Positions 1 to 64,000 of a stretch of DNA of 64,000 nt are shown piece after piece. The DNA is from Alphaproteobacteria bacterium (GTDB taxonomy: Bacteria > Pseudomonadota > Alphaproteobacteria > GCA-2731375): assembly GCA_965232515.1 (NCBI GenBank), contig CBDDPY010000002.1:5792001-5856000 (forward strand), in the 5' to 3' direction. Position 1 is the first letter of the stretch. Each line of letters opens with the position of its first letter. The translations under genes and the position numbers were made by a program. The notes below the pieces were generated by a model. The model had not been told where the DNA came from. It saw nothing but the letters and a program-made list of their open reading frames with translations, and searched no databases.

Positions 1-1
1 G

Positions 2-277
2 GCAATCGAAGCATGGACCGCCGACATAGCACGGTCTTATGGCCTTCGGGGGATCACCGCAAATGTCGTTTCGCCGGGGCTAATTGAAAGCACAGAGTTC
101 TTTCATGGGAAGCTTTCCGATGATCGCCGGTCAGCCCTTACCGAGGCAACCTTTACAAAACGGGCGGGACAACCGGACGATGTCGCCGCTGTGGTGGCAT
201 TTCTCGCATCCCCGGAAGCGGGACACGTGACGGGACAAGTGATTCCGATTAACGGAGGTGCCCACCTCGCGCGATGA
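2..277 (+). CDS. SDR family oxidoreductase, 3' end (gene starts before the window)
   Basis: Frame 2 reads ...ARSYGLRGITANVVSPGLIES...RAGQPDDVAAVVAFLASPEAGHVTGQVIPINGGAHLAR*, a typical SDR C-terminus; not in the ORF track because it lacks a start. Confidence 0.9.
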   Translation, partial: AIEAWTADIARSYGLRGITANVVSPGLIESTEFFHGKLSDDRRSALTEATFTKRAGQPDDVAAVVAFLASPEAGHVTGQVIPINGGAHLAR

Positions 278-519
278 TCCATCGATGCGGTCATTGGGCC
301 TGTTTACGAAAAGAACCGACATTCCCGCCTGTGCCACGAATGACCGGAATGTCCGCATCTGGGACGTTGCAGTCTCAGCAGCCGACGTCTGGTCAGTCGC
401 CGAAACCGGGCGAAGCGGTTTATGTGTACACGGCCTAGAATGGTTGCACTGAGTTCTGCATCGGGTGGAAAGGCAGTGCGTGACGGTTTGCATCCGATCC
501 ACGTGTCTGACGCGAAACT

Positions 520-651
520 ATGTATACGCCGGCAGAAAAGACGATCGCCCGGATTGTGAAAGTCAATCACGCGGGCGAATACGGTGCGATCCGCATTTAT
601 CGAGCGCAGATCTGGGTTGCCCGCCGCATGCGATTGGCAGAACAAGGCTGA
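520..651 (+). pseudogene. Truncated Coq7/demethoxyubiquinone hydroxylase-family fragment
   Basis: MYTPAEKTIARIVKVNHAGEYGAIRIYRAQIWVARR then a stop at 43 aa; VNHAGEYGAxxIYxxQ matches the first di-iron helix of Coq7-like proteins. Confidence 0.7.
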
Positions 652-694
652 TCTGACAGCATAGGCGCCGGTTGTAGACACGGCGGGGTCGGGG

Positions 695-1867
695 ATGACG
701 GACAGCGTGAATGCCTTTGTGCCGGGCATGGAATTTCGAATCGAGGGCGCGTCCGGCGGACCGCTTACCGGGCTTACCTTTGCCGCGAAGGATCTGTTCG
801 ACGTCGCCGGCTATCCGACCGGCGGCGGCAATCCCGACTGGCAGCGTCAGAATCCGGTGCCCGAACGCCACGCCTGGGCCGTGCAGACGCTGCTCGACGC
901 CGGCGCGACGCTGATCGGCAAGACCGTCACCGACGAGGTTTCGCTCGGCATCCTCGGCGAGAACGCCTTCGACGGCACGCCCGTCAACAGCGCCGCGCCC
1001 GACCGGGTGCCGGGCGGCTCGTCCTCCGGCTCGGCCGCGGCCGTCGCCGCCGGCCTCTGCGACCTCGCGCTCGGCACCGACACCGGCGGCTCGGTGCGCG
1101 TGCCGGCGAGCTTCTGCGGCCTCTATGGTATCCGCCCCACGCATGGCCGGCTGGACTTGAGCGGCATGCTGCCGCAAGCGCCGAGCTCCGATACCACCGG
1201 CTGGTTCGCCCGTGACGCCGGCACCTTCGCCCGCGCTGCCGAGGTCCTGTTCGGCGAGCCGGCGCCGGAGGCGCTGCCGACCCGCCTGATCGTCGCCACG
1301 GACGCGTTCGGCTTCGCCGAGCCCGAGACCCGCGCCGCGCTGCGGCCGCTGGTCGACCGCCTCGGCGCCCTCGTCGGCGAGGTCAGCGAGGACATCATGG
1401 CGCCGCCCGGCCTGTCGGTCTGGGGCCGGGCCCAGCGCACGCTGCAACCGGCCGAAGCCTGGGCCACCTTCAAGGACTGGATCGAGCGCGACAATCCGCG
1501 CTTCGCCTTCAACGTCGCCCGCGGCCTGATCATGGGCGCTGATATGCCCGAGGGCGAGCTCGCCTGGGCCCGTCTGATGCGCCGCGAGGCCCGCGCCCGC
1601 CTCGAACACCTGCTGCCGCACGGCACGATCCTCTGTTTGCCGACGACGCCGTTCCCGGCGCCCAAGAAAAACCTTCCCCTGCCGGAACAGAATGGCTTGC
1701 GCGAGCAGATCCTCTGTCTCTGCGCCCATGGCGGCCTCGCCGGCCTGCCGCAGCTCAACATTCCCGGCGCCCACGTCGACGGCGCCCCCGTCGGCCTCTC
1801 CATCATGGCTGCCCGCGGCGCCGACATGACGCTGGTCGCTGTCGCGCGGTCGCTCGCGGAAGCATGA
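695..1867 (+). CDS. Amidase (amidase-signature family)
   Basis: AAKDLF catalytic Lys, PGGSSSGSAAAVAAG, LGTDTGGSVRVPASFCG. Confidence 0.93.
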   Translation: MTDSVNAFVPGMEFRIEGASGGPLTGLTFAAKDLFDVAGYPTGGGNPDWQRQNPVPERHAWAVQTLLDAGATLIGKTVTDEVSLGILGENAFDGTPVNSAAPDRVPGGSSSGSAAAVAAGLCDLALGTDTGGSVRVPASFCGLYGIRPTHGRLDLSGMLPQAPSSDTTGWFARDAGTFARAAEVLFGEPAPEALPTRLIVATDAFGFAEPETRAALRPLVDRLGALVGEVSEDIMAPPGLSVWGRAQRTLQPAEAWATFKDWIERDNPRFAFNVARGLIMGADMPEGELAWARLMRREARARLEHLLPHGTILCLPTTPFPAPKKNLPLPEQNGLREQILCLCAHGGLAGLPQLNIPGAHVDGAPVGLSIMAARGADMTLVAVARSLAEA

Positions 1868-1874
1868 ACCCAAC

Positions 1875-1943
1875 CGTCACACTGGCGCAGGCCAGGGTCC
1901 ATTGCTGCAGTCGTCATGGATGCCGGCCTGCGCCGGCATGACG
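1875..1943. repeat. REP-like palindromic element (GTCATGCCGGCGCAGGCCGGCATCCA type)
   Basis: Imperfect inverted arms cgtcacactggcgcaggccagggtccat (1875-1902) and atggatgccggcctgcgccggcatgacg (1916-1943), intergenic. Confidence 0.75.
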
Positions 1944-1963
1944 ACGAAGAGGAGGTTCGAGCA

Positions 1964-2368
1964 TTGGACGAATTCACCCCCAACATCCCCGAGGTCGTGG
2001 CCGAGGTTTCGGCGCTGTTCGAGCGCTACGAAAAGGCGCTCGCCGAAAAGAACGTCGACGTCCTCGACGACACCTTCTGGAACAGCCCGCACACCATCCG
2101 CTACGCCCTGCACGAGCACGGCTACGGCTTCGACCAGATCCACCAGCACCGCGTCGCCCGCCCGGCCGGACCCGGCCTGAAGGAAAAGCGCCTGCGGCTC
2201 GAGATCGTCACCATCGGCCGCGACTTCGCCACCACCAACCTCGAGTTCAAGGTCCGCGGCCACGACCTCACCGGCCGCCAGTCACAGACCTGGGTCCGCT
2301 TCCCCGACGTCGGCTGGAAGGTCGTCGCCGCCCACGTCTCCACCACCGACGGCCAGCCGCTGTGGTAA
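1964..2368 (+). CDS. AtzH/HpxZ-like (DUF3225, NTF2-like fold) protein
   Basis: NIPEVVAEVSALFERYEKAL...LDDTFWNSP..IRY...GRQSQTWVRFP..GWKVVAAHVS; TTG start after a GAGGAGG RBS. Confidence 0.88.
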   Translation: MDEFTPNIPEVVAEVSALFERYEKALAEKNVDVLDDTFWNSPHTIRYALHEHGYGFDQIHQHRVARPAGPGLKEKRLRLEIVTIGRDFATTNLEFKVRGHDLTGRQSQTWVRFPDVGWKVVAAHVSTTDGQPLW

Positions 2369-2375
2369 CGGCGGT

Positions 2376-3347
2376 TTAACCGAGCAGGCCGATCAGTCGC
2401 GCCAGCTCGTCGGCCTGCTCGGCGACGATCTCCTCGGCCTCCCGTTGCAGGTTGGCGACGTTGCCGGCGGCCGCCGCGTCCATGTCGTCGAGCGCCAGGT
2501 TCAGCCGCGTGTCGAAGCGGAAGTAGCGCTGTGCATCGCCCGCTTTGACGTCGGGCAGGAGTTGCCGCAGCTGATAGTCGGCCGCGTCGGCCTCGCCGTC
2601 CATCATGATGCTGATCACGGGCCGCACCCAGCCGAGCAGTCCCCAGTCCTTGGCGTCGTCGAACGGGATCTTCCGCGTCGCGACGCCGGTGCCGAGCGAG
2701 ACCATCAGCATGTCATCCGGCGCTTGCCCCATCGCCGCCGCCTCGGCGAAGGCGCTCATGCCGGGATTGTTGACGAAGACGCCGCCGTCGATCAGCGCCC
2801 GCCGCGTCGGTTTCTTGGCGAGGCTCTTGACCAGTTCCGGCTCGAAATAGGTCGGCGCCGCCGAGGTCGCCCGCGCGGCGTCGCGCAGGTAATGGTTGCG
2901 GTCCTTCTTTTCCTTCGCCCGCCGGGTCTTGAAGAAATAGGGTTCGCGCCGTTCGATGTCGTAGCTCGTCAGCATCACCGGCGTGAGGCAATCAGCCAGC
3001 GTCGCGTCGCCGAGATACTCCTTCAGCAGCTTTTCCAGCGGCGCTTCGTCATACTTCTCGTCGCCGATGCCGCCCAATGATGTGACGCCATCCCAGAGCG
3101 AGCGATCGAAGATCTCCCGCCCACGCTCGACATATAGCGCCAGCATGTCGGCCGCCGAAAACTTCGGCTTGCCGCCCGCGCCCGGCGCTGCCAGTCCCGC
3201 GGCCAGAATGCCGCCCGTCGACGTGCCGACGATCAGGTCGAACATTTTGGCGACCGGCTTGCCCGTCGCGCTTTCGAGATGCGTCAGCAGCGCCGCCGGG
3301 ATCACCCCGCGAATGCCGCCGCCGTCGATCGACAGAATCTTGAACAT
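2376..3347 (-). CDS. Patatin-like phospholipase
   Basis: ILSIDGGGIRG, GTSTG nucleophile, ATSAAPTYF, DGG catalytic Asp. Confidence 0.93.
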   Translation of the reverse strand: MFKILSIDGGGIRGVIPAALLTHLESATGKPVAKMFDLIVGTSTGGILAAGLAAPGAGGKPKFSAADMLALYVERGREIFDRSLWDGVTSLGGIGDEKYDEAPLEKLLKEYLGDATLADCLTPVMLTSYDIERREPYFFKTRRAKEKKDRNHYLRDAARATSAAPTYFEPELVKSLAKKPTRRALIDGGVFVNNPGMSAFAEAAAMGQAPDDMLMVSLGTGVATRKIPFDDAKDWGLLGWVRPVISIMMDGEADAADYQLRQLLPDVKAGDAQRYFRFDTRLNLALDDMDAAAAGNVANLQREAEEIVAEQADELARLIGLLG

Positions 3348-3433
3348 GCGCCCTCCGAATCGTTTTTTCCCATATTACGATCCGATTGTTTCCGCGTGAC
3401 GTCTTTGTAAGACATCGCAGCGGGCGCGTCGGT

Positions 3434-4549
3434 TCAGGCGACGATTTCGCCGAGTAGCCGGTTGACGTCGGCGGCGGCTTCCATGTGGGGCAGGTGGCCG
3501 GCGTCGACCAGGTGGACGGGGACGTTGGCGGGCAGGGCGTCGGCGTGCGCCGGCGGCAGGATGCGGTCCTGGCGGCCCCAGACGGCTTGCGCCGGCACGG
3601 CGAGGTCGCCGAGGCGGTCGGCCAGCAGATTGCTCTGCCGGCCGTCGGCGAAGACCCGGTCGGCGATGGCGCGCAGGCCGGCGTCGACACCGTCGAGGCG
3701 TTTGAACTTCAGCACGTCGTTGACCATGTCGCGGCTGACCAGGCTCTCGTCCGCCACCAGCATGGCCAGCACCGCCTTCATTTCCTTGCGGCGGCCGGCG
3801 GCGATGAAGCCGTCGATGTAATCCATGTTGATCTCGGGTCCCAGCCCGGCGGGCGCGATCAGCGTCAGGCTCGCGGCCCTTTCCGGTTGCGACAGCGCCA
3901 GTTCGGCGACGACGGCGCCGCCCAGCGAATGGCCGGCGAGATGGGCCGCGCCGATGCCGGCGGCCGCCATGAAATCGCCGACCGCCGAGGTCAGCGACGC
4001 CAGATCGCCTTCGCCAACGTCCTTGCCCGAAATGCCGTGTCCCGGCAGGTCGAGCGCATAGACCGCGCGGCCGTCTGCCAGCGCCGGCTGGTTGAAGAGC
4101 CAGTTGTTCATGTCGCCGCCGAAGCCGTGCACCAGCAGCAAGGGCGTGCCGTCGCCGTCGCCCACCTTCAGGAACGCCATCTGCCGGCCGCCGGCCTCGA
4201 TGCTCTCGGGCGCCGGCGCGGCCGCCGCGCTCTCCTTGGCGGCGACCGCGAACTCGGCCTGGAATTCGGCGACGTAGGCGTCGATGTCGGCGTCGGGCAT
4301 ATCAGCGTCGGCGATCACGCCCAGCAGCGCACCGACCGGCACGGTCTCGCCCTCGGGCACGACCTGCCGGCGCAGCACGCCGGTCTCCGTCGACTCGTAC
4401 GCGTTGGTGATCTTGGACGTCTCGATGTCCATCACCTCGTCGCCGTTTTTAACCGCGCCGCCTTCGTCCACATGCCAGGCCGCGACCATGCCCTCCTCCA
4501 TGGCCAGACCCCATTTCGGCATGGTGATCGCCCGGATCTCCCCGCTCAT
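3434..4549 (-). CDS. acoC: Acetoin dehydrogenase E2 component (lipoyl domain + alpha/beta hydrolase)
   Basis: MPKWGLAMEEG...IETSKI lipoyl-Lys motif, HGFGGD and GHSLGG hydrolase motifs; downstream of acoAB. Confidence 0.9.
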   Translation of the reverse strand: MSGEIRAITMPKWGLAMEEGMVAAWHVDEGGAVKNGDEVMDIETSKITNAYESTETGVLRRQVVPEGETVPVGALLGVIADADMPDADIDAYVAEFQAEFAVAAKESAAAAPAPESIEAGGRQMAFLKVGDGDGTPLLLVHGFGGDMNNWLFNQPALADGRAVYALDLPGHGISGKDVGEGDLASLTSAVGDFMAAAGIGAAHLAGHSLGGAVVAELALSQPERAASLTLIAPAGLGPEINMDYIDGFIAAGRRKEMKAVLAMLVADESLVSRDMVNDVLKFKRLDGVDAGLRAIADRVFADGRQSNLLADRLGDLAVPAQAVWGRQDRILPPAHADALPANVPVHLVDAGHLPHMEAAADVNRLLGEIVA

Positions 4550-4580
4550 CCCGTCCGCTCCCTTAGCTCTTGCCGCCGCG

Positions 4581-4679
4581 CTTCGAGACGCTTGCTGCGC
4601 AAGCTCCTCAGCGTGAGGTCAGTGCGTGTGACAACGCGAGACCTTATCCTGAGGAGGCCCGAAGGGCCGTCTCGAAGGA
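4581..4679. repeat. REP-like palindromic element (CCTGAGGAG...GTCTCGAAGG type) inside the aco operon
   Basis: Arms cttcgagacg...ctcctcagcgtgagg and ccttatcctgaggag...cgtctcgaagg are mutually inverted; lies between acoB and acoC. Confidence 0.75.
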
Positions 4680-5693
4680 TCACGCTCCGTACTGATGCAC
4701 CTCGCGCACCGCGGCCTCGATCTTGTCGGGCGTCGGCACGTAGAGGTCTTCCAGCTCCGGCGCGAACGGCACCGGCGTGTGCGGCGGCGTCACCTTCTTG
4801 ATCGGCGCCTTCAGCGCGCCGAAGGCGTTCTCGCTGATCAGCGCCGAGATGTCGGTCGCCATGTTGCAGCGCGGGCTCGCCTCGTCGACCACCACGACCC
4901 GGCCGGTCTCCTCGGCGCATTCGATGATGGTGTCGTCGTCGAGCGGCGAGGTCGTGCGCGGGTCCACGACCGTGCAGCTGATGCCGTCGGCTTCGAGCTT
5001 GTCCGCCACCTGGTTCGCGAACGTCACCATGCGGCCGATCGCCACGATGGTCACGTCGTCGCCCTCCCGCGTCAGGTTCGCCTCGCCGAAGGGGATCGTA
5101 TAGGCCTCGTCCGGAACTTCCTCTTCGTCGTCATACATCACCTTGTGCTCGAAGAAGATCACCGGATCGTCGTCGCGGATTGCCTGGATCATCAGGCCTT
5201 TCGCTTCGTACGGCGACGACGGGATCACCACCTTCAGCCCGGGCACGTGCGTGAATACCGGATAGAGGCACTGGCTGTGCTGGCTCGCGGCCCGGAAGCC
5301 GGCGCCGTACATGGTGCGGATCACCAGCGGCGTCACCGCCTTGCCGCCGAACATGTAACGGAACTTGCCGGCCTGGTTGAAGATCTGGTCGAAGCAGACG
5401 CCCATGAAGTCGACGAACATCAGCTCCGCCACCGGCCTGAGCCCCGTCGCCGCCGCGCCCGCCGCGGCGCCGATAAACGCGCTCTCGGTGATCGGCGTGT
5501 CGAGCACGCGGTCGCGGCCGAACTCCGGCGCCAGGCCCTTGGTCACGCCCAGCACGCCGCCCCAGGCATCGTCCTCGCCCGGCGCGCCCATGCCGCCGAC
5601 ATTGTCCTCGCCCATGACGATCACGGTCGGATCGCGCCGCATCTCCTGCGCCAGCGCTTCGTTCAGGGCATCGCGATAGGTCTTTTTGCTCAT
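4680..5693 (-). CDS. acoB: Acetoin dehydrogenase E1 beta subunit
   Basis: GEDDAWGGVLGVTKGL, DTPITES, AELMFVDF, RYMFGGKA. Confidence 0.92.
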   Translation of the reverse strand: MSKKTYRDALNEALAQEMRRDPTVIVMGEDNVGGMGAPGEDDAWGGVLGVTKGLAPEFGRDRVLDTPITESAFIGAAAGAAATGLRPVAELMFVDFMGVCFDQIFNQAGKFRYMFGGKAVTPLVIRTMYGAGFRAASQHSQCLYPVFTHVPGLKVVIPSSPYEAKGLMIQAIRDDDPVIFFEHKVMYDDEEEVPDEAYTIPFGEANLTREGDDVTIVAIGRMVTFANQVADKLEADGISCTVVDPRTTSPLDDDTIIECAEETGRVVVVDEASPRCNMATDISALISENAFGALKAPIKKVTPPHTPVPFAPELEDLYVPTPDKIEAAVREVHQYGA

Positions 5694-5705
5694 GACGCGC
5701 CTCCC

Positions 5706-6674
5706 TCAATAGGACACGTAGACATCGGTCGTCAGGTCCTCGGGACCCGGCGGCGGCGCGGCGATGGCGTCCGCTGTCGCCGTGTCGATCATGGCCGTCA
5801 CCTCGGCCTCGATCTCGTCGAGCTGTTCCGGCTCCAGCAGGCCGGTCTCGGTCACCCGCTGCCGGAACGCGGCCAGGCAGTCCTTCTCGGCCTTGATCGC
5901 GTCGACCTCGCCGTCGCCGCGGTAGGTCATGGCGTCGCCTTCGAAGTGGCCGTAATAGCGGTTCAGCGTCACGTGCAGCAGGCTCGGCCCGTTGCCGCTG
6001 CGGGCCCGGTCGATGGCTTCGCCGGCCGCGTCGTAGACGTCGAAGAAGTCGTGTCCGTCGACCGAGCGGGTGGCGAGCCCGAAGCCCTTGCCGCGCTCGA
6101 TCTGGCTGCCGCCGACCGACCACTCGCTCGCTGTCGACTCGGCATAGCCGTTGTCCTCGACCACGAAGATCGCCGGCAGGTTCCAGACCTTGGCGAGGTT
6201 GTAGGATTCGAGCGTCGTGCCCTGGTTCGAGGCGCCGTCGCCGACGAACGCGATGGCGACGCCACGGGTGCGGAGCGTCTTCGCGCTCAAGGCCGCGCCG
6301 CAGATCAGCGGCGGCCCGCCGCCGACGATGCCGTTCGCGCCCATCATGCCCTTCGCCAGATCGGCGATATGCATGGAACCGCCCTTGCCGCCGCACAGGC
6401 CGTCTTTTCGGCCATAGATTTCCTTCATCATGCCGCCGACGTCGCAGCCCTTGGCGATGCAATGACCGTGGCCGCGGTGCGTGCTGGCGATATAGTCGTC
6501 GTCGTTCAAGTGCAGGCAGAAGCCCGCGGCGGACGCCTCCTCGCCGGCATAGAGATGCACGAAGCCGGGGATCGACCCCGTCGCGAATTCGGTATGCACC
6601 CGGTCCTCGAACTGCCGGATGGTCTGCATGGTGCGATAGGCGTGGATCAGCGTGTCGCGGCTGAGCTGCAGCAT
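5706..6674 (-). CDS. acoA: Acetoin dehydrogenase E1 alpha subunit (TPP-dependent)
   Basis: PGFVHLYAGEEA, STHRGHGHCIAKG, GDGASNQG...N TPP motif, RYYGHFEGD. Confidence 0.92.
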   Translation of the reverse strand: MLQLSRDTLIHAYRTMQTIRQFEDRVHTEFATGSIPGFVHLYAGEEASAAGFCLHLNDDDYIASTHRGHGHCIAKGCDVGGMMKEIYGRKDGLCGGKGGSMHIADLAKGMMGANGIVGGGPPLICGAALSAKTLRTRGVAIAFVGDGASNQGTTLESYNLAKVWNLPAIFVVEDNGYAESTASEWSVGGSQIERGKGFGLATRSVDGHDFFDVYDAAGEAIDRARSGNGPSLLHVTLNRYYGHFEGDAMTYRGDGEVDAIKAEKDCLAAFRQRVTETGLLEPEQLDEIEAEVTAMIDTATADAIAAPPPGPEDLTTDVYVSY

Positions 6675-6926
6675 GCCGGTCTCCCTCCCGTTGTTGTTGC
6701 TTGTCGATGACGCCGTTGCGGCTTGTCGTTATGGCAAGAAGCTTAACGGAATTCCGGGCATAGGGAAGGGGAGAACCGTGACGCCCGCATCCGTCGCAAG
6801 ATTGTCACGGAGATCGGGCCCCTGTTCCGCCACGCCGACCGGGCGATCGCCCGTGTCTTGTTTGCGTCGGCGACGGAATACCCATTTATGCAAACACATC
6901 CGGTCGCCCGCAGTCGTGAATAGCCA

Positions 6927-8165
6927 ATGACCCGACCCATTGCCCTGCTATCCTTGTTACTGCTGCTGATCGCCGCCGGCACGCAAGCGGCGGAACGGCC
7001 GCTCGATGTCTTCGAGGCGGTCTGGCGCGAGGCGAAAGCCGGGATCTATCCGCAAGAGCTGGCTGCCAAGCATTTCACGGAAAGCCGCTACGACGCCCTG
7101 AAAGCGCAAGCGGCCACGGCCGAGGACCTTTACGCGCTCACGCCCGTCATCAACGATTTCCTGGCCGAGCTCGGCGTCTCGCACACCCGCTTCTATGACG
7201 ACAGCGCGTTCGCCTTCTATCTGTTCCGCTCCATGTTCACGACCCGCCGGCTCGACGATCCGGCCGTGCGCCACATCGGCGTCCAGCACGCGACGGTCGA
7301 CGGCGCCCATGTCGTGCGCGAAGTGCTGGACGGCTATCCTGCCGCCAAGGCCGGCCTGCGGCGCGGCGACGTCCTGCTGCAGGCGAACGGCCTGATCTAC
7401 GCGCCCGGACATGTCATCAATCCCGACGGCGGTACGGTCGACCTGCTGTTCCGCCGCAACGGCGCGGTCCGACGCGTCACCGTCGAGACCGTGCACGAGA
7501 ACCCGAACCGGTCGTTCCACGACGCCATGCTGAACAGCGCCACGACCTTCCGCGTCGCCGGCCGCGACGTCGGCTACGTCCATCTCTGGTCGGGCACGCA
7601 TCCGCGCATCCTGCGGTCGTTCACCGCCCTCATGCGCGACCGCTTCGCCGGCCACGACGCCATGATCCTGGACCTGCGCGGCGGCTATGGCGGCGCCTGG
7701 TACGACTATCTCGATCCCTTCTTCCCGGACCGCACGAGCTATTACCGGTTCACTGTCCTCGACCGCCGCGGCCAAAGCGAGCACCGCGCCGAGCCCCGGA
7801 CCAATCCCGACCATTTCACCGGACCGGTGGTCGTGCTGATCAACGAGGGCACGCGCTCGGGCAAGGAAGCGCTCGCCTACCAGTTCAAGACCTCCGGCCG
7901 CGCGCCGCTCATCGGCACGACCACCCGCGGCGCTTTCCTCGCCGGCCGCGCCATCTTCACCGACCCGGCCAAGCCCTACTTCCTGTTCCTCGCCGTCGCC
8001 GAGCCGCGCTTCGACGGCAACCGCCTGGAAGGCCGCGGCGTCGACCCCGACATCGCCGTCGCCTATCCCCTCGACCGCAGTCCCGCCACCGACCCGCAAC
8101 TCGCGGCCGCGCTCGCCGAAATCGAAAGGATGATGCAGGCCGATGGTCCGCCGTCACGCGACTAG
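6927..8165 (+). CDS. Secreted S41-family peptidase with PDZ domain
   Basis: Signal peptide, SHT motif, PAAKAGLRRGD PDZ, ILDLRGGYGG, INEGTRSGKE catalytic Ser region, LEGRGVDPD. Confidence 0.88.
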   Translation: MTRPIALLSLLLLLIAAGTQAAERPLDVFEAVWREAKAGIYPQELAAKHFTESRYDALKAQAATAEDLYALTPVINDFLAELGVSHTRFYDDSAFAFYLFRSMFTTRRLDDPAVRHIGVQHATVDGAHVVREVLDGYPAAKAGLRRGDVLLQANGLIYAPGHVINPDGGTVDLLFRRNGAVRRVTVETVHENPNRSFHDAMLNSATTFRVAGRDVGYVHLWSGTHPRILRSFTALMRDRFAGHDAMILDLRGGYGGAWYDYLDPFFPDRTSYYRFTVLDRRGQSEHRAEPRTNPDHFTGPVVVLINEGTRSGKEALAYQFKTSGRAPLIGTTTRGAFLAGRAIFTDPAKPYFLFLAVAEPRFDGNRLEGRGVDPDIAVAYPLDRSPATDPQLAAALAEIERMMQADGPPSRD

Positions 8166-8380
8166 GCCTCGATACCGCTGGCCGTTTGCGCGTCGATGAC
8201 AGACGAGAGTGCTTTGCAATCGATACATCTTCAGGTTTGGTTAATCGTCGGCGGCTAATGTTGAACCATTGGGGGTCGCGCGCTGCGGACACGGTTTGGT
8301 TGTCGGCGTGACCACTGGCTCGCCGGGCCGGCCGTTGTCCGCAACGTTTTCGAACGTCTTGTGAAGCGGAACAGCCGCCC

Positions 8381-8662
8381 ATGATGCATCGTTTCAAATC
8401 CAAGGCCGACCGCCGCGACGCCGTGCGGATCGAGCGGCCGAAGGACGGCCGGATCGTTCTCGACGACGGCGCCGCGCCCATCGACTGCCGCGTCCGCGAT
8501 ATTTCGACCACGGGCGCGCGCCTCGAATGCGAGGATGTCGCGGCCTGGCCGACGGAACTGGTGCTGCTGGACAGCGCCGGCAACCGGATCGACTGCGAGG
8601 TCGTCTGGACCTCCGGCACCGAGATCGGCGTCCGCTTCAAAACCCCGCGCCCGCTGTTTTGA
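8381..8662 (+). CDS. Single-domain PilZ protein (c-di-GMP receptor)
   Basis: RxxxR (RRDAVR) and DxSxxG (DISTTG) motifs, C-terminal VVW...IGVRF. Confidence 0.88.
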   Translation: MMHRFKSKADRRDAVRIERPKDGRIVLDDGAAPIDCRVRDISTTGARLECEDVAAWPTELVLLDSAGNRIDCEVVWTSGTEIGVRFKTPRPLF

Positions 8663-8759
8663 CCACAAAGACGCAAAGACACGAAGAAGCGAAGGGTTGT
8701 TAGGCGCTGCGCGCCAACCGGTCCTCTTTGGTTCTTTGTGTCTTCGCGTCTTTGCGGTT
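8662..8759. repeat. Long inverted repeat between convergent genes (CACAAAGACGCAAAGAC type)
   Basis: accacaaagacgcaaagacacgaag ... ctttgtgtcttcgcgtctttgcggtt are near-perfect reverse complements with an internal ~9-bp periodicity. Confidence 0.75.
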
Positions 8760-10660
8760 CAAATCCCTCTGTTCGATTTCGCCCTCACCGTACGCACTGC
8801 GTAGCGTCGCCCGAATACCAGCAGGCCGCCGAGACTGACCAGCGCCAGGCCCAGGCCGCCCGGCTCCGGCACGGCGGCAAGCCGCGGCGTCAGCGTCGGC
8901 AACGTCGCCTGCGCCGGCACGTCCAGGATGAAGGCGGCGCTGCAATCGCCTGGTCCCCCTGGACCGGGGAAGCAGGAGCCATTGGTCGAGGCCTGCAGCC
9001 CATTGAAGGCGATGGTGACGGTGTCGCCGAGGTCGGGCGGCAGGGCTTCGACGGCGAAAAACAAGAGCGGCGTCAGGCTCAGCGCGTCGGCCCCGAGCGT
9101 GCCGGCGAACCGGAACGCCTGCGCCGTCGCGTCGGAAATGGCGATGTCGCCGAATTCGACGGCGAACGCCACCAGATCGCTGTCGTTCAGAACGGCGCCC
9201 GCGGCGAAGTTGGCGTCGTCGAAGCTGAGGAAACCGCTGACCGGGTCGCCCGCGTCGAGCCCGGCGGTGACGCAATCCGTGACGCAGGCGGCGCTCAAGT
9301 CATAGGTGATGACGCCAGCTCTTGCCGGTGCCGCAACGCCGGCCGCCGCCAGGAACGCGAACGCGGCGGCCAGGGGCGCGGCGAGGGAGGCTCCGCGCCT
9401 CCGGCCGCCGGCCGACGGCGTCACCGGTTGCCGTCGGCGGCGGGCGGTGAACAGGCCGAACAGGGCCGCGCCCAACAACGCCAGCCCGCCCGGCTCGGGC
9501 ACGTCGACAATGCGCGGCAGCAACGGTCCCAGGCGGCCGCGGGCCTGATCGCCAAGCTCGGCGTCGCCGCATCGGTCACCGATGCAGGACGCGTTGGTCG
9601 AGGCGATGACGCTGCCGACCAGGTTGGCGAAAAAGAAGTCGCCGCTATCGGGCGCGATCGCATCGAACAGGGCGATCGCGATGAGGGACAGCGCCAGCGT
9701 GTCGGGGTTGTCCAGCTTTGCGTTGAATATCACGGCGTTTGCCGTCGAGGCATCGATCGTGACGCTGCCGAACTCGACGGCGAAATCGACGAGGGCGTCC
9801 TGGTCAACGAAGGCGTCCACCAGAAAGGCGGCGGCGTCGAGGGCGAAGAAGCCGCTGCCCTTGTCGCCGACGTCGAGGCCGACGAGGTCGCAGTCGAGCT
9901 CGCAGGTGATGTCGAAATCGTAAGCGATGACGCCGGCCTGCGCCGGCGCCGAGACACCGCCCGCCGTCAGCAGGGCGAGCGCCGCGGCCAGGGGCGCCCC
10001 GAGGAGAAACAGGCGCCCCTGGCCGGCCGCCGGCGCGGCGGCCGACCTCCGCCGGCGCAGGACGGCTAGCCCGATCAGGGCCACGCTCATCAGTCCGAGC
10101 CCACCCGGCGCCGGAACGGCGGCATGCGACGGCGCCTCGATGGAACTCGGCCTTAGGTTGACGCTCGGCATCTTCGCATTGGCAGGGCTGCTGCCCGGGT
10201 CGACCACGATGCAATCGCTGTCGGCGCAGGCGCCGTCGATCGACGCGAAAACCCTGCCGAGCCGAAGCGTGATCAATTCGCCCTGATCGGGACCGAGCGC
10301 TTCCGCCGCGACGAATTCAGCGAAGTCGATCGTCAGCGCATCGTTCCTCAGTTCGCCCTGAAAGAACAGTCCGACAGCCGTCGTGTTGTCGAGGCTGATG
10401 TCGCCGAAGTCGATGGCGAAGGCCGTGACATCGGCGGTGCCTAGGATCGCGCCGGGCGCGAAGTTGGCGTCGTCGAAGGTGATGAAACCGTCGCCGATGG
10501 GATCGCCGAGGTCGAGACCGAATTCGGCGCAATTGAGCCGACAGTCGGCCGTGATGTCATAGGTGATCGTGCCGGCTTGCGCCGTTGTCGCGTCGCTGGC
10601 GACGACCAGCAGGACGGCGGTCGCGAACCCAGCGACGAGGAAATGCTTGCGTAGGGGCAT
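8759..10660 (-). CDS. Triple PEP-CTERM polyprotein-like protein: 3 x [signal peptide - Cys-paired domain - PEP-CTERM]
   Basis: ATG after a CAGGAG RBS; VPAPGG/VPEPGG/VPEPGG + TM + basic cluster occurs three times; AQA|G, AQA|G and ARA|G signal-peptidase-like sites each precede G(T/V)I(T/A)YD. Confidence 0.88.
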   Translation of the reverse strand: MPLRKHFLVAGFATAVLLVVASDATTAQAGTITYDITADCRLNCAEFGLDLGDPIGDGFITFDDANFAPGAILGTADVTAFAIDFGDISLDNTTAVGLFFQGELRNDALTIDFAEFVAAEALGPDQGELITLRLGRVFASIDGACADSDCIVVDPGSSPANAKMPSVNLRPSSIEAPSHAAVPAPGGLGLMSVALIGLAVLRRRRSAAAPAAGQGRLFLLGAPLAAALALLTAGGVSAPAQAGVIAYDFDITCELDCDLVGLDVGDKGSGFFALDAAAFLVDAFVDQDALVDFAVEFGSVTIDASTANAVIFNAKLDNPDTLALSLIAIALFDAIAPDSGDFFFANLVGSVIASTNASCIGDRCGDAELGDQARGRLGPLLPRIVDVPEPGGLALLGAALFGLFTARRRRQPVTPSAGGRRRGASLAAPLAAAFAFLAAAGVAAPARAGVITYDLSAACVTDCVTAGLDAGDPVSGFLSFDDANFAAGAVLNDSDLVAFAVEFGDIAISDATAQAFRFAGTLGADALSLTPLLFFAVEALPPDLGDTVTIAFNGLQASTNGSCFPGPGGPGDCSAAFILDVPAQATLPTLTPRLAAVPEPGGLGLALVSLGGLLVFGRRYAVRTVRAKSNRGI

Positions 10661-10724
10661 AGTCTGACTCCTGAACAGAACGTTCGTCCCCCACAGCGAA
10701 CATATATCATTCATGTCGGACGTT

Positions 10725-10829
10725 CGTTCAGTTTGTCAAACGATTTTTTGAGTCATTGCTGTTCGAGAATGTTCTATGAAACGAACGATTGAAAAATAAA
10801 TCATTCAAAATCGTTTGACAAACCGAACG
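10725..10829. promoter_or_regulatory. Symmetric divergent promoter/operator region
   Basis: 23-bp inverted repeat with 1 mismatch (10725-10747 vs 10807-10829), each copy holding an outward-facing TTGACA; three 18-bp YGTTY-N8-RAACG sites. Confidence 0.7.
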
Positions 10830-10894
10830 ATTGATCCTTAATTATGCCGGTCGCACCGCATGAAGGGATTTTTGCGGAAAGGAGACATCGGCAC

Positions 10895-11500
10895 ATGCAA
10901 ACCCAGAGCCTTTGCCTGCCGCCGCGCGGTTCGGCGATCCGGCGGGCCGTGCCGGCCGATTGCGGCGAGCTGGACCGGCTGGCGCTGATGGCGTTCCGGC
11001 GCGCGGCCCCGGCCCACTACACGGCCGAACAGACCGAGCGTATTCTGCGCTTCCTGATCAAGATCGACCGCGGGCTGATCACCACCGGCCGGCTGTTCGC
11101 GCTGCAGGACGACGGCCGTCTTGTCGGCTGCGCCGGCTGGTCCAGCGGCGGCCCGCTGATCCGTGGCGCCGCCGACGCGGTCGGGAGCTGGGCCGGCGCC
11201 GGCCGGAACGGCGACGGTCCTGGGCCCGACGGTCGGCCCGGGGCCGAGATCCGCTGCGTTTATGTGCACCCGGACCAACAGCGCCGCGGCGTCGCCAAGC
11301 GCCTGCTGGTGACCGCCGAGCGCGACGCGGCCGCGGCCGGACACCGGCGGTTCTCGCTGATCGCGACGCTGCCGTCCGTGCCCTTCTACCTCAGCCGTGG
11401 CTACCAGGCCGTTCAGCCCCTCGACATTCCCATGCCCGAGGGCGCGCCCGTGCAGGGCCTCGCTATGGCAAAGGACGTCGCCGCCCGCTGCGCCCGCTGA
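10895..11500 (+). CDS. GNAT family N-acetyltransferase
   Basis: IRRAVPAD, LVGCAGWS, IRCVYVHPDQQRRGVAKRLL (motif A), ATLPSVPFYLSRGY; AAAGGAG RBS. Confidence 0.9.
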   Translation: MQTQSLCLPPRGSAIRRAVPADCGELDRLALMAFRRAAPAHYTAEQTERILRFLIKIDRGLITTGRLFALQDDGRLVGCAGWSSGGPLIRGAADAVGSWAGAGRNGDGPGPDGRPGAEIRCVYVHPDQQRRGVAKRLLVTAERDAAAAGHRRFSLIATLPSVPFYLSRGYQAVQPLDIPMPEGAPVQGLAMAKDVAARCAR

Positions 11501-11738
11501 CCCGCGGGCGCAAACGCGGCGCCACCCCACATCGCGAGGGCCTCAGGCCTGCGGCGGTCCCGATCTCAGCCCCACGTTCCGGAACCGCCCCGCCGTGCGC
11601 GCGTGCTGGCGCACGGCTCGCGATGCCGACGGCTGTCAGTGGCAGCCGCGCACATCACGGGTAAGCCTATGAAAACACCAAATAATCGTCATTGCCGGGC
11701 TTGACCCGGCAATCCAGATAATAGCTTTCGGTACGCCC

Positions 11739-12362
11739 CTAAAACTCCGTCGTCACGCCCGCGCGCGACGGGCCGGCCGTCACGTCCTCGGCCGTCGCGC
11801 CGGCGCCGTCGGCCGTCGGCGACGGATAGGCCGCCACCAGGATCGCTTCCGAATCGTCGTCCAGGCCCTCGTAGCTGTGCGGCAGGTTGCCCTTCATGCG
11901 CAGGAAGTCGCCGGGGCCCAGCTCGACCTCCTGGCCGGCCGGGCCGATGCGCCAGCGGCCCTTGGTGACGATCAGATGCTCGACGGTGCCGGGCGCGTGC
12001 GGCGTCGACTTGTGCACGCCGCGCTGGATCGTGCCCTGCAGAAATTCGAGCTGCACGCCGGGCAGCTGCGACCAGCTGATCGAGCGATAGCGGATCGGGT
12101 CGGCGTCGACCCAGCTGCCCTGCGGCGCCCGCACTACCACCACCGTCGCCTCGTCCGAGCTCACCAGGTCGCTCAGCCGGACGCGCAACGCGTTCGCCAG
12201 CGCCCACAAGGTCTCCAGCGTCGGATTGGCGTTGCCCATCTCGATCTTCGACAGGTTGGCCTTGGCCACGCCCGACATGCGCGCCAGCTCCGACAGCGAG
12301 ATTCCCCGCCCGATGCGCGCCGATTTGATACGACTGCCGACTTCGGCTCTGATCTTTTCCAT
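11739..12362 (-). CDS. XRE-family HTH regulator with C-terminal cupin domain
   Basis: SLSELARMSGVAKANLSKIEMGNANPTLETLWALA HTH; PHAPGTVEH...LGPGDF...PHSY cupin. Confidence 0.92.
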   Translation of the reverse strand: MEKIRAEVGSRIKSARIGRGISLSELARMSGVAKANLSKIEMGNANPTLETLWALANALRVRLSDLVSSDEATVVVVRAPQGSWVDADPIRYRSISWSQLPGVQLEFLQGTIQRGVHKSTPHAPGTVEHLIVTKGRWRIGPAGQEVELGPGDFLRMKGNLPHSYEGLDDDSEAILVAAYPSPTADGAGATAEDVTAGPSRAGVTTEF

Positions 12363-12513
12363 TCGTTCAATATATCGATCATTCCGCCGCCGAAAAGAAA
12401 AATCATCGTGATCGACGCATCAAAAACACGCGTTTCCGACATGGGTTTGCCGTCGTCCATCCGACGGCTGAGGCGTTTTCGAATTCAGAAGACTTTCGCC
12501 CGATCGGCTGCGA

Positions 12514-13269
12514 TCACTTGCCCTCGCTCAGAGCGATCGATTCTTCGACAACCGCTTTGAGTCGAGTGAGACGCTCGATCAGGCTACCCGTGTCGGGAAG
12601 GGCTTCATGCCAATAATAGTAGATCTCGGTCTCGTGGATGGCTGTCGTGGCGGCAACCATGTAGGTGCTGTCTGTTCCGTCGTCCGCTCGGATCTCCCCG
12701 AGAGCGGCCGTGTAGAAGGCTTTGTCGTCGATGGAAATCGGTTCGATATTGATATGCGTCCGCACCCGGGTGCCGAAGTACTGCGATAGTCGTTCGGCAT
12801 AAGCGCCATCGCCTTCATTCACGTCTCGCACGATGCTCGCAAACGTCCCGTCATCAAGCACAGATCTGAGCTCTTGCAACAGCGTCTCGCGGGATTTGCC
12901 CGGCCGGCTGTCGGCGTCGCGCCGCGCCTTGATGACAATCCATTGCGCGGGCTCCGTTATTGTCCGATTTGCCGCGCAATCGATCACGAACAGAAGTGGT
13001 TTCAGCTTGGGATCGAGCGCCGCATATTCCTGTATCGCCGGCTCGAAGGCTTTGTCAGGCAGACAGAAACCATCCGGCGTGGCGAACCTAAACATGTGGC
13101 CGTTGTATTCGACGGCGTGAGTCGTCGGTGTATCTGCGGCATCGGCATGCCTGGGCCAGCCAAGAAGGAGTAAGAGCGTTATCGCGTGCAGAGCGGCAGT
13201 TGCCGATAATGCGCCCAGGTTCTTTTGCCCGGCCTTTCTCATCGCCACTTGTACCGGTTTCGCTATCAT
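12514..13269 (-). CDS. Hypothetical exported/membrane-anchored protein
   Basis: 251-aa ORF with a hydrophobic segment ending in HADA; AT-richer than its flanks; no family recognised. Confidence 0.6.
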   Translation of the reverse strand: MIAKPVQVAMRKAGQKNLGALSATAALHAITLLLLLGWPRHADAADTPTTHAVEYNGHMFRFATPDGFCLPDKAFEPAIQEYAALDPKLKPLLFVIDCAANRTITEPAQWIVIKARRDADSRPGKSRETLLQELRSVLDDGTFASIVRDVNEGDGAYAERLSQYFGTRVRTHINIEPISIDDKAFYTAALGEIRADDGTDSTYMVAATTAIHETEIYYYWHEALPDTGSLIERLTRLKAVVEESIALSEGK

Positions 13270-13435
13270 TTGGCGCTTTGTCTTTGATTATTTCTCAAAA
13301 TGATAGCACGTGATGAGGAGAGCCGCCCGGGATTCCGGCTCTGAACCTCCTTCTCATGTTCAGTACATCAATCACTGCGTCGATGAGTAGAAAACTGACG
13401 CGATTCCAGTGCCTTGGTGTCTTGACAAGGCATCG

Positions 13436-14536
13436 CTATTTGGATGCTCGATGTGGCGTCAATTCGGCGACCCGGTCAAGCCAGGCTACGACAGTTTCCA
13501 TCGCCGTGGCGTCCATCGTCGTTTCGATTTGCCAGATTTCCTCGATGTCGCCGCGTTGCGCGGGCTGGAACATGTGGTTGAGGCCCGGTAGAACGGCGAC
13601 CTCGGAGGCGGGATGGCGCAGCAGCGGGCCCGTCAGCGGCGCGTTGACCGCGGCCGAGACGAACAGGTCCTTGTCGGCGTAGAGCGCCAGCACCGGGCCG
13701 TCATAGGCGGCAATGATCGGCGCGACCGGGCGGTCGAGCTCGGCCATCATCCAGGCCGTCGCGAAGGCCGCGGCGAGTTTTTCGGCCTGCGCCCGGCCGG
13801 CGCCTTCGGCGGCCGCGAAGTCGCGGAGGCGGTCATGCGCCGTCTCGACGCCGTCGGACGTCCGCAGGATTTCGAAAATCGCGCGCAGCTCGCGGTCCAG
13901 ACGCGCGAGCTCGGCGTCCGATCGGCCCGCGAGGCGTTCGAAGTCGCGATGCTGCAACAGCAGCGTCTCGGCAATGGTCGTGACGCCGCTGGCGAGCAGG
14001 ACCATGAAGTCCGGCCGCTCGGTCGAGGCCGCGATCGGCGCCTTGATGCCGCCTTGCGAATGGCCGATGAAGCCGGCGCGGGCGGGATCGATGCGCGGCT
14101 GCTGTCGCAGCCACTTCAGCGCCGCCGCCGCGTCGGCCGCGAAGTCGTCGTCGGTCGCCGTGGCGGCATCGCCGGTGCCGCGGCCGAACCCCCGGTCGTC
14201 ATGCCGGAACACGGCATAGCCGTGCCGCGTCAGGAAATCGGACAGCACCAGAAACGGCCGGTGGCCGAGCAATTTCGCGTTCCGGTCGACGACCTCCGAG
14301 CCGGAGACGAGCACGACGCCGGGAAACGGCCCGTCGCCCCGCGGCAGGGTCAGCTCGCCGGCCAGTCGTACATCGGGCGCGCCGCCGGGGATGACGACCT
14401 CGCGGATATCGTAGTCGCGCGCAACCGGCGTCTGCGGCCACGGCAGCATCTCCAGCATGACATTCTCATAGGCCTGCTTGCAGGCTGACAGCAGGCCCAG
14501 ACCGGCGACCAAAGCCATGCCGAACAGGCGGTTCAT
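13436..14536 (-). CDS. Alpha/beta hydrolase family lipoprotein
   Basis: MNRLFGMALVAGLGLLSAC lipobox; LAGELTLP.G.GPFPGVVLVSGS, GHSQGG, KD, LNHMFQ triad; ATGA overlap with the upstream gene. Confidence 0.88.
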   Translation of the reverse strand: MNRLFGMALVAGLGLLSACKQAYENVMLEMLPWPQTPVARDYDIREVVIPGGAPDVRLAGELTLPRGDGPFPGVVLVSGSEVVDRNAKLLGHRPFLVLSDFLTRHGYAVFRHDDRGFGRGTGDAATATDDDFAADAAAALKWLRQQPRIDPARAGFIGHSQGGIKAPIAASTERPDFMVLLASGVTTIAETLLLQHRDFERLAGRSDAELARLDRELRAIFEILRTSDGVETAHDRLRDFAAAEGAGRAQAEKLAAAFATAWMMAELDRPVAPIIAAYDGPVLALYADKDLFVSAAVNAPLTGPLLRHPASEVAVLPGLNHMFQPAQRGDIEEIWQIETTMDATAMETVVAWLDRVAELTPHRASK

Positions 14537-15483
14537 GTCCGTGCCCGCCCATCGTTGTAGCGGGTTTGCGGGCGGCCGACCGCCGGGCTTGGCGTCATTT
14601 CCGGGCCGGCGAACAGGACCGTCGCGGCCGCGCGCCACGTCGGCGCGGCGGTCAGCGCGCGCCACAGCTTCACCGCGCCATGGGCGTGCACGGCAATGGG
14701 GTTGCGGCTGACCAGCGGCTCGGTCAGACCGTAGTCCACCGGCTCGACCTCGGCCGCGTAGGTGCCGAACAGCCGGTCCCAGACGATCAGGATGCCGCCA
14801 TAGTTCTTGTCGATGTATTGCGGGTTGCGGCCGTGGTGCACCCGGTGGTTCGACGGCGTGTTCAGCCAGGGATCGAGCCAGCGCAGGCGGCCGACCAGCT
14901 CGGTGTGGATCCATTGCTGCCAGGCCAGAACGAGGCCCAGGCAGGTCAGCACCAGCAGCGGATGAAAGCCCACCAGCACCAGCGGCAGATAGAGCAGCGG
15001 CGAGACGAAGAAGTCGACGAAGCTGATGCGCGCCGCGATGGTCTGGTCGAAATGGTCGCCCGAATGATGCACCGAGTGATAGAGCGACCACAGCGCGTTG
15101 ACCCGATGGCCCAGCCGGTGCTCGCCGTAATAGACCAGGTCGACCAGCAGCAGACAGAGCGCCGCCGTCGCCCAGGTCGTCGGAACCGTCCAGGGCGCGA
15201 CCGCGGCCGCGCCATAGAACAGGCCAATCAGCACGCCGGTCAGCAGCACCTCGACCGCCGTCGCCGGCAGCAGGCAGAACAGGCTGGTCAGCATGCCGGT
15301 CAGCCGCCGCCGGTCGAGCTTGCGCCGCCACCATAGCCAGGCGATCTCGACGACGAGGATCGGCAGCCCGATGCCGAGCAGGCCCAGCACCACCAGATCC
15401 GAAGTCGGCAACAGTGCCTCCGGCGCGCCAGGAATGGCGGCGCCGTCCGCCGCGGCCATGGCCATCGAGGGCGCAAAATCCAT
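14533..15483 (-). CDS. Sterol desaturase/fatty-acid hydroxylase family protein (alkylglycerol monooxygenase-like)
   Basis: His boxes HRLGH, HSVHH, WIHTE, HRVHH plus YIDKNYGGILIVWDRLFGT. Confidence 0.9.
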   Translation of the reverse strand: MDFAPSMAMAAADGAAIPGAPEALLPTSDLVVLGLLGIGLPILVVEIAWLWWRRKLDRRRLTGMLTSLFCLLPATAVEVLLTGVLIGLFYGAAAVAPWTVPTTWATAALCLLLVDLVYYGEHRLGHRVNALWSLYHSVHHSGDHFDQTIAARISFVDFFVSPLLYLPLVLVGFHPLLVLTCLGLVLAWQQWIHTELVGRLRWLDPWLNTPSNHRVHHGRNPQYIDKNYGGILIVWDRLFGTYAAEVEPVDYGLTEPLVSRNPIAVHAHGAVKLWRALTAAPTWRAAATVLFAGPEMTPSPAVGRPQTRYNDGRART

Positions 15484-15493
15484 CTTTTCGATC

Positions 15494-15537
15494 TCCTAAC
15501 AATATTAGAGTGATCGTTCGCTCTAATATTGTTAGGA
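15494..15537. promoter_or_regulatory. Perfect 17-bp-arm palindrome, probable TetR operator
   Basis: tcctaacaatattagag-N10-ctctaatattgttagga between the divergent desaturase and TetR genes. Confidence 0.8.
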
Positions 15538-15626
15538 TGGCGACCGTCGGCAAGAGAGAAAATCGCGCGATGTCGATGTGCGGCCGGCGAATTCGGGTAG
15601 AAAGGCCGGAACACGGGAGCAAACGG

Positions 15627-16232
15627 ATGGCGCGCAAACGAAACGAAGCGGCCTTCGCGGCCCGGCGGTCGGAGATTCTCCGGGCGGCGGAGGCGTTGTT
15701 CGTGGCGCACGGCTTTCATGGCACCGGCATGGCGGCGATCTGCGAGGCCGCCGGCATGAGCCCCGGCACGCTCTACCGCTACTTCCCGGCCAAGGCCGAC
15801 ATCATCAGGGCTATCGTCGCCGAGGAACGGGCCGAGACGGCGGCCTGGTTCGACCGGCTGGACGACGCGGCGGATTTCCAGGCGGCGCTGGTGGCGGCGT
15901 TGGCCGAGGCCATCGACGCGGTCGCGGACGAGACCTACGGCCGGCTGGCGCTCGAGATCGCGGCGGAGGCCGGCCGCGATGCCGATATCGCCGCCATTCT
16001 GGCCGAGGCCGAAACCGAAGCCCGCGAGCGCCTGACCGCCATCATCGCCGACGCCCAACGTCGCGGCGATGTCGACGCCACGGCCGATCCCACGACCACG
16101 GCACGGCTGCTGCTCATGCTCATCGACGGCGCCACAGGCGCGGGACCGGGCGCACTTCCGATGCCGGCGAAACAGCTTCGCCAGGCGTTGCGGCGCCTGC
16201 TCGACGGCCTGCTCGGCCCGGCCGAAACCTGA
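15627..16232 (+). CDS. TetR/AcrR family transcriptional regulator
   Basis: ILRAAEALFVAHGFHGTGMAAICEAAGMSPGTLYRYFPAKADII HTH. Confidence 0.93.
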   Translation: MARKRNEAAFAARRSEILRAAEALFVAHGFHGTGMAAICEAAGMSPGTLYRYFPAKADIIRAIVAEERAETAAWFDRLDDAADFQAALVAALAEAIDAVADETYGRLALEIAAEAGRDADIAAILAEAETEARERLTAIIADAQRRGDVDATADPTTTARLLLMLIDGATGAGPGALPMPAKQLRQALRRLLDGLLGPAET

Positions 16233-16369
16233 CGCGAAACGGCATCATTTCGACATTTTCGGAAGCATCGAAGCGAGCCGGAATTCCGCCGATCTTTCTG
16301 CTTGACCATTCCTGTGCATGGGGTTGTTCCGCGATCTCCCCTGCGTGACCCCCCCCCCCCGGGGTTGGA

Positions 16370-17632
16370 TCAGGTGTCGCGGGCGGCCTGGGTCACCTCC
16401 TCGATCGACGTCACGGTCTGTCGGCTCAGCATCAGCTCGCGGGCGAGCCGCAGCGCCCGGCGCTCGCAGGCGGCGCGGCGATCCGGGTCCTCGATCCATT
16501 CGAGGTCGATGTTGTGGGCGAGGCCGAGGATGCGGCGGATCATCTTCGCTGCGGCGAAACCGAGCGTGTCCGCGAACAGGGCCGCCATGTAGCGCGCCTG
16601 CGCCGCTTGCATGGCGTCGGGCGCCGCGTCGAACAGCGGACGCGGATAGGCGTCGCCCGTCAGCCCCTTGTCCCAAAGCGCCCGGAACTTGGCATCGAAC
16701 AGCGTCCAGCACTCCTCGACCTGATCCAGCACCCAGGCCTTGTAGGCTTCGCGGTCTTCCGTCTCGGTCGCGTGGCCGTCCTGGCTGCAATAGTTCAGCA
16801 GCAGGTTCGCGATCAGCGCGCCGGTGTCGAAGCCCATGGGCCCGTAGAAGGCGAACTCCGGATCGATCACCCGCGTATCGTCCGCCGTCACCATGATCGA
16901 GCCGGTGTGCAGGTCGCCGTGCAGCATGGCCTGGGTCTCGGTCATGAATTTCAGCTTCAGCTCCGAGACAGCCAGCTTCAGCGGGCCGTCCGCGCGGATC
17001 GCTTCCGCGCCGGCGTCGAGCTGTGGCGTCGTCCAGCGGTTGTTCTCGGCCACCATGTAGGGCTCGGTGAAGATCAGGTCCTCGGTGATCTTGCACAACG
17101 CCGTGTTGCCGCAGAAGGCCGCGACCTGCGCCTTCTTCTCAGCCGCGGTCAGGGCGAGATCCGAGGTGCCGAACAGCGTCTCGGCCATGAACGTGGTGAT
17201 GTGGTCGGCGAAGTGCGGATAGACGATCGCGTCGATCATGCCGCGCCGCATGATGATGTGCGGCTGCAACAGCTCCATGACGATCAGCGCCAGCGTCTCG
17301 TCGTAGTGCAGCACGCGCGGCGCCAGCCCGGGGGCGAGCCGGTTGTGTGCGCCCAGCGCCAGCTGCTCGAAATGCGCCCGCGACAGCGGCAGCGGCCAGC
17401 TCTCGCCGACGAGCCGCACATAGGGCAGGGCCTGCTTCACGGCGACGCCGCCGTCGGCGCCGTCCACGATGAACACCAGATTAAGGTTGCCGTCGCCGAC
17501 CTCACGCACCCGCCAGGCCTCGGGCCCGCCGCCCAGCACCGCCGCGACCTCGTCGACGCCGGCCAGATAGGCCGGCAGCGATTTGTCGTCGTGCGGCTTG
17601 TAGCCCGGCGGCGTTTCCAGCGTTGCGTCCAT
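16370..17632 (-). CDS. mtnK: S-methyl-5-thioribose kinase
   Basis: EVGDGNLNLVF, KQALPYVRLVGESWPL, LCKITEDLIFT, LHGDLHTGS, IDPEFAFYGPMGFD. Confidence 0.93.
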   Translation of the reverse strand: MDATLETPPGYKPHDDKSLPAYLAGVDEVAAVLGGGPEAWRVREVGDGNLNLVFIVDGADGGVAVKQALPYVRLVGESWPLPLSRAHFEQLALGAHNRLAPGLAPRVLHYDETLALIVMELLQPHIIMRRGMIDAIVYPHFADHITTFMAETLFGTSDLALTAAEKKAQVAAFCGNTALCKITEDLIFTEPYMVAENNRWTTPQLDAGAEAIRADGPLKLAVSELKLKFMTETQAMLHGDLHTGSIMVTADDTRVIDPEFAFYGPMGFDTGALIANLLLNYCSQDGHATETEDREAYKAWVLDQVEECWTLFDAKFRALWDKGLTGDAYPRPLFDAAPDAMQAAQARYMAALFADTLGFAAAKMIRRILGLAHNIDLEWIEDPDRRAACERRALRLARELMLSRQTVTSIEEVTQAARDT

Positions 17633-17838
17633 CCCCATCACTCCCTGCACGGATTTCGTTTGCCGGCGATTTTGGCGGTCCGGGCCGCGCGACGCAAAGG
17701 CGAAAGTCGCCTCTGTACGCGCCGCGCCGAACCGGTTTAAATGACGACCAACGGCGCGGGCAAAGACGCCGAACAAGTTGACAGGGGAATTGGGGAGGCG
17801 ATCGTTTGCGTAACCTTGCACGGGCGGGTCGCGCCTAG

Positions 17839-18822
17839 ATGGCGGTGACGCATGCCGAGTCCGGGGCGCCGTCGCGGGACGCACATCCCGATTGGTTCAC
17901 ATCGAAGAAGCCGCGCAGCCATCTGATCGTTGCGCGCTGGGTGCCGCTGGCGCTGGTCGGGCTGCCGGTGCTGACGCTGTTCGCCATCGTCGTCTATCCG
18001 ACGATCTGGATGTTCTATCACGCCTTCCAGGACACCAACATGATGCGGCTGTTCCAGGGCAACTGGAGCTTCGTCGGTTGGGAGAATTTCGGCACCGTCC
18101 TCGGCTCCGACCGGTTCACCGATTCGGTCGTGCATCTGGCGCAATACCTGCTATTCGGCTGCGCGCTGCAGGTGCTGCTCGGCACTGTGCTGGCGCTGAC
18201 GCTCTACGAGCTGGTGACGAAGAACTGGCTGCGCGTCCTGCTGCTGATCGCCATGGTGCTGCCGATGATGCTGCCGCCGTCGATCGTCGGCGTGCTCTGG
18301 AAGTTCCTGCTGACGCCGTCGAACGGCGCCATCAACCAGGCGCTGTTGAACCTGGGCCTGATCGTTGAACACATCGAATGGTTTAACGCCGGCGTTTCAC
18401 TGTGGTCGATCATCATCGCCGACGTCTGGAATTGGACCGCGCTGCCGTTGCTGATCGTCTATTCGGGCCGGGTCTCGTTGCCGCCGTCGGTCTACGAGGC
18501 CGCGCGCGTCGACGGCGCCGGGCGCTGGCTGGTGATGCGCCGCATCACGCTGCCGATGCTGAAGGAGGTGATCGCCATCGCCTTCATCATCCGCTTCATG
18601 GACGCATTCAAGTTCGTCGACCTGGTCTACGTGATGACCTCGGGCGGGCCGGCGCAGAGCTCGGAGCTGCCGGCCTATATCGCCTTCCAGCGCGGCATCC
18701 GCGAGTTCGCCATCGGCGAGGCGGCGGCCTATGCGATCATCATCTTCGCGATCTCGGCCATCCTGATCACGCTGTTCCTGAAGTACCTGAAGAAGGTGCT
18801 GAAGGCGCAGGGCATCGCCTGA
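17839..18822 (+). CDS. Carbohydrate ABC transporter permease (CUT1)
   Basis: Multiple TM segments, YEAARVDGA EAA motif, ITLPML. Confidence 0.92.
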   Translation: MAVTHAESGAPSRDAHPDWFTSKKPRSHLIVARWVPLALVGLPVLTLFAIVVYPTIWMFYHAFQDTNMMRLFQGNWSFVGWENFGTVLGSDRFTDSVVHLAQYLLFGCALQVLLGTVLALTLYELVTKNWLRVLLLIAMVLPMMLPPSIVGVLWKFLLTPSNGAINQALLNLGLIVEHIEWFNAGVSLWSIIIADVWNWTALPLLIVYSGRVSLPPSVYEAARVDGAGRWLVMRRITLPMLKEVIAIAFIIRFMDAFKFVDLVYVMTSGGPAQSSELPAYIAFQRGIREFAIGEAAAYAIIIFAISAILITLFLKYLKKVLKAQGIA

Positions 18823-18837
18823 GGACGGACGCGGGCG

Positions 18838-19677
18838 ATGAGCGAAAAGAACTACCGCCTAGTCAAGACGCTCTTGCTGATTTTTGTCGGCATCTGGCTG
18901 CTGTTCACGCTGTTCCCGTTCTATTGGCAGATCATCACCGCTTTCAAGTCGGCGGCCGAGACCAACCGCACCATCCCGACCTTCTGGCCCGAGGTCTGGC
19001 ATCCCGAGAACTTCGCCGCCGTGTTTGCCGAGCGCTCCAACTTCAGCGCGCTGGTCGACAGCTTCATCATCGCCACCGGCAACACGCTGCTGTCGTTGTT
19101 CCTGGGCACGCTCGCCGGCTACGCCTTCGCCCGCTTCCCGCGTCAGGCCGGCGGCGAGAACCTGGCCTTCTGGATCCTGTCGAACCGCATGTTCCCGCCG
19201 GTCGCCGTGCTGGTGCCGATGTTCTTCCTGTTCGACGCCACGCCCTGGGGCACCGACAGCCACCTGTCGCTGATCATCCTCTATCTCGTCTTCAACATGC
19301 CGCTGGCAACCTGGCTGATGATGGTGTTCTTCCGCGACGCGCCGCGCGAGCTGGAGGAGGCGGCCTATCTCGACGGCTACACGCCGTTCCAGGCGTTCCG
19401 CAAGGTGACGCTGCCGCTGGTGCTGCCGGGCATGATCTCGGTCGCCATGCTGTGCTGGATCTTCGCCTGGAACGAATATCTCTTCGCCAACCTGTTCGTC
19501 GGCACCGACGTCAAGACCTTCACCATCGTCATCCCGACCTTCACGCATGGCAGCCAGACGCTCTGGAACCTTCAGATGGCCTTCAGCCTGATCGCCGTGC
19601 TGCCGCCGGTCATCCTGTTCATCGTGCTGCGCCGCTATATGGTGCGCGGCCTGTCGCTCGGCGTCGTGAAGGGCTGA
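18838..19677 (+). CDS. Carbohydrate ABC transporter permease (CUT1)
   Basis: PRELEEAAYLDG, AWNEY, C-terminal VRGLSLGVVKG. Confidence 0.92.
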   Translation: MSEKNYRLVKTLLLIFVGIWLLFTLFPFYWQIITAFKSAAETNRTIPTFWPEVWHPENFAAVFAERSNFSALVDSFIIATGNTLLSLFLGTLAGYAFARFPRQAGGENLAFWILSNRMFPPVAVLVPMFFLFDATPWGTDSHLSLIILYLVFNMPLATWLMMVFFRDAPRELEEAAYLDGYTPFQAFRKVTLPLVLPGMISVAMLCWIFAWNEYLFANLFVGTDVKTFTIVIPTFTHGSQTLWNLQMAFSLIAVLPPVILFIVLRRYMVRGLSLGVVKG

Positions 19678-19682
19678 TCGCC

Positions 19683-20789
19683 ATGGGGCGTCTGGAAATC
19701 GAAGGGCTGTGCAAGGGCTGGGACTTCCCCGTCATCGATGACCTGGATCTCACCGTCGAGGAAGGCGAGTTCTTCGTCGTCGTCGGCCCGAGCGGCATCG
19801 GCAAGACCACGCTGCTGCGCCTCGTCGCCGGCCTGGAGCAGCCGGACCAGGGCCGCGTGATCGTCGGCGGCCAGGACCTGACCGGCCTGCCACCCTATCG
19901 CCGACCGGTGGCCATGACCTTCGAGAGCTATGCGCTTTACCCGCACTTGAGCGTGTTCGAAAACATCGCCAGCCCGCTGCGCGCCCGCAAGACCGACGCC
20001 GCCACGATCAAGGCCCGCGTGCACGACGTGGCGACGCTGCTGCGCATCGACCAGCTGCTCGACCGTCGTCCGGGCGAGATCTCGGGCGGCCAGAAGCAGC
20101 GGACGGCGTTGGGCCGCACGCTGGTGGCGCAGCCCGAGGTCTTCTTGCTGGACGAACCGATCAGCCATCTCGACGCCAAGATCCGCCACGAGCTGCGCTC
20201 GCAGTTCCACAGCCTCGAGGAGCTGCGCCGGGTGGCGACGCTCTATGTCACGCACGATTACGCCGAAGCCCTGTCGCTGGGCGACCGCATCGGCGTCATG
20301 GGCAATGGCGGGCTGATGCAGGTCGGCACCGCGCGCGACGTGTTCACGCGGCCGCAGAGCCTCTTCGTTGCCCAGCATCTGGGACAGCCCGGCATCAACA
20401 CCATTGCCGCGCAGCTCAGCGCCGAAAACGGCGCGCTGCAGGCGCGGGCCGGCAATGCCGGTTTCGCGTTCCCCGTCGATCCGGCGCACGCGACGGCGCT
20501 GAACGGCACCGGTGGCGGTTCGATCACCGTCGGCATCCGGCCGCAGCATATCGGCGTGCTGCTGGACGGCGAGCCGGCGCCCGACCGTCATGTGTTCGAC
20601 GCCACGGTCGAGATCTATGAGGCGCTGGGCGCCAGCGGCGTGCTGGTCGCCGACGTCGGCGGCGTCAGCCTGACGGCGCTGACCGCGCCGGAGCGCATGT
20701 TCGACCACGGCCAGCCCGTGCGTCTCGCGCTGCAGACGGGCGCCGTGTTCTATTTCGACGCCGGCAGCGGCGCCAACCTGTTGTTGTAG
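19683..20789 (+). CDS. ABC transporter ATP-binding protein (MalK-like)
   Basis: GPSGIGKTT, ISGGQKQR, LLDEP, YVTHD; the true start MGRLEIEG lies inside the 795-aa track ORF. Confidence 0.9.
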   Translation: MGRLEIEGLCKGWDFPVIDDLDLTVEEGEFFVVVGPSGIGKTTLLRLVAGLEQPDQGRVIVGGQDLTGLPPYRRPVAMTFESYALYPHLSVFENIASPLRARKTDAATIKARVHDVATLLRIDQLLDRRPGEISGGQKQRTALGRTLVAQPEVFLLDEPISHLDAKIRHELRSQFHSLEELRRVATLYVTHDYAEALSLGDRIGVMGNGGLMQVGTARDVFTRPQSLFVAQHLGQPGINTIAAQLSAENGALQARAGNAGFAFPVDPAHATALNGTGGGSITVGIRPQHIGVLLDGEPAPDRHVFDATVEIYEALGASGVLVADVGGVSLTALTAPERMFDHGQPVRLALQTGAVFYFDAGSGANLLL

Positions 20790-20794
20790 CTGAT

Positions 20795-21901
20795 ATGGCG
20801 ACGATCACGCTCAAAGACGTCAACAAGATCTACCGCTCGCGCGGGCAGGCCGTGCATGCGGTCAAGGATCTGAACATGACCGTCGCGGACGGTGAGTTCG
20901 TGGCCCTGCTGGGACCGTCCGGCTGTGGCAAGACCTCGACCTTGCGCATGATCGTCGGCCTGGAAGAGATCACGTCCGGCGACATCCACTACGACGACCG
21001 GCGGGTCAACGACCTGGAGCCGCAGGAACGCAATGTCGCCATGGCGTTCGAGACCTACGCGCTCTATCCCAACTTCACCATCGCCGAAAACCTCGGCTTT
21101 CCGCTGGAGGTCCGCGGCCTGCCGGCGGCCGAGCGCAAGAAACAGGTCGACGAGATTGCGGCGCTGCTGCGCATCGAGGACATCCTCGATCAGACGCCCG
21201 GCGCGCTATCGGGCGGACAGCAACAGCGGGTCAGCCTGGGGCGTGCGCTGATCCGCGATCCGGCCGTGTTCATCCTCGATGAGGTCATGAGCCACATCGA
21301 CGCGCATCTTAAATTCCAGATGCTGTTCGAGCTGAAGGAGATCCATCAGCGCCTCGGCAAGACCATGGTCTACGTCACCCACGACCAGGTCGAGGCGCTG
21401 GCGCTGGCGGACCGTGTCGCCGTCATGAGCAATGCGCTCCTGCAGCAGGTCGGCACGCGCAACGAGCTCTACCACACGCCCGCCAACGTCTTCGTCGCCG
21501 ACTTCATCGGCGAACCGCCGACCAACTTCTTTCCCGTCGCGCTCGACGCCAATGGCGGCCAGCCGCGGCTGCGCGCCGAGAATGCCGATCTCGTGTTCGA
21601 GCCGTCGGACGATCTTGGCCGGCGGCTGCTGGACAACGGCCAACAGCAATTCATTGTCGGCATGCGGCCGCAGAACCTGCGGCTTGGCGAGATGCCGGAT
21701 GGCCGCGCGCTCCAAGCCGAGGTGACGATCAACGAGTATCTCGGCGAGCAGACGATCCTGACGCTGCGCGATCGCGACCATGTCTTCCGCGCACTGGCGC
21801 CGCCGGAGACGGCGGTCGGACGTGGCGAGACCGTGACGCTGCGCTATCTACCTAGCGACGTCATGGTGTTCGATGCGCAATCGGAGGCGTTGATCACCTG
21901 A
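20795..21901 (+). CDS. ABC transporter ATP-binding protein (MalK-like)
   Basis: GPSGCGKTS, LSGGQQQR, ILDE, YVTHDQ. Confidence 0.92.
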   Translation: MATITLKDVNKIYRSRGQAVHAVKDLNMTVADGEFVALLGPSGCGKTSTLRMIVGLEEITSGDIHYDDRRVNDLEPQERNVAMAFETYALYPNFTIAENLGFPLEVRGLPAAERKKQVDEIAALLRIEDILDQTPGALSGGQQQRVSLGRALIRDPAVFILDEVMSHIDAHLKFQMLFELKEIHQRLGKTMVYVTHDQVEALALADRVAVMSNALLQQVGTRNELYHTPANVFVADFIGEPPTNFFPVALDANGGQPRLRAENADLVFEPSDDLGRRLLDNGQQQFIVGMRPQNLRLGEMPDGRALQAEVTINEYLGEQTILTLRDRDHVFRALAPPETAVGRGETVTLRYLPSDVMVFDAQSEALIT

Positions 21902-21985
21902 CGGCAAGACGAAAAGACCCGGCGCAGAACGCGCCCTCAGCAACGGCCGGCGACAGCCAAGGCCGAACGAAGGGAGGCAAAGACC

Positions 21986-23530
21986 ATGGGATTGTTCAAC
22001 GGTTATACCCGGCGCAAGTTCCTGAGAGGTGCCGCGGCGGGCGCCGGCGCGGCGGCGGCCGCCAGCGTGCTGCCGAGGCGGTCGCTCGCGGCGACACCGG
22101 TACCGCCCGGCAAAAAGCTGTTCAACGATATTGAGCTGACCTACTTCCAGGATTCGAACTGGCTGCATTCGCCGTTGTGGCTGTCGCCGCATCTGATGAA
22201 AGAGGCCGGCGTCGGCATCAAGAGCCGCGAGAACTATGACGGCGGCGACGCTGTCGCCAAGATCCTGCCGCAGCTGCTGTCGCGCAAGCCACGCTTCGAC
22301 TGGGTGCAGTATCCGAGCCTGTTCTTCGGCGCTTTCGCCGAAAGCGGCCAGCTCGAGCCGCTCGACGACTATCTCGCGCAGTATGAAGGCACGGACGAAT
22401 ATCTCGACTGGGTAATGCCGGCCTATCGCGAGTTCTATACCAAGTGGAGCGGCAAGACCTACGGCGTGATGCTGGACGGCGACATCCACATCCTGCACTA
22501 CCGCAAGAGCCGCTTCGAGGATCCCGAGCTGCAGAAGAAGTTTTCCAAGCGCTTCCAACGCGAACTGGAAGTACCGAAGACCTGGCTCGATTTCGTCGAC
22601 GCGACCCAGTTCTTCACCGAGGAGCTGAAGAGCCAGGGCGTCTACGGCACGTCCATGGTGGTGAACCCGCCGAACTTCGGCTGGGGGTTCTGGATGGATA
22701 TCGCGGCGTCCGCCGGAGTGAATTACTTCGACGAGAACATGAACCCGACCATCCACCTGGGCAAGGCGGCCGAGTCGCTGGATATCTACAAGGAGATCAT
22801 CAAGTTCGGCCCGCCCGGCGCCGAGGCCATGGACATCGGCACGACGATCCAGCGTTGGCAGTCCGGCGCCGACGTGATGTCGGTCTGGTGGATCGACCTG
22901 TCCGAGTTCACCGTGCAACAGCAGGGCCCGGATCTGGCCGAGGATCAGCGCGGCGCCATCGTGCCGGGCTGGAAGAACGACGACGGCTCGATCACCAACC
23001 GGGCGATCTCGCTCTGGTGCCGCACGGCCTCGATCCCAAAGAACCTTCCGCAGGACGTGAAGGACGCGGCGTTCTATTTCATCTACCGGATGTCGCATCC
23101 GGACTATTCGAACGAGATGGTGGCCGACGAGTATTGCGGCTCGGATCCGTACGGCAAATCGCATTACGGCGACGAAGCGGCGAAGCTCTATCTGCAGGCC
23201 AATCCGCAGCGCGGCACCGACAACGAGCTGTGGAAGACCAATGCCGGCATCTTCAAGAACTTCGACACGGCGAAGAACCATCTCGACGCCGGTCTCGCCA
23301 ATGTCGAGGTCGGCTACCCGCAGTTCTTCTGGGAAGGCGCGCCGGAATATGCCGACGCGCTGGGCCGGAATATCTCGAAGGCGGTGTCGGGTCAGTTGAC
23401 CAGCCAGCAGGCGCTAGACGAAGCGGCCGAGGAATGGACCAAGATCGCCCAGAAGCTGGGCCTCGACAGCCAGAAGCGGCAGTACCGCAACTTCATCGAT
23501 GGCGCGCGCAAGCTCGGCTACAAGATCTGA
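21986..23530 (+). CDS. Extracellular sugar-binding protein, Tat-exported
   Basis: TRRKFL twin-arginine signal; LEPLDDY, DGD..LHYRK, PKTW SBP_bac_1-like motifs; last gene of the ABC operon. Confidence 0.88.
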   Translation: MGLFNGYTRRKFLRGAAAGAGAAAAASVLPRRSLAATPVPPGKKLFNDIELTYFQDSNWLHSPLWLSPHLMKEAGVGIKSRENYDGGDAVAKILPQLLSRKPRFDWVQYPSLFFGAFAESGQLEPLDDYLAQYEGTDEYLDWVMPAYREFYTKWSGKTYGVMLDGDIHILHYRKSRFEDPELQKKFSKRFQRELEVPKTWLDFVDATQFFTEELKSQGVYGTSMVVNPPNFGWGFWMDIAASAGVNYFDENMNPTIHLGKAAESLDIYKEIIKFGPPGAEAMDIGTTIQRWQSGADVMSVWWIDLSEFTVQQQGPDLAEDQRGAIVPGWKNDDGSITNRAISLWCRTASIPKNLPQDVKDAAFYFIYRMSHPDYSNEMVADEYCGSDPYGKSHYGDEAAKLYLQANPQRGTDNELWKTNAGIFKNFDTAKNHLDAGLANVEVGYPQFFWEGAPEYADALGRNISKAVSGQLTSQQALDEAAEEWTKIAQKLGLDSQKRQYRNFIDGARKLGYKI

Positions 23531-23556
23531 GGCCAAGCGACGTCAATGAAACGATC

Positions 23557-23586
23557 GGGGAGGGCATGGCCCTCCCCATTTCTTTC
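23557..23586 (+). terminator. Probable intrinsic terminator
   Basis: ggggagggc-atg-gccctcccc hairpin followed by atttcttt, between convergent genes. Confidence 0.65.
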
Positions 23587-23587
23587 C

Positions 23588-25102
23588 CTACGACGGGGTC
23601 GCCTGTCGGTGCAGGATGTCGGCCATGGCCGGATAGGTGTCTCGATAGGCCTCGAAGTAGGGCCGGTAGGCGGCATGGCGGTCGGCGTCCGGCTCAATGC
23701 GCCGGGTGACTCGGACCATGGCGTCGGCGCCTGCTGCGACATTGTCGAACAAGTCCGCGCCGACGGCCGCCAGAATGGCCGAGCCCAGGCTCGGCGCGTC
23801 GGCGACGGCCGTCAGGTTGAGCGGGATGCCCGAGACGTCGGCATGGGTTTGCAACCAGAGATCGGACCGCGTGGCGCCGCCGCAGACGGCGATCTCGGCC
23901 GGCTCGAAACCGTTCTCGCGCATGGCCGCGAAAATCAGTTCGGTGCCGTAGCAGACCCCCTCTATGATGGCGCGGAAGAGGTGGGCCGGACCATGTTTCA
24001 GCGTCAGTCCCGAGATCACGCCGCGCGACAGCGGATCGGTGTAGGGCGTGCGATTGCCCTGGAAGTGGTCGAGGACGACCAGTCCTTCCGCGCCTGGCGG
24101 CAACTCGGCGGCGGCGGCGTTGAGCTGTTCGTAGGTGACGTCGTCGCCCAGCAGGTTCTTGAACCAGTTCACCACCGAGCCCGTCGACACCTGCCCGCCC
24201 TCGACCGTGTGCAGGCCGGGCATGACGGCGTCGGCATAGGTGCCCCAGATGCCCGGACCGTGAAAGGCGGCTTCGCTCAAGCCCAGATGCAGGTGCGACG
24301 AGCCGGTGATCAGCGCGAACCGCTCCGGCCGCACGACGCCCAGGCCGATCATGGCGACGAACGCATCGGCGCCGCCCTGCGCGATCGGCAGGCCAGTCGG
24401 CAGGCCCAGGTGATCGGCGGCGGCCGTCGTCAGGCCGCCAATGGTCTCGCCCAGCGCCAGCACCTCGGGCGGCAGCCTACCGGCCAGTTCCGGCATGCCG
24501 ACGGCGTCGAGCAGGCTGTCCTGAAACCCGCCGTTGCGGGAATCGTAGTGCCAGCGCACGGCCGCGTTGTTGATGCTCGCCACCCGACGGCCCGTCAGGT
24601 GGAAGGTCATGAAGTCCTGGTATTCGCAGATCGTATGCGCCGCGGCGAAGGTCTCGGGTTCGTGCGCCTTCAGCCAGGCCGCCTTCGGCAGCAGCCATTC
24701 GGCCGAGACCGGGCCGCTGCCGCCGCCGTTGATCTTCAGCGCCGGGTCGCCGCTGCCTGCGATCATCGCGGCTTCGGCGCCGGCGCGCACGTCCATCCAG
24801 ATCAGGGCCGGACGCAGCGGCTGGCCGTTCACGTCGAGCGCGACGACGCTGCAGCAGGTGGTGTCGACCGCCATGCCGGCGATGGCGTCCGGCGATACAT
24901 CGGCGTCGGCGACGGCGCGGCGGACCGACTCGGCCAGCGCGTTCCACCAGTCGGCCGGGTTCTGTTCGGCCCAGCTCGGATTCGGAAATGCTGTCTCATA
25001 GGCGGTCGAGGCAAAGGCCAACGGCGTACCGCCCAGGTCGAACACCCCGGCACGCAAGCCTTCGGTGCCGCCATCGACCCCGATAACGTAAGGACCTGTC
25101 AT
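23588..25102 (-). CDS. FGGY-family carbohydrate kinase (pentulose kinase-like)
   Basis: IGVDGGTEGLRAG, DTTCCS, WMDVRA, GGADA, FQGNRTP, GGATRS. Confidence 0.9.
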   Translation of the reverse strand: MTGPYVIGVDGGTEGLRAGVFDLGGTPLAFASTAYETAFPNPSWAEQNPADWWNALAESVRRAVADADVSPDAIAGMAVDTTCCSVVALDVNGQPLRPALIWMDVRAGAEAAMIAGSGDPALKINGGGSGPVSAEWLLPKAAWLKAHEPETFAAAHTICEYQDFMTFHLTGRRVASINNAAVRWHYDSRNGGFQDSLLDAVGMPELAGRLPPEVLALGETIGGLTTAAADHLGLPTGLPIAQGGADAFVAMIGLGVVRPERFALITGSSHLHLGLSEAAFHGPGIWGTYADAVMPGLHTVEGGQVSTGSVVNWFKNLLGDDVTYEQLNAAAAELPPGAEGLVVLDHFQGNRTPYTDPLSRGVISGLTLKHGPAHLFRAIIEGVCYGTELIFAAMRENGFEPAEIAVCGGATRSDLWLQTHADVSGIPLNLTAVADAPSLGSAILAAVGADLFDNVAAGADAMVRVTRRIEPDADRHAAYRPYFEAYRDTYPAMADILHRQATPS

Positions 25103-25179
25103 CCTGTCACTCCCCTGGGCGCCCTGTCTTTCGAGCTTGGCGCCGATTTTGGAAGCGCACATGCAGGAGCGCAACAGCC

Positions 25180-26115
25180 ATGATTGTCGTCTTCGGTTCT
25201 CTCAACGTCGATGTCGTCATGCAGGTGAATGCGCTGCCGAAACCGGGTGAGACGGTGATCGGCGGCCACTATTTCGCGGTGCAGGGCGGCAAGGGCGCCA
25301 ACCAGGCGCTGGCGGCGGCCCGCGCCGCGCCGAATAACGCGACCAAGGTGGCCATGGTCGGCCGGGTTGGGAAAGACGATTGGGGCCGGTTCGCGACCGA
25401 GCGGCTGGCCGAGGCCGGCGTCGACCTGAGCTGCGTGCAGCCGGCGGAGTCGCCGACCGGCTATGCCACGATTTGCGTGGATGCGGCCGGCGAAAACGCC
25501 ATTGCCGTCGCCAGCGGCGCCAACATGGATCTGACCGCCGAGCAGGTCGACGATGCCTGGCTGCAGTCCGGCGACTGGCTGGTCATGCAGATGGAGGTGC
25601 CGGCGGCCGAGAACTGGCGGGTCGCCGCGCACGCGAGAAGCCGGGGCGCGAAAGTGCTGTTGAATGTGGCGCCAGCCAGCGTGATCCCCGAAGAGGTTCT
25701 GGCCTCGGTGGATGTGTTGGTCGTGAACGAAATCGAGGCCGGCATGGTCGCCGGTGCGGTTGCCGGATCGCCCGACGCGGCGCAGGCGATCACGCGGGAC
25801 CTGAGCCAGCGCCACAACCTCTCTTGCATTACCACGCTCGGCGCCGACGGCGCGGTGGTCGCGTCGCCGGACGGCAGCTGGCAGATCGACGCCTTGCCGA
25901 TACAGGCCGTCGATACCACGGGCGCGGGCGACGCGTTCGTCGGGGTGCTGGCGGCATCGCTGCATGGGGGATCGGATCTGCTGTCGGCACTGCGTCGGGC
26001 TGTCGTCGGCGCGGGCCTGAGCTGCATGACCGCCGGCGCGCAATCGAGTTTTGCCGCGGCGGCCGATATCGATGGCCGGATCGACGATTTGGCGCCGCCG
26101 CGGCCGACCGCTTAG
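25180..26115 (+). CDS. rbsK: Ribokinase (PfkB family)
   Basis: GSLNVD, PKPGETV, GGKGANQA, GENAI, NEIE, DTTGAGDAFVG. Confidence 0.85.
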   Translation: MIVVFGSLNVDVVMQVNALPKPGETVIGGHYFAVQGGKGANQALAAARAAPNNATKVAMVGRVGKDDWGRFATERLAEAGVDLSCVQPAESPTGYATICVDAAGENAIAVASGANMDLTAEQVDDAWLQSGDWLVMQMEVPAAENWRVAAHARSRGAKVLLNVAPASVIPEEVLASVDVLVVNEIEAGMVAGAVAGSPDAAQAITRDLSQRHNLSCITTLGADGAVVASPDGSWQIDALPIQAVDTTGAGDAFVGVLAASLHGGSDLLSALRRAVVGAGLSCMTAGAQSSFAAAADIDGRIDDLAPPRPTA

Positions 26116-26149
26116 AGCGTCGTTGTCTGCGTGAAGGGAGGGACACCCA

Positions 26150-26587
26150 GTGCTGAAGAATATCGATCCGCTGCTGAACGCGGACCTGCTCCACGTGCTG
26201 CGCGCCATGGGGCATGGCGACGAACTGGCCATCGTCGACCGGAACTTTCCGGCGCAGTCGACGGCGCAGCGCCTGGTTCGGCTCGATGGCGTCGGCGTGG
26301 TCGAGGCGGCACGCGCGATCCTGTCGGTTTATCCCGTCGATACCTTCATCGACCCGCCGGTGTTTCGCATGGAGGTCGTGGGCGATCCGCAGACCATCCC
26401 CAACGTGCAGCGCGAGTTTCAGCAGGTGTTGAACGAAGCGGAGGGGCGCGATGTCAGAATCGGCGGCCTCGAGCGTTTCGCCTTCTATGAGCGGACACGG
26501 GACGCCTATGCCGTGGTGGCGACCAGCGAAGACCGCGGCTATGGCTGCCTTCTGTTGAGCAAGGGCATCGTGCCGGGACCGGAATGA
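26150..26587 (+). CDS. RbsD/FucU family sugar mutarotase/pyranase
   Basis: MLKNIDPLL..DLL..L..MGHGDE..IVD.NFP, ERFAFYE, VVAT.E.R.YG. Confidence 0.92.
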   Translation: MLKNIDPLLNADLLHVLRAMGHGDELAIVDRNFPAQSTAQRLVRLDGVGVVEAARAILSVYPVDTFIDPPVFRMEVVGDPQTIPNVQREFQQVLNEAEGRDVRIGGLERFAFYERTRDAYAVVATSEDRGYGCLLLSKGIVPGPE

Positions 26588-27453
26588 TGAACAAGCTGGG
26601 TGTGCATGCGCTGGTCTGGTGCGGCGGCTGGAGCGAGGCGGAAAGCGCGCGGGCGATCGGCGCCACGGCGGAGCTCGGCTACGACCTGATCGAGATTCCG
26701 CTGCTGGATCCGGCGAAGGTCGATTCGGTGCGCACGCGGCAGCAACTCGACGAGTACAAGCTCGCGGCCGTGACGTCGCTGGGCTTGAGCTTCAACGCCG
26801 ACATTTCCAGTCCCGATATCGAGGTCGTGGCGCGCGGCGAGGCGTTGCTGAATGACGCGTTGGCGGTGACCGCGGAACTGGGCGCCGACTACATGGGCGG
26901 CGTGATCTATTCGGCGCTCGGCAAGTATCCGGGGCCGCCGTTGCCCGAGGGGCGGGCAAACTGCGTGGCGGTGCTGACGCGACTCGCCGAGGCCGCCGAC
27001 CGTGCCGGCGTGACGCTGGGGCTGGAACCGGTCAACCGTTACGAGAGCAATCTGATCAATACGGGCGAACAGGCGATGGCGCTGATCGCCGACACCGGCG
27101 CCGACAACATCGTCGTGCACCTCGACAGCTATCACATGAATATCGAGGAGGGGAATCTCGCCCGCGCCGTCGAGGTCTGTGGCGACAAGCTCGGCTATGT
27201 GCATATCGGCGAGAGCCATCGGGGTTATCTCGGCTCCGGCACCATCGACTTCCCGCAGCTGTTCCGTGCCCTCGCCAAGGTTGGCTATGGCGGCGCCATC
27301 ACCTTCGAATCATTTTCGTCCGCCGTGGTCGATCCCTTGCTGTCGAACACGCTCGCCGTCTGGCGCGACGTCTGGACCGACAGCCGCGATCTGGCGGCAG
27401 AGGCAAAGCGGTACATCGAAACACAACTCGAAGCCGCGCGGCACGCGGTGTAA
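26584..27453 (+). CDS. Ketose 3-epimerase family (D-psicose/D-tagatose/L-ribulose 3-epimerase-like)
   Basis: LEPVNRYE, HLDSYHMNIEE, HIGESHRGYLGSG, FESFS, LAVWR. Confidence 0.88.
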   Translation: MMNKLGVHALVWCGGWSEAESARAIGATAELGYDLIEIPLLDPAKVDSVRTRQQLDEYKLAAVTSLGLSFNADISSPDIEVVARGEALLNDALAVTAELGADYMGGVIYSALGKYPGPPLPEGRANCVAVLTRLAEAADRAGVTLGLEPVNRYESNLINTGEQAMALIADTGADNIVVHLDSYHMNIEEGNLARAVEVCGDKLGYVHIGESHRGYLGSGTIDFPQLFRALAKVGYGGAITFESFSSAVVDPLLSNTLAVWRDVWTDSRDLAAEAKRYIETQLEAARHAV

Positions 27454-27468
27454 TCGTCGGCCCGGGCG

Positions 27469-28536
27469 TTACGAATTGACCAGTGTGACGCCATGATCCG
27501 CAAAGCGGACGGCGATCGCCGTGCCGGATGGGACGGGTGACATTACCTGCTGGCTGACGACAAACAGATCGCCGACCGACGTATCCACGGCGTATTCGAT
27601 ATGCGTGCCGAGGTAGGTGGCTTTGCGGACCACGCCGCTGATGCCGCTATTGTCGGCCGCGTCGGTCAGCAGAATGGAATGTGGGCGGATCGCGACTTGT
27701 GCGCTGCCGGGGGACAGGCCGCGATGCGGCAATTCCAGCTCCATGTCGCCGATCATAACGCGCGCGGTGTCGCCGTTCAGGCTGACGACGTCGACATCAA
27801 CCAGATTCGCGTCGCCGATGAAATCCGCGACGAACAGGTCGGCCGGCTCTTCATAGAGCTCGCGCGGCGTGCCCTGCTGCGCGATCGCCGCGTTGGTCAT
27901 GACGATGATCCGGTCCGATACCGCCAGCGCCTCTTCCTGATCGTGGGTGACGTAGACCGATGTCAGGGCCAGGTTCTGCTGAATGTCGCGAATTTCCTCC
28001 CGCACGCGGCGACGCAGCTTGGCGTCCAGGTTCGACAGGGGCTCGTCGAACAACAGGACCTGCGGTTCGAGGACCAGCGCGCGGGCGACCGCGACACGCT
28101 GCTGCTGACCGCCCGACAGCTCGCTTGGCAGCCGCGCGCCATAGCCGGCCAGTCCGACCAGCGCCAGGCCGTCCTCGGCCTTCTCGCGGGCTTCCGACTT
28201 CGACGCGCCGCTGACGCTGAGGCCGTAGGCGACATTTTCGATCACGCTCATATGCGGGAACAGCGCGTAGGACTGAAATACCATGCTGACATCACGGTTC
28301 GTGGCGGGCAGCAGGGTCACGTCCTGCTCGCCGATCCAGATCCGGCCGCTGGTCGGCATCTCCAGACCGGCGATCATGCGCAGCGTCGTGGTTTTACCGC
28401 AGCCGCTGGGACCCAGAAGCGTGACGAGCGCCCCCGCCTCGACATCGAACGAGACGTTGTCAACGGCGACGGTTTCGCCGAAGGCCTTCGTCACGCCGTC
28501 AAACCGCACGGCGGCCGCTTTGGTCCTGATGTCCAC
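27469..28536 (-). CDS. ABC transporter ATP-binding protein (FbpC/AfuC-like)
   Basis: GPSGCGKTT, FQSYALFPH, LSGGQQQR, FDEPLSNLD. Confidence 0.92.
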   Translation of the reverse strand: MDIRTKAAAVRFDGVTKAFGETVAVDNVSFDVEAGALVTLLGPSGCGKTTTLRMIAGLEMPTSGRIWIGEQDVTLLPATNRDVSMVFQSYALFPHMSVIENVAYGLSVSGASKSEAREKAEDGLALVGLAGYGARLPSELSGGQQQRVAVARALVLEPQVLLFDEPLSNLDAKLRRRVREEIRDIQQNLALTSVYVTHDQEEALAVSDRIIVMTNAAIAQQGTPRELYEEPADLFVADFIGDANLVDVDVVSLNGDTARVMIGDMELELPHRGLSPGSAQVAIRPHSILLTDAADNSGISGVVRKATYLGTHIEYAVDTSVGDLFVVSQQVMSPVPSGTAIAVRFADHGVTLVNS

Positions 28537-28541
28537 GAGTC

Positions 28542-30749
28542 TCAGCCTCCCGCCATGACGGATGCCGGCTGACGCGCATCGCCGCGCCGGCCGATGCGGC
28601 GTTCGCCGACCAGCAGTTGAACGACACCGATGGCCATCAGCATGACCAGGATCAACACCGAGGAATAGGCAATCGACAGTCCGTAGTCGCCGTTCTCGAC
28701 CCGCCCGATGATGTAGGACGTCGCCATGTCGTAATTGGCGCTCACCAGGAAGATGACCGCGCTGATCGCCGTCATGGCGCGGACAAAGCTGAAGACCAGC
28801 GCCGCGACGATCGCCGGCCGCAACAACGGCAGGATGACCTTGCGTATGGTGACCCAGGTATTCGCGCCCAGCGTCAGCGACGCTTCGTCCAGGCTCCTGT
28901 CGAGCTGGCTCATCGAGGCGATGCCGGCGCGCACGCCCACCGGCATGTTGCGGAAGATGAAGCAGATCACCAGGATCACGCCGGTTCCGGTCAATTCGAA
29001 CGGCGGCACGTTGTAGGCCAGCACGTAGCTGACGCCGATCACGGTGCCGGGTATGGCGAAGCTCAGCATGGTGCCGAACTCGAAGCTGTCCTTGCCGGCG
29101 AAGTTCTGCCGTACCAGCAGGTATGCCGTCAGCAGGCCGATGGCCGCGGTCAACGGCGCCGACACGGCGGCGATGGTGATCGTGGTGCCGAAGGAGTTCC
29201 AGGCGGCGCCGCTCCAGACCAGGCCATGCTCGCCCGTGGTGATCGAGAAGGCGTCGAGATAGTGCCGTAGCGTGAAGGAATGATCGCGCCCCCAGGTCTC
29301 GACGAAGCCGCCGAACATGATCATCAAATAGATGATCGCGGTCAGCACGGCCCAGGGGATGGCCGTGCTGAACACCAGCCAGTGCAAGCGTCGCGGCAAT
29401 TGCACATGGATGCCGGCGTCGCCCTTGCCGGTCACCGTGGTGTAGGAGCGCCGGCCCAGCCAGCGGCGTTGCGCGTAGAACGCGGTCAGCGTGAACGCCA
29501 GCAGCACAATGGCCAGGACGGCGGCCTGCCCCTGGTCGTTCTGGGCGCCGACGATGGCGAAAAAGATCTCCGTCGACAGGACGTCGAAATTGCCGCCAAG
29601 CACCAGGGGATTGCCGAAATCGGCCATGCTTTCGATGAAGCCCAGCAGAAAGGCGTTTGCCAGGCCGGGCCGCATCAACGGCAGCGAGACGGTCGTGAAC
29701 GTTTTCCAGCTATCGGCGCGCAGGGTCTGCGCCGCTTCCTCCATGGACGGGCTGACGCCCTCGACGACGCCGATCAGGACCAGGAAGGCGATGGGCGTGA
29801 AGGCCAGCATCTGCGCGAACCAGATGCCGGGCAGGCCATAGATCCAGCGGCTGGCCGGTATGTCGAAGGTGTATTCGAGGAACTGCGTCACCGCGCCGGA
29901 TCGGCCGAACAGCAGGATCACGGCAAGGCCGATGACGAAGGGCGGCGTGATGATGGGCAAGACGGTCAGGACCCGCAACGACCGCTTGGCGCGAAAATTG
30001 GTTCTGGTCGCGATCAGCGCGAAGGCGAGGCCGAGCAACGTCGTGCCGATGCCGACCATGATCGCCAGGATCAGCGAGTTCCAGGCGACGCCGCAACTGA
30101 CGTTGCTGTAGAGGCAGTTCACGCCCCAGATCTTGTCGTCGAACAGCTTCTCGAACAGGATGCCGAGCGAATAGACGCCGTCATTGTCCTGCAGCGCGCT
30201 GGCCAGGATGCGGGTGACGGGGAAAAAGATGAAGGCGGCGACCAGCGCGATGATCAGTCCGATCGATCCGACGACGAAGACGTCGCCGTTCACCGCGCCG
30301 CGCGCGGCGATACCCCGGGTCAGCAGAAACAGGAACGCGCCGCAGACCAGCAGCGCGCCATAGCCCATGCCGAACTGCCGGTCGTCGAGCGGCCCGAACA
30401 TCAGCTCGAACGACGCGAACTCCCAACCGGCGATGCCGATGGCGAAGCCCTGCGCCATCGCATAGGCGAGACCGCCGCCGCCCGCGACCAAAAGCACGGT
30501 CGCGAACAGCGGATCGGTTCTGGAGCGGCCGGCAAGGCCGAGCGGCAACAGCAGAAACACCGCCACCGGAGCAAGCCAGACCTTGCCGCCGGCGAAGACC
30601 TGGACCAGCCCCGGTGCATAGTCGGCATCGAGCGGGTAGCCGTCGAAGACCCAGGCAAAGGCCCAGAAGCCGTCTTCGACGGCATACCAGGGCAGCACGG
30701 CAAAGCCGATACCGCCGACAGCGAGCCAAAGGACGACCGATCTATCCAT
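28542..30749 (-). CDS. ABC transporter permease, fused double domain (FbpB/AfuB-like)
   Basis: Two EAA motifs (MEEAAQTLRA, LDEASLTLGA), ADFGNP, many TM segments. Confidence 0.92.
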   Translation of the reverse strand: MDRSVVLWLAVGGIGFAVLPWYAVEDGFWAFAWVFDGYPLDADYAPGLVQVFAGGKVWLAPVAVFLLLPLGLAGRSRTDPLFATVLLVAGGGGLAYAMAQGFAIGIAGWEFASFELMFGPLDDRQFGMGYGALLVCGAFLFLLTRGIAARGAVNGDVFVVGSIGLIIALVAAFIFFPVTRILASALQDNDGVYSLGILFEKLFDDKIWGVNCLYSNVSCGVAWNSLILAIMVGIGTTLLGLAFALIATRTNFRAKRSLRVLTVLPIITPPFVIGLAVILLFGRSGAVTQFLEYTFDIPASRWIYGLPGIWFAQMLAFTPIAFLVLIGVVEGVSPSMEEAAQTLRADSWKTFTTVSLPLMRPGLANAFLLGFIESMADFGNPLVLGGNFDVLSTEIFFAIVGAQNDQGQAAVLAIVLLAFTLTAFYAQRRWLGRRSYTTVTGKGDAGIHVQLPRRLHWLVFSTAIPWAVLTAIIYLMIMFGGFVETWGRDHSFTLRHYLDAFSITTGEHGLVWSGAAWNSFGTTITIAAVSAPLTAAIGLLTAYLLVRQNFAGKDSFEFGTMLSFAIPGTVIGVSYVLAYNVPPFELTGTGVILVICFIFRNMPVGVRAGIASMSQLDRSLDEASLTLGANTWVTIRKVILPLLRPAIVAALVFSFVRAMTAISAVIFLVSANYDMATSYIIGRVENGDYGLSIAYSSVLILVMLMAIGVVQLLVGERRIGRRGDARQPASVMAGG

Positions 30750-30787
30750 CGCCCGTCAGACGCCCGGGCCAAGCCATGTTCGGCGGC

Positions 30788-31822
30788 TCAACGTGGCAGC
30801 GACTTCACCTCATCGTCCCACTTCTTCAGCAGCCGGCGGCGTTCGGCCGACGAGCCGTATTTCTTGAAGTCGTAGTCGATCAGCTTGATCTGATCGAGGT
30901 TCGGCGCTTCCGGCGGCGGCACGGCGGCCTGGTTCGACATCACCTGATAGGCCTTGGCCTCCTTCGCCCGCATCTGGATCTCCTTGCGCAGCGCGAAGTC
31001 ATAGAACTTCTTGGCGCTGTCCAGGTTGCGCGCGCCCTTGATGATGCTCATCGAACCGATCTCGTAGCCGGTGCCCTCGCAGGGCGCGACGATCTCGATC
31101 GGAAACCCCTTCACGACCTGCGTCACCATGTCGTGCATGAAGGTGATGGCCAGGGTCGTTTCGCCGCGCGCCGCCGCCTTGATCGGCGCCGAGCCTGACT
31201 TGGTGTACTGGTTGATGTTCTTGTGCAGACCCTTCATGAAGTCGAAGCCCTTGTCCTCGCCGAAGATCTGCACGATCGTCGCCAGCGTCGTGTAGGCGGT
31301 GCCGGACGAGTTCGGGTTGGCCATCTGGACCTCGCCCTTGTAGACCGGCTTGGTCAGGTCGTCCCAGCATGTGGGCGCGGGCAGGCCTTTCGATTTCAGC
31401 AGTTCCGCGTTGTAGCCGATGCCGAGGCCGCCGGCATAGATCCCGACCGTCTTGTCGCCGGCCGCCTTTGCCTGCCTTTGCGCCCAGTCGTGCAGCTGGT
31501 CGAACATCGGCGACACATACGGCTGGGTCAGGCCTTCCTCGGCCGCCTGCAGGTGCGGATCGCCGGTGCCGCCCCACCAGACGTCGCCCTTCGGATTGCG
31601 CGCCTCGGCCTTGATCTGCGCGAAGGTCTCGCCGGAGCTTTTTCGCGTCATCGCGACCTTGATGCCGGTCTCCTTCTCGAAGGCCTCGACCATCAGATTG
31701 CACCATTCGATCTGCGGGCTGCAGTAAAGGGTCAGTTTGTCGGCCGCCAGAGCGGACAATGTGAGACCGGCCAGCGATATGCCGGCGGCCAGTGCCGTCC
31801 AAAGTTGGGTCTTCATGGTCAT
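30788..31822 (-). CDS. ABC substrate-binding protein (AfuA-like)
   Basis: Signal peptide, DVWWGGTGDPH, MANPNSSGTAYT, YTKSG, PCEGTGYEIG. Confidence 0.9.
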   Translation of the reverse strand: MTMKTQLWTALAAGISLAGLTLSALAADKLTLYCSPQIEWCNLMVEAFEKETGIKVAMTRKSSGETFAQIKAEARNPKGDVWWGGTGDPHLQAAEEGLTQPYVSPMFDQLHDWAQRQAKAAGDKTVGIYAGGLGIGYNAELLKSKGLPAPTCWDDLTKPVYKGEVQMANPNSSGTAYTTLATIVQIFGEDKGFDFMKGLHKNINQYTKSGSAPIKAAARGETTLAITFMHDMVTQVVKGFPIEIVAPCEGTGYEIGSMSIIKGARNLDSAKKFYDFALRKEIQMRAKEAKAYQVMSNQAAVPPPEAPNLDQIKLIDYDFKKYGSSAERRRLLKKWDDEVKSLPR

Positions 31823-31989
31823 GACGTCTCCTCCGCTGTTCTATTGTTGTCCGCTGCCGTCGCGTCGGCAGCGGTTGGCATCATTCGTTTTGGCCTTGTC
31901 GACCGTTAAAACGGTATCGCCAGGTCATGTTCAAAAAATCGTCATAAATATGCAACAAATCTGTTTTGCCAGACTGGAGGTCGCGGCCC

Positions 31990-32784
31990 ATGACTGAGGA
32001 TCCGATCGGACGGCGCATGGACTTCGCCGCCGGTTTGGCGCGTGAAGCCGGGCGTCTTGCGCTGACCTATTTCGACGCCCGCGAAAGCCTGGCGGTCAAG
32101 GACAAGGGCCCGCAGGACATGGCCACCGAGGCGGATCTGAACGTCGAGTCGCTGATCCGCGAACGCCTCTCGGCGACCTTCCCTGAAGACGGTTTCGTCG
32201 GCGAAGAAACGGGCGGCGAGGCGGCCGATGCCGACGCCGCCGTCTGGGTGGTCGATCCGATTGACGGGACGGCGTGCTTTGTCGTCGGCATCCCGACCTG
32301 GTGCGTCTCGATCGGTTTCGCCCGCGCCGGCCGGATCGAGCTGGGCGTGATCTACGATCCGAACAGCGACGAATTGTTCGTCGGCCGACGGGGTCATGGC
32401 GCGACGCTGAACGGCGCCGAAATGCGCATCAGCGCGGCCGACGATTTCAGCCAGGGCATGACCGGGCTCGGTTTTTCGCATCGGGTCGATCCGCCCAGCT
32501 TTGTCGGCGTTGCCGATCGGCTGCTGCGTGCCGGCGGCATGCTGCATCGCTGCGGTTCCGGCGCCCTGTCGCTGGCCTACGTCGCGGCGGGCCGGCTGAA
32601 CGGCTACTATGAGCCGCATATGAACGCCTGGGACTCGGTCGCCGGCGTGGCGCTGGTCCAGGCCGCCGGGGGTTGGACCAACGACGTGCTGGCGAACGGC
32701 GGCCTGGCGAAGGGGTCGGCCGTGCTTGCGGCCGCGCCCGGCCTGAAGGACGCCCTGCAGCGGCTGGTGTCGTGCGACGGCTGA
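31990..32784 (+). CDS. Inositol monophosphatase family protein
   Basis: TEAD, GEE, WVVDPIDGT, GSGAL, WDSVAG. Confidence 0.93.
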   Translation: MTEDPIGRRMDFAAGLAREAGRLALTYFDARESLAVKDKGPQDMATEADLNVESLIRERLSATFPEDGFVGEETGGEAADADAAVWVVDPIDGTACFVVGIPTWCVSIGFARAGRIELGVIYDPNSDELFVGRRGHGATLNGAEMRISAADDFSQGMTGLGFSHRVDPPSFVGVADRLLRAGGMLHRCGSGALSLAYVAAGRLNGYYEPHMNAWDSVAGVALVQAAGGWTNDVLANGGLAKGSAVLAAAPGLKDALQRLVSCDG

Positions 32785-32799
32785 ACGAACGGATGATGC

Positions 32800-33708
32800 A
32801 TGACTGACCGACAAGCCGGCGTGGTTTCACTCGGACTCGGCGCGACGCAGGTCGATGTCTGTCCCGCCGCCGGCGGCTCGGTGGCGCGGTATCGCACAAC
32901 GACGGGCGATCGGACGATCGACTGGCTCCGGCCCGCATCGGCGGACACGTTGCGTGACGGCGATCCGCTCGGTATGGCCAGCTTCCCGCTGGTGCCGTTT
33001 TCGAACCGTATTCGACAGGGCCGGTTCGACTTCGGTGGGCGTCGAGTGACGCTGCCGCTGAACCGGTCCGATATGCCGCATGCGATCCATGGTCATGGCT
33101 GGCAAACGGCCTGGACGGTGGCGGACCGGTCGGCCGATGCACTGACGCTCGAATACACGCACGCGGCCGGTGCCTGGCCGTTTCCTTACCGCGCGCGGCA
33201 GCATTTCGTGCTGACGGATATCGCTCTGACGATCACCATCGGGGTCGAGAACACCGGTGACGAGCCGATGCCGGCCGGCCTTGGCCTGCATCCCTACTTC
33301 AATCGGGGCGGCGGTGCGCGGGTATCCGCGGCCGTGGAAGCCGTCTGGCTGACCGACGACGAGGTGATGCCGACGGAAAGAACCGCGGTGCCGTCGGGTT
33401 GGCGGCTGGCCGATGGCCTCGATGTCGATGCCGTCGCGCTCGACAACGGCTTCACCGGCTGGAACGGCGAGGCCCAGATCCGGTGGCCGGCAAGCGGCGA
33501 AGCGCTATCGATCGAGGCCGATGCGGCGTTCGGGTATCTGGTGGTGTTCACGCCGCCTGGCGCCGACTTCTTCTGCGCCGAGCCGGTGAGCCATTGCACC
33601 GACGCCTTCAACATGGCAGCCGCCGGCAGGGACGACACCGGCATGGCCGTGCTGGCGCCGGGAAAGGCGTTAAGCGGCAGCGTGACGTTCACGCCGCGGC
33701 TTGATTGA
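32800..33708 (+). CDS. Aldose 1-epimerase family protein
   Basis: PLVPFSNRI, HAIHGHGW, GLHPYF, FFCAEPVSH. Confidence 0.9.
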   Translation: MTDRQAGVVSLGLGATQVDVCPAAGGSVARYRTTTGDRTIDWLRPASADTLRDGDPLGMASFPLVPFSNRIRQGRFDFGGRRVTLPLNRSDMPHAIHGHGWQTAWTVADRSADALTLEYTHAAGAWPFPYRARQHFVLTDIALTITIGVENTGDEPMPAGLGLHPYFNRGGGARVSAAVEAVWLTDDEVMPTERTAVPSGWRLADGLDVDAVALDNGFTGWNGEAQIRWPASGEALSIEADAAFGYLVVFTPPGADFFCAEPVSHCTDAFNMAAAGRDDTGMAVLAPGKALSGSVTFTPRLD

Positions 33709-33711
33709 GCG

Positions 33712-34584
33712 TCAGCCGGCGAAAAGCGGCGCCGGCAGGCCGCGGACGCCGGCATCGACCCGGAACAGGCCGCCGGCGAGCGGCTGCTTGGCGCGGGCTT
33801 CGGCACCGAGGCCGATCGTGGCGGTGGTGACGTAGAGGGCATCGAGATCGGGGCCGCCGAAGGCGCATTTCGTGACCCGACCGACCGGCATCTCGATGAT
33901 GCGGTCGACGCGGCCGTCGGGCGCGAACCGGGTCAGCCGCCAGCCGTCCCAGTGTCCGGCCCAGAGATGGTTCTCGGCATCGATGGTCAGGCCGTCGGGA
34001 TAGCCGGCGCCGTCGGGGAACTCGATATGGACGCGCTTGTTGGCGAGGCCGTCATCGGTCACGTCGAAGGCATAGATCAGCCGCTTGAAGGTGTCGGCAT
34101 GGTAGCAAGTGCGGCCGTCGGTGCTGAAGGCCGGGCCGTTCGTGACCACATAGCCGTCATCCATGGCCCGCCAGGAGAGGTCGGAGTCGAGGCGGTAGAG
34201 CTTGCCCGTCGGTTGCCCTTCGCTGTCGTCCATCGAGCCGGCCCAGAAGCGGCCCGCCGCGTCGCAGACGCCGTCATTGAAGCGGTTATCGGGCAGGTCC
34301 GGCTCGGGATCGCCGATAGCCTTAAACGTGCCGGCGGCGGGATCGACGAACTTGAAGCCGGTTTTGCAGCCCGCGACGAAGCCGGCCGCGTCGCGGCGCT
34401 TGGCGATGCAGCCGATACGTTCCGGCATCGGCCAGGTATCCGTCGCGCCGGTCTCGGGCCGATAGCGGTTGATCGCCGGCGCCTTGATATCGACCCAGTA
34501 GAGGGCGCTCTCGGCCTCGACCCAGATAGGGCCTTCGCCGAGAACGGCGTTCGCGGCCCAGACGCACTCGATGTCGGTGGTCAT
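33712..34584 (-). CDS. SMP-30/gluconolactonase family (xylonolactonase-like)
   Basis: LGEGP.W, RFNDG, NGPAFS, GYPDG, AFGGPDL..LYVT; start overlaps the upstream SDR stop. Confidence 0.92.
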   Translation of the reverse strand: MTTDIECVWAANAVLGEGPIWVEAESALYWVDIKAPAINRYRPETGATDTWPMPERIGCIAKRRDAAGFVAGCKTGFKFVDPAAGTFKAIGDPEPDLPDNRFNDGVCDAAGRFWAGSMDDSEGQPTGKLYRLDSDLSWRAMDDGYVVTNGPAFSTDGRTCYHADTFKRLIYAFDVTDDGLANKRVHIEFPDGAGYPDGLTIDAENHLWAGHWDGWRLTRFAPDGRVDRIIEMPVGRVTKCAFGGPDLDALYVTTATIGLGAEARAKQPLAGGLFRVDAGVRGLPAPLFAG

Positions 34585-35348
34585 ACCCAGCCGCCGTCGA
34601 CGATATAGTTCTGCGACGTGCAGGCGGCGCTGTCGTCGGAGGCCAGGAACAGCACGGGCCGGGCGATATCGTCGGGATAGAGCTTGCGCTTCAGGCATTG
34701 CCGCGTCATCAGCTCCTGCTCGCCCTCCGGCGTCAGCCACAGGCGCTCCTGCCGCTCGGTCATGATCCAGCCCGGCAGGATCGAATTCACCCGGATGTTC
34801 ATCGGGCCGAGGTCGCGGGCGAGCGAGCGGGTCAGGCCGACGATCGCCGACTTGGCGGCGGAATAGCCGGCCATGCCGCCCTGGCCGGCAAGCCAGGTGG
34901 TCGATCCCATGTTGACGATCGAGCCGCCGCCGGCGACAGCCATGCCCTTGTGCACGGCCTGGGCGGCGAAGAACTGATGCCGCAGATTCACCGCCATGCG
35001 GTCGTCCCAGTATTCGGCCGTCACCTTGTCCAGCGGATGACGTTCGTCGTGCGCTGCGTTGTTGACCAGAACCCGGATCGCGCCGAGTCGGTCGGCGGCC
35101 TTGGCAACGCAATCCTGAAGCTGGTCGATGTCGCGCAGGTCGCAGGGCAGGAACAGCGGCTCCGGATCGCCTTTCGCCGCGATCTCCTCGGCCAGCATCT
35201 CCGACGGCTCCGCGGCGATGTCGACGAAGGCGACCTTGGCGCCCTGCGCGCAGAAGTGTTCGACAATGGCCGCGCCGATGCCGGAGCCGCCGCCGGTCAC
35301 GAATACGACGCGGTCTTTCAGGCTGGGATAGACGGCGTATGCCGGCAT
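34581..35348 (-). CDS. SDR, D-xylose 1-dehydrogenase-like
   Basis: AVYPSLKDRVVFVTGGGSGIG, NNAAHDERH, VNLRHQFF, YSAAK, PGWIMTERQ..LW, as in the Caulobacter XylB-type family. Confidence 0.85.
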   Translation of the reverse strand: MPAYAVYPSLKDRVVFVTGGGSGIGAAIVEHFCAQGAKVAFVDIAAEPSEMLAEEIAAKGDPEPLFLPCDLRDIDQLQDCVAKAADRLGAIRVLVNNAAHDERHPLDKVTAEYWDDRMAVNLRHQFFAAQAVHKGMAVAGGGSIVNMGSTTWLAGQGGMAGYSAAKSAIVGLTRSLARDLGPMNIRVNSILPGWIMTERQERLWLTPEGEQELMTRQCLKRKLYPDDIARPVLFLASDDSAACTSQNYIVDGGWV

Positions 35349-35371
35349 GTCTCGATCTCCTCGCTCGGTGT

Positions 35372-36202
35372 CTAGAGCTTATAGACGCGCGCGGCGTTGC
35401 CACCAAAGATCTTCGGCGTGTCATCGGCGGAAAGACCCGAGAGACAAGCGTTGACGGCCTGCCACCAGTCGCCATAGCCGGCGGTCTCGGTCAGCACCGG
35501 CCAGTCGCTGCCCCAGATCAGGCGGCCGGGACCGAAGCAGTCGAGCAGGTGATCGACATAGCGGCGCAGGCCGTCGACGGACCAGTCCGGTCCGGCCTCG
35601 GTGATCAGGCCGGAGAGCTTGCAGTCGGCGTCCGTCTCGGCCGCGAGGCGCGCCATATGCGCGGCCCAATCGTCAAACGCGCCGGCGGCGATGTCGGGCT
35701 TGGCGCCGTGGCAGATCACGGCGCGCATGTCGGCGTGGCGGGCGAGCAGGTCGTGCAGGTAGGGCAGCTGCGGCGGCTTCACCAGGCACTCGAACACCAG
35801 ATCCAGCTCGACGACGGCGCGGTAGGCGGGCGTCAGGGCCTCGCCCAACATCCAGTCGGCTTGAGGGATGTCCTGGATCATCGGCCGGATGCCCTTCAGG
35901 TAGGGATTGCCGGCGAGGCGTGCGAGCGTCGCCGCGGCGTCGGCGCTTTCCATATCGATCCAACCCACGACGCCGGCGACCATGTCGTGCGCCGCGGCCT
36001 GTTCCAGCATGAACTCGGTTTCGGCCACCGTCGCGGCAGCCTGCACCAGTACGATACGGTCGATACCGGCCGCCTCGAGATGCGGGCGGATGTCGTCCGC
36101 GCCGAAATCCCGGTTCAGCGCCGTTTGCTGCGGCTGGATCCAGGTGTAGTCGCCGCGCGCCAGGCGCCAGAAATGCACATGCGCATCGATGCGGTCGGAC
36201 AT
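35372..36202 (-). CDS. Amidohydrolase family sugar lactonase (L-fuconolactonase-like)
   Basis: IDAHVHFW, LVQAA, HGAKP, CKLSGL.TEA, WGSDWPV. Confidence 0.88.
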   Translation of the reverse strand: MSDRIDAHVHFWRLARGDYTWIQPQQTALNRDFGADDIRPHLEAAGIDRIVLVQAAATVAETEFMLEQAAAHDMVAGVVGWIDMESADAAATLARLAGNPYLKGIRPMIQDIPQADWMLGEALTPAYRAVVELDLVFECLVKPPQLPYLHDLLARHADMRAVICHGAKPDIAAGAFDDWAAHMARLAAETDADCKLSGLITEAGPDWSVDGLRRYVDHLLDCFGPGRLIWGSDWPVLTETAGYGDWWQAVNACLSGLSADDTPKIFGGNAARVYKL

Positions 36203-36210
36203 GCCGCGGA

Positions 36211-37242
36211 TCAGTCCGGTGTCGGGGCGTCGGCGCGCAACAGACCCTCGGCCTTGAGCTCGGCCCACAGGTCGCCCGGGATCGGTGCGTTGATGGTCGT
36301 GACGTTGCGCTCGACCTCATCGGCGTTGACGGCGCCCGGGATCACCGAGGCGACGACGGGATGCGCCAGCGGGAACTGCAGCGCCGCGCTGGCAAGCGTC
36401 ACATCGTGCCGGGCGCAAACGGCCTCGATGGCCTCGACGCGGGCCAGGATCTCCGGCGGCGCGGGCTGATAGTTATAGTAGGCGCCGTCGATGGCGCCGG
36501 TCGCCAGGATGCCGGTGTTGTAGGGACCGCCGATGACGATGCCGATACCACGTTCCGCGCAGCGCGGCATCAGATCGTCGAGCGCGTCCTGCTCCAGCAA
36601 GGTATAGCGACCCGCCAGCAGGAAGGCGTCGAAGTCGCCGATGTCGGTTAGCGCCATGCAGGCTTCGGACTCGTTGACGCCGGCGCCGATGGCCCTGACC
36701 ACGCCCTCGTCGCGCAGCTTGGCGACGGCCTTGTAGGCGCCGTCGGCGACCTCGCGCAGGCGCTGCCGCCAGACCTCGCGGCTGCCATGCGTCCAGATGT
36801 CGACGTCGTGGATCAGCAACAGGTCGATGCGGTGCATGCCGAGGCGCTGCAGGCTGTCCTCGAACGAACGCATGACGGCGTCATAGGAATAGTCCGTCTC
36901 GCGGGCGAACGGCAGGGTGCGTTTGAAGATGCCGGCGTCGAAGTTCGATGGGTCGGCGGGCCGCAGCATCCAGCCGACTTTGGTCGACAGAATATAGTCG
37001 TCGCGCGGCCGCTGGCGCAGGGCATGGCCCATGCGGTGCTCACTGAGACCGTGGCCATAGAGCGGCGCCGTGTCGAAGAACCGCACGCCGGTCTGCCAAG
37101 CGGCGTCGATGGCGGCGGTGACCTGCGTCTCCGGCAGCGCGGCATACATGTTGCCGAACGGCGCCCCACCGAGGCCGAGGGCCGTCACCGAGACGTCGCT
37201 GCGACCGAGCCGGTTCGGATGGTCGGCGTGCAAATCAAGCAC
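36211..37242 (-). CDS. Aldo/keto reductase (D-threo-aldose/L-fucose dehydrogenase-like)
   Basis: LGLGGAPFGN, FDTAPLYGHGLSE, STKVG, IHD, LLAGRYTLLEQ. Confidence 0.88.
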   Translation of the reverse strand: MLDLHADHPNRLGRSDVSVTALGLGGAPFGNMYAALPETQVTAAIDAAWQTGVRFFDTAPLYGHGLSEHRMGHALRQRPRDDYILSTKVGWMLRPADPSNFDAGIFKRTLPFARETDYSYDAVMRSFEDSLQRLGMHRIDLLLIHDVDIWTHGSREVWRQRLREVADGAYKAVAKLRDEGVVRAIGAGVNESEACMALTDIGDFDAFLLAGRYTLLEQDALDDLMPRCAERGIGIVIGGPYNTGILATGAIDGAYYNYQPAPPEILARVEAIEAVCARHDVTLASAALQFPLAHPVVASVIPGAVNADEVERNVTTINAPIPGDLWAELKAEGLLRADAPTPD

Positions 37243-37252
37243 CCCCTAGTGG

Positions 37253-37289
37253 GCCTTCTCCCCGGGATTAGCAATCCCGGGGAGAAGGC
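37253..37289. terminator. Perfect 17-bp-stem hairpin downstream of the SBP gene (terminator or mRNA stabiliser)
   Basis: gccttctccccgggatt-agc-aatcccggggagaaggc; no U-tract. Confidence 0.65.
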
Positions 37290-37298
37290 AGGCGACGA

Positions 37299-38297
37299 TC
37301 AGCCGGACAGGCAGCTGTCGGCGTTGGCCTCGTCGCAGACGTCGAGGCCGGTATAGATCGGGTCGGCGACCTGCTTGCCTTCGAGAATGTCCTTCAGGAT
37401 GAACATGGCCTTGTAGCCCATCTCGTAGGGGCGCTGGCCGACCTGGCCGTGGCTGAGTCCGTCCTTCAGGATGTCCATCTGCATCGGCAGCGTGTCGGCG
37501 ACGACCAGCAGGGTCTGCTTGTTCTTGATGCGGTCGATGTGCTTGTCCGCGACCTGCCGATAGGCCTTGGCGACGAATTGCGGGAAGCCGCCGGTCGGCA
37601 CGAAGGCATCTAGTTTCGGATACTTCGCCAGGATGTCGGCCATCTGCTGCACCGACAGCGGGAAGTCGTCGTTGGTATAGAGCGGGCAGCCGTCGACTTC
37701 GGTCCAGCCGTTGGTCCCTTCCAGCCGCTCGCCCGGCGGTTGCGTGCTGGCCTGGCCGGACAGCGTGTCGCGGATACCCTGCATGCGCTCGTTATGATTG
37801 GCGGCCGCGGCGCCACCGGACTGGATGCAGATGCTGCCGCCGCCCGGCTTCATCTGCATGGCGAGCTTGGCGAGATTGACGCCGATATCGTAGTTCTTGG
37901 TGCCGACATAGGTCATGCGCATCTTCTTGTCGCGCTCCAGCAGGTCGGAATCCCAAGTGATTGTCGGAATGCCGGCCGCTTTCGCCGCCTGGAAGATGCG
38001 GGCCATGGCCGGCGCGTTCGACGGCGCCACGGCGATGCCGTCGACCCGGCGGGTAATCAGATCCTGGACGATCTGGATCTGCTCCTGCTCGGTATGCTCG
38101 CCCGGGCCGATATAGAGGCACTCGACGTTCGCCAGCTCGGCTTCGGCCTTCTTGCAGCCGTCGCGCGCCAGGTCGAAGAACGGATTGTTCATCGCCTTCG
38201 GCACGAGCGCGAAGGTGAACGTTTTATCCTGCGCGCCCGCCGTCAGCGGCAGTGCCAGCACGGCCGCGACGATCGCAAGTCCGATGGTACGTTTCAT
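37299..38297 (-). CDS. Sugar ABC transporter substrate-binding protein (CUT2/RbsB-like)
   Basis: Signal peptide, VPKAMNNPFF, VDGIAVAP, WDSD, GQRPYEMGY. Confidence 0.92.
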   Translation of the reverse strand: MKRTIGLAIVAAVLALPLTAGAQDKTFTFALVPKAMNNPFFDLARDGCKKAEAELANVECLYIGPGEHTEQEQIQIVQDLITRRVDGIAVAPSNAPAMARIFQAAKAAGIPTITWDSDLLERDKKMRMTYVGTKNYDIGVNLAKLAMQMKPGGGSICIQSGGAAAANHNERMQGIRDTLSGQASTQPPGERLEGTNGWTEVDGCPLYTNDDFPLSVQQMADILAKYPKLDAFVPTGGFPQFVAKAYRQVADKHIDRIKNKQTLLVVADTLPMQMDILKDGLSHGQVGQRPYEMGYKAMFILKDILEGKQVADPIYTGLDVCDEANADSCLSG

Positions 38298-38345
38298 GAC
38301 AATTCCCTCCCTATCCCAGGTGGATAACGTGGCCGGGCATGCTGT

Positions 38346-39340
38346 TCAGCCCGACCGTTTTCCGCGGACCCGTTCAAGCAGGACCGCGAGAATGATGAAC
38401 AGGCCGACGAAGGCGCCCTGCCAATAGGGGTCGACGCCGGCCAGCAGCAGGCTGTTGCGGATTACCTCGATCAGCGCGGCGCCGATCATCGCGCCATAGG
38501 CGCCGCCCTGTCCGCCCATCAGGTTGGCGCCGCCGATCACGGTCGAGGCGATGACCCGCAACTCGTAGGTCATGCCGAGCGCGTTTGTCACCGCGCCCAG
38601 CCAGCCGACGATCAGGATCGCCGCGACGCCCGCCATCAGGCCGGACATCATATAAACCGTGACCTTGATCATATCGACGGGAACGCCGGTCAGGCGCGCC
38701 GCTTGCTCGTTGCCGCCGATGGCGAACACATGCCGGCCCCAGGCGGTGAAGTTGAAGATGAAGCCGAACAGCAGCGTCAGCACGACAAGCACGATCACGG
38801 GATGCGCGACCCCAAACGTGGTGCCGCCGCCCATGGCGAAGAACAGCTCTTCGTCCGGGCCGAACTGGTAAATCATCTTATTGTTGGAAACGACGAGCGC
38901 CAGGCTGCGCGCGATGCTCAGCATGCCGAGCGTGACGACGAACGGCGAGAGCTGCAGATAGGCGATCAGCACGCCGTTGACTGCACCACAGGCCAGCGCC
39001 GTCAACAGTCCGGCGCTGATGCCGACCCAGAGCGGGAAGCCCGCGTTCAGCACCAGGCCCGTGACGATGCCGACCAGCCCCATGATCGAGCCGACCGAGA
39101 GATCGATACCGGCGGTAATGATCACCGCCGTCATGCCCAGCGCCATGATGCCGATGAAGGCGAAGTTGCGCGTGATGTTGAAGAAGTTCTCGCCGGTCGC
39201 GAAGGCCTCCGACACCATGGACATGACGATGCAGATGCCGACGACAGAGACGGTCACCCAGAACGGCTGACTGCCGGCCAGCTTCTGCAGCGCATTGCTC
39301 TCGCGCTGCGTTGCGATCTGCTGCAGCGAAGCCTGCTCTG

Positions 39341-39344
<4 letters not shown>
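38346..39344 (-). CDS. Sugar ABC transporter permease (RbsC-like)
   Basis: GIDLSVGS, PFVVTLG, AIGGNEQAARLTGV, YELRVIA..VIGG. Confidence 0.92.
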
Positions 39345-40081
<737 letters not shown>

Positions 40082-40232
40082 CAACAGCCCTCCCTGCCGG
40101 GCTTGGCGGCATTCTTGTCATCGGCCCAAGACTATCCGTCCAGGGGCCGTGCCGGCCGCAGTCTTTGGCCGCCATTTGGCGCCCGGCGACCACATTATGC
40201 CCGAGAAAGCAACACCTGCAAGGAAACGCGCG

Positions 40233-41360
40233 CTAACCTTCGGCAATTTCAATCCATTGCTGTTCGGCCGCCGACGCCATCACGGCGTCGATCACCTTCT
40301 GGACCCGCCACGCTTCCCGGAAATCCGGCCAAGCGTCGCGTTCGCCCGCCAGCGCCTCGACCAGGTCGCGAACCTCGATCGTTTTCATGTCGTTGAAGCC
40401 CAATTGGTGGCCCGGCGCCGGACAGAAATCGCCATAAGGTGGATGATCGGGGCCGGCGGTGATGGTCTTGAAGCCATCGCGGCCCGGCGGCTGGCTCGGC
40501 GCATACAGCTTCAGCTCGTTCATCCGTTCCTGCGTAAAGGCGATTGCGCCGCGGCTGCCGGTGATCTCGTATGCCAGCTGCATCTTCCGGCCCGCCGCCA
40601 CCCAGCTGGCTTCGATGACGCCACCGGCGCCGTTGGCAAAGCGTACCAAAGCCCGCGCCTGGTCGTCCTGATCGATCGTGCGGGTTTCCGGCTCGCCGGC
40701 CCGGACCGGGCGTTCCTTCACGACGGTCTCCAGCTGCCCACAGACCGACACGATATCGCCGACGAGGAAACGCGCCATGGAGATCAGGTGACTGCCGAGA
40801 TCGCCCAGCGCGCCGGAACCGCTCGCCGGGTCCAGCCGCCAGCTGAACGGCGTCGCCGGATCCGCCATGTAGTCCTCCGCATGGATGCCGCGAAAGTTCA
40901 CGACCTCACCGATCTCGCCGCTCTGCACGATGTCGCGGGCCAGCGCCGCCATCGGGTTCTTCAGATAATTGAAGCCGACGAAGGTCTTGACCCCGGCGGC
41001 CTCGGCCGCGTCGACCATGGCCTTGGCTTCTTCGGCGGTGGGCGCCAGCGGCTTCTCGCAATAGACATGCTTCCCCGCCGCAATCGCGGCGAGCGCCATG
41101 GGCTTGTGCAGTACGTTCGGCGTCGTGATGTCGACCAGATCGACGGCGGGTTCGGCAACCAGGCTGCGCCAGTCACCCGTGCCGCGGGCGAAGCCGAGAC
41201 TGGCGGCGGTGGCCTGGGCCAGTTTGTCTGTGGCGTCGGCCACGATCTCGAAATGCGGCTCGCGCGACAACGAAAACACGGCGGCGGCGCCGCGAAAGGC
41301 CAGCGTATGCGCGCGGCCCATGAAGCCGCCGCCAATCAATCCGATAGACAGTCGCTGCAT
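40233..41360 (-). CDS. Gfo/Idh/MocA oxidoreductase (inositol dehydrogenase-like)
   Basis: GLIGGGFMGRAH, YCEKPL, GALGDLGSH, PAPGHQLGFND. Confidence 0.9.
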   Translation of the reverse strand: MQRLSIGLIGGGFMGRAHTLAFRGAAAVFSLSREPHFEIVADATDKLAQATAASLGFARGTGDWRSLVAEPAVDLVDITTPNVLHKPMALAAIAAGKHVYCEKPLAPTAEEAKAMVDAAEAAGVKTFVGFNYLKNPMAALARDIVQSGEIGEVVNFRGIHAEDYMADPATPFSWRLDPASGSGALGDLGSHLISMARFLVGDIVSVCGQLETVVKERPVRAGEPETRTIDQDDQARALVRFANGAGGVIEASWVAAGRKMQLAYEITGSRGAIAFTQERMNELKLYAPSQPPGRDGFKTITAGPDHPPYGDFCPAPGHQLGFNDMKTIEVRDLVEALAGERDAWPDFREAWRVQKVIDAVMASAAEQQWIEIAEG

Positions 41361-41392
41361 GTCATGTCCTTCGCTTGCCGTCCACGCGTCGG

Positions 41393-42391
41393 CTAGTAGC
41401 GCACCTCGACGCTGCGGCCGCTGCGCAAAGCTTCATTGGCGGCGTCGGCCAGGATCAGGGCGCGGCGGCCATCCTCAAAGGTGACGGAAGGCTCACGACC
41501 CTGCCCGACCGCGTCGATAAAATCATCGAGCTCGTCGACATAGGCTTCCGGATAGCGTTCGATGAAGAACGGCATCAGGGGGTCGCGCGTCGCGGTGCCG
41601 GCCGGCGTGTAGCGCTCGATATCGGTGGCGCGGCGGTTGTCGGAGCGCACCATGCCCTTGGCGCCGAAGACCTCCACGCGCTGGTCGTATCCGTAGACCG
41701 CGCGGCGCGAGTTGTTGATATGGCAAAGCGCGCCGGACTCGGTGCGCATCAGCACCATGGCCGTGTCGACGTCGCCCATGTCGTTCAGCTGTGGGTCGAC
41801 CATGACACTGCCGAAGGCGCTGATCTCGACCGGCTCCTCGCCCAGCATGAACCGCGCCAGATCGAAATCGTGGATCATCATGTCGCGGAACAGGCCGCCC
41901 GATACGCGCAGGTATTCGACCGGCGCCAGCGAGGGATCGCGGCTGGTGATGATGACCTGCTCGACGGCGCCGACCTCGCCGTCGCGCACCGCCCGCTGCA
42001 CCGCGCGGTGCGTCGGATCGTAGCGACGGTTGAAACCGATCTGCACCGGCACGCCACTGTCCTCGACGACCGTTCGGCAGGCCTCGACGCGGGCGATGTC
42101 GAGGTCGATCGGCTTCTCACACAGCACCGCCTTGCCGGCCGCGACGGCGGCGGTAATGAGCTCGACATGGGTGTCGGTCGACGACGCGATCAGGACTGCG
42201 CCCACGTCATCGTCGGCCAGCGCCTCCTCGACGCTGCGCGCCGACCTGGCGCCGTGCCGTTCGGCCGTCTGGTCCGCCGCCTCGGCATTGACGTCATAGA
42301 CATGTGCCAGGCGCGCGCGCCCGTTGTGGCCGAGATTGTCGGCGTGCATGCGCCCGATGCGCCCGGCGCCGAATAACGCGAACTGCAGCAT
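41393..42391 (-). CDS. iolG: myo-Inositol 2-dehydrogenase
   Basis: GAGRIG, CEKPID, GFNRRYDP, SRDP, GGLFRDMMIHDFD, YGYDQRVE. Confidence 0.92.
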   Translation of the reverse strand: MLQFALFGAGRIGRMHADNLGHNGRARLAHVYDVNAEAADQTAERHGARSARSVEEALADDDVGAVLIASSTDTHVELITAAVAAGKAVLCEKPIDLDIARVEACRTVVEDSGVPVQIGFNRRYDPTHRAVQRAVRDGEVGAVEQVIITSRDPSLAPVEYLRVSGGLFRDMMIHDFDLARFMLGEEPVEISAFGSVMVDPQLNDMGDVDTAMVLMRTESGALCHINNSRRAVYGYDQRVEVFGAKGMVRSDNRRATDIERYTPAGTATRDPLMPFFIERYPEAYVDELDDFIDAVGQGREPSVTFEDGRRALILADAANEALRSGRSVEVRY

Positions 42392-42562
42392 GCTGTCCCT
42401 CCCTTGCCCGGTTTCCGGCGACGGCTTCGACCTATGTCGTGCCGTTGAATTGCCGTAAGGTCAGCTTAACGACAAACCGGGGTCAATGCGGAATCGACGT
42501 TGCCGCGGCGGCTGAACCGATCATGGCATCGACCCCGATAGAAACAGTCAGGGGAGAGCCGC

Positions 42563-44407
42563 ATGAAGACCGTTCGTCTCACCATGGCGCAAGCGCTGGT
42601 GACCTACCTTACACGCCAGCGCACCGTTATCGATGGCCAGGAGCTGCCGTTGTTCGCGGGCGTGTTCGCCATCTTCGGCCATGGCAACGTGACCTGTCTC
42701 GGCGAAGCGCTGAATGATGTGCGCGAGGCCTTGCCGACCTGGCGCGGCCAGAACGAGCAGTCGATGGCGTTGGCCGCGGTCGGCTTCGCGAAGGCCAAAC
42801 GGCGCCGGCAGATCATGGTCGCCACCAGCTCGATCGGACCGGGCGCCACCAACATGATTACCGCGGCGGGCGTAGCCCATTCGAACCGCCTGCCGATCCT
42901 GATCCTGTCCGGCGACACCTTCGCCAATCGTATTCCCGACCCGGTGCTGCAGCAGGTCGAGCATTTCGATAACCCGACCACGACGGTCAACGATGCCTTC
43001 CGGGCCGTCAGCCGCTACTGGGACCGCATTACGCGGCCCGAACAGATCGTCGAGTCACTGCCGCAGGCCGTGGCGACCATGCTCGACCCGGCGGATTGCG
43101 GCCCGGCCTTCATCGGTCTTTCCCAGGACGCGCAGGGTGAGGCCTTCGACTATCCGGAAGTGTTCTTCGAGCCCAAGACGCATTTGGTGCGCCAGCCGCG
43201 ACCCGATCTGCGCGAGCTGTCGGCCGCGGCCGACCTCATGCGCGGCGCTAGGAAACCGCTGATCGTCGCCGGCGGCGGCGTTCACTACGCTCTCGGCGCG
43301 GCGGCGCTGGCCAGTTTTGCCACGACCCACAACGTGCCGGTCGTCGAGACCATCGCCGGTCGCGCGACGCTGCCGCACGACCATCCGATGAATGCCGGCC
43401 CGTTGGGCGTGATCGGCAGCGCGTCGGCCAATACGCTCGCCGCCGAGGCGGATGTCGTGCTGGCCGTGGGCACGCGGCTTCAGGATTTCACCACCGGCTC
43501 GTGGACCGTGTTCCAGAATCCGGCGATGCGCCTTATCGCGCTCAACGCAGCGCGCTACGATTCAACCAAGCATCGTGCGCAGCCGCTGGTCGGCGACGCT
43601 CTGGTCGGCATCCAGGAACTCGGCGCGTCGCTGGGCGATTGGCGGGCGCCGTCCGACTGGGCGGCGAAGGCGGCGTCGGAATATGCGACCTGGAACGAAG
43701 TCGTCGACCAGGCCACCGGACCGACGAATGCCGAGCTGCCGGCTTATGCCCATGTCGTCGGTGCGATCAATCGCAAGGCGGGCGACAAGGATCTGGTGCT
43801 GACGGCGGCGGGCGGCCTGCCGGGCGAGCTGGCCAAGAACTGGAAGGCGAAAACGCCGGGCACGTTCGACTGCGAGTTCGGTTTCAGTTGCATGGGCTAC
43901 GAGATCGCCGGCGGCTGGGGCGCCAAGATGGCGCGGCCCGACGACGATGTCATCGTCTTCGTCGGCGACGGTTCGTATCTGATGCTGAACAGCGATATCT
44001 ACAGCTCGGTCCTGACCGGGCACAAGCTGATCGTCGTGGTCTGCGACAATGGCGGGTTCGCCGTGATCAATCGGCTGCAGAATTTCAAGGGCAGCGCCTC
44101 GTTCAACAACTTGCTGGACGACTGCCGCGCCGAGAACGACGTGCGGGTCGATTTCGCCAAGCATGCGGAAAGCATGGGCGCCATCGCCGAGACCGTCGCC
44201 GGCATCGGCGAGCTGGAGCAGGCCTTCGATCGGGCCAAGGCCGCGGACCGCACCTACGTGATCGTCATCAAGACGCACCCGGCGGAATGGACGGAGGGCG
44301 ACGCCTGGTGGGATGTCGGCGTGCCCGAGGTCAGCCAACGCGAGGCGGTGCGCGCCGCCCGTGCCGAGCACGATGCCGGCAAGCGTCAGCAGCGCGTCGG
44401 TGTTTGA
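42563..44407 (+). CDS. iolD: 3D-(3,5/4)-trihydroxycyclohexane-1,2-dione acylhydrolase
   Basis: RLTMAQAL, IFGHGNV, NEQSMA, PDPVLQQVE, EFGFSCMGYE, GDGSYLM, WWDVGVPEVS. Confidence 0.95.
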   Translation: MKTVRLTMAQALVTYLTRQRTVIDGQELPLFAGVFAIFGHGNVTCLGEALNDVREALPTWRGQNEQSMALAAVGFAKAKRRRQIMVATSSIGPGATNMITAAGVAHSNRLPILILSGDTFANRIPDPVLQQVEHFDNPTTTVNDAFRAVSRYWDRITRPEQIVESLPQAVATMLDPADCGPAFIGLSQDAQGEAFDYPEVFFEPKTHLVRQPRPDLRELSAAADLMRGARKPLIVAGGGVHYALGAAALASFATTHNVPVVETIAGRATLPHDHPMNAGPLGVIGSASANTLAAEADVVLAVGTRLQDFTTGSWTVFQNPAMRLIALNAARYDSTKHRAQPLVGDALVGIQELGASLGDWRAPSDWAAKAASEYATWNEVVDQATGPTNAELPAYAHVVGAINRKAGDKDLVLTAAGGLPGELAKNWKAKTPGTFDCEFGFSCMGYEIAGGWGAKMARPDDDVIVFVGDGSYLMLNSDIYSSVLTGHKLIVVVCDNGGFAVINRLQNFKGSASFNNLLDDCRAENDVRVDFAKHAESMGAIAETVAGIGELEQAFDRAKAADRTYVIVIKTHPAEWTEGDAWWDVGVPEVSQREAVRAARAEHDAGKRQQRVGV

Positions 44408-44410
44408 GCC

Positions 44411-45310
44411 ATGAAGATCAGATTGGGCGTCGCGCCGATCGCCTGGACCAACAGCGATCTGCCGGAACTGGGCGGGGACGTCAGTCTGGAGCAGTGTCTG
44501 CGCGAGAGCCGGGCGGCCGGGTATTCCGGTACCGAGACCGGCGTGAAGTTTCCCCTCGATGCCCGGACGCTCGGCCCCGTACTGGCCGAGCATGGCCTGC
44601 GGCTGGCCTCGGGTTGGTTCTCGGGCCGATTGCTGGAAGTGTCGCTCGACGAGGAAAAGCGCCGGTTGGAACCCCAGCTCGCGTGTTTTGCCGAGCTCGG
44701 CGCGCCGGTCCTGGTCTATGCCGAGACCAGCGGCAGCGTCCAGACCATCAGGGACCGGCCCGTCCGCGAACGGCCGCGAATGACGCCGGACGAGATCGCC
44801 AGGTATGGCGAGAAACTGACGGCCCTGGCCGAGCATATGCGGGATCGGGGCGTGCCCATGGCCTACCACCACCATATGGGCACGGTGATCGAGACGGACA
44901 CGGATATCGATGCCCTGATGGCCGGCACCGGCCCTGCCGTCGGATTGGCCCTCGATACCGGGCACGTGACCTATGCCGGCGGTGACGTGCTGGCGATCAT
45001 CGAGCGTCATGGCGCGCGCATCAACCACGTCCATTGCAAGGACATACGCGATGACGTTCTGGCGCGGGCGCATGCGGCCGATATGAGCTTTCTCGAATCC
45101 GTCATCGCCGGTGTCTTCACGGTGCCGGGCGACGGCTGCATCGACTTTGCCGGCGTCGCCCGGGGGCTGGCGGATGCCCGCTATCGCGGCTGGGTCGTGG
45201 TCGAGGCCGAGCAAGACCCCGAAAAGGCGCCGCCGTTCGAATACGCCAAGCTTGGCCACGCGCATCTGAGCGACGTGTTCGTCGCTGCCGGGTTCAAGAT
45301 TGCCCATTGA
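44411..45310 (+). CDS. iolE: myo-Inosose-2 dehydratase
   Basis: [42 protein letters not shown]. Confidence 0.95.
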
Positions 45311-45341
45311 TGACGCGAAATCCGAAGATGGAACGCCCGGG

Positions 45342-46151
45342 ATGTCCGATTTGAGCAAGCAGTTCGACGGCCAGATCGCCGTCGTTACCGGCGGTACGCA
45401 AGGCCTGGGCGAAGCCGCGGCGCGGTTGTTCGCCGCGCGCGGCGCGGCCGGCCTGGTGATCTGCGGCCGCAATCCGGAACGCGGCCAGCGGGTGGCCGCC
45501 GACCTGACGGCGGCGGGTTGCGAGACCCGGTTCGTTGCCGCCGACCTGGCCGACGTCGATGCTTGCGCCCGCGTGATCGCCGAGGCTGACAGGGCCTTCG
45601 GCCGGATCCATAGCCTGATCAACTGCGCCGCCATCACGGACCGGGGGACGGTCTGGGATACCTCGCCCGCGCTCTGGGACCGGCTGTTCGCGATCAATAC
45701 CCGGGCGCCGTTCTTTCTGCTGCAGGGCGCGGCCAAGGTGATGCGGCGGGAGGGCATTGCCGGCACCGTCGTCAACATCATCAGCATGTCGAGCCATGGC
45801 GGGCAGCCGTTCATTACCGCTTACAGCGCCTCCAAGGGCGCGCTGGCGACGCTGACTCGGAACGCGGCGTTCTCGCTGATGCGGGACCGGATCAGGGTGA
45901 ACGGCCTGAACATCGGCTGGACCGACACGCCGGGCGAGCACCAGATCCAAACGAACTTTCACGGCGCCGACGACGGCTGGCTGGCCGAGGCCGAGCGGCG
46001 GCAACCCTTCGGCCGCCTGATCAAGCCCGACGAGGTGGCCCGTGCCATCGCCTTCCTGGCGTCCGACGAATCCGGTCTGATGACGGGATCGATCGTCGAC
46101 TTCGACCAGTCGGTCCTGGGCGCCTACGAGGCGCCGCCTCAGCCGGCGTAG
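45342..46151 (+). CDS. SDR family oxidoreductase (iol-associated)
   Basis: [21 protein letters not shown]; follows iolE. Confidence 0.9.
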
Positions 46152-47596
46152 GCCGGCGGCGGCGTGAACCCGCCGAACGTCTCGGCCAGGAGCTGGGCAA
46201 AGCGGATCGCCGTTCGCTCGCCGTATTCGGGCGCGACGATCTGCAGGCCGACGGGCAGGCCCGCTGGCGTCTGGCCGATCGGCGCGATCACCGACGGCAG
46301 GTAGACGGCGCCGGTCATGCCGGCCCAGAACAACTGCTGGAAATACGGCAGCGGCTTGCCGTTGACCGTCAGCGTGCGGGCATTGCTGTCCGCGCTCTGG
46401 TCGTGCGGAAACGCCGCCGTCACCGAGATCGGGCAAAGCAGCAGATCGTGGTCTTGGAAGAACTCATGCCAGCGGTAGCGCATATGCGTGCGCGCTTCAT
46501 TGGCCGCCAGCCAGTCGCGGTGATAGCCGACCGTGGCCCGCGTGGCGACCGCGCCGTCGCTGAAATCGTCGTCGGCCAGTCCGGTCAGCCGTTCCTTGGC
46601 CGCGGCAACGGCTTCCGGCGGTTGCCGGCTGGTGACGACGGCATAGAGCAGCCAGAGATAGATCCGGTGCGCCTCGGCAAAATCGATCTCCGGCCGCGCC
46701 GCGTCGTCGATCTCGGCGCCGCACTTGGCGATGACGTCCACGGCCCTCTGGATGCGATCGCCGACCTCGGGGTCGACGGGGGCGTGCTCTGAATCGGGCC
46801 AGACGGCGACGCGAAAGTCGCTCAGCTGCTGTTGCCGCGCCGGCGGCAGGTCGAGCTTCCAGCCGCCCGCTTGCAGTACATCCGGACCGGACATCACGTT
46901 CAGGGCCAGGTCCAGGTCGTCGGCGCTTCGGGCCAGCGGCCCGACCACGGAAATGTCCGACGGCGTCAGGATGCCCGGCATGGCGTGGCCGCGGGGCGGC
47001 AGAATGCCCCAGGTCGGCTTCAGACCGTAGACGCCGCAATAGTGCGCCGGATTGCGGATCGAGCCGCCGATATCGCTGCCGGCCTCCAGGCCGGTCATGC
47101 CGCTGGCCAGCGCCGCGGCCGAGCCGCCCGACGAGCCGCCGGGCGTTCGGCCGTGATCCCAGGGGTTGTTCGTGGTGCCGTAGACGTCATTGTAGCTCTG
47201 AAAGTCGGCCAGCAGGAGCGGCACATTTGTCTTGCCGAAGATCACCGCGCCGGCGTTCAGCAGGCGGTCGACCTGAACGGCGTTGCGGGGCGCGATGCTG
47301 TCCTTCAATGCCGGCACGCCCCAGGTCGTGGGCAGGCCTTCGATATCGAACGACTCTTTCAGCGTCATCGGCAGGCCATGCAGCGGCCCCCAGCTTTCGC
47401 CATTGGCGAGGGCTTCGTCCGCGGCGGCCGCCCGGGCCCGCGCGCGCTCGATGTCCGTGACGACAATGGCGTTGATGTCATCGTTGAAGCTGTCGACCCG
47501 GCTCAGATAGTGCTCGAGCAGTTCGACGCAGCCAATACGGCGTTCGGCGAGGTCGGCACAGAGCTTGGTGGCGGCGGAGAAGGCGATATCGGTCAT
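46139..47596 (-). CDS. Amidase (amidase-signature family)
   Basis: [40 protein letters not shown]. Confidence 0.93.
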
Positions 47597-47878
47597 TTCT
47601 CGAAGCTTTATTCTGCGACCCGCGAGGGTCCGGGCAAGATTTCGTCGGCGACGCGCCGGGATGACCAGTATGGCGGAAATTGACGGCCGCGAAAATCGCC
47701 CGGTCGTCCGGTCGGCCGGTGGTCAGGCGCAATAGGCCGACTTAACCCTTCATTCACGCCGATTTTCTATCCTGAGCGTGTATGCGTGCCACAGGGGGCG
47801 GCGGCACGTTGTACCCAGCCCTGGTCGCCGTTCGGTGCGGCGACCGTGGTGCGTAGTGACCGCGAGCGTGATCTCCGA

Positions 47879-48469
47879 ATGTCAGAAATCGGCGAAAATC
47901 GTATTGGCCTATCGAGCAGTCCGCTGGAGCTGTCGCGGCTGCAGGTGCTCGTGGTCGACGACAATCTGCATATGCGCAAGCTGATCAAGACGATCCTCTA
48001 TGCGCTCGGGATCAAGGGTTTGCGCGAGGCCACGGACGGCGCCGAAGCGTTAAAGGAGCTTAAGACGTTTCCAGCCGATCTGGTGCTGACCGATTGGCTC
48101 ATGGAGCCCGTCGACGGAATCGAGCTGGTGCGTCAGATCCGCAACGGCAAGAACAGCACGAACGAGTATCTGCCCGTTGTGATGATTTCGGGCCATTCGA
48201 GCCGCGATGCCATCGTCCAGGCCCGCGACGCCGGCGTGAACGAGTTTCTGGTCAAACCAATCTCGGCCAAGGGGCTGTACCAGCGCATCGTCTCGATCAT
48301 TGAGCGACCGCGGCCGTTCGTACGCACGAAGAGCTTTTTCGGCCCCTGCCGGCGACGGCACAACTGGTCGCAATACACCGGGCCGGAGCGCCGCAATCTG
48401 GACGAAAACGCCGACGGTCCGATGTCGCAAGAGGATGTCAACGATTTGCTGGATGCGCTCGATGGCTAG
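47879..48469 (+). CDS. CheY-like response regulator with an Arg-rich C-terminal extension (Cle-like)
   Basis: REC domain (VVDD, TDW, KP) followed by FFGPCRRR...YTGPERR. Confidence 0.85.
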   Translation: MSEIGENRIGLSSSPLELSRLQVLVVDDNLHMRKLIKTILYALGIKGLREATDGAEALKELKTFPADLVLTDWLMEPVDGIELVRQIRNGKNSTNEYLPVVMISGHSSRDAIVQARDAGVNEFLVKPISAKGLYQRIVSIIERPRPFVRTKSFFGPCRRRHNWSQYTGPERRNLDENADGPMSQEDVNDLLDALDG

Positions 48470-48502
48470 ACGATCAGCGCCGAGCGGCGGATTCGAAAGG
48501 GA

Positions 48503-49021
48503 TTGAACGTGAGCGGAAAGTCAAAACGCCCGGCGTCGACATCCACCAAAGGCAAATCCTCGAAATTCGAGGAGATCAACCCGCCGAACACGCTGCGCGA
48601 CAAGGTGGGCAGCGGTTCGGGCATGAACCGCGCTTTTCTGGAGCGGGCGGAAGCAGCGATCGAGGATCTGCGTGTCGACTTCGAAGCGCATCTGTTCGAC
48701 GAAGTCGAGCGGATCACGACGATGTTCTCGGAGATGACGGCAGCCGGCGCATTCCGGCCGCGTGAACTCTATCTCGTGGCGCATGAGCTGCGCGGCGAGG
48801 CTGGCAGTTTCGACTACAAGTTGCTGAGTCAATTTGGCGATACGCTCTGCGAGCTGCTGCAGGACAAATCCGATCTGTCGCCGCGCGAGGTCGAGATCGT
48901 CGGGTCGCACATCGACGCCATGCGAGCGGTCGTCAGGCGGCAGGTCAAAGGCGACGGCGGCGTCGTCGGTCAAGAGTTGGCCGAAGGCCTTCAATCCATG
49001 GTGGTGATCCAAGACAGATGA
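48503..49021 (+). CDS. Hpt-like domain protein
   Basis: AHELRGEAGSFDY Hpt His motif, N-terminal PPNTLRDKV; start (TTG or GTG) uncertain. Confidence 0.78.
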   Translation: MNVSGKSKRPASTSTKGKSSKFEEINPPNTLRDKVGSGSGMNRAFLERAEAAIEDLRVDFEAHLFDEVERITTMFSEMTAAGAFRPRELYLVAHELRGEAGSFDYKLLSQFGDTLCELLQDKSDLSPREVEIVGSHIDAMRAVVRRQVKGDGGVVGQELAEGLQSMVVIQDR

Positions 49022-49224
49022 CGGCGCCACGCCGGAAGTGCGCGCGCTCTAACGGCGTCGTCCATAGTCAAACGACAGGCTCGCCAGCGAAGATCGTTGA
49101 TTTGCGTAGGACTTCATTAATGGAAAACCACTAATCATGCGTTGGGCAATTCCGGAATGTGCGATTTCCGATCGCGTCACTCCGGCCGAGAGGATTCGAT
49201 GCTGCCGATTAGTGGTTGATCGCG

Positions 49225-49539
49225 ATGATTGGTTTTGACTTGAAGACAAACGACGACGGCGCCGAGATCGAGCTGGCTTCCGTTATGGACATGCGCGCCG
49301 CCGAGCCGTTGAAGGCGACGCTGTTGGAAGCGCTCGCCGGACAGCAGCCGCTTTCGATCAAGGCCGACGCCGTCGATCGCATGTCGACGCCTTGCATCCA
49401 AGTACTGATCGCGGCGGCGACAGCGATGCAGCGCACGGAAATGCCTTTCAAACTGACCGGACCGAGCGACGCATTCATCGATGCCTTCAACGATCTCGGA
49501 TTGTTTCCGGTGCTCAAGCAATGGGACATCGAAAAATGA
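49225..49539 (+). CDS. STAS-domain chemotaxis protein (CheS/CheX-like of alphaproteobacterial che operons)
   Basis: L..VMD.RAAEPLK..LL, ADAVDRMSTPCIQVL, PSDAF..AFNDLGL; ATGA overlap with cheY. Confidence 0.85.
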   Translation: MIGFDLKTNDDGAEIELASVMDMRAAEPLKATLLEALAGQQPLSIKADAVDRMSTPCIQVLIAAATAMQRTEMPFKLTGPSDAFIDAFNDLGLFPVLKQWDIEK

Positions 49540-49901
49540 CGATGCGTATTCTCACCGTCGACGACTCGCAGACCATGCGCGACATGTTGGCAATGACGCT
49601 CCAGGGCGCCGGCTACGACGTGCTTCAAGCCGAGAATGGCCAAGAGGGTCTGGACGTCCTCAAGGGCTCTGAAGTCGATCTGATTATCACCGACCTCAAT
49701 ATGCCGGTCATGGACGGCTTCGATTTCATCGAGCATGTCCGGTCCGACTCAATGCACAACGCGACGCCGATCCTGATCTTGACCACCGAGAGCGCGGGCG
49801 AGAAGAAGGAGCGCGGCCGGGCCGCCGGCGCGACCGGCTGGATCGTGAAGCCGTTCGAGCCGGAAAAGCTGCTCGGCGTGATCCGCAAGGTCAGCCCCTG
49901 A
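49536..49901 (+). CDS. cheY: Chemotaxis response regulator CheY
   Basis: ILTVDDS, ITDLNMP, LTTES, GATGWIVKPF. Confidence 0.92.
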   Translation: MTMRILTVDDSQTMRDMLAMTLQGAGYDVLQAENGQEGLDVLKGSEVDLIITDLNMPVMDGFDFIEHVRSDSMHNATPILILTTESAGEKKERGRAAGATGWIVKPFEPEKLLGVIRKVSP

Positions 49902-49939
49902 CGTCGAATCTGTAACCCCGACGAACCTCCAGGCGTGTC

Positions 49940-52252
49940 ATGGACGATCTAGAACAATTTAAGCAGACCTATTTCCAGGAATGCGAAGAGCTGCTGGGGG
50001 ATCTTGAATCGCAGCTGATGGCATTGGAAGACGGCGAGCGCGATGTCGACGTCTTGCATGCGGCGTTCCGGGCGATCCATTCGATCAAGGGCGGCGCGGG
50101 CGCATTCGGCTTCGATCAACTGGTTTCGTTTGCCCACACCTTCGAGACGGTTCTCGACCTGATGCGCGAAGGTCAGGTCGAACTGACCGATGACAACGTT
50201 TCGACCTCGGTGCGCGCCGGCGATATTCTTGCCGACCTTGTCAATGCGGCGCAGGCGGGCGAACAGTTGCCGGCCGATCACGGCGCCGATGTGCTGCAGG
50301 CGCTGTCCGTGATCGCGGGCGGCGATGCCGGACCGCCGGCCGCCGACGGCGACGATGAGGACGACGGCGACCTCGACGATCTCGACTTCACGCCGGTCCG
50401 GATCGATCTCGAAGACGGCGCCGAAGCGCCGGCTGAAGCGAATGCCGATGCCGCTGGCGACGCATCGACGCCGGACGGCGAGGCGCTCGATCTTGATGGT
50501 GGGGCGCCTGCCGTTTACCGGGTGTCGTTCCGGCCGCGAACCGAGATGTTGCAGCGCGCCAACGAGCCGCTGCTGATCGTGCGCGAGTTGAAGGAGCTCG
50601 GCACGCTCACGGCGACCGCCGATGTCTCCGAGCTGCCGCCATTGCCCGCACTGCAGCATGATGCCGCTTATCTGTCGTGGACGTTCGAACTGGTAACGTC
50701 TCACGACCTGATGGCGCTCGAGGACGTTTTTGAGTTCGTCACGGACGATTGCGATCTGTCGATCGAGATCGTCGAGGACACGGCGGCGACCGGGGCGGAC
50801 GACGCGGCCGAGACGCCCGCGCCCGCCGCGGCGCCCGACAACGCCGAGCCGGCGGCGGCAAAAGAGAACGCGGCGGGCGACGAGGCCGCCGAGACCAAGA
50901 CCGATGGCAATGGCGCCGCGGCACCGGCGTCGAGCGACGGCGAAGCGGCGAAGGCCGATGCGCCGAAGCCGGCAGAGGGTAAGCCGGAAAAGAAAGAGAA
51001 GGCAAAGTCACAGTCGGCCGCACCGGCCGTCAGCGCGATCCGCGTCGACCTCGACAAGGTCGATCGTCTGGTCAACATGGTCGGTGAGCTGGTGATCACG
51101 CAGGCGATGATTTCGCAGCAATCCGACCAGGTGCTGGCCGACCGCTATCCCGATCTCGTGCGGGGCCTGGAGCAACTGTTTCAGCATACGCGCGGCCTGC
51201 AGGACAGCGTCATGGCGATCCGTGCGCAGCCCGTGAAGTCGGTGTTCTCGCGCATGCCGCGCCTGGTGCGCGAATTGTCGATGCAGATCGGCAAGAAGAT
51301 CCGTCTGGAGATGAGCGGCGAGAACACCGAGATCGACAAGACGGTGATCGAGCAGCTGAACGATCCGCTGACCCACATGATCCGCAATGCCTGCGATCAC
51401 GGGATCGAGGATCCGGAGAAGCGGACCGCGGCCGGCAAGTCGGCCGAAGGCACGATCCTGCTGTCCGCCGAGCAGCGCGGCGGCCGGATCGTGATCCAAA
51501 TCGTCGACGACGGCCAGGGCGTCAATCGCGAGCGGGTGCTCGCCAAGGCGGTCGAGAAGGGATTGGTTGCGGCCGATGCCAACCTGACGGACGAGGAAAT
51601 CGATAATCTGATCTTCTCACCGGGTTTCTCGACCGCCGAGTCGGTGTCGAACATCTCCGGCCGCGGCGTCGGCATGGACGTGGTCCGTCAGAACATTCAG
51701 AAACTTGGCGGCCGGGTCAGCGTCCGCTCCGAGCCGGGCAAGGGATCGAACATCATCCTGACGCTGCCGCTGACGCTGGCCGTGCTGGACGGCATGATCG
51801 TGCGGGTCGGCGGCGAGTCCTATGTGATCCCGCTGACCAACGTGATCGAGAGCCTGTCGCCACAGGAGGGCGATATCAGCCTGGTCGCGGGCGGCGGCGA
51901 CGTCATCAGCATCCGTGGTGAATACATCGAGCTCATCTACTTGAATCAGGTCTTCAGCATCGACAGCAACGGCTCGCAATCGAACGGCCTCGTCGTTCTG
52001 GTGGAAGTCGAAGGCGGCGGCAAAGTTGGCCTGGTGGTGGACGAGATCCTCGGCCAGCAGCAGGTCGTGATCAAGAGCCTGGAAGAAAACTTCGATCCGA
52101 TTCCGGGCATCGGCGGCGCGACCATTCTTGGTGACGGCAATGTCGCGCTCATTCTCGACGTGACGGGCGTACGGTCCCTGCAGGTCCAGGCCTCGGCCGC
52201 CAGCGCCGCCGAAAAATCGAAAGCCATTCAGATTGAGGAGTGCGTAGCATGA
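49940..52252 (+). CDS. cheA: Chemotaxis histidine kinase CheA
   Basis: FRAIHSIKGGAG (P1), IRVDLDKVDRLVN (P3), HMIRNACDHGIE, SGRGVGMDVV, C-terminal CheW domain. Confidence 0.97.
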   Translation: MDDLEQFKQTYFQECEELLGDLESQLMALEDGERDVDVLHAAFRAIHSIKGGAGAFGFDQLVSFAHTFETVLDLMREGQVELTDDNVSTSVRAGDILADLVNAAQAGEQLPADHGADVLQALSVIAGGDAGPPAADGDDEDDGDLDDLDFTPVRIDLEDGAEAPAEANADAAGDASTPDGEALDLDGGAPAVYRVSFRPRTEMLQRANEPLLIVRELKELGTLTATADVSELPPLPALQHDAAYLSWTFELVTSHDLMALEDVFEFVTDDCDLSIEIVEDTAATGADDAAETPAPAAAPDNAEPAAAKENAAGDEAAETKTDGNGAAAPASSDGEAAKADAPKPAEGKPEKKEKAKSQSAAPAVSAIRVDLDKVDRLVNMVGELVITQAMISQQSDQVLADRYPDLVRGLEQLFQHTRGLQDSVMAIRAQPVKSVFSRMPRLVRELSMQIGKKIRLEMSGENTEIDKTVIEQLNDPLTHMIRNACDHGIEDPEKRTAAGKSAEGTILLSAEQRGGRIVIQIVDDGQGVNRERVLAKAVEKGLVAADANLTDEEIDNLIFSPGFSTAESVSNISGRGVGMDVVRQNIQKLGGRVSVRSEPGKGSNIILTLPLTLAVLDGMIVRVGGESYVIPLTNVIESLSPQEGDISLVAGGGDVISIRGEYIELIYLNQVFSIDSNGSQSNGLVVLVEVEGGGKVGLVVDEILGQQQVVIKSLEENFDPIPGIGGATILGDGNVALILDVTGVRSLQVQASAASAAEKSKAIQIEECVA

Positions 52253-52749
52253 TTGAGGAAACTGCCGAAGTCGAACAGGAGGTCGGGACTCCCCGAGAGA
52301 TCGAGCACGTCGCCGGCAAGACGGTGCAGCTCATCTCGTTCTCGGTCGGCAAGGAAGCCTATTGCGTCGATATCATGGCCGTTCGCGAGATCCGGGCCTG
52401 GACGGGTACGACGACACTGCCGAAGACGCAGGACTTCGTGCGCGGCGTGATCAATCTGCGCGGCATCATCGTGCCCATCATCGACCTGCGCAAACGCTTT
52501 GGCCAGGGCCATACGGATCCGACCAAAACCCACGTCGTCATCATCCTCGCCATCGGCGAGCGGTTGAACGGCATCCTGGCCGATGCCGTCTCGGATATCC
52601 TGACGGTGCCCGAGGACGAGATCCACGCGGTTCCGCAGGCCGAGGGCGAGGCCGAGAACCCGTTCATCGACGGTCTGGTCACCAAGGACAAGCAGATGGT
52701 GGCGTTGATTTCGCTGGAACGGCTGATCGACCAGGCTGTCGTTCACTGA
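52249..52749 (+). CDS. cheW: Chemotaxis protein CheW
   Basis: DIMAVREIR, GVINLRG.IVPIIDLR, DAVSDI. Confidence 0.95.
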   Translation: MIEETAEVEQEVGTPREIEHVAGKTVQLISFSVGKEAYCVDIMAVREIRAWTGTTTLPKTQDFVRGVINLRGIIVPIIDLRKRFGQGHTDPTKTHVVIILAIGERLNGILADAVSDILTVPEDEIHAVPQAEGEAENPFIDGLVTKDKQMVALISLERLIDQAVVH

Positions 52750-52794
52750 CATGCCGCCCGGCCGGCGCACCGGCCGTCGGCAGACCAAAAGGAA

Positions 52795-52830
52795 TGCGAA
52801 GCGCCGACCGTCGGGTCGGCGCTTTTTGCA
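52795..52830. terminator. Probable intrinsic terminator after cheW
   Basis: aagcgccgacc-gtcg-ggtcggcgctt followed by ttt. Confidence 0.75.
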
Positions 52831-52938
52831 TTGGCGGACCGTCTTGGATCGGTGTGTTGCGGATTCAGCGGTTTGGAGGGAAACGGCGTCGGCCATTCGG
52901 CCGATACATGCCCGTAGCGGCGCGGGCGCGACCGTGGG

Positions 52939-53283
52939 TCAGGAGGCTTGCTGGAACTCGAACGCCAGTTCCTCGCCGGCGCCCGCCGCCTTCTGGGCGC
53001 ACTCTCGGATCGCCTGCAGGATCTTGGCCTGATTGTCGTTGTTGGCGGAGGTCTCCAGCTGCTCGCAGAGCCGGGCCACCCATTCGCTCTCGTTCGTGTG
53101 AAAACTCGCCTGGGAGGTGGTGATCAGTCCAACCAGAATACCGCCCAAGCAGCCCCCGGCCTCGCGGATCTTGACGTTGTCTTCCGGCATTTCGATACCG
53201 GCGAGCCAGTCGATCAATTGAGAGCATTCCTGGCTGAATGTCTCGCCGTCCATTCCGGAGATCTTTTTCGTGTGGAGACTCAT
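52939..53283 (-). CDS. Hypothetical protein (114 aa) antisense within the che cluster
   Basis: ORF with protein-like composition and GGAG/AAGGA upstream; no family recognised. Confidence 0.6.
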   Translation of the reverse strand: MSLHTKKISGMDGETFSQECSQLIDWLAGIEMPEDNVKIREAGGCLGGILVGLITTSQASFHTNESEWVARLCEQLETSANNDNQAKILQAIRECAQKAAGAGEELAFEFQQAS

Positions 53284-53741
53284 TCCTTAACTCCGAGGCT
53301 TCCGGCTCCGCTGGAGCGGTAACTGCTTGATCGACTTGCAACAAGGTCCAAGGCCGAACGCATCCGCCTCTGGTGCATGCCAGTCGCCGTAGACGCCAAT
53401 ATTGCCGCCAAGCTATTGCGAAATGCTTACTTGATTATCGCCAATTGACAGAATCGGCGGCACCGCCGGTTTGTTGCTTGTCTTCGACCTTCCAGGCCGT
53501 TCGGCAAGGGCGGCTTTACCGAAACGTAACCTCTGCAACTTAAGCATTCTTCTTCAAGGGTCGTTGTCTCATCGCTTGAGAGAAACCACGTGTTTTCGGT
53601 GTCATTCCTTCCGTCGGTGGAGCGCGACCTCGCGATTGAGGTCGTCAGGCCACCGGCGCACACGGCCGAGGCGTCGTCGATCGTTCGCTGGCCGGCGGCG
53701 CAAGGTGACGCGATCTCACGACAACATGGACGAGATCTCTA

Positions 53742-54608
53742 ATGTCGGCGGCGGCTGCATCACAAAAAGACAAACAGCGGGACTTCGCGTTCTCGGACAG
53801 CGACTTCCGTTTCATCGCCCAAATGCTGAAGGAACGCGCCGGCATCGTGCTGGCCGACCACAAGCGGGACATGGTGTACAGCCGGCTCGCAAAACGAATT
53901 CGCGAGCTGAAGCTGGACAGCTTTCGCGAATACATCGATTTGCTGACCGGCCCGAAGGGCGACGACGAGATCGGCACGACCCTGAACGCGCTGACCACAA
54001 ACCTGACCAAGTTTTTCCGCGAGTCGCATCACTTCGACCATCTGAAGTCGGTCGTGGCGCCCGCGGCCCGCAGCGCGGTGAAACCAGGCCAGCGGCCTCG
54101 GCTGCGCATCTGGTCGGCCGGCTGCTCGTCGGGAGAGGAGCCCTACTCGATCTCCATGACGCTGCTCCAGGGGATATCGGATATTGCCAAGTGGGACGCC
54201 AGGATTCTGGCGACCGACATCGACACCAACATGGTGCACCGCGCGTCGCAGGGCATTTACGAACGCCGCTCCGTCGAGGCCATACCGGGACAAGCGCGAA
54301 GCCAGTTCGCCAAGCCGGTGAAGGGAGACGACGACAATTTCCAGATGTCCGAGCGTGTGCGGTCTCTGATCACGTTCAAGCCGCTCAACCTGTTGCATCC
54401 CTGGCCGATGAAAGGCCCGTTTGACCTGATCTTCTGTCGCAACGTTGTGATCTACTTCGACAAGGACACACAGCGCAAACTGTTCGACCGCTATGCCGAC
54501 CTGTTGCGCGAAGACGCGTTCCTCTACATCGGCCATTCCGAGTCGCTGTTCAACGTCACCGACCGCTTCAAGCTGGTCGGTCAAAGCATCTACCAGAGAC
54601 AATCATGA
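53742..54608 (+). CDS. cheR: Chemotaxis methyltransferase CheR
   Basis: LTTNLTKFFRESHHF, WSAGCSSGEEPYS, IFCRNVVIYF, GHSES. Confidence 0.96.
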   Translation: MSAAAASQKDKQRDFAFSDSDFRFIAQMLKERAGIVLADHKRDMVYSRLAKRIRELKLDSFREYIDLLTGPKGDDEIGTTLNALTTNLTKFFRESHHFDHLKSVVAPAARSAVKPGQRPRLRIWSAGCSSGEEPYSISMTLLQGISDIAKWDARILATDIDTNMVHRASQGIYERRSVEAIPGQARSQFAKPVKGDDDNFQMSERVRSLITFKPLNLLHPWPMKGPFDLIFCRNVVIYFDKDTQRKLFDRYADLLREDAFLYIGHSESLFNVTDRFKLVGQSIYQRQS

Positions 54609-54699
54609 TGATGTTCGACAGGGGGCGCGCGGACATCGTTACCGGCGGATCGAACCAGATGCGATTCGCAACTATCACCGAGGATTGGAGTGCTGTGGG

Positions 54700-55728
54700 A
54701 TGATACGGGTCCTGATCGTTGACGATTCCGCGCTGATCCGGCAACTGTTGAGCCACCTCCTGTCCGAGGATCCCGAGATCAAGGTCGTCGGCGTGGCCGC
54801 CGATCCGCTGGTGGCGCGCGAGAAGATCAAGGCCGAGAATCCTGACGTCGTCACCCTCGACGTCGAGATGCCGAAGATGGACGGCCTGTCGTTTCTGGAG
54901 CGGATCATGCGCCTCCGGCCGATGCCGGTGGTGATGGTTTCGACGCTCACCCAGAAGGGCGCGGACGTGACGCTGAAGGCGCTCGAATTGGGCGCGGTCG
55001 ATTTCATCGGCAAGCCGACCATCGATGTCGAAAGCGGCTGGCAGGAAAAGAAAGAGGAGCTGATCGCCAAGGTCAAGGCCGCGGCCCGGGCGCGGGTGCA
55101 ATCGCGGACCAACGGCAGCAAGGCGCCGAAGAAGTCCGTCTCCAGCAACATCGGCTTTCGCACAACCGACAAGGTCGTGGCCATCGGCGCCTCCACGGGC
55201 GGCGTGGACGCCTTGCGCGAGGTGATATGCGCGCTGCCTGCGGACAGCCCGCCGATCCTGATCACGCAGCACATGCCGCCGAGCTTCACCGGCCGGTTTG
55301 CGGAACGTCTGAATTCGCTGGCCGCTGTGTCGATCGCCGAGGCGACGGACAATGCCCGGGTGATGCCTGGCCATGTCTACATCGCGCCGGGCGACAAGCA
55401 CCTGAAGCTCTCGCGGTCGGGCGCCAACTATATCTGCAAGCTGTGGGACGGGCCGCTGGTGACCGGTCACAAACCGTCGGTCGACGTGATGTTCGAGTCG
55501 GTTGCCGACGTTGCCGGCGAGAACTGCGTCGCGGCGATCCTGACCGGGATGGGCAAGGACGGCGGCAAGGGCATGCTGAAGATCCGTGAGACCGGCGCCA
55601 TGACGATCGGTCAGGACGAGGCGACATCGCTGGTCTACGGCATGCCCAGGGTGGCGCAGGAGATGGGCGCCGTACAGGAGCAGCTGCCGCTCGGAAAGAT
55701 CGCCGAAGGGATCATGAAAGCCTGTTGA
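54700..55728 (+). CDS. cheB: Chemotaxis methylesterase CheB
   Basis: REC domain TLDVEMP; GASTGG, QHMP, HKPSVD, LTGMGKDG. Confidence 0.96.
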   Translation: MIRVLIVDDSALIRQLLSHLLSEDPEIKVVGVAADPLVAREKIKAENPDVVTLDVEMPKMDGLSFLERIMRLRPMPVVMVSTLTQKGADVTLKALELGAVDFIGKPTIDVESGWQEKKEELIAKVKAAARARVQSRTNGSKAPKKSVSSNIGFRTTDKVVAIGASTGGVDALREVICALPADSPPILITQHMPPSFTGRFAERLNSLAAVSIAEATDNARVMPGHVYIAPGDKHLKLSRSGANYICKLWDGPLVTGHKPSVDVMFESVADVAGENCVAAILTGMGKDGGKGMLKIRETGAMTIGQDEATSLVYGMPRVAQEMGAVQEQLPLGKIAEGIMKAC

Positions 55729-56038
55729 ACATCGGTGATTGGTTGGCGCTCCGGTCATCGACGATCGCGATTCACTGCCGGAAACGACAGAATTAGCGCC
55801 AGTAACGGTCGGAGTTCTCATAAAGAGAACAAAGTATTCGGGTTCGATGTTCAAATTATCTCAGTTCCTGCAAATGGTTTCGGTTAACCGATTTTTGAAA
55901 TTTCGCCATTAGAAATGGATCGTTGTCGGACTGATAGCCGATACTGCGGCAAGTCGGATCGACGTTCGTATGACCAGGGCGGTTCCGCCTGAAGCGGATG
56001 ATGCGGCGCCGCCGAGTGACCTAGCGGAGAAGTGGACG

Positions 56039-56428
56039 ATGCCTACAGCGAAAGACATGGTTGTCCTGGTTGTCGACGATCAGCAGAGCATGCGGCAGCT
56101 CACCCGCTATTCCCTCGAGCAGCTCGGCATCCGGAAGGTCACCGAGGCTTCGGACGGGAAGGACGCCGTCTCGGCCATGCAAAGCCAGAAATTCGATCTG
56201 ATCATTTCGGATTGGAACATGGACGTCATGGACGGCCTGGAGCTGCTGAAGCACGTTCGCGCCGATCCGATCTTCAACAAGACGCCGTTCATCATGGCGA
56301 CCGGTCAGAACTCCAAAGCGCAGGTGAAGGAAGCGATCGACGCCGGCGTCAACAACTACATCGTCAAGCCGCTGAACGGCATCACGCTGAAGAAGAAGAT
56401 CGAAGCGGTTATGGGGCCGCTGCAGTAG
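56039..56428 (+). CDS. cheY: Second CheY-type response regulator
   Basis: MPTAKDM.VLVVDD, ISDWNM, GVNNYIVKP; position after cheB. Confidence 0.88.
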   Translation: MPTAKDMVVLVVDDQQSMRQLTRYSLEQLGIRKVTEASDGKDAVSAMQSQKFDLIISDWNMDVMDGLELLKHVRADPIFNKTPFIMATGQNSKAQVKEAIDAGVNNYIVKPLNGITLKKKIEAVMGPLQ

Positions 56429-56680
56429 GCCACCGCGACAGACGCGGGACATTATCCGCGCCGCCCCCGCGACACATCATCGTTCAGCAACGCACTGTGC
56501 CGGCATCACTGCCGGCATTTTGCGTTTTCGGATCTCCGCTCGGCCTTGCCCGGGCGACGATCTATGCGTGCTTGCAGGCAACCCTGTGACTCAGGTAGGG
56601 ATCATGCGGGGCGGGCAGCGGCAAGCGCGTGACGACGTTCGCCCTGTCGACGTTCAGGGTGACCGAAGGACGGGTAATCC

Positions 56681-57517
56681 GTGTCAAGCAATCGGACGGC
56701 GTACACGATCGTCGTCGGCAATGAAAAGGGAGGTTCGGGCAAGACGACCACCGCTGCGCACCTGATCACGGCCTTGTTGCGCACCGGCTTTCGCGTCGCC
56801 AGCCTGGACCTGGATCCGCGCCAGCGGTCGCTGACACGTTTCTTCGACAACCGTCAACGTTGGGCGGCGGCGCATGGCGTCGAGCTGCCGTCGCCTTCGC
56901 ATCGCGCCGTTCAGCGCAGCGAGGCGGACAGTCATACCCAAGCCATCCGCGAGGAACGGCAGCGCCTGACCGCCGCGATGGCGGAGTTCCGGGGCTACCA
57001 CGACTTCATCGTGGTCGACTGCCCGGGCAGCGACATGTCGCTGGCACGCATTGGCCACGCCTTTGCCGATACGCTGATCACGCCGATCAACGACAGCTTC
57101 CTCGATCTGGATCTGCTGGCCGAGCTGGATCCGTCCGGCGGCAAGGTCGAAGCCGTTGGCGTCTATGCGAAGATGGTGATGGAGATCCGTCGCCAGCGGA
57201 TCGAGAGCAAGCGCCCCGGCATGGACTGGATCCTTATGCGCAACCGGTTGAGCTCGCTCGGCGACCGGAACAAGCGCCTGCTCGCCGATACCCTGGGCGA
57301 GCTGTCGAAAACCTTCGGTCTGCGGCTGGCGACCGGTTTCGGCGAGCGCATTATCTTCCGTCAGCTGTTTCTATCGGGCTTGACCGTGCTGGATCTCGGT
57401 CAGTCGGATGTCGATATCCCCATGACCATGTCGCACGTGGCGGCGCGGCAGGAGATCCGGCAGTTGCTCGGCGCGCTCTGGCTGCCGCGTGTGGACGATC
57501 GCCTGAAGGCGCTGTAA
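56681..57517 (+). CDS. mipZ: MipZ-like ParA/MinD ATPase
   Basis: IVVGNEKGGSGKTT, DLDPRQRS, ADTLITPINDSFLDLD, RNRLS, GFGERIIFRQLF..GLTVLD, SHVAARQEIR. Confidence 0.82.
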   Translation: MSSNRTAYTIVVGNEKGGSGKTTTAAHLITALLRTGFRVASLDLDPRQRSLTRFFDNRQRWAAAHGVELPSPSHRAVQRSEADSHTQAIREERQRLTAAMAEFRGYHDFIVVDCPGSDMSLARIGHAFADTLITPINDSFLDLDLLAELDPSGGKVEAVGVYAKMVMEIRRQRIESKRPGMDWILMRNRLSSLGDRNKRLLADTLGELSKTFGLRLATGFGERIIFRQLFLSGLTVLDLGQSDVDIPMTMSHVAARQEIRQLLGALWLPRVDDRLKAL

Positions 57518-57556
57518 CGCCGGCCGCTGACGCGGGTTCGGCGTCAACCGGTCCGA

Positions 57557-58057
57557 TCAGTCTTCGTGGTCGAAGGTTGTCGGCGAGAAGCGCTTGGCGA
57601 ACCGCGACTTCACCTCTTCCATCGTCAGTTGGCTCAGTGCCTGACTGACCCAGCGGTCCGGCAGCAGGGTGGCCGTGCCGTCGCCGCCGTTCGGGAGAGC
57701 GGCCTTGGCCTCCATCTCCTGCGTCGCTTCCAGCAGCACGCCAAGCGCGATGGCCAGGTTGCTTTGCCGCTGCCGCAGCCGGTCGTCGGCCTGCAGCGCG
57801 GCGATGATGCCGCTGACGCTGCCCATGGCCTCCTGCGGCAGGCCGGAGGCGAACAGCGTCATGGCATGGTTCGACAAGTCGCTGGCCATGACCTGCTGCA
57901 GCTCGAGTGTCCGGTCGATTTCCTCGACAGCCGTTTCGAGTCCGGCGATCACGAAGCTTGTGAGCTGAAGGATCTCGTCGGCGGTCAGCCCGTCCGACGT
58001 GCCGTCAGCCTGTTCGTTCGCTGGGTCAATCGACTTAGGTAACGCCTTAGTCGTCAT
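57557..58057 (-). CDS. Hypothetical helical protein with a CheZ-like DxxxQ motif
   Basis: IIAALQADDRLRQR resembles the CheZ-family IxxAxxFQDxxxQ helix; lies in the che cluster. Confidence 0.6.
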   Translation of the reverse strand: MTTKALPKSIDPANEQADGTSDGLTADEILQLTSFVIAGLETAVEEIDRTLELQQVMASDLSNHAMTLFASGLPQEAMGSVSGIIAALQADDRLRQRQSNLAIALGVLLEATQEMEAKAALPNGGDGTATLLPDRWVSQALSQLTMEEVKSRFAKRFSPTTFDHED

Positions 58058-58433
58058 CGGAAAATCTTGCCTAATTTTTTGTAAATCGTAGTCGAAACTT
58101 CAAGGCGATCCCCCAATCCGACAAACTAACTTGTCGACTTTGCCAAGTCGTTAACTCAACGGCGCTGAATTCAGTAGCTCGAATTCTACCAATCGTACGC
58201 AATGTCGATGGATGTGCTAATAAGCGCTGCTATTAACAGAAAATTACGCTTTAGCCACCAATCTCAAAGAACGAAATGATTGCAGTCGCTGTCGGCATCT
58301 CCGGCGGTGCGCCCAGCGAATCGGGCGGCGCTGCATGACACCAGGTGACCATTCGGAGTTGGGGGACATCCGGCACGGTCCATCATTCGGGTTCGATGGG
58401 CCGAAAGATTGAGTGAAGGGCTTCCGCAACGTC

Positions 58434-59597
58434 ATGCAATCAACCCGGATAAACAAGATCCTGCGTCGCCACCAGAGCTGGTTGACGAACCAGTCGGACG
58501 GGATCCGCGCCGACTTTACCGGCGAGGATCTGACGGGCGCCGACTTCAGCGGCTTCGACCTTCGGCATGTCGGCTTTAGCGGCGCCACGCTCCGGGGCTG
58601 CCGCTTCGACTCTGCCCGTCTCGACGAGGCGGATCTGTTTTGCGCCGACATGACCGACGCCTCGCTGCGAAACGCCAGCCTGATCGACGCCGATCTTCGC
58701 GGCGCCGTATTTCAGGATGCCGATCTCAGCGGCTGCAACCTGCGCGGCGCGCGGCTGCGGCGCGGTCTGCGATTTGCCGAGGACAGCGACGAGCCGGTTG
58801 CGAAGATTCCGCAGAACCTGAAGCGGGCCACGCTGCAGGATGCCGATCTCAGCGGCGTCGACTGTCTGGGCGCGGACCTTTCGTCGGCCAATCTGACCGG
58901 CGCCAACCTGGAAAACGCCTCGCTCTGCGAGGCTGAACTGGTTGAGGCCGACCTGTCACGGGCCAATCTTTCCAACGCCGATCTCGCGGGCGCCGATCTG
59001 CGGCAGGCGGACCTGACCGGCGCCGTTCTGGAAGGCGTGAACGCGGTCGGCGCGCAGTTGCCGCCGGGCGTGGTGATTTCGAACGCCGGCGCCGGCGCGC
59101 CGGTCGACGAGCCGCCGGCGCAGCAGGACATCGAAGCCATATTCGACTCGCATGCCCGTTGGATCGAGGGGCGCGGCGGCAAGCCAGCCATTCTCATGGG
59201 CGACAAGCTGGGCCCGATCGATCTCAGCGGTCGTGACCTGAGCGGCGCCGTGTTGCGCAATGTCGACCTGCGCGGCGCCAAGTTCGTCAAGTCGCGCATG
59301 GTGATGATCAATCTGACCGGCAGCGATCTCAGCGGCGCCGACCTGCAGGAAGCCGATCTGCGCGGCGCGCAGCTGGCGCACGCGACTCTCACGGATGCCG
59401 ATCTTCGGCGTGTGGATCTGCGCCGGTCCGAGTTGCGGGACGGCAATGGGAAGAAGAACGGTCGATTTCAGTGCGCTGACCTCTCGCATGCGCGACTGAC
59501 GGGGGCAAAGCTCGACGACGCCAAGCTGGACGATGCCGTCCTGAACGGCGTGCAGGGCTTTGACGGTTCGGAGCTGCGGAAGGAGACGGCGTCGTAA
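58434..59597 (+). CDS. Pentapeptide repeat protein (two modules)
   Basis: Many A(D/N)Lxx repeats; two caps ILRRHQSWL...GIRA and IFDSHARWI...GKPA; TAATG overlap with cheD. Confidence 0.9.
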   Translation: MQSTRINKILRRHQSWLTNQSDGIRADFTGEDLTGADFSGFDLRHVGFSGATLRGCRFDSARLDEADLFCADMTDASLRNASLIDADLRGAVFQDADLSGCNLRGARLRRGLRFAEDSDEPVAKIPQNLKRATLQDADLSGVDCLGADLSSANLTGANLENASLCEAELVEADLSRANLSNADLAGADLRQADLTGAVLEGVNAVGAQLPPGVVISNAGAGAPVDEPPAQQDIEAIFDSHARWIEGRGGKPAILMGDKLGPIDLSGRDLSGAVLRNVDLRGAKFVKSRMVMINLTGSDLSGADLQEADLRGAQLAHATLTDADLRRVDLRRSELRDGNGKKNGRFQCADLSHARLTGAKLDDAKLDDAVLNGVQGFDGSELRKETAS

Positions 59598-60247
59598 TGA
59601 GTGTTCCCGCAGTGAAGAGTGCCGGCGCCGCGCTCGGCGCGCCCGACGATTCGGTCGAGGACGGTCGCCGACGCTATTTCGACAATCGTCTGAACGTCAC
59701 CGTCGTGAACGTGTTTCAGGGCGACTTCTATGTTTCGACAACGCCGGGCGAAATGCTGGCGACCGTGCTGGGCTCCTGTATCGCCGCCTGCGTGCGCGAT
59801 CCGATCGCCAAGTGCGGCGGCATGAACCACTTCCTCCTGCCGGCGGGCAAGCAGTCGTCCGACAGCGAGGCCACCGGGTTGGCCCTGCGCTACGGCAGTT
59901 ACTCCATGGAGCAGCTGATCAACGGCGTGCTCGCGGCCGGCGGTCGCCGGGAACGGCTGGAGATCAAGGTCTTCGGCGGCGCCAACGTGGTCCGCGGCCT
60001 GTCGGGTGTGGGGCACAAGAACTCCGCGTTCATCGAGGAATATCTGTTGAACGAGGGCTTTGGCATCGCCGCCAAACACATTCGCGGCAGCTGGCCACGC
60101 AAGGTGCATTTCTTTCCCGACACCGGCCAGGTCCGCATGCGCGAGCTGAAAGGCAAGACCGCCGAGCGCGTCTTCGACAAAGAGACGAAACTGCGCGCCA
60201 GGCCAAAGGTGCCGGAGACGGCGGGCACGATCGAGCTGTTCGACTAG
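59597..60247 (+). CDS. cheD: Chemoreceptor glutamine deamidase CheD
   Basis: TVLGSCIAAC, GGMNHFLLP, RYG.YSME.LIN, KVFGGA. Confidence 0.95.
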   Translation: MSVPAVKSAGAALGAPDDSVEDGRRRYFDNRLNVTVVNVFQGDFYVSTTPGEMLATVLGSCIAACVRDPIAKCGGMNHFLLPAGKQSSDSEATGLALRYGSYSMEQLINGVLAAGGRRERLEIKVFGGANVVRGLSGVGHKNSAFIEEYLLNEGFGIAAKHIRGSWPRKVHFFPDTGQVRMRELKGKTAERVFDKETKLRARPKVPETAGTIELFD

Positions 60248-60269
60248 GCCGACGTCGCGTGCCTGTCGG

Positions 60270-61829
60270 CTACGGCCGCATCGAAAAGCTTCGAGGCCCC
60301 TTCAAGGCGGCGAGACCGGGTTGGATCCAGTCCAGCCAATCGCACAGCGCCGGACGTGTTTCGGCGGGATCGATCAGCTCGTGGAAAGCGAAGGACTCGG
60401 CCCGCGGAAACGGTGATTGCCGCGCCGCCAGGATCGCCTCCAGCTCCTGGCGTTTGGCTTCCGGGTCGTCGGCGGCGGCGATTTCGCGGCCGAACGCGAC
60501 CGCCACGCCGCCCTCCACGGGCAACGCGCCCATCTCGGCCGACGGCCAGGCCAGCACATAGGCATCGGCGCCGAAATGCGCCGCCTGGGCAACACCGAAC
60601 GATTTGCGTATGACAATCGTGGCCCACGGCGTCTCACAGTCGGCGGCGGCCAGCACGGCGGCCGTGCCGTCGCGGATCGTGCCGGCCTTTTCGGCGTCGG
60701 GACCGATCATGAAGCCGGGCTCGTCGACCAGCGCGATGATCGGCAGATGAAAGGTCTCGCAGAACTCGATGAAGCGTCGCACCTTGCGGGCGCCGTCCGC
60801 CGTCATGGCGCCGGCATAGTAGCGGCAGTCGTTGGCGAAGATGCCGACGGCATGGCCGTTCAGGCGCGCGAGGCAGGTGATCTGTCCGGGGCCATAGCGA
60901 CGGGTCGTCTCGAACACCGAGCCCGTATCGGCGATGGCGGCGATCAGCTTGCGCATATCGTAGGGCTTGCGGCGATCCGCGGGCACGATTGTACGGAGCT
61001 TCTCGTCGCGCCGGTCGCGGTCGTCGTCGGCCGCAATATGGGGCGCCAGCTCCCAGACATTTTGCGGCAGGTAGCTCAGGAACCGGCGGATCTGCGCGAA
61101 GGCGTCGGCCTCGTCCTCGGCGGCATTGTCGATCACGCCGTTGACCAGGTGCACGTCGGGGCCGCCCAGGTCTTCCTTGCTGATCTGCACGCCGAGCGCC
61201 CGCTCGACCACGGCCGGACCGGCGATCAGGATCTGCGCCGTCGCTTTCGTCATGACGGTGAAATGCGAGGCCACGAGCCGAGCCGCCGGTAGCCCGGCCA
61301 CTGGGCCCAGCGCGGCCGAGACCACCGGCACCGTGGCCATGGCCCTGGCGACGGAGCGGAAGCGGTGCGGTTCGTAGACCGGATCGCCGACCGGGCCGCG
61401 CGGGCCCTTGCCGCCCGCGCCGCTGACGCTGCCACCACCGCCCTCGTGCAGGCGGATCAGCGGCACCCGATACTGGCAGGCCAGCGTCTCGGCATAGATG
61501 CTCTTGCGCAAGCCGGCTGCGTTCGGCGAACCGCCCTTGAGGGTGAAGTCCTCGCCGCCGATGATGCAGGCGCGGCCGTCGATCTCTCCGAGTCCCAGAA
61601 TGAAGTTCGCCGGCGTGAAGTCGTGCAGCCTGCCTTCGTCGTCCAGCTCGGCCGCGCCGGCGCCCATGCCCTGTTCGCGGAACGTGTCGCCGTCCAACAG
61701 CGCGTCGATGCGCTCGCGCAGGCTGAGCCGGCCCTTGGCGTGCTGCCGTGCCACGGCGTCCTCGCCGCCCTGAAGCAGGGCGCGCCGGCGCCGCTCGTGG
61801 ATCTCGTCGATTTGCTTTTCCCAGGCCAT
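60270..61829 (-). CDS. Acyl-CoA carboxylase carboxyltransferase subunit
   Basis: GGEDAVARQHAKGRL..RERI, DFTLKGGS, GPAVV, EDLGG, VDEPGFMIG, MGALPVEG. Confidence 0.92.
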   Translation of the reverse strand: MAWEKQIDEIHERRRRALLQGGEDAVARQHAKGRLSLRERIDALLDGDTFREQGMGAGAAELDDEGRLHDFTPANFILGLGEIDGRACIIGGEDFTLKGGSPNAAGLRKSIYAETLACQYRVPLIRLHEGGGGSVSGAGGKGPRGPVGDPVYEPHRFRSVARAMATVPVVSAALGPVAGLPAARLVASHFTVMTKATAQILIAGPAVVERALGVQISKEDLGGPDVHLVNGVIDNAAEDEADAFAQIRRFLSYLPQNVWELAPHIAADDDRDRRDEKLRTIVPADRRKPYDMRKLIAAIADTGSVFETTRRYGPGQITCLARLNGHAVGIFANDCRYYAGAMTADGARKVRRFIEFCETFHLPIIALVDEPGFMIGPDAEKAGTIRDGTAAVLAAADCETPWATIVIRKSFGVAQAAHFGADAYVLAWPSAEMGALPVEGGVAVAFGREIAAADDPEAKRQELEAILAARQSPFPRAESFAFHELIDPAETRPALCDWLDWIQPGLAALKGPRSFSMRP

Positions 61830-61926
61830 GCCGCGTCCCGTCTGCCGAACCGAAAAACTGGCGTATCATGCCGGCATGCGCGCGGCCTGTCCAAGCGCCG
61901 CGCGGCCGAGTGGAGGAAAATGCATC

Positions 61927-63456
61927 ATGCCGTCGTCGGGAAACAAACGTATCGCCATCCTGGGCTTCGATCTCGAGGCCAACCGCTTCGCGCCGGTCTG
62001 CGGCCGGGCCGAGTTCGAGGAGCGCGCCTACTATGAGGGCGAGGCGATCAGCCGGGACGCCCGCGCCGAGCATCCCGCCATCCATGGCGGCATCTGCGGC
62101 TTCTACGCGACCATGGACGCGGCTGGTGACTGGACCCCGGTGCCGATCCTCTATACCGGATCGACGCCGAACGGCCCGGTCGATCAGGGTTTCTTCGACG
62201 AGGTCGTCGCGAAAATGCAGGCGGGACTGGCCTCGGCCGCGCCGCTCGACGGCGTCTATATCTGCGAGCATGGCGCGGCGGTCTCGACCGGCAGCCACGA
62301 TCCGGACGGCGATCTTTTCGGCATGGTGCGCGAGGCGGTCGGGCCCGACGTGCCGGTGATCGCGACCCTCGATCTGCACACAAATGTGTCGCAGCGCATG
62401 GTCGACGCCACCGATCTGCTGATCGCCTATCGCACCAACCCGCATGTCGACCAGTTCGAGCGGGGCGCCGAGGCCGCGGCGGCCATGCGCGAGATGTTCG
62501 ATGGTGTCCGCCCGGCCACGGCCTTCGTGCGGCTGCCGCTGGTGGCGCCATCGGTGACGTTGCTGACGGCCGAAGGCCAGCCTTATGGTGACCTGATCCG
62601 GCTAGGGCAGAGCAAGATCGACGCGGACGTGCTGAACGTCTCGATCACCGCCGGCTTCGCTTTCAGCGACACGCCGAAGAACGGTATGGGCATCCTGGTG
62701 ACGACGCGCGGCGATGCGGCCAAGGCGGCGGCGCTGGCCGACGAGCTGGCCACGGCGGGCTGGGCCGACCGGGCCCGATATCGGACCAACATGATCGACC
62801 TGGACACGGCGGTGCGTCTGGCCGTCGAGACCGGCGCCGATGCCGCTAGGCCGTCCCTGCTGTTCGCCGACGTGGCCGACAATCCCGGCGGCGGCGGTCG
62901 CGGCAACACCACCTACATCCTGAAGGCGCTGCACGCGGCCGGTGCGCAGGGCGTGCTGCTGGGCGTGGTCACCGATCCGCCGCTGGTCGAGACGGCGTTC
63001 GCGGCCGGTCAAGGCGGCGCCATCGACGCCCAGTTCAACAGCGAAGAGACTCAATCCTTCTCGGAACCGTTCACGGCGCCGGCGACGGTCATCAGGTTGT
63101 CGGACGGCGAGTTCGTCGGCCATCACGGCATGGTCGCCGACCGGACCGTGCGTGTCGGCCGGTCGTGCCTGCTCGACCTCGGTGGCATTCAGGTCGTCGT
63201 CATCAGCGCCCGGCAGCAATGCCTCAGCGCCGATTTCTTCGAACATTTCGGCCCCGACGTCGCGGCGGCGCGCAGCGTCGTGGTGAAGTCGCGCGGTCAT
63301 TTCCGCGCCGGCTTCCAGCACCTGTTTCCGCCCGAGCGCATTCACGAGGTCGATGTGCCGGGCCTGACCTCGCCGAACCTGGCGAATTTCGACTGGCGGC
63401 ATCTGCCGCGTCCGGTCTATCCGCTCGACCCCGATACCATCTGGCCATCGGAATGA
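61927..63456 (+). CDS. M81 family metallopeptidase (MlrC-like)
   Basis: EANRF, HGA, LDLHTNV, YRTNPHVD, DNPGGG, VKSRGHFRAGF. Confidence 0.92.
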   Translation: MPSSGNKRIAILGFDLEANRFAPVCGRAEFEERAYYEGEAISRDARAEHPAIHGGICGFYATMDAAGDWTPVPILYTGSTPNGPVDQGFFDEVVAKMQAGLASAAPLDGVYICEHGAAVSTGSHDPDGDLFGMVREAVGPDVPVIATLDLHTNVSQRMVDATDLLIAYRTNPHVDQFERGAEAAAAMREMFDGVRPATAFVRLPLVAPSVTLLTAEGQPYGDLIRLGQSKIDADVLNVSITAGFAFSDTPKNGMGILVTTRGDAAKAAALADELATAGWADRARYRTNMIDLDTAVRLAVETGADAARPSLLFADVADNPGGGGRGNTTYILKALHAAGAQGVLLGVVTDPPLVETAFAAGQGGAIDAQFNSEETQSFSEPFTAPATVIRLSDGEFVGHHGMVADRTVRVGRSCLLDLGGIQVVVISARQQCLSADFFEHFGPDVAAARSVVVKSRGHFRAGFQHLFPPERIHEVDVPGLTSPNLANFDWRHLPRPVYPLDPDTIWPSE

Positions 63457-64000
63457 GCGGGGAAGATTCGGCGCTGGACAGTCTCGTCGACGGAATCGCG
63501 GCGCGGGCGGACGAGATCGAGTCGGCGCGGCGCCTGCCGGCCGATCTGGCGCGGCAGCTCGCCGACGCCGGCCTGTTCCGGCTGCTGCTGCCGGCGGCCT
63601 ATGGCGGTCAGGAAGTTCATCCGGCCCATATGGTCGATACGATCGAGACGGTGGCGCAGGCCGATGGGGCGACCGGCTGGTGCGTGATGATCGGCATGAC
63701 CAGTGCCGTGACCGCGGCCTATATGCCGGCGGCGACGGCGCGGGAGATCTTTGGCGCCGATCCGCAGGTCATAACCGGCGGCGTGTTTGCGCCGCTGGGG
63801 CGCGCCGTGCCGACGGAGAACGGCTACCGCGTCGACGGACGCTGGCAATGGGCGAGCGGCTGCCAGAACTGCGACTGGCTGATGGGTGGCTGCGTGATCC
63901 TGGAGGACGGCAAGCCCCGGATGCTCCCGAACGGCCTGCCGGACAGCCGCATGATGTTCTTTCCGGCGGCCGACGTGACGATCCACGACACCTGGGAGGC
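63453..64000 (+). CDS. Acyl-CoA dehydrogenase-fold flavin-dependent hydroxylase, 5' part (runs off the window)
   Basis: MSGEDS...ARADEIESARRLPADL...AGLFRLLLP..YGG...DGATGW...GYRVDGRWQWASG; ATGA overlap with the M81 gene. Confidence 0.85.
   Translation, partial: MSGEDSALDSLVDGIAARADEIESARRLPADLARQLADAGLFRLLLPAAYGGQEVHPAHMVDTIETVAQADGATGWCVMIGMTSAVTAAYMPAATAREIFGADPQVITGGVFAPLGRAVPTENGYRVDGRWQWASGCQNCDWLMGGCVILEDGKPRMLPNGLPDSRMMFFPAADVTIHDTWE

Follow-up and report, generated by a model that had tools for sequence, protein, structure and literature searches.

Among bacteria that form biofilms and flocs, PEP-CTERM/exosortase sorting is widespread. Canonical exosortase A substrates consist of a signal peptide, a variable body and a PEP-TM-Arg tag (PMC1569441; TIGR02595, PF07589), and the tag is described as lying near the C-terminus "virtually without exception", with a median of three residues after it (Haft 2006, PMC1569441). 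The gene studied here is built from the same elements, but, in contrast to the terminal tag described for those substrates, it carries two internal tags, each of which is followed by a new signal peptide-like segment. It poses two questions, namely whether an exosortase acts on a tag that is not C-terminal and whether bacterial signal peptidase I releases downstream domains at internal signals. With 633 residues, divided into three similar units of roughly 15 kDa, it offers a compact test case for both that occurs in nature.

A single reading frame with three secretion-and-sorting units

The window, i.e., the whole 64,000-nt stretch of DNA that was analyzed, holds a single stop-free ORF at 8759..10660 on the minus strand (633 codons plus stop, zero internal stops; all coordinates below are window positions), just as the first-pass annotation had described it. 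The ORF caller's longest form begins with an ATG at 10714 and yields 651 aa. We preferred the ATG at 10660, since a Shine-Dalgarno sequence read from the DNA (AGGAG, 10668..10672, minus strand) lies 7 nt 5' of it and both close homologues, P0002 and P0003, start with MPH... at the position aligned with this codon. Further upstream on the same strand (10793..10830), a sigma-70-like promoter, TTGTCA-17-TATTTT (10821-10793), is overlapped by the upstream arm (10807-10830) of a 24-nt inverted repeat, whose downstream arm is found at 10724..10747; the arms form a probable operator pair, and CGTTTGACAAAC is present in both of them, with exact copies nowhere else in the genome. A sigma-54 site upstream of the gene was considered and found to be unsupported: the nearest pattern match sits 236 nt upstream, within the neighboring ORF, and the pattern is rarer than expected by chance. 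At the other end, a 96-nt hairpin of -56 kcal/mol (8663..8758) lies between the convergent genes and is a probable terminator; its arms are found again elsewhere in the genome.

A check of the translation confirmed every coordinate given in the first-pass annotation (the elements below are all on the minus strand). The N-terminal signal peptide (10574..10660, aa 1-29) has, as judged by eye and from the family alignment, a basic n-region, a 15-residue core and AQA directly before the mature start, GTITYD from aa 30. The unit 1 body (10118..10573, aa 30-181) is a 4-Cys domain that has no model in Pfam or NCBIfam, and a search of the domain profile against PDB sequences returned zero matches at E<=1. 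It is followed by internal PEP-CTERM tag 1 (10046..10117, aa 182-205), composed of VPAPGG (from aa 182, 10117), 15 hydrophobic residues and RRRR. The predicted cytoplasmic loop 1 (10016..10045, aa 206-215), devoid of acidic residues and of any in-frame ATG, GTG, or TTG, leads into the internal signal peptide-like segment 2 (9935..10015, aa 216-242), which contains an Arg, a hydrophobic core, Pro at -4 and AQA. The second mature start, GVIAYD (from aa 243, 9934), opens the unit 2 body (9503..9934, aa 243-386), and internal PEP-CTERM tag 2 (9431..9502, aa 387-410; VPEPGG from aa 387, 9502) comes next. The predicted cytoplasmic loop 2 (9404..9430, aa 411-419) has an in-frame GTG (Val413, 9424-9422) with no Shine-Dalgarno sequence before it, and the internal signal peptide-like segment 3 (9317..9403, aa 420-448) consists of RRR, a hydrophobic core, Pro at -4 and ARA. 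We also considered Tat export of unit 3 because of the motif RRRGASL, and rejected it, since the twin Arg is absent from P0002 and P0003. The unit 3 body (8873..9316, aa 449-596) starts with GVITYD (from aa 449, 9316) and is followed by C-terminal PEP-CTERM tag 3 (8804..8872, aa 597-619; VPEPGG from aa 597, 8872) and by a basic 14-aa tail (aa 620-633) that, with the stop codon, occupies 8759..8803.

The proposal that three complete secretion-and-sorting units share one frame was borne out by an HMM of 198 positions, built from 51 ordinary single-unit relatives of about 200 aa. It matched the gene three times at near full length (hmm 9-195, 8-194, and 5-193, with i-E of 3e-53, 7e-45, and 5e-51, respectively). 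Each unit comprises a signal peptide core, an Ala-x-Ala site and an acidic domain of about 145 aa with four Cys, followed by a PEP motif, a TM helix and finally an Arg cluster. The units are pairwise 36-46% identical, with the Cys residues conserved, and this pattern is not a product of chance. At the DNA level, the repeats between units are just 64-83% identical, so the array is old.

The curated PEP-CTERM models drew a less uniform picture. Of the three matches that the first-pass annotation had anticipated, PF07589 does report three stretches, whereas TIGR02595 gives no match to tag 3. Scored as a whole, the protein is accepted by both models (PF07589, 25.1 bits versus a cut-off of 20.7; TIGR02595, 29.2 bits versus a cut-off of 16). 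When the tags were scored singly against the same cut-offs, PF07589 gave 15.5, 25.7, and 17.1 bits for tags 1, 2, and 3, while TIGR02595 gave 16.1 bits for tag 1, which barely passes, 22.9 bits for tag 2, and again no match for tag 3. Tag 2, the top scorer of the three, is thus the only one to pass both cut-offs on its own, and tag 3 remains below both with its motif intact; the PEP-CTERM motif is visible by eye in all three. A scan of the genome for PEP-CTERM matches gave 21.4 bits for tag 1 and 29.2 bits for tag 2, and it illustrates how unusual their position is: 38 of the 40 matches sit 1-21 residues from the stop, and the other two are both internal tags of the three-unit gene. With 427 residues between tag 1 and the stop codon and 222 between tag 2 and the stop codon, these two do not occupy the extreme C-terminal position that characterizes a PEP-CTERM domain; tag 3, at 14 residues, is the only terminal one.

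Conserved junctions between the units

The two internal signals are more similar to each other than to the N-terminal one (17 versus 10 identical positions out of 27), in agreement with what had been noticed at first sight. Their hydrophobic cores, as measured by eye, are also longer, with about 20-21 residues versus 15 in the N-terminal signal, and longer signal cores are reported to favor uncleaved anchors (PMC2120157; PMC9360617). Neither linker contains a Met, as the first-pass annotation had pointed out; linker 2, however, does carry the in-frame GTG mentioned above. The in/out topology proposed there is self-consistent as well: the loops carry 5-7 Arg/Lys and are free of Asp/Glu, and an excess of acidic residues (17-24 D/E) marks the domains.

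When the gene product, hereafter P0001, was compared with P0002 and P0003, all five internal junctions of the three proteins (two of them in P0001) turned out to be in frame and to retain the PEP motif, the R cluster and AxA. Ala is present at -3 and -1 in all eight signals of these proteins, and Pro at -4 in all five internal ones. Between P0001 and P0003, identity amounts to 71-83% in the tags and 66-77% in the internal signals, versus 30-51% in the domains; hence, conservation is stronger at the junctions than in the domains. The internal junctions are a conserved and distinct class, which is consistent with the earlier suggestion of an expandable cassette.

The fusion is a genuine and conserved gene

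The three-unit fusion is a genuine, conserved gene. No stops or frameshifts occur at the linkers, as indicated by an identical 5545-nt contig that spans the gene in X1, a run that may derive from the source sample and that alone covers junction 1. Junction 2 is bridged by identical pieces in another sample (X3) and, with zero gaps, by a piece of about 90% identity from another study (X4). In addition, contigs from an RNA library deposited under another organism label (X5) cover 8682-8973, 9103-9339, 10170-10337, and 10618-10897 at 95-99% identity, though this coverage could be due to DNA carry-over.

The fusion is not unique to P0001 either, since P0002 and P0003, its only close homologues known, share the layout of tag, loop and signal at the junctions. 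P0002 has 424 aa, two units, an N-terminal Met signal of its own and an in-frame junction. P0003 has 617 aa and three units, is 49% identical, and likewise has its junctions in frame; it carries a Met in both linkers. Accordingly, the number of units varies among relatives, as had been supposed. All eight units of the three proteins form one clade (support 94/99) as opposed to 17 single-unit relatives. The layout is rare: P0001, P0002, and P0003 are each singletons in a collection of 15 billion proteins, and no multi-unit layout was found in 40 relatives or in 400 genomes of the same class. A junction query run against 400 genomes from this phylum produced tag-level matches only, among those inspected, and none of four loci (L015, L016, L028, and L033) out of the 20 from this search has an internal tag; stop-free matches in G300 and G326, for which no locus was available, were left out. 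No related DNA loci were found in genome contigs or metagenome contigs. Word-index searches of up to 8000 candidates each, crowded by low-complexity words, found neither a longer nor a shorter form of the protein, while a profile search retrieved the single-unit family described below.

A single-unit 4-Cys family

This family was defined by a mature start of the form x-I-x-[YF]-[DE], an N-terminal C-x3-C, G-L-x-x-G-D and a C-terminal Cys pair followed by the tag. By profile A2 and the 51-sequence HMM, all three units of P0001 match it (i-E 7e-45 or better). Across 69 sequences, residues C49, C53, C153, and C163 show little or no variation, and every unit retains the four Cys. Single-unit members (about 170-245 aa, e.g., P0004) have body, signal and tag in common with the three-unit gene but carry one unit per gene, whereas the latter fuses three. 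A single matched stretch was found in 106 of 111 family representatives. One representative, P0111, has two bodies with one signal and one tag; P0063 and P0081, retrieved in an exhaustive profile search, proved on reading of their sequences to be repeat-driven false positives. Separate tandem PEP-CTERM genes, as in the genome G521, are the usual state.

Part of the family resembles PepA (NF033554), a small flocculation-associated PEP-CTERM protein that is RpoN-dependent and reported to bind exopolysaccharide to cells (PMC9850573). The C-terminal half of the PepA model (matched positions about 126-261 of 261 only) gives sub-threshold matches to 34 of the 69 family members and to units of the three-unit gene. 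P0001 scored 22.4 bits, two of its units 14.8 and 19.8, and the best family member 52.7. Since these scores (15-53 bits) stay below the cut-off of 80, the three-unit gene is not a floc_PepA member. By analogy, a PepA-like role in binding exopolysaccharide to cells is plausible for it, with the differences that PepA is described as a single unit under RpoN control, whereas the gene studied here has three units and no convincing upstream sigma-54 site.

Sorting machinery encoded in the genome

The first-pass annotation had called for an exosortase, and one is present. The PF09721 match scores 229 bits, and the enzyme is identified as XrtA by TIGR03109 (315 bits versus a cut-off of 208), fused to EpsI and flanked by genes for a TIGR03087 glycosyltransferase and a TIGR03108 amidotransferase. 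PrsR, PrsT and signal peptidase I are encoded as well. The genome carries the full XrtA system.

Discussion

P0001 consists of three paralogous PEP-CTERM precursors fused in frame, and we regard it as evenly balanced whether the chain is cut into three surface or EPS-associated proteins. Since each copy keeps its own export signal and sorting tag, one chain is probably cut into three. In this scheme, the N-terminal signal would initiate Sec export of domain 1, and the first PEP-CTERM helix would act as a stop-transfer sequence, leaving the Arg-rich loop on the cytoplasmic side. The signal-like helix that follows would then re-insert in the membrane and lead to export of the following domain, and the same sequence of events would be repeated at the second junction. 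Signal peptidase I would cleave after each internal AxA and exosortase A at every PEP tag, giving three separate cell-surface or EPS-associated proteins. Two small tag-loop-signal hairpins would be left in the inner membrane as by-products and subsequently degraded. The array may have originated from one in-frame fusion of tandem genes, after which cassettes of internal signal, domain and tag would have been gained, lost and shuffled. Because each signal would work on its own, such a fusion was probably tolerated and, therefore, nearly silent.

The most serious competitor of this processing scheme, which we consider possible though clearly doubtful, is that P0001 is a stable polytopic inner-membrane protein, either because the internal helices are uncleaved anchors or because the exosortase ignores tags that are not terminal; partial processing belongs here too. 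In that case, a single chain would display three periplasmic domains held by two helical hairpins; in the partial variant, signal peptidase might cleave while just some tags are used. The long internal cores speak for anchors, tag 1 is marginal by the PF07589 and TIGR02595 models, and no exosortase is known to cut an internal tag. Anchors, however, need neither Ala at -3 and -1 nor Pro at -4, which all five internal junctions retain along with their PEP motifs, and it is an internal tag that scores highest of the three. Each junction, in fact, reproduces in full the cleavable elements found in single-unit precursors. Moreover, a centrally placed tag is reported to be cut by an archaeosortase in the case of HVO_0405 (PMC7157517).

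It is unlikely that the gene is a neutral or decaying fusion, i.e., that tandem genes lost their stops, leaving a partly functional chain and a layout with no selected role. The rarity of the layout, represented by three singleton proteins, would fit this idea, as would the single-unit state of ordinary relatives, the separate tandem PEP-CTERM genes of G521 and the Met residues of P0003, which sit where each former start would be; rare atypically placed PEP-CTERMs were also judged possibly non-functional (Haft 2006, PMC1569441). Nevertheless, frame, tags and signals are preserved between proteins just 49% identical, the junctions are conserved better than the domains, all four Cys are present in every unit, and GC3 stays at 0.81-0.96 along the gene except in the 14-aa tail, where it drops to 0.64. 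We find it very improbable that the units are made separately from internal translation starts or internal transcripts, with the long chain as a minor product. The GTG of linker 2 and the linker Met residues of P0003 make internal initiation conceivable, but linker 1 offers no start codon at all, the GTG has no Shine-Dalgarno sequence, and ribosomes starting at 10660 necessarily traverse all three units, since no stop codon intervenes. An assembly or sequencing artefact that deleted two stop codons is close to refuted already, and its likelihood seems negligible: the coverage of junction 1 by a possible source run alone would allow for it, but junction 2 is bridged gap-free in two other samples, and independently assembled homologues carry homologous in-frame versions of both junctions.

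Polyproteins threaded across a membrane do have precedents. Flavivirus polyproteins are threaded across the ER membrane as one chain and cut after internal signals by signal peptidase, and the FbcH cytochrome b-c1 precursor of Bradyrhizobium is a polyprotein cut by signal peptidase at an internal signal. Unlike the three-unit gene, both join unlike parts and are not known to have exosortase-type tags or a repeated homologous cassette. Closer to the present case is HVO_0405 of Haloferax volcanii, in which two once-separate genes are fused so that a tripartite tag lies mid-chain (Abdul Halim 2017, via PMC7157517), and whose central tag is reported to be cleaved in vivo in an ArtA-dependent manner (PMC7157517; cited also in PMC11980579). 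ArtA and the exosortases belong to one family (TIGR04178 match). This protein differs from P0001 in being an archaeal Tat substrate with a PGF-CTERM tag and one junction of two unlike parts, and the accessible text of PMC7157517 mentions neither repeated units nor a signal peptide after the tag. An internal MYXO-CTERM is described for MXAN_5598 of Myxococcus xanthus (Guo, Haft & Wall 2025, PMC11980579). This tag is handled by myxosortase, a CPBP protease, whereas the three-unit gene has PEP-CTERM tags and XrtA in its genome; furthermore, MXAN_5598 has a single junction, an OM beta-barrel/OmpA region makes up its downstream part, and its processing is proposed (PMC11980579).

The first-pass annotation knew of no described example. 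This holds insofar as no repeated internal PEP-CTERM and signal junctions were found in the literature searched, subscription journals and supplements being outside the search and Table S1 of PMC11980579 possibly listing more cases; it does not hold for single two-part fusions, of which HVO_0405 and MXAN_5598 are published and which are the nearest cases.

If both internal tags and internal signals are indeed processed, sorting-signal predictors built around a single N-terminal signal and a single C-terminal tag per protein would miscount surface proteins, as would gene callers with the same expectation, and tandem surface-protein genes could fuse and split freely at low cost. A broader proposition, to which we give somewhat less than even credence, is that bacteria with exosortases make true secreted polyproteins, in which a modular cassette, passed again and again across the inner membrane and cut by signal peptidase I and exosortase A, yields n surface proteins, and the number of cassettes shifts by recombination between junctions. 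The known cases (two units in P0002, three units of differing composition in each of P0001 and P0003) show that unit number does vary. Were this proposition true, the cell would have a built-in means of changing, from one promoter, both the amount and the range of its matrix-binding surface proteins.

A gene made of three whole precursors

The gene at 8759-10660 (minus strand) is one open frame of 633 codons and a stop. Its mechanical ORF extends upstream to an ATG at 10714; the ATG at 10660 was preferred because a Shine-Dalgarno sequence (AGGAG) lies 7 nt 5' of it and because both close homologues, P0002 and P0003, have N-termini (MPH...) that align there. Third-position GC was 0.81-0.96 across all segments, junctions included, and 0.64 only in the 14-aa tail. 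All landmark coordinates of the first-pass annotation were found in place.

The product, hereafter the window protein, comprises three units (aa 1-205, 206-410, and 411-633) that align end to end with 36-46% identity and four invariant Cys. Since the DNA of these copies is only 64-83% alike, the array is taken to be old, neither a recent duplication nor an assembly stutter. The three 4-Cys bodies, the domains between signal and tag, were used in an exhaustive profile search (E≤0.001), which gave 111 representatives, 106 of them with a single matched stretch; these are small, mostly 170-245 aa, with a signal peptide first and, in most, a PEP-CTERM-like tag last. Of the 59 best (P0004-P0062), 51 went into a precursor HMM of 198 positions; these were the ones of 170-245 aa with an M or V start and a basic pair near the end. 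The window protein has three matches to this model (model positions 9-195, 8-194, and 5-193). Such near full-length matches indicate that each unit has a signal core, Ala-x-Ala site, body, PEP motif, helix, and Arg cluster, in agreement with the earlier proposal of three complete secretion-and-sorting units in one ORF; the gene is predicted to resemble a PEP-CTERM substrate three times over. In representative P0111, by contrast, two bodies share a single signal and a single tag, as is usual when a domain is repeated. No Pfam or NCBIfam family was found for the 4-Cys body; the nearest named model, that of the flocculation protein PepA, matched through its C-terminal half and never reached its cut-off; a sequence search found no relative in the PDB, and the source genome gave no second copy.

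Reads and homologues

In sequencing run X1, possibly the source sample, a 5545-nt contig was identical over 8600-10900. Another sample, X3, gave identical pieces bridging junction 2, the linker between units 2 and 3, and a piece from another study, X4, spanned it with 45 substitutions and no gap; at 9420-9422, among the linker differences listed, Val-Thr became Val-Leu without creating a stop. The uninterrupted frame is thus corroborated by several samples at junction 2, whereas junction 1 was covered in X1 only.

The homologues are stronger evidence than the reads that the fusion is real. Only two close ones are known: P0002 (424 aa), whose two units are the orthologues of units 2 and 3 and follow an N-terminal Met signal of its own, and P0003 (617 aa), with three units and 49% identity to the window protein. 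All five internal junctions of these three proteins are in frame. In a tree with 17 single-unit relatives (the top matches P0004-P0021, truncated P0012 left out), the eight units formed one clade (94/99), which implies that the array grew within one lineage. Unit order is U1-U2-U3 in the window protein, U2-U3 in P0002, and U2-U2'-U3 in P0003; judging from these sequences, units were added, removed, or rearranged with the junctions left intact, and the anticipated variation in unit number does occur (two in P0002, three in P0003). Between the window protein and P0003, identity is 71-83% in tags, 66-77% in internal signals, and 30-51% in domains.

Flanking DNA

The AT-rich region upstream contains a 24-nt inverted repeat (10724-10747 and 10807-10830) with arms 96% complementary and 59 nt apart. 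Both arms include the palindrome GTTTGTCAAAC; the exact 12-mer CGTTTGACAAAC has two sites in the whole source genome (7.39 Mb, four contigs), namely these arms, and a sigma-70-like promoter (TTGTCA-17-TATTTT) overlaps one of them. The repeat is a candidate for a dedicated pair of operators. Close by is the gene of an XRE-cupin regulator (11739-12362, minus strand). A sigma-54-like sequence, AGGCTCTGGGTTTGCA (10896-10911, minus strand; two mismatches to consensus), is not supported as a promoter element; it sits 236 nt before the start, within the adjoining GNAT ORF, and the window shows no excess of the pattern, which was found less often than chance predicts. Genes for a secreted S41 (tail-specific, PDZ) peptidase (6927-8165, plus strand) and a small PilZ (c-di-GMP-binding) protein (8381-8662, plus strand) converge on the 3' end. 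Between the PilZ gene and the stop, a near-perfect 96-nt hairpin (8663-8758, -56 kcal/mol), whose arms recur at about four other sites on contig C2, looks like a REP/MITE-like element and may serve as a two-way terminator.

Machinery, signals, and tags

A search for the exosortase on which the first-pass annotation depended found one in the genome. NCBIfam assigns it to XrtA (315 bits; cut-off 208); it is fused to EpsI, and its flanking genes encode an XrtA-system glycosyltransferase (TIGR03087) and amidotransferase (TIGR03108). Together with PrsR and two PrsT-like TPR genes, they form a cluster on the contig that holds the window, some 770 kb away (G000:C2:6541877-6585839); the third PrsT-like gene is at C2:1091464, and signal peptidase I is also present.

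The internal signals are a class of their own, closer to each other (15-21 of 27 positions in common) than to N-terminal signals (6-14 of 27), as had been noticed at first reading. All eight signals have Ala at -3 and -1, and all five internal ones have Pro at -4. The two loops from tag helix to next signal core are basic (5 and 7 Arg/Lys) and free of acidic residues, while the domains contain 17-24 Asp/Glu; by the positive-inside rule (PMC9360617), the loops are predicted to be cytoplasmic and the three domains outside, so that the suggested topology is self-consistent.

Three matches to PEP-CTERM models had been expected, and PF07589 did report three stretches in the whole protein. Two of the three tags fall outside the positional criterion of the family: 38 of the 40 TIGR02595 matches in the genome lie 1-21 residues from a stop, the other two being the internal tags of this gene. 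Scored singly, tag 2 (9431-9502) was best (PF07589, 25.7 bits; TIGR02595, 22.9 bits), tags 1 and 3 were under the Pfam cut-off, and the true C-terminal tag 3 (8804-8872) was the lowest (PF07589, 17.1 bits) with no TIGR02595 match. P0003 shares the weak terminal tag and the basic 14-aa tail.

Proposed processing and origin

Cutting of the window protein into three, driven by its signals and tags, is proposed as the most likely mechanism. The N-terminal signal would start Sec export, every PEP-CTERM helix would halt transfer, and each following signal-like helix would resume it; signal peptidase I would cut after each AxA and XrtA at each PEP tag, leaving three separate proteins and two membrane hairpins. 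Published precedent shows tags of this superfamily to be capable of acting mid-chain: in the fused HVO_0405, the central cleavage site is reported to be used in an ArtA-dependent manner (PMC7157517), and Guo, Haft and Wall describe C-terminal tags functional mid-protein and propose the same for MXAN_5598 (PMC11980579).

Several observations count against such processing. According to Haft 2006 (PMC1569441), atypically placed PEP-CTERM tags may be non-functional. The low model scores of tags 1 and 3 are a further point. The internal hydrophobic cores, by inspection about 20-21 residues against 15 in the N-terminal signal, point toward uncleaved anchors, which long cores are described as favouring (PMC2120157, PMC9360617). 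The rarity of the layout also speaks against it. The window protein, P0002, and P0003 are all singletons in a 15-billion-protein collection; a word-index search (8000 candidates) found no longer form, and the fused layout was absent from 40 relatives searched and from the matches inspected for a junction query against 400 same-phylum genomes. The 4-Cys domain is present in only one of 400 same-class genomes. Separate products could instead arise by internal translation initiation, which is conceivable at linker 2, where an in-frame GTG is available, but unlikely at linker 1, where start codons are lacking. Both linkers of P0003 contain a Met, at aa ~208 (PAMGQGR...) and ~413 (PDMPPAGG...), where a signal peptide would be expected to start; these may be relics of old start codons or working internal starts.

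If the signals and tags do direct cutting, each signal would act independently and tandem genes could fuse in frame with almost no effect, which may explain why such a fusion can arise and persist. The ordinary unfused state is seen in another genome, G521 (locus L035, G521:C44 666-2025), where two unrelated PEP-CTERM genes stand in tandem, ~45 nt apart in different frames, the second being a single-unit 4-Cys member.

The initial statement that no example had been described holds in part. No series of cassettes in which every tag is followed by a signal peptide was found in the full-text literature searched, subscription journals and supplements lying outside it; the single-junction analogues HVO_0405 and MXAN_5598 are published, but they join unlike parts, whereas this gene joins like units at two junctions. 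Being small, built of similar units, and accompanied by relatives that are natural variants in unit number, it is suited to direct experiment on processing.
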